DNA from: Catajapyx aquilonaris | Taxonomy: Eukaryota | Direction: 5' to 3' | DNA length: 37,407 nt | NCBI GenBank assembly: GCA_000934665.2 | Contig: KZ539533.1 | Coordinates: 1-37,407, forward strand | In this document: piece by piece, positions 1 to 37,407 of the stretch | How positions within the stretch are numbered: the first letter of the stretch is position 1 | How the letters are laid out: every line of letters starts with the position of its first letter | Translations under genes and position numbers: made by a program | Notes under the pieces: generated by a model | Seen by the model: only the letters and a program-made list of their open reading frames with translations | The model's database searches: none | What the model was told of the DNA's origin: nothing

Positions 1-90
1 ATCCTTTACAATCCTCAAAATTGGAAAATGTGTCCGATTTGATAGCATTTTCATTTATGTCGTCCTAAACAGGGCTCCGCGCCCACTGTG

Positions 91-970
91 CGCCGGTGCG
101 GGGTCTCACTGGAGGTACAGGCCTGGAATTTTCACAGCGTGGTGAGGAAGGTCCCATTGAGCCCACAAGAGAGTTTCGATCAATTCGAATCATAATTGAG
201 AGATCTACAAAGGGAGAAGTTTTTGAAAATCAGCTTACAGCAGCGTTGCTCTAGATTCAAATTTGGGAAAAATCTCGACGATATTCTGTGGAAAAAGTAT
301 TCCTCTCTTACTCCTCCAAAGAGCGATTAATTTGGGCTATTAGTTTTTGCACTAAATTGAAAACCGTGTCACCACCACACTGCATAAAATCGGAGGGGGT
401 ACTTCCAAAAACAGACCAGTTGGTAGCTGAGCGGTGCCTAAGGGCTAAACAGCGTTCTTTTTTGACCCTAAAAGGGCTTGTTCCTTCTAATGGGGTAAAA
501 AAATGTTTAAAAACAAAAGAAAAAAAATGTGTTCTTTTTGTTGACACATTGTTGAGTGAAGGCATCGCTCAACACGATGAGTACAGAGTGTGTCAAAAGA
601 ATATTGTTTAGTCCCTTAAATACAGCTCAGCTACCAACTGTTCCATTTTCGGAAGTACCCCCTCCGATTTTAAGCGGTGTGGTGTTGACACGGTTTTTAA
701 TTTAGCGCAAAAGCCAATAACCCAAATTAATCATGCTTTGGAGAAGTAAGAGAGGAATACTTTTTCCACAAAATAATGTCAAGATTTTTTCCAAATCTGA
801 ATCTAGAGTGATGCTGCTGCAAGCTGTTTTTTAAAAGCTCCTCCCCTCGTAGATCTCGCAATTATTATAATTTTGCATTGATCAAAACTCGGATGACGGC
901 TCAATTGGAACTTCCTCGCCGTGTTGTGAAAATTCCAGGCCGTACCTCCAGTGAGACGCCCGCACCGGCG
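91..970. mobile_element. Foldback/MITE-like element with ~380-bp imperfect inverted arms, in a Psa intron
   Basis: cgccggtgcg (91-100) is the exact reverse complement of cgcaccggcg (961-970); complementarity continues with mismatches through ~91-468 versus ~590-970. No coding capacity; outer termini and TSD unclear. Confidence 0.8.
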
Positions 971-1053
971 TTGCAAAGAGAACGCATCACCTTTGACTCT
1001 GCACAACTTGGCCCCCACCAGTCGGAAAAATCATAGGTATCTAGCGCCCTTAA

Positions 1054-1491
1054 AGGGACACTCCCCTCAAAATACAAGTTGGGTTCTAAAAATCGGGCAA
1101 AAAATCCTGATTCCGAGGGTATAAGCAGTTTTTCTTAGAGACGAACGGTAAGGCCAGTGTGAAAGCTGGAAGTGTGTCATTCGAAAACCGCGCGCGGGGC
1201 AGGTGGGCGCAGGTGGGCGCAGGTGGCGATGCCAGCAGAGTGGAACCGGGCGGAACTTGACAATGCTCGCCTGGCGCGGCATGGTGTTTACTGAGCACCA
1301 AGCTGAGCACACTATACTTCTCCGGTTTGCCGCGAGATGCTGTTGTATCGCCCTTCTTAGCAGACGACGTATGTAGATATATGATTTTCCGTGTTACCGT
1401 TGGGCGTAGAAAAAAACTGATTGCACATTCGGAATCAGGATTTTTTTCCCGATTTTTGGGGGCCAACTTGTATTTTGAGTGGAGTGTCCCT
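1054..1491. mobile_element. Kolobok-type non-autonomous DNA transposon (MITE)
   Basis: TTAA on both sides (1050-1053, 1492-1495); termini AGGGACACTCC...GGAGTGTCCCT with ~100-bp imperfect TIRs. RR...YY ends plus TTAA TSD fit Kolobok rather than piggyBac. Confidence 0.8.
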
Positions 1492-1854
1492 TTAAGGTTA
1501 AAACTCAATCAAACTCTTCACACACATAAACACCACAAAGGAGTAATATGACGTTTCTTCCCAGGACCTGTTATGAGGTTGAAATCAAGTAACTCAGGAC
1601 TTGTTTTTTGTTACGTATACAGATCCAACTCGACCATAGGTTCAACCCTGACTTGCTTTCTACCTGTTGTTACTCAACCCTGCAATTTAAGCAATGATTA
1701 GGTATGCAGGCCAACAACAAATTGCTGTACCATGAAGGTCAAATATTCAAGATTTGATTGCAACTCACAAGTACTCAATAAAGCTCCCATAATTCTTCTA
1801 CTACAGTAACTACACCATTATACTGTTGTAAACGAAGTTGAAAAATATACAAAC

Positions 1855-2152
1855 CAGAGGAGAAGTCAGCAATGGCAATGAGATCGATCTTAGGCAAAGG
1901 ATATGCAATCTGGAAGTAGTCCTTGTAATACGGTAGCACCTTTGTGGCTACCTCCAGGGCGAACTGGCCCTGTTCCTTCTTCCCCACTGGAGTGTACACT
2001 CGCACTTTCACTCCATCTGCTGACTGGCTCTCCACATGGTCAAAATCACCTACTACCACTGCCACAAGGTAAGTGGACATGACAGGGGTACGATCAAACT
2101 GGACAAGCCGTAAATTTGGATCAGCTGAATCAGGGCTCTCACTTTTCACAGG
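1855..2152 (-). CDS. Psa: Puromycin-sensitive aminopeptidase exon (PVKSES...DFSSG); gene continues beyond the left edge
   Basis: M1 peptidase motifs RTPVMSTYLVA and YPLPKIDLIAIADFSSG immediately before the expected GAMEN; acceptor ttctccag, donor G|gtttgt; 298 nt, phase 0 to 1. Confidence 0.95.
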
Positions 2153-3427
2153 CTGGAGAATAAAAGGGGTGGTTCTCATAAGTCTCAGCAAAATAATAAA
2201 TCACAAGCAAGTTATGGGGGAGTAAGGGAGGATGATATTACTACAGTAAAAGTGCTGAATTACTTGAAGTATGCTACATTGGGCCAGCCAACCATAAGTC
2301 AGTATCTGTTTATCAGCTAAGAAAAAAATTGTCATGCATGCATGCACAAAATAAAGAACATCAGCAAGTGATCAATACTTTCCACAGGCCATAGTTCTTA
2401 GTTAGTAATGGCAATACTCTACTTTTCAACCAGGGGAGACAATAACAATACTTCAGTCCTCCTTGTAAACCAGGATTGATTTCTAAAAACAGTGGCAAAG
2501 CAAATAAGCTCTACAGTAAACATGTCTTTCCCCAACAATCCATTCTTCAGTACTTGAACCCTGTTCCTTGCTACATAACCGCTCATGGATGTCCCTGCAT
2601 TAGAATGATCAGTAATTGCCACATAACAAGCACCAATGGTGCTGCAACTGGCAGGTGTGAAAAAGCCTGACATCTCTGCACAGAAAGTTAGTATGAAGTG
2701 TTTTCCTTTGGAGGTGAATGACACAGTTGGGAAATCCCATGACACTCTCCAATGTCATTTCACTGCTTAAAAATTGTTGTCATTGCGTCTCACATTACTG
2801 GCTATAACAGTAGATTGTGAGCCGACTCAATCAGTCAGTAGCATTTACAAGTATAAATAGGGGTTACTTGCTAAGTACAGATGCAGAGTATATATCTGCA
2901 ATCTAAGCATAATTTTTGCTACATGAGTCACAGCAAATTTAATATCAGTGAATCTGATTTAAATACCAGGTAGCAAGAGTCCCAAATATTTATTATTTTT
3001 ATTATTGACAGGGAAGTTTCCTTCACTGAAATTCCCACACATCAGATGGAGAAAACGAATCAAAGTTTTCTAAAAAAAATTGTATTATAAAATTGAAATC
3101 CTTCCAATTAACAATTTGTTAACAGTTGACAAGATAAGTATTGCAATTAGACATGCACGGACTGACTGTAAACAGAGAGAGAGGGGGGGGGGGGGGGTGA
3201 AGTACCAAAATCAACATTTGTGGCCCTGCTTGCAATTCTAGTCGATTTCAAAATTATTCAATATTATGGCCCAAAACCAAACTTACATCAGGCAAAGTCT
3301 AGGTCTGGCAGCACTACAAACTACTGTATATCCTAGTGGAGAACTGTTCCCTCCCGCCTACATCCCAGGCAGTGGCAAATATTATCAGTTCAGTCTCAAA
3401 TTGTCCATCACTTTGAGCATTACTCAC

Positions 3428-3578
3428 CATGTTGGAGAGTGTGACTTTTTCTTTAGGCACAACAAGAGCAATGTCGAAGGTTGCCTTGATGGCTGGCTCA
3501 TCCCAACACGGGAAGCACCTCCTGGCATCGGTGGCCTCGAACTGGGTCACCCCAGCAAATTTCTCCTCGCCTTGGAGG
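3428..3578 (-). CDS. Psa: Psa alternative exon B (canonical): SLQGEEKFAGVTQFEATDARRCFPCWDEPAIKATFDIALVVPKEKVTLSNM
   Basis: 151 nt; acceptor gcatcag, donor ATG|gtgagt; phase 2 to 0 fits both flanking exons; canonical TQFE..ARR.FPCWDEP motif. Confidence 0.95.
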
Positions 3579-3666
3579 CTGATGCAGGCGGGACAGAAAG
3601 ACAGAGGGAGAGGGGAGGGAGGGAGAAACCCGAGTAAGACAGATGAGTACAGATCCAAAAACTCAC

Positions 3667-3817
3667 CATGTTGGACAGAGCCAACAGGTCCTGGGGCACC
3701 ACTACTGATAGAGTGAATGCAGCCCTTAGCGCAGGCTCATCCCAGCATGGGAAAAAGCGACGGGCACTTGTGGGGCAAAGCTGCGTCACAGCACAGTGAC
3801 GAAGCTCACCATTGGTG
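3667..3817 (-). CDS. Psa: Psa alternative exon A (variant duplicate): STNGELRHCAVTQLCPTSARRFFPCWDEPALRAAFTLSVVVPQDLLALSNM
   Basis: 151 nt, same length and phase as exon B, open frame; acceptor ttttgtag, donor ATG|gtgagt; aligns to exon B without gaps. Confidence 0.88.
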
Positions 3818-4864
3818 CTACAAAATCACAGTGATTGTCACTGTAACCTTCTAACTATCTTTAACACTCAGTAAAAATCACTCAATTCTTACCACATATA
3901 GTTTAGTTGTGACATGGATTACCTGAATACTTGACATGCAGTAATCAGTGAGTGTACTATCGCCTGAATAATACAACTTTTAAAAAACCTAGATATTCCC
4001 ATAGATTCCTTCCTAAATCACCATAAAACCTATGTGGGTAGCCATACCATGTCACATCTGAGTCATTTACAGATTACAAAGTAGGCCTACTATTATCAAT
4101 TCCCATTAGTGGAATGCAACTCTTGAAATATCCTTATCATGGGTCAAAAAATTGCAATGGTGAATTGAAGACACATTCATAAACAACACAAGTTATCCTG
4201 ATATGTATCCTTATAACAAGGGGCCATACTCATGTTCCATTCAAGCTGAAGCAGAGTACATTTGAAGTGTGAACACCCCAACTGTGACAAATGTAGGGCA
4301 GACTTTACCATTTTCCCTAAAAATTCCTTATTACTGGGGTCTGTTTGTTTCTAAAATGTTCGGTGATGAAACCGGTTCCCCCTGGACCTGTGCTACACAG
4401 CTTGTTTTTAGTCAATAGAAAACTTCTCTGGCATAACAAATTCCCACACCATGTTTTTCAGAATTGAGATCACAAGAAAATCAGTAAAAATTTAACAGAT
4501 GCTCGTCTCAGGCACTTCACTTTCAAATTTCATATACCAGTAGTCATATGTATAGGCTACCAATGGAAAGGCTTTTAAGTGGGCTTCCCAACAGTCTATG
4601 TAAATCACTTACACACTTGAAGGTGACATCACAGCAGAAAGCAGATATGAGTGTCCATGAGATTTTTACCAATACAAATGTGAGCTCAATTCTGATTACG
4701 CTGTATACTCCTTTGCACACTTATTTCTGTGCTTATGACTGTTTATCATGTTGCTTTCAAAGTAGTACAACTAAGGATATTATTCAAATACTTAACGGCT
4801 TGCATTTCTACAATACTCTGCCACTGCAATGAAGCAGCTGATAAACACAGTGTTAAACACCCAC

Positions 4865-5103
4865 CTGGTGTATTTGCTGCGATAAAATCCTTTCATCTTG
4901 TCATTGAGTTCTCCAGTAAACTCAATCCGGAGCTTTCCTGTTCCAGCAGGCAAATCAGATCCAAAGTTGAACTTGGCAGTCTCATTCTCAACAGAGAGGA
5001 TAACCTGTGGCTCATACTTCTTTCCATCTGCAGCCAAGTACTCTGCACTCTTGATCTTCAAGTCAAGAGCATTCAGCAATATGAAGCTTGTTGGTTCAGC
5101 AAT
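4865..5103 (-). CDS. Psa: Psa exon (IAEPTSFILLNALDL...KMKGFYRSKYTS)
   Basis: Acceptor atttcag, donor AG|gtgggt; 239 nt, phase 0 to 2; GELNDKMKGFYRSKY matches PSA. Confidence 0.95.
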
Positions 5104-5269
5104 CTGAAATTATAGTCCATTTAATTCTTCAATTCAAATATCCATTCCTGTTCACATAACAAGTCTGCCTAAAGTGTCAGAAACATAATGGTGGCATTGG
5201 GCTCATTAAGTTATTATGAATGATAAATGATCTTTACATTAAGAATTATCATAAAGATTCACACAATAC

Positions 5270-5577
5270 CTTAACTTCAATTTCTTCACTTCCATCGAAA
5301 ACAAACGTCTTAAGGTCAGGCTTAAGTTTAATTGTGTAATGTGTTGGCACCACATTCTTGGGCAAGCGCTCAAAAGGTATCTTCTTTGACTCAGGCATGG
5401 TCTCAAGCTTGGGAGTTGCTACTTGTGTTGAGAGTGGTGAACTTGGGACTATTACAAAGGGCCTGAGATTGAGTTTAACAGCATATGCTGCTGGACACAA
5501 GAATCTGGTTTTAATAGGTCGCAAACGTGATTTGGGAAGAAAGCTTGAAATGCGATGCAAATGCCTCAGAAGAGCCA
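5270..5577 (-). CDS. Psa: Psa N-terminal exon: basic extension followed by MPESKKIPFERLP (internal ATG at 5398)
   Basis: MPESKKIPFERLP resembles human NPEPPS MPEKRPFERLP; donor AAG|gtattg; pyrimidine tract and cag acceptor before 5577. Coding status of 5399-5577 is less certain. Confidence 0.88.
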
Positions 5578-5630
5578 CTGAGAAGGAAAAGGAAGAGATA
5601 AAATATTAGTAATCAATAGCATGGTATTAA

Positions 5631-6115
5631 CCCTCAGACGGTGACGTGCGAAATGTTCGCTCTCCGGTGACGTGGGCACTTTTTGTGACCAAGCCATATT
5701 TTTTGTTATATCTGGCGAAATACAGCACATTCGGGCTTCACCTTTGAGACAATCATAGTGTGATTCCTTCTACGACAAATAGCGTTTAGTTTACATTTTT
5801 AGAGAAAATTGTGCGATCAGAAAAAAAATCGGAAAGAAAATCAGTCTGGGCCAACTCCCAGGGGTAGGGGGATTCCACCCCTTGGTGGCCTGGGATGCCA
5901 CCGGGAGCCGCCAGGCCCCAACTATGCATTGCCACATAATTTATTTTTTCCTGGTCGTGCTATTTGCTCACAAAATTTAAACTAAACGTCATTCATCACA
6001 GAAATAGTCAAACGAAAATGTTCTCAAAGATGAATCTCGAATGTCCTAAATTTGCAAAGTTATAGCAAAAAAAGGGTCGTTGGTCACAAAAAGTGCCCAC
6101 GTCACCGTCCGAGGG
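5631..6115. mobile_element. piggyBac-type MITE
   Basis: TTAA at 5627-5630 and 6116-6119; termini CCCTC...GAGGG; subterminal inverted repeat cggtgacgtgggcactttttgtgaccaa, with ggtgacgtg duplicated at the left end. Confidence 0.9.
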
Positions 6116-7067
6116 TTAATTACTGTACTTGTACACTAATAACATATTGATACAAAAAATTAACTTGAGATTCTGTGGTAATAAATGAATTTGTAATCTT
6201 CTACACTCTTAACTTTTTCATTTCCATTAAGTTTCCACAAATTCACTAGAACAGCACAGACATAACATTCAATAAACAGAACACAAAAAGGGAAACTTTG
6301 GGAGGTTTATAACTAGCCAATTAGGAGGGGAGGTAAGCTAGGAAAATAGCTAAGTTTCCACTGTAATGGGGTAAAACTTGATTTTGTTCATGACTGTACA
6401 TATCTGGGTACGTGCCTTTCTCAGATTTAGTTAAGTTCACACATGCATGTTCAGTCCTTAAATCAAGGGCAAAGCAAGCTATTGGTCGTTTGTGGCCCTT
6501 GCTTTGTAAGCTACAAAATAGGGATATATTGGTCGCGATGAGACTTTTTGCATCCAAGGTAATTCCGGTGGTTCAATATGGTTTCCATATCTGGGGTTTG
6601 GCTTATATTAATGAAATTTATAAAATTCAGACCTATTTTCCTGAGAATTTTTTTTGCTCTTCCTTATGCGCCTCTACTAGTTTTATCAGGCTGGAGTCCG
6701 GGGTGCAACGTCTAGAAATTAAACTGATCAAACCAACTGTAAAGCATGTAAACAAGCTATTGAATTTAACTGAGAGTTCTCTAGATTGTAGAGTCGTGCT
6801 CACACTTGTCAGTGCTATCTCACCCAATGAAAATCCGGACGACTATCAGTATAATTGGGTAGTAGGCCTACAGGTTAACTGCTTACAAAATATGGTGCGG
6901 AAACACTGAGTACAAGACCTATTGGCATTCATACCCTCCTACAAATAGTTTCTGTTCAATGTCTTGCAAGTGACAATCTTAGGATTAGCAAGCAGAACTG
7001 TTGTAGCCACTAGTCACTCCCCTATATGTAAATTGTAAATATCCTTCTTCCAGCTATCAGGCTCATA

Positions 7068-7325
7068 TCGTCGGCCGGCGATCAAAACCTCGTAACTCCA
7101 TTTTGCGCGAAAATGGACTTACGTACCTCGTAAGTCCCTTTGCACAACTTTGCAACGGTGTACATGAATTCAACATCATCCTCATGAAAGGTAAGGTTTA
7201 CGTTATGCTATACTGTAGGAATAATTGTCAGCATGAACAGAAAACATGATTTTACAAAATGTTTTTTGTCCCTCCTGTAAAATTTGGTCTTGAGGAGTTA
7301 CGAGGTTTTGATCGCCGGCCGACGA
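7068..7325. mobile_element. Small MITE with perfect TIRs nested in the LINE fragment
   Basis: 7064-7099 is the exact reverse complement of 7294-7329; flanked by TA (or ATAT) duplication. Confidence 0.88.
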
Positions 7326-7708
7326 TATGTAATTTAAGGAACAACTCCCTCCGACTTTGGTTTAAGGGTGTACAAATTGAATTCTCTTTGACTGAATCAT
7401 GTCATTTATGTAATTTGGATGTACCCTTTACTATACACCACTTACTGTTGGAGTGTAAGCAAACTTTTCATCTCAGGACGACGTACCTGAGTAACCTACT
7501 CCAAGTTCCTCCTGATAGGATGCACTGGATGTCTACCCATGTCACGAAAGACTCTGCTTTCTCCGTATCCCCCCCGGTATAGTGAAGATTTTGGACACGT
7601 GTGATTTGTGTTGATTTCTTTCATTATTGTGTCCCTGGTTATTATTAAATATATGTAGGTTGGGGCTGAGATCCCCCCTAAAGACCCACAAGGGTCACCA
7701 CATGGTAC

Positions 7709-7765
<57 letters not shown>

Positions 7766-7799
7766 TTATAATTATAATAATAATAATAATAATAATAAT
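7709..7799. repeat. (AAT)n microsatellite, probable LINE tail
   Basis: Directly visible, with a short ATT interruption. Confidence 0.95.
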
Positions 7800-9090
7800 C
7801 CCATCTAAAAGACATGCTGCATAGACATATCATAATATCAAGGTGACTTTACACCTTCCAGTTATTGTGTAACAAAGTGCAATAGCACCTTATCTGGAAG
7901 TAAAAAATGCTGATAAAAAAACACAAGATAAGTGCATGACCATGAACCAGACCAGTGGACATATCTGTTTAAAACATGGCACAACTAGAATAAACTTAAA
8001 CTCTGGTTAACCACTCATTACATTTCAGTCCCAGTGCAGAGGTGAGCTAAAATCTGCAACACAGGTATACATTCACATATATTTTGGTATTGAAAATATA
8101 TTGTTAATCCTGTTTTTTCAAAATAGCAAAATGCAGAAGTATTACTCAACTAAGTCAGCTGTGCCTGGCATGTGTCATGGAAGATGAAGGCGATGATAGC
8201 ATAGAAATACATGGTTAATAACAATCGTACATACAAGACTGAACAAAAGTTCTGTCACAGGCAAGTTTAAGCTGTATCCAGGTTTTACTGCAACTGATAA
8301 GCTCTGAGTAAGTAAATCTAATTCCCTACATTGCATAGTCAGCTATATGATTTGTGTTTTTAAGAAAATCTATTGACCCTATAAAAGTTGAATGTGATCC
8401 TGACAAAACCCAACCCATTCCATTGAGTGCATTTTGTCTTTGCGGCACATCACCTGCTATTAGTGTTGCAACAAGTTTACAAGCTAAAAATACCTCAATT
8501 TCGATACAAAATCTGCAGTGCCATGCCATGATGCTTAACTGGTATACTCTGCCACAGACGAGTGTGACTGACAACAGTGAGAGAGAGAAGAGCTGCTCTT
8601 GGTGTTTACCACTGGAGGAGACACCCACTCCAGGGCACTGCCGGCCGTCAGTATGTCAGTGGGTTGTGGCCTCAAGGGCTGGTGTTCCACAGTCCAGCTG
8701 GACAAGGCGGGCACGTCAGGGGCAGGGCAGGGTGGGAGAGGCACTGCACCGGAATGGAACCCCGTTCAGGGCAGCACCAGGCGGGTATGGAGGTTGATGA
8801 GGGGCGATAAGGGGGAGAGGGCAGCTGGCTGGGCTTGAAGAGAAGAAGAGCTGACCGTGTGGCTGTCTGGCTGGCTCGTGACTTGGAAGTTCCTCATTCC
8901 TCCCCAGCAGGCTTTGAATGATTTCAGGGACATCTAACGGCAAGAGGGGGCAAATAGCAGCACCTGCTCTCCCCCTTCCAAAGGGAGAGGGAGGGAGGTC
9001 CGAACGGAACAAACCGTGTCTGCCTGCATGCCTCGGATAACGGTACTCTCTCCCCCTCAGACCAGCCGGACATACAAGGACGCGCGCCCC

Positions 9091-9098
9091 TTTTTATA
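9091..9098 (-). promoter_or_regulatory. Candidate TATA box
   Basis: Minus strand reads TATAAAAAGGGGCGCGCG; ccaattgg lies ~120 nt upstream. Motif evidence only. Confidence 0.35.
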
Positions 9099-9532
9099 TT
9101 CAGACCAAAACACCGTACCGCAAGGAAGGTTAGACACAAAAAAAAGGAAGAAGGGAAGAAAGAACAGGCCGATCATGAAAAGCCTCAAGGTCCTGTCCGT
9201 CCCTGCGTGCCATCTGCCAATTGGCCAGCTTCACATGGAAGCGCGCCATTCAACCGGACGTACGGTACATCCCGTGCTCCGATAATGAAACCTTTGCTGC
9301 TTGCGGAACTGTATTTTGCAACAGGAACTTTCACTTTCAAACTCAATACATTCTGCAGGTCATCCTTGTTTATAGACACTCTTCAGTTGAACCTGCGGTA
9401 CTTTAACCATTGCACTTGATATGTGGTGCGGTGTTCATATCGTCCAATGTAAAAGTACTACCTCCCATAACTTTTCAAGGACTGTCAAGGTGCAGTATAG
9501 ATCATTTATTTTACATGAGCGGATGAGCTTAC

Positions 9533-9582
9533 CCTCTTGGAATGTGCAATCGATGTACCAGGCCAGGAAGCCCTCTCGCCAT
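9533..9582 (-). other. Candidate Psa first exon (MARGLPGLVHRLHIPR, donor GG|gtaagc)
   Basis: aaaaATGGCG start context, 50 open nt and a strong donor upstream of Psa on the same strand; no homology support. Confidence 0.45.
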
Positions 9583-11224
9583 TTTTTTTTATAAAAAAAA
9601 AATATAATTCACATGTTTCTACATAACTTACATAACTTAAAATAATCATTCGGAGAAAGTGCATTTCGCAAGAAAGTTGCAGTAAAGCTGCAGTAAAACT
9701 GTAGTAAGCAAGCGGAAGCTATAAATATTGAAAAATCCCGTATTATCTATAACGATCTGTATTTCCTGACATTGTGAACACCACAGTCAGACAAAGAGAG
9801 ATGTTACCGTCTTCCCTGTTACAGTTTCGAAACTGTTCAAGCCTTTCTCTGACTGCGAAAGCTTTGAATCACAGCTGCAAAACCTGGGACATACTGTGGT
9901 TGAAAAGAAGGCACAATAATTTGTTAGAGCCCATGCAGAATATTAGCAGTGCATAAGTCAGGCTCATTTTGGTGCTTGTTTAGATTCTTTGTGGGATAGG
10001 GCCTTGCCGGCAGATATGGCCTTCTCACACATACTTCAAGGACTTTCACCCTCCACTGTTCTTGCCCGCCGAATGTTTATCCTGACTGTCAACAAGGTCA
10101 TACACTGCACATACGAAAAACCAAATTGTGAATCACATTTCATCCTTGTTTTAAAAATCTATTCCGAAGTTTATTTTCCTGACCAAGAAATGTACAGGTG
10201 TGGTACTTTTGTTGTACCTACTTTTAATCACTTCTCTTTTTGGAAGTGAGTCTGGGACAAAATTATTGCTAGCTCGATGGCACTTTTCAGACTAGTAGTC
10301 ACATCAGTTGACAATGGAAGAATCTGGTTAAAATAATCGTACCAATGCAGAGTGTAAATATTTCATGCCAAGTATAACCTGTGATACAACTAATTTTGGC
10401 AGTTCATTGACAAAACACTAAATTTCATGTTAGTTTTATGAGAGTCCAAGAAAGTTTAACTGTTAGAACTTTGCAGATGACATGACCTTAACATGACAAT
10501 TCAAAAATTTATATGATGTCAAAATGAAGTGCCTGCATTAAATTGAGTTATAATGCTGTTGCACTCCCTACTCTGCCCAGGGCCAGGAGAAAACGTCTGG
10601 TGTTCTGAGGGTCTGCAATGACTAGAAACTATTTAAGATACATTGAACCCAGACCGTGACCCAGACCTACAGCCTGTACCAAAAACACAGTCAAATTTGA
10701 GAGCTCGTGGAATAAATAGTGGAAGTAGCCTGTTGAAAATGATGTTTCTACACAATATCGCGATTGCTGATTTAGATCGTGTAGTTATTTCTAATTCAGG
10801 CACTCAAAACTTTAGGAAGCACCATGTGCTTCTGAAAAGGTTAGAAGGATATAATTAGTAGCATTTGAAATTCAGGTTAGGGGCTTAGGGCATAACATTG
10901 AACCTCCCTCGTATGACCCTTTCAGGTGTATTAATTTCTAAAATTGCGTCTAGCAGATATCAGCAGCTGGACTATAATTTTCTAGTTACAGTACACCCTG
11001 AAGGTCACCATAACAGGAATTTGATGATTTAGCCTTGATTAGCCGTTTTTGCAGGCTAGGGTTTATCAAACGAATAGCAAAAAATGAAGTGGTTAAAAAA
11101 TTATTCCATACAAATTTGCAAATCATTAGTAAATAAGGCGATGCTTTAATAATTCTTTTAGTAGCCCTCTTAATTAATTAAGAACATTATTCGCAATCAT
11201 TTTTATACCATTTATCCTACAAGC

Positions 11225-11606
11225 TCTTCAATTCGACAGTTTTTGGTACACCCTGTAGGTGTAGGTATTGGTTAAAATATCCTTAAAATCAAAATCAGTG
11301 ACCGCGAAAACATTCGGTACTTACAGTGTTTACTCTAGAAGTTCTTAAATTCCATCGCAACTTTTTGGTACACCCTGTAGGTCCATGTTCAAAATAACCT
11401 AAAATTAGAAATCAGCGACCCCGAAAACAGGGTAGACATGTTTTTTACATGCTTAAACGGTTTAGTTGAGGAACTATCATTTTCGATCGCGTTTTTTCTG
11501 ATAACATTAACATTTAAAAAAAAAACACACACATGAAAAAAGTGGGGGGAGAGGGGGGAGGTCAAAAAGTGGCCTAAAATCGGTCACGTGGTATTTGCAC
11601 GACCCC
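11225..11606. mobile_element. Degenerate DNA-transposon remnant with two ~120-bp direct repeats and a Harbinger-like right end
   Basis: ttttggtacaccctgtaggt...aaatcagYgaccScgaaaaca occurs twice; ends gtatttgcacgacccc+tta; no matching left TIR found. Confidence 0.45.
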
Positions 11607-11773
11607 TTACCTGACCTGTCACATTTCATATTGGCTTCTTCGGTCCACTGGTTCAGGTGTGAAACTTACTGATAAATGTAGACATGCATGATGATGAGCT
11701 GCAGAGACAAATTCCTTACAAATCATTGCAATAACACAACACATCAAACATGATAATCAGATCTGCTGCTACA

Positions 11774-11779
11774 TTTATT
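11774..11779 (-). terminator. Candidate TMEM65 poly(A) signal
   Basis: AATAAA on the minus strand ~700 nt after the stop codon. Confidence 0.4.
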
Positions 11780-12485
11780 TTTGTTACTAGTTAGTTATCT
11801 GACCCTTTAAATATCTTCGTGACTAGATTCGTACATAGAATCCAATATATTCATACACTGTACAATTCATACGGTGTATTTAACAAAGACAAAAAATTCC
11901 TCACTCATAACAAAATGAGGTTGTAATCTCAATTAACTTGGATTATCATAGACACAGGAGGCACAAGGTAATGATAACTGTAGTCTCACCACAGGCACTA
12001 GATTTAAATGATTTAAATAGCTATCAGTGCATTTCCAAAAAAGTGCAGTTTGTAGGAAAAATGTCACCTGTAAATGCAGTACCTCTAAATTGAAAACCAT
12101 TCCTACATGATGCATAGAAAAATAATGTCATTTAAGTCCAGTTGAAGTGAATTAACCTAACTCTACTTTGATGCGAGCAGTGTTTCCCCCAAATAATACA
12201 GCAGCAAACAAACATGATTTAGAGGCCTAACCCAAGAGTAACAAAGAAAGGCAATCTCAATCTTACAATCAACAACAGTATTCCTTCTGAACAATAAATT
12301 TTGATTCCATAAATCCATTACTCTTAACATGAGAAGACGTGATCTATTCCAACCCTTTCCTATGGGCAAGTAGCCAACACAACAGAGGAAACAAGTTGGT
12401 CAACGTGAGCTTTGTTGCTAGAAAAATTGGTGAGCTGCGACATATTAAATTATTGCAGAGGAGCTGGGGAATGGGAGCTGCTTCT

Positions 12486-12608
12486 TCACCTTTTGGTTTT
12501 TTTGTCTTTTTCTTTATCTTTTTCTTCCCCCTCTTCTTCCTTAGCTGATAAAAACAAAAGTGGGAACATGCCTAGCAAGCAGCCAACAATAACGCCAAAC
12601 GCTCTTCC
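12486..12608 (-). CDS. TMEM65: TMEM65 last coding exon (GRAFGVIVGCLLGMFPLLFLSAKEEEGEEKDKEKDKKTKR*)
   Basis: Acceptor ttattctag; conserved GCLLGMFPL TM segment; 123 nt ending in TGA. Absent from the ORF track. Confidence 0.93.
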   Translation of the reverse strand, partial: GRAFGVIVGCLLGMFPLLFLSAKEEEGEEKDKEKDKKTKR

Positions 12609-12781
12609 CTAGAATAAGAATAGAACAAGGTTAAGTACTTTGAACGTAGAGCCATAGTAATTCATGTAACAAGTCCTCAAACACTCTCTGCCTTATGCCA
12701 TTTACAGTGCAGCACACAACATGTAAACATGTCTGAAAAAGGTGTTACTGTACAAGAACCACACTACCATAAAACACCTAC

Positions 12782-12985
12782 CAAATTAGCTGTCCATCGG
12801 GACGAATTCATCTGCAGCTGCATGGGTGACATCTGTGGAACCTTGACCCCTATCCTGACTGCGATATTCTCCACGTACCAGGCCGACCCGATCCCAGCCA
12901 CGTCCGAAATCGTGTTTCCTAAAGCTGCAGCTGCCATAGTGGAAATGCCAAGTCCAGCTCCAATGGTCACATCTATGTAATCACC
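12782..12985 (-). CDS. TMEM65: TMEM65 coding exon 5
   Basis: Family signature GISTMAAAALGNTISDVAG; acceptor ttgcag, donor TTG|gtaggt; 204 nt, phase 0. Confidence 0.95.
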
Positions 12986-13356
12986 CTGCAAAGGGACCAA
13001 AGATCAGGACATTGGTAGCATTTCGCCGTGAGAGAAAACTCATTTTTTTCTCGACTTGTACATATTTTAAGACATGGGCTCGCTATGGCATTGGAATCGC
13101 AGTTGCATACTGTAGCTCTCCATAAGTATCATGTCATTAACCTACATTCCACGTTCCCCATGCAAAAACGTGACTTATCCAACTACGAATAATTCAGTCA
13201 AATAACTCGTAATCAGTGTTCCACATCGCAAATTACAGTCTTACATTAATTAACTAAAGGACATAATTGTGTTTCGCCTCGTAAATGCCTATGAAGAGCT
13301 CTCAGTGTTTCATTCTTATAAATGTCAGACAATAAAGCAACTAAGGAAGCATACTG

Positions 13357-13598
13357 CCGCGTGTATTCTGAATTGAGCTCACATTTGTATGCTGCATGGG
13401 TTTTTAAAAACCCCATGCGGGCCCTCATTGTAATAACCCGTCGCCTCACATTCAAGTGCAGCAGTGAGTTGCATACACCAATGGAAAGCCCATTTAATGG
13501 CATGACTTCACTTCAAACTTGGTGAGTTCGCAAAGGCCAGAACAGCGTCAGCGAAAGTTCCACCTACACGAATGCGAGCTCAATTCTGAAACACGCGG
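13357..13598. mobile_element. Tc1/mariner-like MITE in a TMEM65 intron
   Basis: Imperfect ~33-bp TIRs ccgcgtgtattctgaattgagctcacatttgt / acgaatgcgagctcaattctgaaacacgcgg; TA on the right side. Confidence 0.65.
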
Positions 13599-16500
13599 TA
13601 TAAGCAGCAAATGTTGATTTTCCAGTATTCAAACAATGCATCAAAAACCCATAAATTATTAAGCGCGAATACGGCTGTAAGTCATTCCTTGTAAAATAAA
13701 CTTAAACATATGCACAGCTCTCCATCGTGGTTACTATTTAGACGAAGCTGGTGCTACACAGATATGACTTGTGGGACCCCCCTGCATAGACAATAGTAAA
13801 TTATCATCCTGCTTCCACGCACAAAGCCCACTCCATACAAGGAAATGAGGCATCCCATTTAGCCTATGAAGCCAGCAGTGCTAGTGAAACAATTACCTTG
13901 TTACATATCTCAAATGCGACGGCACGCTCCGAACACACGCTGGAATGAAGTCAATCCTCAAGCCCTGCTCTTTTTCAAACAAACGACACCTCCCGCCGAG
14001 ACGTTAATCCCACTGCAACCACCAAGGTGAACCCCCATATAATTTAATAATAATATTAATGATCCAGACTGCAATCTCCAGGCAGCACCTGCAGGCTTTT
14101 AATACGTAAGTAAATGCCCCTCACAAAAGATTGGCGCCCAGATGGCTGCCTCAGAGCACTTGCCCCCTACATTTATGGCAATATGGCCGTCATTGAGGCC
14201 ACCCTCAAACTGCGAGCACTTCCTGTTATGCAAGCCCCCCCCCCCCCAACCNCAACCATTTTTATTCAAAGAGAGCGCCCGGGGCACTAATTGTCATTAA
14301 AACGAGTGTAGTGCATTTCCCGAAAAAGTATGTCAAAATTATGAATCCGTCAACATGTTTTGACTCATGGCTATGTAAACTCGGCCTGCTTCCGAAATGC
14401 AAGGCAGCACACGGTTCCCGACCGCAATAAGTTATGCTGCAATCAATACCCCACTGCTTGTAAAATTGGTCTATTCTATTATGGTGCACAGGAGAAAGTT
14501 GGCAGTCTTGATGCATTCATCCAAGTCGCTCCAGTCGTGTAAACTGAACGTCAGCTGGTCCGTTCATTAACCAGATGCGCTCAATCTCCTAAGAAATAGA
14601 TGCCAAACACGTGACACCTCAGGCTAGTTCTGTGACGAAGCTACTCTTATAATTTTGTAAAAAAGCTCTCTGAAGCATCCCGCAGGCTTTCTAAAGTAAG
14701 CTCAAATATATTTTTCCTTGGAACATTTCCGCTTCCAAAGTTATGTACATACATGAATATCGGGGCGGGGTGCACTGACAAAATATTTTCCTTCGACTTG
14801 TTTACTTCGCAGTTCCCAACCACCGAGAGGAAAAGTCGCAAACTCTAACTGCATGTTATTTTTCACTCTCCTTTCTGAAACGTCTCCACTTAAGCACCAC
14901 TACACGAAAATGCTTCCATTTGAAGACCGCAGTAAGCCAAGTCATTTCTCCGGAAAATTCAATCTAGTCAACTGTCAAGCAGACTGACTTTTTCTCGCTT
15001 CAAATGTTAACGGGAGAAATTGTTTTGAGCTAAACCAGGTGCGAATAACGTCATTTGAGGCCTGCCCACTGGCGCACGAGCCATTCAATTTGCTAACTGG
15101 GCTTTCCATAACAGCACCCCCTTTTGTTCTAGGTAGCTTTCCATTTGTTGCGGGAGCTTGGATGCTAAGCCGCCGGGAATATGATGGTTGGAATAGGTGA
15201 AGTGACTGCCATTGCAAACTCAGGGAGTTCCCCTTGGACTTCGGTCGTACCCATAAATATTTGATTCTGCCAGTCGACAGTCGAACCGGGAAAACGCAAG
15301 CGTCGCGAGCAAACATGCGACGCTCAAAACAGAAAACACAGGAAGCGGCTGTCAAATAATAGCTGCTGCAACTGCTTTCGTAATGCATCAATGTCCAGAA
15401 TTTGCCTCGGCTTTGAAATGGAATGGAACAAATGAGAACAAACTATTTACCCTGCATTGTCAAAAAATATATCGCCTCAGAAAACGGGTTTTTAGCATAG
15501 CTCCCCGAACGCAATCATAACCCTAGACAGCTTGACATTACTGACAGCAACAAATATAACGGTAGACTAAAACTCGCTCCATTCACAACGGTTCTCATTT
15601 CAAACTCTCATAGTGTTTTTGTGTATCATTTCCAACATATCCTGTTGTGAACACAATGTACAGTACATTGCAACTAATATCCTGCAATCACTCATTATCA
15701 ACACATTTATATCATCGACATCATAGCATTTCCCTCTATAAAAGGGCCATGATTGTGGCAAAGTATGGGCCTACTTACTAATTCAACGCACCTAGTAGAC
15801 TAACCGTTTCTAAGTGGAGTGTCATGTACCATTTGGTTAAACAACGTCCCGCGGTAATTGTCCTCCTAACTCACTTAACTCATTTTTGTACTGAGACGAT
15901 CCACATTTCCCCACTTGAACTGTTACACTGTTCATCGTTAATATGGTAATTATATTCACTCCCCCACCTGCGCAGACAATCAAATTTTATGGCCTATTTA
16001 CAATCACATACAGGGTCCTAACCGGCGTCCTAAACCGGGTGGTCCTAAACCGGCTTTGCAGGACACCCCATAAAAGTATACTCACGTACCATGTCATGTA
16101 CTTCATGAACGTTGTGCATTTTTTAGTAGCCAACGTAAGCTGCTTTCCTCCCCCGTATATTTTGATCCCGACTACAGACTCCAGCTTGCGTAACAATCTG
16201 GGTGTTTCATAAATTACAGCCAACCCGCTGTTTGATCCCCGCCAGTGCATCAGATGCATCCTTGGCGTCATTTGTAATTGCTGATGAAAGGTCAATATTT
16301 GCCTCCGGGAACATCCTTTTGTGCTATGACGTCCCCTTTTTACAAACGTATATAAACCCAGCTACTACTACACTAATGCCGCGACACAATACTAGCCCAT
16401 TCGCGACAACAATAGATGCCATCTGTGATTAACAAAAATGACACCGTGCACCTGGCATGATGATTAATTTCGAGCACAATTTCTGGCAATTACGAGACGA

Positions 16501-19500
16501 CCGAGAGAGAACCCGATTAAAAATTAATTTCCCCTCATTTGCATGACGTGTACGAGAAACTCCGATAAAACGACAATGTCGGGCTCAAATGACGTCCAGA
16601 ACTGCTTCGGTGAAAAGGCGTGACTTGTTATCTCAACAAAGGCCTCGGTGACAAAAACGAATGCGCATATAATCCCACGCGCTTATCCACAGGCGCACAT
16701 TGTTCCATATTCATGGATACTTTTCCATCAAAATGTTTCCATCGCACTTGAGTACAAAGCGCATTGCATCCCGGAACAATACGGGGCCATGATTGTATGC
16801 ACTGGGCTGGTTACAAAAACAACTAATTCCACCCATCCAAATGTGAAATAAGGAAATTTTAGCATTTTGAGATAATGAGGGGGTTGTTATGCATTGCATG
16901 TCAAGGGGCGATATCTTACTTTGAGAGTGGGGTTACTAATGGCTCGCAGGTGCAATGCAGATGAAGCAGCTTCAAGGTGATAAGTCAGTGTCTAATTATT
17001 TATTGGCGCTGCACGATGTTATTAAAACATGCATTTTACCATAGAAATTATACAGGGTGGTGGGTTCGGTTTTACCCACAAATAACCTGTTAAAATTCGC
17101 AAAGGATTCTGGTCGTTCACAAGGCTGGTTTCAGCGGTCGAAACACAATTGTAATAATCGCATTACAGACACAACATCGAAATGGTACAAATTATCACAA
17201 GTGGGCGTAACTTTTGTGCAGAAATTATGGACATTACTCATCAAATAATCATAGAATACTTCAACCGGCTCAAATATGACCTTGTCCTATTTACCCTGCA
17301 ACTAACACTGAACATGTTTAAAATCGGATCTGCTGACAGTTCACTACTACCAGCATCTACTCGTAATTGCAACATGCCCTTTTAAACTGGGATGACGCTA
17401 TACCAAAAGGGCTCGCATTACACCAAATGCATTCAATTCGTCACCGTCCACGTTACAAAGCTCCGGCCCTATCGACGTGCAGAGTTTTCAACATTTCGGC
17501 AACCCCTCCAATGTTACCTCCAACATTTCAAACCCTCATGAATATTTCAACCCAAATGTAATTCGCACCAACCAACCTTTCCCCGTGATTTCCTTTTTCC
17601 TATACACGCCTTCAGTATCAATGCCCTTCATCCCTTTATAGTATAGCCATCTCAGAGCCACATTACCTCCTCCTTTGTAACAGCCTGACCCCCCATCTCT
17701 CGCTAAAAGGCTACAAAAGACAAAGCCACTTCACACGCCATGTATCTCCCCATGCTGGTCCACTCTCAATTTTTCTCACGAATTCAATTTGTCCCACCGT
17801 GGTTTCACTCTATGTGTCGTGCCGAACCCTGTAAACAACTCTGCCCGAATCCTGAAAGAGAACAGATTGCGAATATCCCTTTAGTCCACTATACGACATA
17901 TAGATCGACATGACCAGAAGCCTTGAGGGATTTAAAAATAGCTCGCCCTATTTCGAATCATACCTTTCATTCAGAGTCGAGCAGCATTAATTTGTTACAG
18001 GCCAAAATATTGGACGTGAGCGGGACCCAGCACACGGATGTTAGTAGCCCTGCTGGATGAGAATCTATTTGAAGTGTTATATGTAGTGTATTCCACGGGC
18101 TGGGTCCTGCATCATATAGCGCCGTGCGAGTTTCCGTTCCTCAGGGCTTTGCAGTTCGCGAACCTTCAAATTCCCGGTAAAATATTAATAAGGTTACTGC
18201 ATAACTGCCATAGAGGAACTCGTGCGGTGGTCCAAATATCATGTAATAGCCCCACGAAGAGAATGCAATTAATCAGTTTCGCGCAGGTACCAAGTGATGA
18301 CGTACGGAGGAAAAAAAAAAGGGTAACAAAAACATGCGCTTTCAACCTTGAGTATAATTGTATGTAATTACCATGTAATTGATTGTTTTCAATAATGAGT
18401 TGAATTATTCAGGGGTTTTGAGGTGTTGGGTGACAGTATTGCATGGCCTGATGCAAACATTGTTAGAAACATCGTCATTATGCGCACCTACAGCCGGGAC
18501 ATGCAAGCCCATGAAGGTTTAGATATCCGCCTCGTTGAAACCAGTATTGTACGAAAAAAAAATTGTTTAGCAAAACACTGATGATAAAACGGTCAACTCG
18601 TATGCCGACTGCGTATACTGCTTTCATAAGGTGAAAGGATAAGTGCAGTCAAGTTGACTTGTAAGCAGATATGAGCTTTACAAAATGCATCATGTGATAA
18701 GATAACAAATCCTTATCATGGACAAAAATGAAATATACTAGTGCGGAAATCCATAAACGATGGCATGAGTCAATATATCTGCACAGACACAGGACATGTC
18801 ATTTCGACAAGAATACACAATTTCTACAGGCACATTTTGCTACATATAATGTCTATATGCTGTATCCTTCCCAATAAATCACTATGATCAGAATGCTTTC
18901 CGAATATAAAATTAATACGTGCACTGGTGTTTCAGATTGTTAAGGTCGCACTTCTCCCACAAGTATAGCATCGCTTATACTATACTGTAGTCGTGTAGCG
19001 TGTACACAGTATAGTGTCTGATCCTACAACTGAAGCAAATAATAAAACCCACTGAAGATTTCAAGTAACATATAATCATTACAAACAGTGTGTATGCAAG
19101 GTTTTGAGTGCACTGAGCCAGTGATCAAAATTCTTAGCACGTGAAATATAAACTGTACCTAAAAGTACATGAATAAGACAATTCTACGAGTGGCCTGTAC
19201 AGAGGATGCGGCCCCAGATGTTCTGTGGATTCTGTGGATAACTTACAACCGTATAGCTACTGTAGAATTTGCGATAAATTATTATAACAGATATACTTAC
19301 AAGTAAATGGGATTAGCCACATCAATACCTACGACCGCATTTTGCGAGTGCACAATAATACTGTCACCACGAATAAAAAGCCATAAATATTCAAACACTG
19401 TTCATTTCAACTCGGAACAATTGGTATACAAAGTTGGTTCCAAATTACGAATCGTGCATCAATCACATGAGACTGTCCCCACATGACGGACTGCTGTCAT

Positions 19501-20342
19501 GTCCTAGCCCAATTTCACATTATGTTCGATCCTTGTTATAGCTCTGGTATAACACTACGAATGCAGGGGGGGGGGGGGGGGCGGTCGGTGAGATTCCAGA
19601 ACGACATCAGTCTACGTCATACGCGCTTTGAAATCCGAAAGACCATTATTCAACAGCCAGTCTAGCAAAATGCCTTCATCCTGACGAACACGCAACCCAT
19701 ACACCTCTCTTGATCGGCAAAAAGTACATAGCGCAGGGGTAAATAAAAGCCGCTAAATGAAATCGATTCCCATTCGGATACACTGTACGCCAATGAATCC
19801 TTGCAGCATTCCACGAGTAGACGATATACGGTGTGATCATGCTGACCAACGTATACTGTACAGCAAAATAAGTAAGTCAGAAGCAGAACACCGCATCAAA
19901 GGTACAGGGTATTCCCACATTGTAAATCTGTACCGTACGACTTTTATGAGTTCGACCAGGCACTTCGCATGTAGGACACTAATATAATAGCATTACAACT
20001 TGAAAAATTGCCTTACAATATGTTACTAGGAATTCGTCTGGAGACACGAGTGAGGTTCCTAGCGATGTTTTAATCCATCTCTCGTTCATGATATTAACCT
20101 GCTAGCTTTCGGACGGTCAATTTTCGACACGTCCTTCCCACCTTGGCCCCCTTCAAACAATACACAACATAATTGATTTCTGATACGGCCAGTCTGAGTA
20201 GGCTATGTCAACATGAACCAGAATAATAACCAATAAAGCTGCAACCACTAGTAATGGGGGAAAAAGGCCCGACACATTCCTCAGGCGCTGAAACCCTCGT
20301 AAAGCTAAGACCTCTGGGTATATATTCACATTCTCAACTCAC

Positions 20343-20410
20343 CGCCACGATCATAATGAAATTGTCCAAGAATCCAAACCCGATGAATGGCATCGCATTG
20401 TGCAGAGCCA
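20343..20410 (-). CDS. TMEM65: TMEM65 coding exon 4 (LALHNAMPFIGFGFLDNFIMIVA)
   Basis: Conserved PFIGFGFLDN motif; acceptor ttttgcag, donor GCG|gtgagt; 68 nt, phase 1 to 0. Confidence 0.95.
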
Positions 20411-21884
20411 CTGCAAAATGGAGGTAGAAGCAAATTGTTAATATTACATGACAATATTTGCTCTCTCCCTGCGACCAGTGATCCAATTCACTCGGATCAG
20501 AAACTCCAAATAACTCTGTTTCTCCCCTGGGCTGAGCTACAAAGCTATTGGTATTTCCAAACAAAATTACCCCCATCGACCTCGCTAGCAGGCCGGATTT
20601 CCCATTATATCCTTTCTAAAACTCGACTGGTTGAAATACCGGTAGTGACTGTCTTCGGAGAAGAGGAAGCGGAAAGGCTGAGCAGAGCAAACACGAAGAA
20701 GAACATGGCAAAGGAGAGCGGAAAAAGAGGTGGCTGATTACCATATCTGATTTAGGACACGGCATCGGGGTATAAATTAAGGATCAAGCACATATAACAT
20801 CGCTCAGGCCCGAAAATATGGAATACGCTGATCACAGGGATGATAATAAATTAAGGTGTACCATTACGTAGAGAAATATTAGGAACAGGTAGTATTAATA
20901 CAGTCATTAAACACTAATGAAGTGATCTAAAATAACAATTTTAATAGCTTATAAAATAATGTTAACAGTTGATGTGTCCCAAACCCCCACATGTTACACA
21001 ATGTAATAAACTTGCCATACATGAAATTGGAACATAACCGCTCACAGGCACTAAAACACATACGCTCCGGCACCGTCAGATGACGCTGTCTCCCGCTAAT
21101 GAGAGCATAATGTGCAATGAAAATGCGATCGGTGATTGACAAAGATCAATATTATTCTGCACATTTATACTGTTACTGCACAAGATTTTCTGTACTGTTG
21201 CGGCCGCTTTCGCACGTCGCGCAAATTTATGCCACACAATCTAACAGCGAAATCCCCGTTCGCATAAAGCCATCACTTTTAATCTATGCAGATTAAATCT
21301 TAATGAGGCTTTGGCAGACAACTAAATGTGCAATTACATTAGTTCATATTAGTGCACAATCAATGACACAATTTTGCATACTTTATTAATTATTAAAACA
21401 TTAATTTGGCGCAGCTTCGGAGTTTATCACAGACAACGTGGCAAATGCGCCATTTTAAAAATCCCCTAAGCCCAAAGGGTAGTCCATGTTGCTCTCAAAT
21501 AACGACAAAAACACGGGGGGGGGGGGGNCTTCGCTGGCTAGTTTAGCCGTCACAGGGCCATAGTTCGCACCTCCTGCTACAATATAAAGGTCAAATTTTA
21601 AAGTTCTTGTTATCAAAGCTATTAAAATTCCTGTCAAGATTTACGTGCCGTGGTTTATGACTTCCAGATGCTTGTAAACTTTAACATCCTCGCAATAAAT
21701 TGCATGTTAACTTCAGTCGAGAATTCCCCAGGTTGCAAGCTTCGTTTTCAAAAAAAAAAAACAAAAAAACAAAAAAAAAACACGTTCTCTCCTGGTTAGA
21801 TCGGTGGAAAAACTCATTTGTTTGCACAAGAAACTCACAGAGGTAAACTATTAGACTGGAAAATATAAAGGGGGGTATACTCAC

Positions 21885-21926
21885 AGTCTCTCAAATCCCG
21901 ATTCGATGGAGCTGGCACATGTTGCG
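21885..21926 (-). CDS. TMEM65: TMEM65 42-nt exon 3 (AQHVPAPSNRDLRD)
   Basis: Acceptor tttttttgcag, donor T|gtgagt; phase 1 to 1; supplies the P-P-S-x-x-x-L-R segment expected before TM1. Confidence 0.85.
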
Positions 21927-23740
21927 CTGCAAAAAAACATTTATGCTTGTTTGCTCAAAATGTCATATCAAATTGTCTGGAGATATACACAATGAAAAAT
22001 GAATAAGTCCGCAACATAAATGAGCACTAAAGACCTCCTAACACAAACCGTGCATTTGAATAATACACACCCACACATATACGTCCAAGATGATACCTTC
22101 CATAATCTCACTCTCAGTAGCAGACCACCACTCATTATCACAACGTAAGCTTGAACTGAGCCACGAGGATCTGCACTCTACCGTACATATATTAAGGCAA
22201 ATGGCCCAGATTTCTCGGTCTATTTGTGAGAATCTGCAGAATGTAAAGGGCAGAGACAGCTCGCTGAATTATGCATCGTGTGTTGTAAATTAGCCAGCGG
22301 CAACTCTTCAAGCATACAACACATCCAAAACAATGGGATTCTTAGGAATCACTAAAAACACTTTCAAAAGGGACGAAAAAAATCCCATACTTCGACCTTA
22401 CTGACGTAATGCTAAAGTTGAAGGATGTCAAAGTTTTCCGATATTATCTGGAGAGATGCATTGTGCCGAGTTTCGATTTGAAATTTTAAAGACATCCACT
22501 ACAGTATGACGTACACCGTCTAAATTAATTATCCTACATGCGCCTTTGTTATTTTTGAAAATGACTATTTTTGATTCATGCATCAATAAAGTGGTCCGCT
22601 ACGGAGAATAGACGTATGGAGTTTCAATTACTATTCGTCTAGCAAAAGTGCACTAATACACTCTATGTGTAGACAGTTTAGGCATGTAGTGTAGAATATG
22701 TTCGTGGGTTGTGAAAGCATACATGCACCCAAAGTACTATCGAGTAAAACTACTATGTACACACTGAAGCAAGACAAAAGCAAAAAAGTGCGGCAGTGCG
22801 AAAAGGTATAGGGATAGTGTTTTTAAAAAATTGCTCACATCAGTGATGGAAGGGGAAAACGAATGGGCACCTTATCAAAGGCCTTTATCGAATTGTCCTG
22901 CACTCGACAACCGTAATCGATTAGATGAAACCGCATGAGGCGTGATTACGTGGTCTGCCACGTGAAATGAGTATTGAAAAATCATACAAATTTATCACGT
23001 ACGAGTTCTCTGCGTGTGTAAAGAGCCTTATGAGATGCCCATAAAAAATTGCAATGAAAAACATGTATCGAATCAGTACTTAGCGGCTATTGCAGAAAGT
23101 GGTGCATCAGAGAGAAGAGATAAAGCTGCCTGCGACTTCTGGAGATCATATCACTGAGAGTAAACTATACAGACAGGAAGACAGCTTTCATTGTGTTTGT
23201 TGTGAGAGGAGCAGACAGTGGCCTGCGGCAGTGAAAACTGGTGAAAGAACACGACTAAACAGCAAAGAGACGCTAATAATCCACTGCGCTTACATGACTC
23301 CTGTCCTGAAACGGGCGTGAAAGCAACATAAAAAGAGGAAATAGAACACTTAATTAGTCAACATCCCTGAGGACGACGTATCGGAGAATTACAACCGGTC
23401 GTAACTCCCTTGAAATTCAGTTTTAAGCCTTGGGAAATCAAATACCATGATCCGTCCTGGCCTAGGCCGCGAATAAAATTGACCTTTTTTGGTTCGAAAT
23501 GCAGGATCAGGTTCCCGGAGGCTGTAAGGGTTTTAATGTTGGGATCAAATCTGGGCATTGATTTTCCCACGTTCGTCGAGTGTTCTCTTAACTAACTTGT
23601 TGAGTAGAGGTGGCCTGCGGCGTATTTCGGTTGACCTGGAAATGACCTTGCTAATCCTCAATCTTCCGGAGCTAATAATACGGAACCCGCTTAAAAGTAT
23701 GGCCTCCAGCACATATCAGCCAATAATAATTCTGATAAGC

Positions 23741-23812
<72 letters not shown>
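23741..23812. repeat. (CAT)n microsatellite, ~24 units
   Basis: Directly visible; intronic. Confidence 0.97.
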
Positions 23813-24774
23813 TATTTATTCTTGAACGTATTCTTTGTTGTTGTTGTTGAGAGGCCTTCCTTGCTAAAAATTCAGAGTTATTGTTCCCTTGTCAATTCCA
23901 ATGCTGGAACTTCCTTTTACGTTAATTAGATCTTAATGCAAAGGAGGGTATCACCAAGAGACTAATGACGAAGTACTTTCCACCTGGCTTTCTCTTATAT
24001 CGAACAAAGTGTCAACCTGTGCCGTATTTCGGGGGAACTCGTATGGCAAGTGAAGAAATTTTAATTTCACTTTGGCCTGCTAATGGAATGGCTGCCATAA
24101 AGTGCTTTTGAATATCCATATGTCTTATGGAGGCAATGGGTGGAATTTTCGTCGTACTACTAGTTACTTTTAACTTAGCAGTACCATTGCATGACACTGG
24201 TACTGCTAAGTTAAAGGTAACTATTAGTATATAAGACGAAAATTCCACCGAATGACTACTACCAAGCTACTACTAGTACATCGTACTATTTAGACTGATA
24301 ATTTTTAAATAATAAAACATGCGCCATTTCGCACTCACTCCAGTGTAATGATTTCGTGGAATTCGCACTGTACAGCTGAGGCTGGTGGGATACTGTACAT
24401 GATGTGAGCCATCAAAAGGTACCTCATGACGATCAATTTACATCACCATTACATGCAGGTACCATTGAATTATGGAACGTTTCGCATTTCGTATCGGATC
24501 ACAATGAAATTAACACCGCCCCTTGGTACACCTCTTTGTTGTAAGATTTACATATAAATTTCGATGCTACGATGTTTCACAACGATCCGATAACGAATAC
24601 GAACTGCACACACAGTATTTTTATGTCGATCATACGCCCTTGTCTTGTACACTACACAGGGCTCTCTAACATGGTAACTTCTGTAGGTGAGGGTGGTCTA
24701 AAAGCACAAACACAAAACGCACAACCCGCAGAAACTAAAATAAGCATATACGAGTTGGTATATGCCAGGAGTAC

Positions 24775-24900
24775 CCATTTTTTCATGCAGCCAATCCTCT
24801 GGCAATTCGCAGTACGTCCCCGTGGGGTCAACATCGCCCAACTTGTACAATTGGGTGGGCCTTCCAAACTTGGACCTCCACTTGAATTTGGCCAAAGTGC
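24775..24900 (-). CDS. TMEM65: TMEM65 coding exon 2 (GTLAKFKWRSKFGRPTQLYKLGDVDPTGTYCELPEDWLHEKM)
   Basis: Acceptor atctctccag, donor G|gtactc; 126 nt, phase 1 to 1, open frame; resembles a segment I recall from insect TMEM65 proteins (not verified). Confidence 0.8.
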
Positions 24901-27900
24901 CTGGAGAGATAGACAAGGCTGGCAAAAAGGACAATTATTTTTCTTTCCCCCTTTGTTCTTCTCCCATCATCTCTCTTGCTTGAAGGAACGTCTCTTGTTT
25001 TTGCAAGAATTCGTGCGTCTGAAAGAAATGCAGTCAGTGGGTGTGGCCACGAACTTATTTCAGTTCCCTCTTCTCTCAGGGGAAGGATGAGTTCAAAGTT
25101 GGGCAGACTGAGGCAGACCTAATTACGCAATTCGTCAAAGTGGCCTATCTCATCCCGTAAGGGTAACGAGACGCCATCTCCGGGTGTTATGCCGCGGGGT
25201 TTTTAATAACCCTATTAATTTAATCTCAACATAATATTCAAGCCACGATTTTCCATTATCTGTCACAGGCATCGGTTGTAAATAATTTGAATTTGCGACT
25301 TGAACATATTACCCTGGCAGGAGTCGACAAATGGGTATATACAATATACAATTGCAATACATGTATCAAGATATCTGCTGAATATTCATACCAAAATGTC
25401 TTGCATTCATGTAATTTTGCTCCGTGTTTCTAGTCCGCGGAAGCCCATTTAGGTATTTAAAATATGTACAAGTTATACACATTTTTGGTCTATAGTGGCG
25501 TAAAAAGTTCTTCCGCTGTGCAAGTACCCGAAATATCCAGATAATAATCCATTAGAGCATTATGCTAATGCATTTCATGTCAGAGGTCATGTAATGACTA
25601 TGAATAATTAATTTGCTCCGCGTTTATCTCTGGGTTAAAAATGCATGCTCAATATTGGTTAATCCCTGCGTGTCCAACTAATGCTTCTACTAACGATCGT
25701 TTGAATAACGTGAAGTATGGGTATGAGCATACACTGTGGAAAAGCTATATATCTCAGCCATCCGAAGTTTCCAATTCGATCAATTTCTTTTGTGAATAAA
25801 TTACAATTACGTTGAGTTACTTATCGATCAATGGCATTCATAAACCGGAGCAATTTGTTCCCTCGGCAGAACAGTAATTTGCTGCAGTACCAGCCAAAAC
25901 TCTTGAATGCCGCATTCAACCTTCACAAAAAATGTTTTGGCCAAACAAAATGTGTACTTTTTACCTGAAACAGGAAATACGAGTTGAAAGACACATTCTG
26001 TGGCAGAAAACCACACATAATGTTCCCCATGACATATTATGTGCCATCCTTCCCCACGTGTGTCACCTTACACGTTTTGACGTGTCTTTGCACAGAATCG
26101 AATTAGAATATTGCAGTGTATGTGTATCATATGAAATGGCTCACAGTTATTGTGTCATTTGACACAAAACGCGTTAACGAGATTGTCTGGCACGTTTTTT
26201 GTGTGTATCATCTGACATACGGTACTGTCAAAGTGAACGGTATACAGTACCAAAAAAAATGTACAGTATAGACCCTAGAGTACTGTACAATCCTAAGGTG
26301 AAGCGCAAACATTGTGGAGTGTGTAACGTCGGCATATCTTCCGGGAATTAGGTAATTGAGAGTAACAGCGATCGTTTCACATCCATTATCTAAAATATCC
26401 TTGTTCGAAGTTGATATAGAAAGTACTTTAGTCTTGCGTTCAGGCGTATGACAGTTATGGCCTCGACTCTTCCACCGACGGAATGGACACGGGCAATTAC
26501 ATTCCGCTGTAAAGTTCTCTCAGTCCTCACACGTCAGGTTTATGTAGCCTATAGTTCGAATTGTTCATTCTGTGTGGAAACTCATTTCCATAAAATCGCA
26601 ACGCATCGTAAAAGCCTATCTGCCAGAAGCACGAATTATTACTTTATTATTATTATTTCAAAACCCAAGCTTGAATTCTAATTTTTCTGATCATACGAAA
26701 TGCACCGTAATAAAAACGGTACATTGAAGTCAAAATCTCATTAGACTCTCGTGGTGTCTGATAAGTGTCTAGTTTGTGCCGTATACCTTGAGTCAACATC
26801 CTTAGTGGGTAGCAACGAGTGCATCTGTGTACTCTTGTGGCCCATTGATTTATAAAGTGAAACAGTCAATATACCGGTATAAAAGATACTTCATCCTACT
26901 GCAAGCAAGTTATAGCGGTCCAGCACAATTTCTGCCCCATTTTGATCTCTTTAATGATCTTAGGCATTCTCCCAAGTGGCTACTTTTGGCTTGGAAGGAT
27001 CGTGGGAAACTTGCTTCTTAAGTCGTCACTATCCTCATCTGCCATTCACACGAGGCTTTAGGTGTCCAGTAGACAGGATCATGTATAATTAGGTGTTGTA
27101 CTGTACAGTGCTAGCAAAAGCTCACAGTGCTCTAAATCGTCCTCCTGAGATTAACTTAGATTTTTTCTCCTTCCATGCTCCCACTGTCATCCACCGACTT
27201 CGTACGATTGCGCAAGACCATGAAGTGTAATAATATGAATTATACGCAATGCGGTACACACCCAACTCCGACTTCCCGACCTGTTCTTTCGAAGAAATCC
27301 AAGAAATATATTACAGAGTTGTAACGATGTTTGGAGATGTCGCCAGCAAAGGTGGCAAGGGACAGCAGGCATAGAAATCGGACGCAAACTCAATTTAGAA
27401 AGTCGGTGATGGGGAATTGAGATCGAAATGATGCAAGAAATGTTCCAAAAATGTTATGTCCATCATTCTGAGGCGTGGGAATTCCACGAGATGTGCCTCC
27501 GGATCACATCCTACTCGCGAACTTCGGGATGTTAAATTACAGGAGAATAAACGAATATGTTAAAGGTACTGTACGTTTCGCCTTGATTTCATGTTTTGGA
27601 TACTCCCGAATTAACTCGATTGAACCCGCGCACTCTCTGCACCTATCCCAAAATCACAATTAGCTAATGCAATGGCACTGACGACTGCATACAATGCTAT
27701 GGCAGATCAAAAGCAGATTACGAATCCGACCCTATACACGCGTATGCAATGAGGGCAGCTGCTGTAGAGAATTCATCCTGACCTGCTCCCACGATATTCC
27801 GACAGATTATTTCGTGTTGAGTAGATTCGGATTTTTAAATGGGCCTTCGTGTGCTATTAATAATAGTCTCCGTTCTCCGTACAAAATCGCGTACTAGCAG

Positions 27901-28280
27901 GCAATAGAATACTTATCCGCATGCAGAACGTAGGACATGTTTGCCTGCTTGTACAGACCTACACCACGTTTCCTGAAAGTCTCTGCGAGATCCTCAGTCC
28001 AATTCCCAAGTTGGCCATAGTTACTGAACCTATCCTAATGACTAATGCATAAGGCATTTACCAGTAGGATGCACAAATACGAAGTTTCCTCTCGAAAAAG
28101 CACTGCCCCTCTTTCTTACTCTTTTGGCACAAAATGTATGTTAGGGGGTCATGCCATCATGGTCCTGTCGGACCTTTCTGTACCATACCGCAGACTTGGT
28201 GGCGTTGCGAGGCGGGGCAGGGGCATAAGTCGTAAAGAGCGGGGAGCAAGTGCGCCGCAGGCGAAATGGGGGGGGGGGGG

Positions 28281-28508
28281 NNNNNNNNNNNNNNNNNNNN
28301 NNNNNNNNNNNNNNNNNNNNNNNNNNNNNNNNNNNNNNNNNNNNNNNNNNNNNNNNNNNNNNNNNNNNNNNNNNNNNNNNNNNNNNNNNNNNNNNNNNNN
28401 NNNNNNNNNNNNNNNNNNNNNNNNNNNNNNNNNNNNNNNNNNNNNNNNNNNNNNNNNNNNNNNNNNNNNNNNNNNNNNNNNNNNNNNNNNNNNNNNNNNN
28501 NNNNNNNN

Positions 28509-28553
<45 letters not shown>
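28281..28553. repeat. Assembly gap (N, 28281-28508) between a poly-G run and a (GA)n microsatellite (28509-28553)
   Basis: Directly visible. Confidence 0.97.
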
Positions 28554-28555
<2 letters not shown>

Positions 28556-29215
28556 ACCTGCTCTGAAAAATGCACAGAAATGCCAAACTCCACAAAAGAG
28601 GGTCCCAGATTTCATTTCTGGCTATTGTTGAACCACGACTGCTGGTGAATATCCTGAAATCAGATATGACGTTTTTATCGAGCGAACTCTTTCTTCACCG
28701 CACAGTATTTTGCGTCTGAGATTGTAATGTTCGGGGACGAATTTGAAGACGTGCCAGTGTGGCTTGGTAATAGGTTTCCCACAAAAACAATTGAAACGTC
28801 AATATTGCACAGTGTCGGCCATTTTTCTTTCGACTTACGCCGGAAAGGAGTGGGGAGTGCCATAAATCTTTCAAATGTACAGGACTGGACAGGATACACT
28901 ATACTATAGATCGGGACACTCACGATTCTGTTGGTCCCAATACACCTGTCAAAAGTAGGTCAGTGGTACGGTATATTTTCGTTAGTATGGTATTGGACAA
29001 CATGGTATTATAACAGTAGCTCATATGAAACTATTTCTACACACTTTTGTGCCACAATTTGTGATAAAAGTGCAAAAAATGCATTTAGAATTTTCTAGTC
29101 TTATGCACATGTTAGTAATTGGTATTGACAGTTTTAGAAAGTGTTTTTCTCATCCTGGTTCTCAATACCGATGCCTAGTATAAGAAGATGTCCTGCTGAG
29201 TGATGTTGTTCCTAC

Positions 29216-29708
29216 CCTGATAACACTCCCTCCTCTCCTCTGACTGGAACTCCTGAATGGCAGTGACGAGTGCGACCCTCTCCTCCGGGGTCAGCCTGAG
29301 TATCAGGTCCTCCGCCTGAGACTTGTTCAGCGGGGGCTTCAGAGTGGGCTTGCCGCTCTCGGTGAACGTGTCCGTGTTCAGCATCCTCCTGCTGCCTCCT
29401 CCCGTCGAACAAGAGGATAAGGAAGGTGGTGAGTGGAACCCCGCCGCCGCCCAGCACCGGCAGAGTAGCGGGCTGCCCGTGGCCAGCTGTGGGCCGGCGT
29501 TGCGGGCAGACGCGGTAAAAGTCCTGGCCGAAACGGGCGCGCAAATGACGTCACTGGTCAAGTGTGTGCTTTTGCGGGGGAGGAGGGTCGTCGGGATGAG
29601 AACGGGCGATGGTGGTGGTGAGGAGACGTGGGAGATGGGCCTGGTGGTCAGGGGTCGGGTCAGGAGGTCGGCGAAGGTGCGGGCCAGGGAGGACAGCGAG
29701 CGTCGCAT
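29216..29708 (-). CDS. TMEM65: TMEM65 first coding exon with mitochondrial-type presequence (MRRSLSSLARTF...RECYQG)
   Basis: ATG at 29708; Arg/Ser/Thr/Leu-rich N-terminus; QAEDLILRLTPEERVALVTAIQEF matches the TMEM65 pre-TM helix; donor G|gtagga; 493 nt. Confidence 0.88.
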
Positions 29709-30298
29709 GGTCGACACTGCTGGGCGACGGTCGGTCGAAGGGGGGAATCAGCGCGTGTGTGCGTCGTCTGCAACCCACCACGTCCGCTTCGCTACTGGCG
29801 GACACGACAAGGCAACGAGGGCCGCCGGATAGGACCACTGCACGGCGCCTGCGTTCCACTCACTCCCTTCCTCCACTTTAACCCAGATGGTACTGGGATT
29901 CCTCAACAGACTGGTTTAGAACACCAGAAAATATACTTGGTGCGATAAATAATTAAGGTTTTCAGTGCGCGACCTTGGTATGGCGTAGGGTGCTTGGTAG
30001 GCTGCATGACGCGGGCTGTTTCGGATGCAGCCCAGGGCATTGTTTCATGAGCATTTTCTTCCTTCCATTCTGGCTCCGGTTTCCCTTGCTGTTGCTGGGC
30101 GTGTGGTGCATCGCAGGGAATTAGCTGAGGTGAGTTGAGGCCCATTGGTTGTAGTCTGATCCGCAGGTGGCATCCATTACAGTACCTGCAGTTCACATAT
30201 CATTTTTGACCAGCAGCAGTGTTGGTTTGCAAGGTGTCATCTTACACAGCTGGAACACTTAAAATGCGTATTGTTGCAGGTGAAAAGGGATTCTGAAC
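29709..30298. promoter_or_regulatory. Short divergent TMEM65/CSN5 promoter region with probable CSN5 5'-UTR intron (30130-30279)
   Basis: Start codons 590 bp apart, head-to-head; donor gag|gtgagt at 30130 and acceptor ttgttgcag at 30279. Confidence 0.7.
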
Positions 30299-30877
30299 AT
30301 GGCAGAATCCCAGGCTGAGATTGCGCAGAAGACGTGGGAGTTGGCCAACAATGTGGATGCTCTGGCTGGTTCGGCAGTGGACGAGATCTACCGATACGAC
30401 AAGAAGCAGCAGCAGGACATCCTGACGGCCAAACCATGGGACAAGGACCCACACTTTTTCAAGGACATTAGGATATCTGCATTGGCGCTTCTGAAGATGG
30501 TGATGCATGCCCGCTCAGGGGGCACCTTGGAAGTGATGGGCCTGCTTCTGGGCAAGGTGGATGCAAACACCATGATGGTGATGGACTCTTTTGCCCTACC
30601 TGTGGAGGGTACAGAAACCCGGGTCAATGCTCAGGCCCAGGCTTATGAGTACATGACTGCCTATATTGAGGCTGCAAAGCAGGTTGGGAGGCTGGAGAAT
30701 GCCATTGGGTGGTATCACAGTCACCCTGGGTATGGGTGTTGGCTCTCTGGGATTGACGTTTCCACCCAGATGCTAAACCAGAACTTTCAGGAGCCATTTG
30801 TGGCCATTGTCATTGATCCTGTTAGGACTATCTCTGCTGGGAAGGTCTGTTTGGGTGCATTCAGGACTTATCCAAAG
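30299..30877 (+). CDS. CSN5: COP9 signalosome subunit 5, coding exon 1 (MPN+/JAMM domain)
   Basis: JAMM motif [16 protein letters not shown] and [15 protein letters not shown]; donor AAG|gtatag. Confidence 0.98.
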
Positions 30878-31320
30878 GTATAGTATTGGTCCCAGAGTTG
30901 CCTACACCAGGTGGATCCTGGATCCATACAACTAAAACTAGTGCTAAAACTGCCCATATGCAGACCCCATTAGTGCGTAGTAACCTTCATGAGCAGGTAG
31001 TCAGGACGTTAAGGGACTAAACTGTGAATTTGGTGAGGCGAGCATGAAATTTGGTACAAATGTCCCTGAGACCATACGCTTCAAATTCGGATATGGCGCC
31101 ATGCCCGTTTCGGCCCCAGAGGCCCGTAATTGCAGGTTGGCTACATTGAAGTAATCTTTAAAACACATGCATGATATTAAAATTTGCAGGAATGTATTAG
31201 ATTTTGACATTCTACAGTACTCTGGAAATCTAAATGATGAAAAAATAACCCAGCATTCTGTACATTTGCCTCAAATCAAGGCCCTAACCTGGTGCTTTTG
31301 CATTGTCTTGTGTGGAACAG

Positions 31321-31518
31321 GGTTACAAACCTCCAAATGAGGAGCCCTCTGAGTACCAAACCATCCCCTTGAACAAGATTGAGGACTTTGGAGTACATTG
31401 CAAGCACTATTACTCCCTGGAGGTCACATACTTCAAGTCATCGCTGGACAGGCGCCTGCTCGACTCCCTGTGGAACAAGTACTGGGTCAACACACTCAGC
31501 TCCTCCAGTCTTCTCACT
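31321..31518 (+). CDS. CSN5: CSN5 coding exon 2
   Basis: [31 protein letters not shown]...[17 protein letters not shown]; cag acceptor, gtatgt donor; 198 nt. Confidence 0.97.
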
Positions 31519-31870
31519 GTATGTTTTCACCCCTTTACTTACTCTGGCAATGAGCATTGTGCTGTCATATTAGTCCAGCATCCATGCAGAGTGTCTAATG
31601 GTCCTGTGTGATGCAAGTCCTGCAGGATTTTTTTTAAACATTTGAGTCAAATCTTGTCGTAAATTCTACATTTGATGTTTCAATGGACTTATAGAACAAG
31701 TTGTCAAATAGTTGCCTTCCTCTACTCTAGATGTGTTGCTTCTAAAATTCATCCAAATTATCGGGACAGCTATCAGATAATAATTTGCACGTCAAAAACT
31801 ACTCAAAATTCACATACTTGGAAACTACGTCACCTATTTTGGTACTCACCAACCTGCGCCACTTTTCCAG

Positions 31871-32110
31871 AATGCTGAATACACCACTGGCCAAATATCA
31901 GATCTGTCAGACAAGCTTGAGCAGTCTGAGACTACCCTGGGCAGGGGAGCCTTCATGCTGGGGATGGACCCACATGAGAAGAAGGGGGAGGACAAGTTGT
32001 CCAAGGCCACCAAGGACAGTTGCAAGACCACCATGGAAGTCATCCACGGCCTCATGGCACAGATGATTAAGGATCGCCTCTTCAACCAGGTGCAGGCCAA
32101 GCTCAACTGA
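31871..32110 (+). CDS. CSN5: CSN5 coding exon 3
   Basis: [18 protein letters not shown]...[28 protein letters not shown]; acceptor ttttccag; TGA at 32108-32110. Confidence 0.97.
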
Positions 32111-32156
32111 TGATTGCTTCTCATGTTCTATCACACCGTTTCGTTTGAACACACAT

Positions 32157-32199
32157 AATAAAAACACATTGTGGGTGGTGATTTTTCAGCCATTTTATT
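32157..32199. terminator. Opposed poly(A) signals: AATAAA plus (32157-32162, CSN5) and minus (32194-32199, LAPTM4-like)
   Basis: Both hexamers visible between convergent genes. Confidence 0.6.
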
Positions 32200-33154
32200 T
32201 TGACTACCCCAATTACAATCTTTGGTCTTCCTAAAAACAGGGTGAGGCAACAGAGAGGGCGTATCAATGTGTTGCAGGATATCATCCCTCTACTGATCCA
32301 AAGTGGCCATGTCAGTGCTTGCTCTTTCTCCCCCTCACCGTTTTCAATTTACATGAGAGATTAAGCATGTTGATCTGGATAGCCACCATACAAGCAACTA
32401 CTTCAAAACTACCACTTCCCAACTAGATGCCAGATGGTGCCAATTTATGTGGTACAGCACCACTCAAATGTGGAATATGCTCTCTCCTGATCTTGGAATA
32501 TCAATTTACAATGTGCAATAGAATATTGTAAGTGAAATCTAAATCTTTAAATGGACGAGAAAAAGTGACAAGTCTATCCCACTTACTTAGGGAAAAAAAA
32601 AAAGTGGGCGGTCCCACTAGTCCCTTCGACGGCCATCTTGTAAATGAAAAAATCTGACCCTGACTAGTTGACTTGCAAAATGGGAAAAAAATATAATGGA
32701 AAATTGTATGTGCTTACACATGTAAAGGTCGGTTTATACATGGCGACCCGTCAACTAACAGTTGGATATCATTGCTCTGAAGCTATCTTGACATAACAAC
32801 TAGAGTCCAAAATATTAGCAGTGGATCAGTCTATATTTTTTAAAATATATTGACAGGGGAGGATAAGGTGATCATAAAGCTTCTGAAAACTCAACAATAC
32901 TCATTTAGGAACATACTGCTCATAGATCACGACGTGTATGCAAAGAAAAATAAAGACTTGAGGTGCAGATAATTGAAACCTTGATACCCACAAATTTGGA
33001 AAATCATAAATACCTGTACCTGAAAAAATGTCACTAGTTGCTATACACGAGAGGAAATGAAAGAAAAAATAGGCCATGCGTACATCGATGTTACATATTG
33101 GACAGAAACAGGTTAATTTAGATGCCGTTGAATTTCACTTTCCCTGGACATACA

Positions 33155-33511
33155 TTAGGCCTGAATGTCTCCCTTCCCTTGGGCTGGTTGCTGCCCCTGG
33201 GCCAATACAACCTCTCCATCATCCTCTGGAGGCAGATTTACCACTGCTGAATATGGGGGTGGTAGTGATCCGGCAGCCATTTCATGCCCCCCCTCCATAA
33301 TAGCTGATGTCATGATCAGTGGCTTCTTAGCATACTGTGGGTCATTGATAGCTGTTTCATAGTCTGGGAGGTCGCAGGAGGCTAGCAGCTCATTGCGGCT
33401 CTCAGCTGAGCCACCCCCGGTTGGATCAATGAAATGGATTACGCCCTCAGAAGCGCGGTGGCACAAGCTCAGGTACTTGTAGCAGTTCCACACCACACCA
33501 ATGAAGTACGC
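33155..33511 (-). CDS. LAPTM4: LAPTM4-family protein, last coding exon
   Basis: AYFIGVVWNCYKY; PY-type motifs LPDY and LPPPY; acceptor ttttaaaag; TAA stop; 357 nt. Confidence 0.92.
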   Translation of the reverse strand, partial: AYFIGVVWNCYKYLSLCHRASEGVIHFIDPTGGGSAESRNELLASCDLPDYETAINDPQYAKKPLIMTSAIMEGGHEMAAGSLPPPYSAVVNLPPEDDGEVVLAQGQQPAQGKGDIQA

Positions 33512-33618
33512 CTTTTAAAAGAAACATTGGTCTCAGACAAACATGCTACGAAATAAGGTGCAAACCTCAATATTCAAATTGGTTAGAAAGGCTTCCGTAT
33601 ATATCTAATTACACTTAC

Positions 33619-33775
33619 CTTGACCATAATGGTGAGTATGAAGGTTAGCAAGATGAAAAGCCCAACCAGCTGTGGGTCCATCCTCAGAAGCTCCTGCTGC
33701 CAGGGGAGATTTGGGTTGGCTGCAATCAACTGATGCACATCAGGCAGATACGAGAAGTACCCAATCATCGTCAAG
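33619..33775 (-). CDS. LAPTM4: LAPTM4-family coding exon 4
   Basis: SLTMIGYFSYLPDV...LFILLTFILTIMVK; acceptor ttgacag, donor AAG|gtaagt; 157 nt, phase 2 to 0. Confidence 0.92.
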
Positions 33776-33845
33776 CTGTCAAGTATAAATCATTGTAGCA
33801 GTGCACATTCTAAGATGAGAAGAAAATAGGCTGAGCCATCCTAAC

Positions 33846-33984
33846 CTTGAAATGCAGAAGTCAAACACTTGCAAGCAGAAGAAGGGCATGAGGTAGGAAG
33901 GCTTCCCCTTGACGGCTCCATACACCATCAGCACGGTGATGGCAAAAGTGCAGAACGTCACTGCAATGCCCACGTTCAAATCCT
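33846..33984 (-). CDS. LAPTM4: LAPTM4-family coding exon 3
   Basis: Family motif LMVYGA...LMPFFCLQVFDF; acceptor ttgcag, donor AG|gttagg; 139 nt, phase 1 to 2. Confidence 0.93.
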
Positions 33985-34718
33985 CTGCAAACACCACAAC
34001 AATCAAATTCGCTAACAAATCCCACTTGCCCCAATACCCTCTGACTTTGCTATTTCAAGTCATGCTGCAGGCCTACTGTAGTGCATCATATAGAATTATA
34101 GATCACCCAAAATGACCTTGAATACCCATGTACATTATCCAGTCACTTACTTATTAACTCCATGCAGGACTTTCAGGTTCATGTGCTGCTAATCTTCCTT
34201 CACACATTTACCCCTAATCTCACAGCCATATAATCCAGAATTTCATATCCTCAAATTTAGTTGGTAAAGTAAATGTCTGCTTCTGAGCACAGTATTCATT
34301 CCAGACAAGGCACAAGAGTTTTTTATACTTTCTTGTTTGCAATTCAATTTCGTGATATCTGTTTTCTCGATATTTAATTTTCTTTCATGCACTAGAATCT
34401 TAGAAAGAATACTTCTTAAACCAAACCTGCACGTAGTGGATTCTTGTAAGGATCAGCCAAAGGGTCAGCCATTTTACAACAAATGGAGCACAGCTTCGTT
34501 CTAGGTCATACGATCATTCAACTGCCTCGAATGAACATGCAGACATTCACCAACATCAAAGCAACGGTATTATTATTCAAACAGATGGCATATTATTTCC
34601 ACACCTGCTGCTGAATGGCAGAACCTGGATTCTTACAAATACCTGCAGCATTAGCAACCTTCATGCAAGCCTTCTTGAAGCATTGGATACTGATCTAAGT
34701 TCCACAAGAAGTACATAC

Positions 34719-35058
34719 GGCAGTTAAGCCTGCGCTTAGCCAGCATGTCCCGGAACAAGTAGCTCTCCCCATCCAGCCTTCCAGTCCTTCCACCAGATGT
34801 TTTCCCACTGCTCTTCTCATCGCCATTTTCACCAGCGGAGAAGCTGAGCTCAAAGTCATTGCCTACTATCTCCAGCAGAGGCTCATCAACCTTGCTCAGT
34901 GGGGTGGGGAGCATCGGATTGTTACCACCATTGTTGGCATTCCCACCTGCTAGGTTGATCTCCCGGCCTGGCATGCCCAACTTATTTCGCTCCTTCTCAA
35001 GTACTTCTGGATGGAGGAGGATCACGGCTATGACCGAAAGGGCCAGAATGTGTAGAAC
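34719..35058 (-). CDS. LAPTM4: LAPTM4-family coding exon 2 (end of TM1 and long first luminal loop)
   Basis: VLHILALSVIAVILLHP...LPTPLS...RRLNC; acceptor ttttcag, donor C|gtatgt; 340 nt, phase 0 to 1. Confidence 0.9.
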
Positions 35059-35140
35059 CTGAAAAATAAACACCACCCGTTGATTGGTCATTTAGAAAAC
35101 CATTGCGCCAACATTCAATCTTTACACCAGTGCACTAGTG

Positions 35141-35371
35141 CAGTGCTTCCCAATTTCTTTTGTTGGCGAGCCCAAAAAATCGTCTCGTAAAATTTGCGAC
35201 CCCCTACATATGTGCACATTTCAATCCGCCTACATGAAAAGACAGGTAAACAGTGAAATGACCTTACCTTATGGTCATGATTTTCACGAAATACTGTATA
35301 GCATAATTTTGTGAAAATAATTTGTGACTCTCCATTGCGACCCCGAATATTATTTTCGCGACCCCAAAAGG
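35141..35371. mobile_element. hAT (Charlie-like) MITE fragment
   Basis: Begins CAGTGCTTCCCAA and carries repeated gcgacccc subterminal motifs; right TIR not found. Confidence 0.45.
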
Positions 35372-36312
35372 TGAAGCAAAGTGCACATGGGAGTAGTCAC
35401 ACACATAGATTTTCATGTTTCATGTGAGAGCAATTTCCATAAGTTCAGGCATATGACTCACAAACAGCTATTACAATTTGTCAATATGATTCTAAAATCT
35501 TGCAGGTTCTAAATTCATGAGCCTGACTTGAAAATTCTAAGGTTTTGTGAACCAGATTCAAAAGATCAGAAGGTAGGGCTCTACTACATCATTACATAAC
35601 AAGAATCCCTCCATCACCATACAGTAATACCCGATTGACCCTTTCTCCTTCAAAGGGTATTGTGTAATTTATAGATGACCCTTGTGCCAAATATTCAATG
35701 AAGTTACACTAGCATAATTAATACTAATAGCTGCTGCATCACCATCATCCAACCCTAATTACCGCTTCAGTGGTGGTACATGCTCAGCACAATGCAATAA
35801 CACTAATTACTAGATTAGTAGTGTAATACCTTCACTTTTGGCAAACAGGTAATTATCAGTATGTATTTATGATAAAATGCCAGTGTTTCAAAGATTGCAT
35901 GCAGAAATGATTGTCCCTTAATGCTGACACTGCATCAGTAGTAATTACACTCACACACACACATCCACAGAATCCACGTTCTAGGGCTTATTTTTCCCTT
36001 TCATATTGTCTTCAACTACATTAGTGACGACATAAGTTTCAAGCATCTAAAGTTCTGTTTATGACAAATTACTGCTGCTTTAATTTTTGTCTGAAACTTA
36101 CGTTGCATGTCAATTAACTGGGCTTAAAATTACCAACAGCCACGTAACTGGCCTGGGGTTCTTTTTAATCCCAATTTAGGTTACCTCCTGCTCAAGTGAC
36201 AGCTTACATAACTGTCACTAACACCAACCAATAATATCATGGTCGAGTTTACTTTGCCACACAGTAACCCTGGCAGAAATTACTCTACATAAACAGGAGT
36301 AAGAGGCTGTAC

Positions 36313-36417
36313 CAGATGCCATATTCCGAGGAAGATGGTCCCGGTGCGTACGTGGCAGCAGAAGCAGCACCGCCAGGCTTCCCCTCCTCTGTCCCCGCTG
36401 AATTTAAACTGCATCAT
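36313..36417 (-). CDS. LAPTM4: LAPTM4-family first coding exon (MMQFKFSGDRGGEAWRCCFCCHVRTGTIFLGIWHL)
   Basis: Diagnostic CCxCCHVRTGT motif; donor CTG|gtacag; 105 nt. Probable 5'-UTR intron 36452-36721 (gtgagt...ttgcag). Confidence 0.95.
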
Positions 36418-37407
36418 CCTAGTGCATCCAACTCTCCGGCTCTTGTTCCAACTGCAAGGGAAGAGACGCCTGGTGTAGAATCACAAATGTTGATGTAAAT
36501 GCTCCAAGCCTGAGTGTCAGCCTGCTAGGCCTATGCCCTTCCACTGACCCACAAGCCAGACCTTGTCCTCCCAATGAACGAATCAAGTACTGCCGCAGGA
36601 CACCTAGGCCTAGTCTTCCGTCGTGACAAGCCCCTCCCGACCCCGTCCCGTCGCAGACTGACACGGAGACAGGCCGACTGGATTCGGAAACCTTCCGAGC
36701 TAGGCCTGGCGAGATACTCACGGTGAGGGTGTCCCTCCTCCCAGTGTCAGCCGACGTCCGCGGCGAGTGTCTCCCTGTGGCTCGGCCAGACCTTGGCCTT
36801 TCCACCGATGGACGGTCCCTGCCCCTTGCTTTGGACCCGACAAACCAGCTGTCCCCCGGAATGTACAAAAACCTGGCCTCTTGTTTGTTCCACTCAGGTG
36901 ACGATATGAAGAAATGTATTCCGTTTATGACTCATTAAGCAGCGGACATTGCCAACAGAAACCACCAGACCATTCCACACGAATAATTTATACCCTTACT
37001 TCGGTTACTCCCTTTTATTCTCGTAATCAGACTCAAAAATAAACAGGCCATTAGTTAAAACTTACAATAAAACATTTTCAATATATGACGTCTTTACGTA
37101 ATTACGACCTTCGAATTCGAATCAAACTGCCGTGCAAACTGGTAGCCATATTTGATGCAGGCAGGGGTGGGAAAACTTTTTCCTCCGTCGGCCGCATATA
37201 GATTTTGAAAAAAAATGACGGGGTGCATCTAACAAAAGCAACTTATCTAATATATATAAAGCCCCAATCCGAGGAGGATATAGGATGGAAAAGATCTCCC
37301 ACTTCCCGAGGTCGTACAGACCTCGGACTTACGCCGTTGGATTCCTTGCACCCGCTTTCCTATTTTGAAAAATCCTCAAAACCGCCAATTTCCCAGCCGT
37401 TTTCGAG

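Follow-up and report, generated by a model that had tools for sequence, protein, structure and literature searches.

The window, which is the whole 37,407-nt stretch of Catajapyx aquilonaris DNA analysed here, carries on its minus strand the gene for a puromycin-sensitive aminopeptidase (PSA) of the M1 family. The assignment comes from the open reading frames and from Pfam, which finds Peptidase_M1_N and Peptidase_M1 in the pieces of the gene. In order of transcription, the open frames comprise an exon 1 that starts MPESKK…, an exon 2, two tandem homologous exons (called A and B below) and the next exon. The parts of the gene around the two homologous exons are laid out as follows:

4865..5103, minus strand: exon 2 of PSA, with its donor at 4865
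3667..3817, minus strand: exon A, 151 nt, the alternative homologous exon (…TQLCPTSARRFFPCWDEP…), of an A-type that is conserved in other animals
3579..3666, minus strand: the A-B intron, 88 nt
3428..3578, minus strand: exon B, 151 nt, the canonical PSA exon (…TQFEATDARRCFPCWDEP…)
about 1853..2152, minus strand: the next constitutive exon (PVKSES…DFSSG), with approximate limits taken from its open frame

The identity of exon B to insect PSA proteins reaches 92%, and the exon aligns to solved structures of human PSA; the exon after it is about 80-84% identical to insect PSAs among the proteins compared. The peptides of exons A and B share 26 of 49 aligned residues (53%, E 2e-20), and both match positions 111-159 of Peptidase_M1_N. 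The two exons have the same phase and the same length, and at 151 nt each, an mRNA that used both of them or neither would lose the reading frame. Further, in run X5 (from the same organism, its kind not on record), one contig with a depth of 2 joins position 4865 to position 3578. The stretch that it skips has GT..AG ends, making it exon 2 spliced to exon B with exon A left out, and a loose contig end at 5270 matches the start of exon 2. Exon A is uncovered by the spliced contigs of this run, which has no bearing either way on its expression. The first-pass annotation had read A and B as mutually exclusive exons and exon B as used without exon A. The second claim is borne out by the exon 2-exon B junction in the one X5 contig; the first agrees with the shared length and phase, the 53% peptide identity, the frame rule and the isoforms of other insects described below. 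As far as sequence can tell, the mutual exclusion of the homologous exons A and B is genuine.

The pair is found well beyond this locus. Scanned against metagenomes, the exon B peptide gave 80 loci, of which the best is 81% identical over the exon peptide and none comes from a close relative. According to tblastn on these 80 loci, a diverged copy of the exon lies directly upstream of the canonical copy in five (L001, L002, L003, L004 and L042). L001, L002 and L003 are identical sequences, L004 is a close relative of L001, and L042 is unrelated in sequence to both, so that L001, L004 and L042 stand for three sequences from two independent lineages. In each of the three, the A-type exon sits immediately upstream of the B-type exon, separated from it by an intron of 42 nt:

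L001, 1538-1706: A-type exon; 1707-1748: A-B intron, 42 nt
L004, 694-862: A-type exon; 863-904: A-B intron, 42 nt
L042, 8333-8480: A-type exon; 8481-8522: A-B intron, 42 nt

The A-type exons share the signature LC[PT]T[SH]AR, which reads QLCPTSAR in the window, QLCTTHAR in L001 and L004, and YLCPTSAR in L042; the QFEATDAR of the B-type exon is thereby replaced by QLC[PT]T[SH]AR. A search among longer proteins with the exon A peptide alone gave generic M1 matches only. A profile built from the four A-type peptides and run against 1.84 billion representatives found further A-type exons, and some of its matches are open frames in which an A-type exon, a short intron and a B-type exon are read through in turn. 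Moreover, RefSeq annotates the two forms as separate isoforms, X1 being A-type and X2 being B-type, in Periplaneta americana, Bacillus rossius, Anabrus simplex and several Schistocerca species; four insect genera (cockroach, stick insect, katydid and locusts) thus have annotated isoforms with A alone and with B alone. This recurrence in other loci and in RefSeq isoforms rules out a decaying duplicate as the explanation of exon A, which is, by comparison across taxa, evidently the alternative member of an ancient, conserved pair.

Related exons of other kinds were seen in the same searches. Intermediate exons reading QFCPTDAR or QFCSTDAR (L026 7-150; P0207; L029) carry the Glu-to-Cys change and otherwise keep the B-type motif. 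The same exon is duplicated in other organisms as well (P0146 and P0168, both on contigs of 5298 nt; P0145; L021 1283-1429 and 5362-5511), and these duplications include a recent duplicate that takes in the downstream intron, a partial in-frame copy and two copies that lie 4 kb apart. In a gene model of Timema shepardi (P0025, 1020 aa), residues ~236-300 join the A-type exon without a break to part of the B-type one (…LSNMFEATDARR…), which looks like an annotation artefact that merges both alternative exons.

The A-B intron is short and has few adenines. Mutually exclusive exons that are kept apart by steric hindrance are known from exons 2 and 3 of alpha-tropomyosin, where the branch point is distant. 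In the vertebrate OGDH gene, according to the available part of the paper (PMC7969005), exons 4a and 4b are made exclusive by branch points that lie 25-41 nt from the 5′ splice site, with a steric threshold of about 50 nt and very long pyrimidine tracts after the branch points. In the window, adenines occur in the A-B intron only at intron positions 4, 13, 19, 23, 32, 84 and 87. Its only matches to yUnAy are CUCAU (A23, window position 3644) and CUUAC (A32, window position 3635), and these are followed by an adenine-free tract of 51 nt (3634-3584) that is 86% pyrimidine. The only plausible branch adenines would therefore lie 23-32 nt from the exon A donor. At this distance, below the threshold of about 50 nt, a spliceosome assembled on the exon A donor would block the exon B branch point. 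At sequence level, the intron thus has both hallmarks of the steric class, namely a branch distance under about 50 nt (or an intron too short to splice) and a long pyrimidine tract. The likeness to OGDH 4a/4b extends to the short intron between alternative exons and to the very long pyrimidine tract that follows, and the candidate branch distance of 23-32 nt, taken here from the distribution of adenines, compares with 25-41 nt in OGDH (PMC7969005, available part). The gene and the phylum differ. Further, the length of the A-B intron is constrained across taxa, as in steric-hindrance pairs: it is 42 nt in all three of the other sequences, from two unrelated lineages, a length constraint that fits a steric block. 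Such a block, together with the frame rule, would suffice for exclusivity.

A second feature of the A-B intron in the window is its pairing with the intron downstream of exon B. The elements involved are:

3581..3593, minus strand: 5′ arm (UCCCGCCUGCAUC), the last 13 nt of the polypyrimidine tract, ending 1 nt before the exon B acceptor AG
3580-3579, minus strand: the exon B acceptor AG
3352..3364, minus strand: 3′ arm (GAUGUAGGCGGGA), 63 nt downstream of exon B, inside the G-rich element GGGAUGUAGGCGGGAGGGAACAG
3594..3604, minus strand: extension of the 5′ side, of which 3597-3595 and 3604-3601 pair with 3350-3344
3344..3351, minus strand: extension of the 3′ side, in the GGGAACA region

The minus-strand sequence is TCCCGCCTGCATC at 3593-3581 and GATGTAGGCGGGA at 3364-3352, and the two form 13 contiguous pairs with a single G-U. 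The helix reaches its extension past a 1×1 mismatch and a 3-nt bulge, for a total of about 20 bp; the duplex energy is −24.7 kcal/mol for the 13 bp and −34.7 kcal/mol with the extension. The first-pass annotation had described this stem, its continuation with bulges into the pyrimidine tract and one non-Watson-Crick pair that is G-U on the transcribed strand only. The sequence and a script reproduce all three: the coordinates of the arms agree, the extension accounts for the −34.7 kcal/mol, and the sole wobble, G3585-U3360, becomes a C-A mismatch on the plus strand. That the G-U favours the transcribed strand is weak evidence, since one transition difference gives this outcome at even odds. 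Each of the introns flanking exon B holds one arm on the transcribed strand, and one of the arms covers a splice signal, as in stems that loop out an exon or mask its splice site.

These properties raise the question of whether the pairing is more than chance. When the 400 nt after exon B were shuffled with dinucleotides preserved, one shuffle in 300 reached the observed duplex energy, and none of 100 block shuffles of both introns reached −24.7 kcal/mol, the minimum of that null being −20.9. When the 47-nt acceptor region is compared with the whole minus strand of the 37.4-kb window, the stem is the only helix of at least 13 bp with at most one G-U; the plus strand, as a control, contains one such helix, the region's own complement aside. 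Across the minus strand as a whole there are 12 stems of the same class (loops of 10-400 nt), mostly inside transposon-like inverted repeats; our arithmetic gives a chance expectation of about two such stems per strand. If interior loops are allowed, 28 of 179 real 400-nt segments pair with the tract equally well by energy because the tract is rich in C and U, a count that includes two plus-strand segments holding the query's own complement. The core of the stem (GCCUGCAUC with GAUGUAGGC) is not of low complexity, and no second high-complexity partner for the arms occurs on the transcribed strand of the window. Overall, the stem appears locally unlikely to be a chance product, with an estimated probability of about 0.01-0.03 when several interesting placements are allowed for.

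Other repeats occur in the window. At 5665-6107, 7064-7329, 345-712, 1066-1479 and 24139-24249 lie inverted repeats, perfect or nearly so, whose arms measure 14-36 bp and whose loops measure 11-400 nt; they resemble miniature transposons, and two of them sit just upstream of the first exon of PSA. Runs of G or C, 13-19 nt long, are found at 3172-3202 (plus strand), 14235-14248, 19563-19581, 21513-21527 and 28266-28280, and the composition of these homopolymer runs lets them pair with the pyrimidine tract of the A-B intron, which is C-rich. A long trinucleotide microsatellite at about 7640-7830 gives rise to poly-Y, poly-I, poly-N and poly-L open frames, and the window holds 230 N.

How often the stem would form depends on the length of RNA that is folded. 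The first-pass annotation had suggested folding 3330-3670 as a check, and in that frame the stem is part of the minimum free energy (MFE) structure with a probability of about 1.0; this does not carry over to wider frames, where the probability falls to 0.44 (3300-3700), 0.27 (3200-3850), 0.25 (3000-4000), 0.21 (2700-4300) and 0.17 (2200-4870). The stem is out of the MFE in all five of these wider frames, and hence in five of the six contexts. The 341-nt region has a z-score of −0.38, indicating that it is not unusually structured overall and that one helix stands out from it. Two local hairpins compete for the arms:

3564..3572, minus strand: the start of exon B (AGGCGAGGA), which pairs with 3593-3586 of the 5′ arm
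3366..3372, minus strand: the partner that pairs with 3360-3354 of the 3′ arm

According to the folding model, the hairpin between 3593-3586 and 3572-3564 would form first during transcription, and it would also enclose the AG.

The loci with the same exon pair provide a comparison, at the distance of taxa whose exon B peptides are 71-81% identical. When the A-B intron is paired with the 400 nt after exon B, equally good pairing is obtained from a fraction of 0.54 of the shuffles in L001, 0.78 in L004 and 0.94 in L042. Contiguous helices were also sought in these loci by taking the three flanking introns two at a time, and none of nine comparisons beats its null (p 0.18-0.90). A 10-bp helix over the exon A acceptor of L004 (TGGGATGCAG with TTGCATCCCA) was considered and set aside as chance, having p 0.18 and an A-C mismatch in L001. 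In the window itself, the pairing of the A-B intron with the downstream intron is the only one to stand out; the intron upstream of exon A forms no helix above the null with either the A-B intron or the downstream intron (p 0.37 and 0.31). A docking and selector scheme of the Dscam type is rejected on this account, there being no partner element beside exon A. A further search used the open frame 3317-3736, which spans the A-B intron, exon B and the 3′ arm; among the 120 matches listed, the best alignment covered at most 74% of the query, and in the 12 of these that were inspected, the exon alone matched and the flanks were unlike the query. By the comparison of these loci, the stem appears not to be part of the conserved mechanism. 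Its absence elsewhere does not show that it is inert here: with taxa this distant, and with a 42-nt intron that leaves little room for an arm, a lineage-specific function in the window would be compatible with these results.

On balance, though by a modest degree of confidence, we consider the stem a lineage-specific by-product or at most a weak modulator, with exclusivity enforced by steric hindrance and the frame rule. Exclusivity would then follow from an architecture that is common to other animals, consisting of homologous 151-nt exons and an intervening intron that could not be spliced on its own. The stem itself would most likely be a by-product of a C-rich pyrimidine tract that happens to face a G-rich intronic element. 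Where it does form, it would bury the exon B polypyrimidine tract over its last 13 nt up to the AG and loop out exon B, hindering recognition of the AG and of the distal pyrimidine tract and favouring the skipping of exon B. As a weak modulator, it would at most lower the use of the exon B acceptor, in equilibrium with the two local hairpins. Branch-point use, a steric block and an influence of the stem on splicing, if any, are what we infer from these sequences. Several properties of the stem speak against its being a by-product: it is placed right at the AG, frames a single exon precisely, can be extended to about 20 bp and is a local outlier.

The same properties are what would be expected of a selected RNA switch, a possibility that we take seriously but consider doubtful. 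While it is formed, the stem would mask the exon B acceptor and loop out exon B, and the exon A donor would be joined to the next exon; once it opens, exon B, having the stronger acceptor, would win and exon A would be skipped. Steric hindrance would then do no more than prevent the joining of A to B, and the stem would set the A/B ratio. In addition to the local rarity of the pairing (1/300 and 0/100 shuffles), its placement at the AG, the exact bracketing of exon B and the extension, this reading can draw on a G-U that is tolerated on the transcribed strand only and on a predicted occupancy that is intermediate (0.2-0.4) and shared with competing hairpins, as a switch would show. It also has precedents, since loop-out by pairing of the flanking introns and masking of pyrimidine tracts are both treated in the available part of a review (PMC11802352). 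Set against these points, no analogous pairing is seen in three sequences from two independent lineages that have the same exon pair, exon A lacks a partner element, the stem is in the MFE only in the frame 3330-3670, and the start of exon B can pair with the 5′ arm before the stem forms. Moreover, the C-rich tract and the G-rich element in which the arms are found may each bind proteins, and this would make complementarity between them likelier. The first-pass annotation had proposed that the stem governs the choice between A and B, with the formed stem giving exon A and the open stem exon B. That proposal is not upheld, in view of the three sequences that show no comparable pairing, the missing selector at exon A, the competition from local hairpins and a simpler explanation by steric hindrance.

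The switch and the steric block could also have been acquired in succession. In this scenario, which we regard as speculative, the A-B intron of this lineage grew from 42 to 88 nt and gained a stem that acts as a switch atop an ancient steric block, toggling, through masking of the exon B acceptor, between the canonical form of the aminopeptidase, with its QFE glutamate, and the conserved QLC variant. The combination of a steric block with RNA structure in a two-exon cluster is what such a scenario needs, and it is matched, to go by the title of the work, by Dscam exon 17, where steric hindrance and RNA secondary structures are said to act together (Yue et al. 2013, reportedly).

A quite different reading holds that the two arms bind proteins independently, one as a G-run intronic enhancer downstream of the exon B donor and the other as a C-rich tract, that they act without pairing and that their complementarity is incidental. 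G-runs are bound as intronic enhancers and C-rich tracts by pyrimidine-tract proteins. Consistent with this, the 3′ arm belongs to GGG-AUGUAGGC-GGG-A-GGG, the 5′ arm to the 51-nt tract that is 86% pyrimidine, and the G-rich element pairs with other registers of the tract as well. Further, the 8-mer GGGATGTA follows the exon B donor at a distance of 61 nt in the window (3359-3366, minus strand), where it overlaps the 3′ arm, and likewise in L001 (1961-1968). In L004, the 8-mer stands at a different offset owing to an inserted hairpin-like element, and our arithmetic gives a chance expectation for a shared 8-mer of about 0.3 at any offset and of about 0.002-0.01 at the same offset for a match that was chosen post hoc; the 8-mer may be a conserved intronic element or may be chance. 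Taken as a full account of the pairing, we find this reading improbable. Repeats known to suffice for circularisation are longer than 13-20 bp. An inverted repeat that draws the donor and acceptor of exon B together, so that the exon is back-spliced as a circular RNA of 151 nt, is very unlikely indeed: the arms lie close to a single exon (1 nt and 63 nt from its splice sites) and exon loop-out is linked with back-splicing in the available part of the review (PMC11802352), but the pyrimidine tract on which the acceptor depends lies under the 5′ arm, and no back-splice is found among the joints of the contigs from one small run (X5).

The reading that we favour, in which steric hindrance and the frame rule enforce exclusivity and the stem is a by-product or a weak modulator, places the locus between several known systems. 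Both kinds of arrangement are known, exon pairs kept apart by steric hindrance as well as stems by which an exon is looped out or a 3′ splice site is masked. In the systems covered by the available part of PMC11802352, duplexes between flanking introns skip the enclosed exon, and a structure in F8 intron 15 sequesters the pyrimidine tract; the arms at the PSA locus are placed in the same way, the end of the tract by the AG is covered, and skipping of the enclosed exon is predicted. The stem here differs from those systems in being only 13 bp long (about 20 with bulges) and in lying inside a pair with a putative steric mechanism of its own. Relative to OGDH 4a/4b, the stem over the distal tract is an extra feature, undescribed for that gene in the available part of PMC7969005. 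The Dscam1 clusters, 14-3-3zeta and Mhc resemble the PSA locus in having intronic pairing within mutually exclusive exons, here in an arthropod-like gene. However, there is no docking site with one selector per exon at the PSA locus, and whereas pairing activates the chosen exon in Dscam1, 14-3-3zeta and Mhc, here it would silence exon B. If the stem works, the locus would be a small case of RNA structure and steric hindrance combined in a two-exon cluster outside Dscam and 14-3-3.

The conserved A/B pair may matter more than the stem. By motif, the QFE of the B-type exon would correspond to Q178-F179-E180 of human PSA, and the available part of a preprint states that Glu180 of the human enzyme, together with Glu319, probably binds the substrate's N-terminus (bioRxiv 10.1101/2023.05.30.542994). 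The A-type exon replaces this glutamate of QFE with cysteine (QLC), and a QLC variant that lacks it may have an altered or lost exopeptidase specificity. The A and B isoforms of PSA are already in the RefSeq annotation; a full-text search for PSA with mutually exclusive, judged by title and abstract, found no paper on the pair among those listed. Since the pair exchanges the segment with one of the two glutamates that probably hold the substrate N-terminus, it points to a second, functionally distinct PSA isoform that has been kept across insects.

Follow-up and report, generated by a model that had tools for sequence, protein, structure and literature searches.

How two duplicated exons that lie side by side are kept from being spliced to each other is the question raised by the intron at positions 3579-3666 of the window, by which is meant the whole stretch of 37,407 nucleotides of Catajapyx aquilonaris DNA that was analysed. 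The gene that hosts this intron, on the minus strand, encodes a puromycin-sensitive aminopeptidase (PSA) of the M1 family. Two constitutive exons frame the region, an upstream one (4865-5103, minus strand) that ends in phase 2 and a downstream one (1855-2152, minus strand) whose best named single-copy relatives are orthopteran PSAs with 80% identity, and the gene carries on at G000:C1855, where the GAMEN and HEXXH(18)E zinc motifs are found. Between them lie exon A (3667-3817, minus strand) and exon B (3428-3578, minus strand), each of 151 nt. Exon A is an open frame with the TQLC variant, in which Cys stands where human PSA has Glu180; it scores 61.3 bits against PF17900 (cut-off 25.8) and has homologous isoforms in other species. 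Exon B has the canonical TQFE form. Both exons cover positions 111-159 of PF17900, are equal in length and phase, and share 85 of 151 nucleotides and 27 of 51 codon positions; being adjacent, homologous, of the same phase and of like length, they have the features of a duplicated pair. A genome search with exon A returned exons A and B together with three matches in other M1 genes, and a candidate third copy at 2640 was rejected, as the frame there has no M1 motif.

In the first PSA exon seen (5269-5577, minus strand), the conserved Met is preceded by an open frame of about 60 codons that is rich in Arg, Lys and Ser. This N-terminal extension resembles the longer insect isoforms of 945-985 aa, and the Arg/Lys/Ser-rich stretch may be a targeting presequence.

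Joining exon A to exon B (151+151 nt) would be out of frame, and a stop is reached inside exon B, which is the sequence pattern of exclusion by frameshift and nonsense-mediated decay (NMD). There is an internal CAG at 3542 (nucleotide 37 of exon B) that would bring exon A and the remainder of exon B in frame, and it is the equivalent of the junction used in one Timema gene model; NMD would hence not catch every possible double inclusion. A block of A-to-B joining at the level of splicing is more useful given this in-frame CAG, but the CAG is no demonstration that such a block exists.

The intron itself, read on the minus strand from 3666 to 3579, is an 88-nt GT-AG intron. The original prediction had listed its adenines, and the list is exact: they occur solely at +4, 13, 19, 23, 32, 84 and 87, with +23 at 3644 and +32 at 3635. 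It had also described an A-free, pyrimidine-rich middle of about 50 nt, which amounts to 51 nt at +33 to +83 (3584-3634, minus strand), made of 26 C, 18 T and 7 G. Apart from the AG of the donor and that of the 3' end, the intron has no AG dinucleotide, and the tract lies within an AG-exclusion zone of 81 nt. A branch adenine is reported to require at least 8 nt to the AG (PMC5378181), and the adenine at +84 is therefore too near to be usable. Two predicted branch points are left. The better-scoring one (6.5 on a rough hand-set matrix) is the adenine at +23, which leaves 66 nt to the 3' end; the last usable one (score 3.9) is that at +32, which leaves 57 nt.

The unusual character of this intron could be best judged against other introns of the same genome, inferred by homology from 104 of 159 exon matches to PSA, PEPCK, Cpn60/TCP1 and myosin head, with boundaries placed by frame continuity and a rough hand-set splice-site matrix. 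This gave 76 control introns; 8 were dropped as ambiguous, and 40 of the remaining 68 are at most 100 nt long, the shortest in the genome being 55-60 nt. The longest A-free run is 51 nt here, against a maximum of 24 and a median of 11 in the 68 controls. Likewise, adenines at -15 to -45 number 0 here and at least 3 in the controls, the AG-exclusion zone is 81 nt against at most 72, and the 3' part has 48% C against at most 29%. The combination of zero adenines in the usual branch-point zone, a long pyrimidine tract and a wide AG-exclusion zone is that of the steric class of introns, in which the branch point sits far from its acceptor. Both candidate adenines are less than 50 nt from the donor and below +36, the lowest value that any of the 40 short controls has for its last adenine with 15 nt or more to the 3' end, although +32 falls short of this floor by just 4 nt and the floor itself comes from inferred introns. 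The score of the +23 site is comparable with good control sites, as the best sites of the 40 short controls range from 1.7 to 7.4. The best-scoring motif stands at +32 or earlier in 5 of these 40 as well; hence, the signal is the absence of any later adenine and not the motif itself.

The tract also bears on whether splicing is blocked at all. Exons A and B might sometimes be joined through a non-A branch site, with the frameshifted product removed by NMD, in which case the tract would be a decayed CT/CCCT repeat. The out-of-frame sum with its stop within exon B is in keeping with this, as is the report that lengths not divisible by three are found in 60% of human mutually exclusive clusters (PMC5740500), and CT/GA repeats of 41-45 nt are present in the sampled genome DNA. 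However, the 51-nt run is the longest of the five A- or T-free runs of at least 40 nt in 160,827 bases (a gene-rich, non-random sample), it exactly fills the branch-point zone of the intron, and its 3' end has a matched partner arm in the downstream intron. The A-free tract is beyond chance, and an unblocked intron policed by NMD appears improbable.

The reading that we favour, and which is probable without being secure, is that exons A and B exclude each other in splicing, and that what mainly separates them is a distant branch point close to the exon A donor. Use of the exon B acceptor would require U2 at +23 or +32. At either position U2 would be too close for the exon A donor (GTGAGT, 3661-3666, minus strand) to take part in the same spliceosome, and only the donor of the upstream exon could attack; that donor would take the +23 or +32 branch point, with exon B included and exon A skipped. 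Skipping of exon A would probably be the default route, since its acceptor is weak and lies behind a hairpin. When exon A is chosen, an arm in the downstream intron would pair over the exon B acceptor and loop exon B out, so that exon A joins the next exon, and any A+B transcript that leaks through would be frameshifted and probably cleared by NMD. The outcome would be the normal enzyme in one case and, in the other, an enzyme whose equivalent of Glu180 is replaced by Cys.

The original prediction that A-to-B splicing is physically blocked thus fits the anatomy of the intron, the same-genome controls and the precedent of vertebrate OGDH, but the branch points are predicted ones and the margin at +32 is narrow. 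SF3B1 is described as touching nucleotides 13-15 upstream of the branch adenine (PMC8559932), and for the +23 site this contact zone would fall at +8 to +10. The same source reports one intron of wild-type flies in which branching occurs at a G at -16, and a non-A branch site at +53 to +70 would lift the block. Counting against the steric reading are the thin margin at +32, the homology-inferred controls, the non-A branching in flies, the CT/GA repeats, and the three Timema gene models (unreviewed predictions) that contain parts of both exons.

Two other possibilities at the splice sites were considered. U12-type introns have a donor consensus distinct from that of U2-type introns, and the donors of the upstream exon, exon A and exon B are GTGGGT, GTGAGT and GTGAGT, none of them U12-type, so that an incompatibility of U2 and U12 sites was rejected; the hexamers of A and B are identical. 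The second is a hairpin in which the ACUCAUC around the +23 site pairs back on the exon A donor, as had been proposed. The pairing is real as a local fold, but it is not special (z +1.47): donor folds are as stable in 15 of 76 controls, with the donor fully paired as well in 5 of 76, and the probability of pairing between +19 to +25 and the donor in longer windows is 0.03-0.27. The hairpin as a designed element was therefore rejected. A branch-point-like motif is, we infer, inherently part-complementary to a GTGAGT donor.

RNA structures at the two acceptors deserve more weight. At exon B, the 5' arm of a 13-bp stem (3581-3593, minus strand) covers the last bases before the acceptor AG, and its pairing with the 3' arm (3352-3364, minus strand) in the downstream intron would loop out exon B; the pairing can be extended to about 3607. 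The stem has -35.6 kcal/mol, a value reached by 0 of 300 shuffles, and the best of the 76 controls has -23.4. At exon A, a 13-bp hairpin (3822-3850, minus strand) ends 4 nt before the acceptor and covers the zone where the branch point and pyrimidines of that acceptor likely lie. Over its last 40 nt, the intron before exon A folds at -15.4 kcal/mol, with a hairpin probability of 0.96-0.97; none of the 76 control introns is as stable, the best having -9.9. Stable pairing over a splice site, beyond the shuffles or the controls, is thus found at both acceptors.

These structures could by themselves exclude one exon or the other: the stem would hide the exon B acceptor when exon A is used, and the hairpin, perhaps with an arm at 2629-2641, would hide the exon A acceptor otherwise, in the manner of human ATE1 exons 7a/7b. 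The C-rich tract would then be mainly a stem arm and the branch point's position incidental. Besides the stability of both structures, the report that disruption of the shared element in ATE1 leads to double-exon transcripts (PMC7797038) speaks for it. Yet no shared element with two mutually exclusive partners was found among the 13 pairings tested, nor was a shared competing element upstream of exon A, and pairing of the inter-exon intron with the upstream intron is not significant (176 of 300 shuffles). The B stem and the A hairpin can moreover coexist, the probability of the stem varies from 0.55 to 1.0 over four windows (it is in the minimum-energy structure in one of the four, and also in one further fold), its 3' arm is transcribed 216 nt later than its 5' arm, and the absence of adenine is not needed for pairing. 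The B stem does not explain the whole A-free tract, since some 26 nt of the tract (3634-3609) fall beyond the stem. Exclusion by RNA structure is therefore a possible but unlikely account, to which we give somewhat more room than to an unblocked intron. The 2629-2641 element (minus strand, downstream intron), which complements the exon A acceptor (3807-3819) perfectly over 13 nt, is itself doubtful: the pairing has -29.1 kcal/mol and is matched by 1 of 300 shuffles, which is borderline for one of 13 pairings tested, and the element is a near-palindrome with its own local hairpin. Under the preferred steric reading, the B stem, the A hairpin and the A+B frameshift, none of them part of the original prediction, can each contribute to exclusion.

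The weak, hairpin-covered acceptor could also mean that in C. aquilonaris exon A is a duplicate that has died or fallen silent, with the 88-nt intron a mere part of a long intron before exon B. All 13 assembly-derived (Logan/JGI) members that have the motif, from clusters including an A form, are of the B type (22 were examined, and 9 did not have the region), which lends this some support and suggests that A is the minor form. Nevertheless, exon A has an open frame, canonical sites and a Pfam score above the cut-off, and its Leu-Cys signature is the same as that of the A-type isoforms of other species. A silent exon A is consequently the least probable of the alternatives, and very improbable in itself.

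The question whether exons A/B are really ALTERNATIVES could be addressed with 320 PSA-like proteins that have the motif, among which 283 read FE, 22 LC, 4 FC and 8 otherwise, and three from Timema have two copies. Same-species isoform pairs, taken from database gene models, show differences confined to the exon A/B span in 14 of 14 insect and crustacean pairs (Anabrus, Schistocerca nitens, Periplaneta, Zootermopsis, Neocloeon, Gryllus, Bacillus, two Penaeus, Portunus, Eriocheir, Macrosteles, Oratosquilla and Diaphorina). The alternative form has Cys at the human Glu180 position in 13 of these pairs and Phe in Oratosquilla. In Diaphorina citri the two forms (P0356 and P0220) differ at just three residues, one of which is the Glu/Cys at the Glu180 position. 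Separately, the Planococcus citri protein P0208, annotated as 'isoform X1', reads FC. The Diaphorina and Planococcus forms suggest exon homogenisation or re-duplication, with the Cys kept or regained.

The Cys form is not present among the matches listed for Drosophila (15 of 51), Anopheles (15 of 29), Bombyx, Cydia, Daphnia and Orchesella, which does not prove its absence. A homolog search with exon A alone returned 22 generic M1 peptidases and no Leu-Cys form; the Leu-Cys forms surfaced only through the constant-exon search and the cluster listings. A metagenome scan for a related intron gave three loci. L006 proved to be an M1 peptidase that is unrelated and has no introns, and the searched motif did not show up in L007 or L008. 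A tree of the exons over 50 columns, with Ephemera left out, needs two changes and places the Oratosquilla copy among the B exons; from these columns, a single origin of exon A would be neither shown nor excluded.

The replaced residue lies at a place of some consequence. Exon B matches human PSA (PDB 8SW0) gap-free, and Gln178 and Glu180 fall in the exon B segment (bioRxiv 10.1101/2023.05.30.542994), whereas exon A has Cys at the Glu180 position. According to the same preprint, Glu180 and Glu319 likely bind the N-terminus of the substrate in human PSA, and Glu180 corresponds to the E183/E295/E121 column of other M1 enzymes (PMC6222927). A wider proposal can be put forward tentatively, as something rather doubtful. 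Insects and crustaceans may have retained, from their common ancestor onwards, a splicing switch from Glu180 to Cys. Its minor isoform would follow another N-terminal rule, for example by cutting N-blocked or pyroglutamyl peptides in the way of TRH-DE, or would serve as a regulator of low activity. A single compact element would lock the switch, the pyrimidine tract of the blocking branch point being at the same time an arm of the exon-looping stem. The likeness to TRH-DE at the Glu180 position is our assumption. The TRH-DE signature is described in a review as formed by two substitutions.

Exclusion by a distant branch point is an already known mechanism. Rat alpha-tropomyosin exons 2/3 reportedly have a longer intron, with a branch point about 40 nt from the donor and regulation by PTB. 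The proximity of donor and branch point is named as the exclusion device of that pair (PMC7969005, PMC5378181) and is predicted for the locus studied here as well. The closest precedent is vertebrate OGDH (PMC7969005), where the short intron between duplicated exons 4a/4b has a pyrimidine tract poor in adenine, where its branch points were mapped to +25 to +41, and where a triple mutant gave some double inclusion. The C. aquilonaris intron is alike in its donor-near branch points (predicted at +23 and +32), its long adenine-poor pyrimidine tract, its AG-exclusion zone, an exon sum that is not a multiple of three, and isoforms that alter an enzyme property. It differs in that the OGDH branch points were mapped and mutated and those here are predicted from sequence, in that the tract is C-rich (U-rich in OGDH) and can pair at its 3' end with a downstream arm, and in that this genome splices introns of 55-60 nt, so that the vertebrate threshold of 50 nt is not directly transferable. 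As predicted for this locus, pairings within the introns of human ATE1 7a/7b cover one acceptor or make the downstream exon loop out (PMC7797038), but its shared element with two competing partners was proven by compensatory mutation, and none was found here among 13 pairings. Drosophila Dscam exons 17.1/17.2, in a different gene, are described as having both a distant branch point and RNA structure (PMC7969005), and the combination is hence not new for insects.

Donor-proximal branch points are reported to account for about 9% of human mutually exclusive clusters (PMC5740500), and NPEPPS was not found in the 10 searched supplementary files of that survey. In the literature searched, mostly titles and abstract openings, with subscription journals and bioRxiv supplements outside it, no description of the PSA exon pair or of a Glu-to-Cys isoform was found. 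The worked donor-proximal cases found are mostly vertebrate, and the 88-nt intron offers a compact arthropod test case in which the steric block, the RNA stems and NMD are separable in one small minigene and the limit between donor and branch point is measurable in a species whose introns can be as short as 55 nt. Of larger interest is an active-site Glu-to-Cys isoform of a housekeeping peptidase, which the annotations of many insects and crustaceans call 'isoform X1/X2'.

Several other features of the window and the genome were observed. A JAB-domain gene (PF01398) lies at 30284-32110 on the plus strand and resembles, as we assume, COP9 signalosome subunit 5. Exon-like open frames on the minus strand at 29175-29747 and 33155-35091 gave no Pfam match in the three frames scanned, and presumably resemble TMEM65 and an LAPTM4-like membrane protein. 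At about 28280-28510 there is an N gap with poly-G and GA repeats on its flanks, and at about 7620-7800 a trinucleotide repeat of the AAT type. Elsewhere in the genome, at G000:C1488:14867-23293, myosin-head matches are repeated at the same model positions (1-32 twice, 84-122 twice and 378-435 twice), which we take to be as expected of the mutually exclusive exon clusters of muscle myosin, and the region is a source of further inter-exon introns for comparison.
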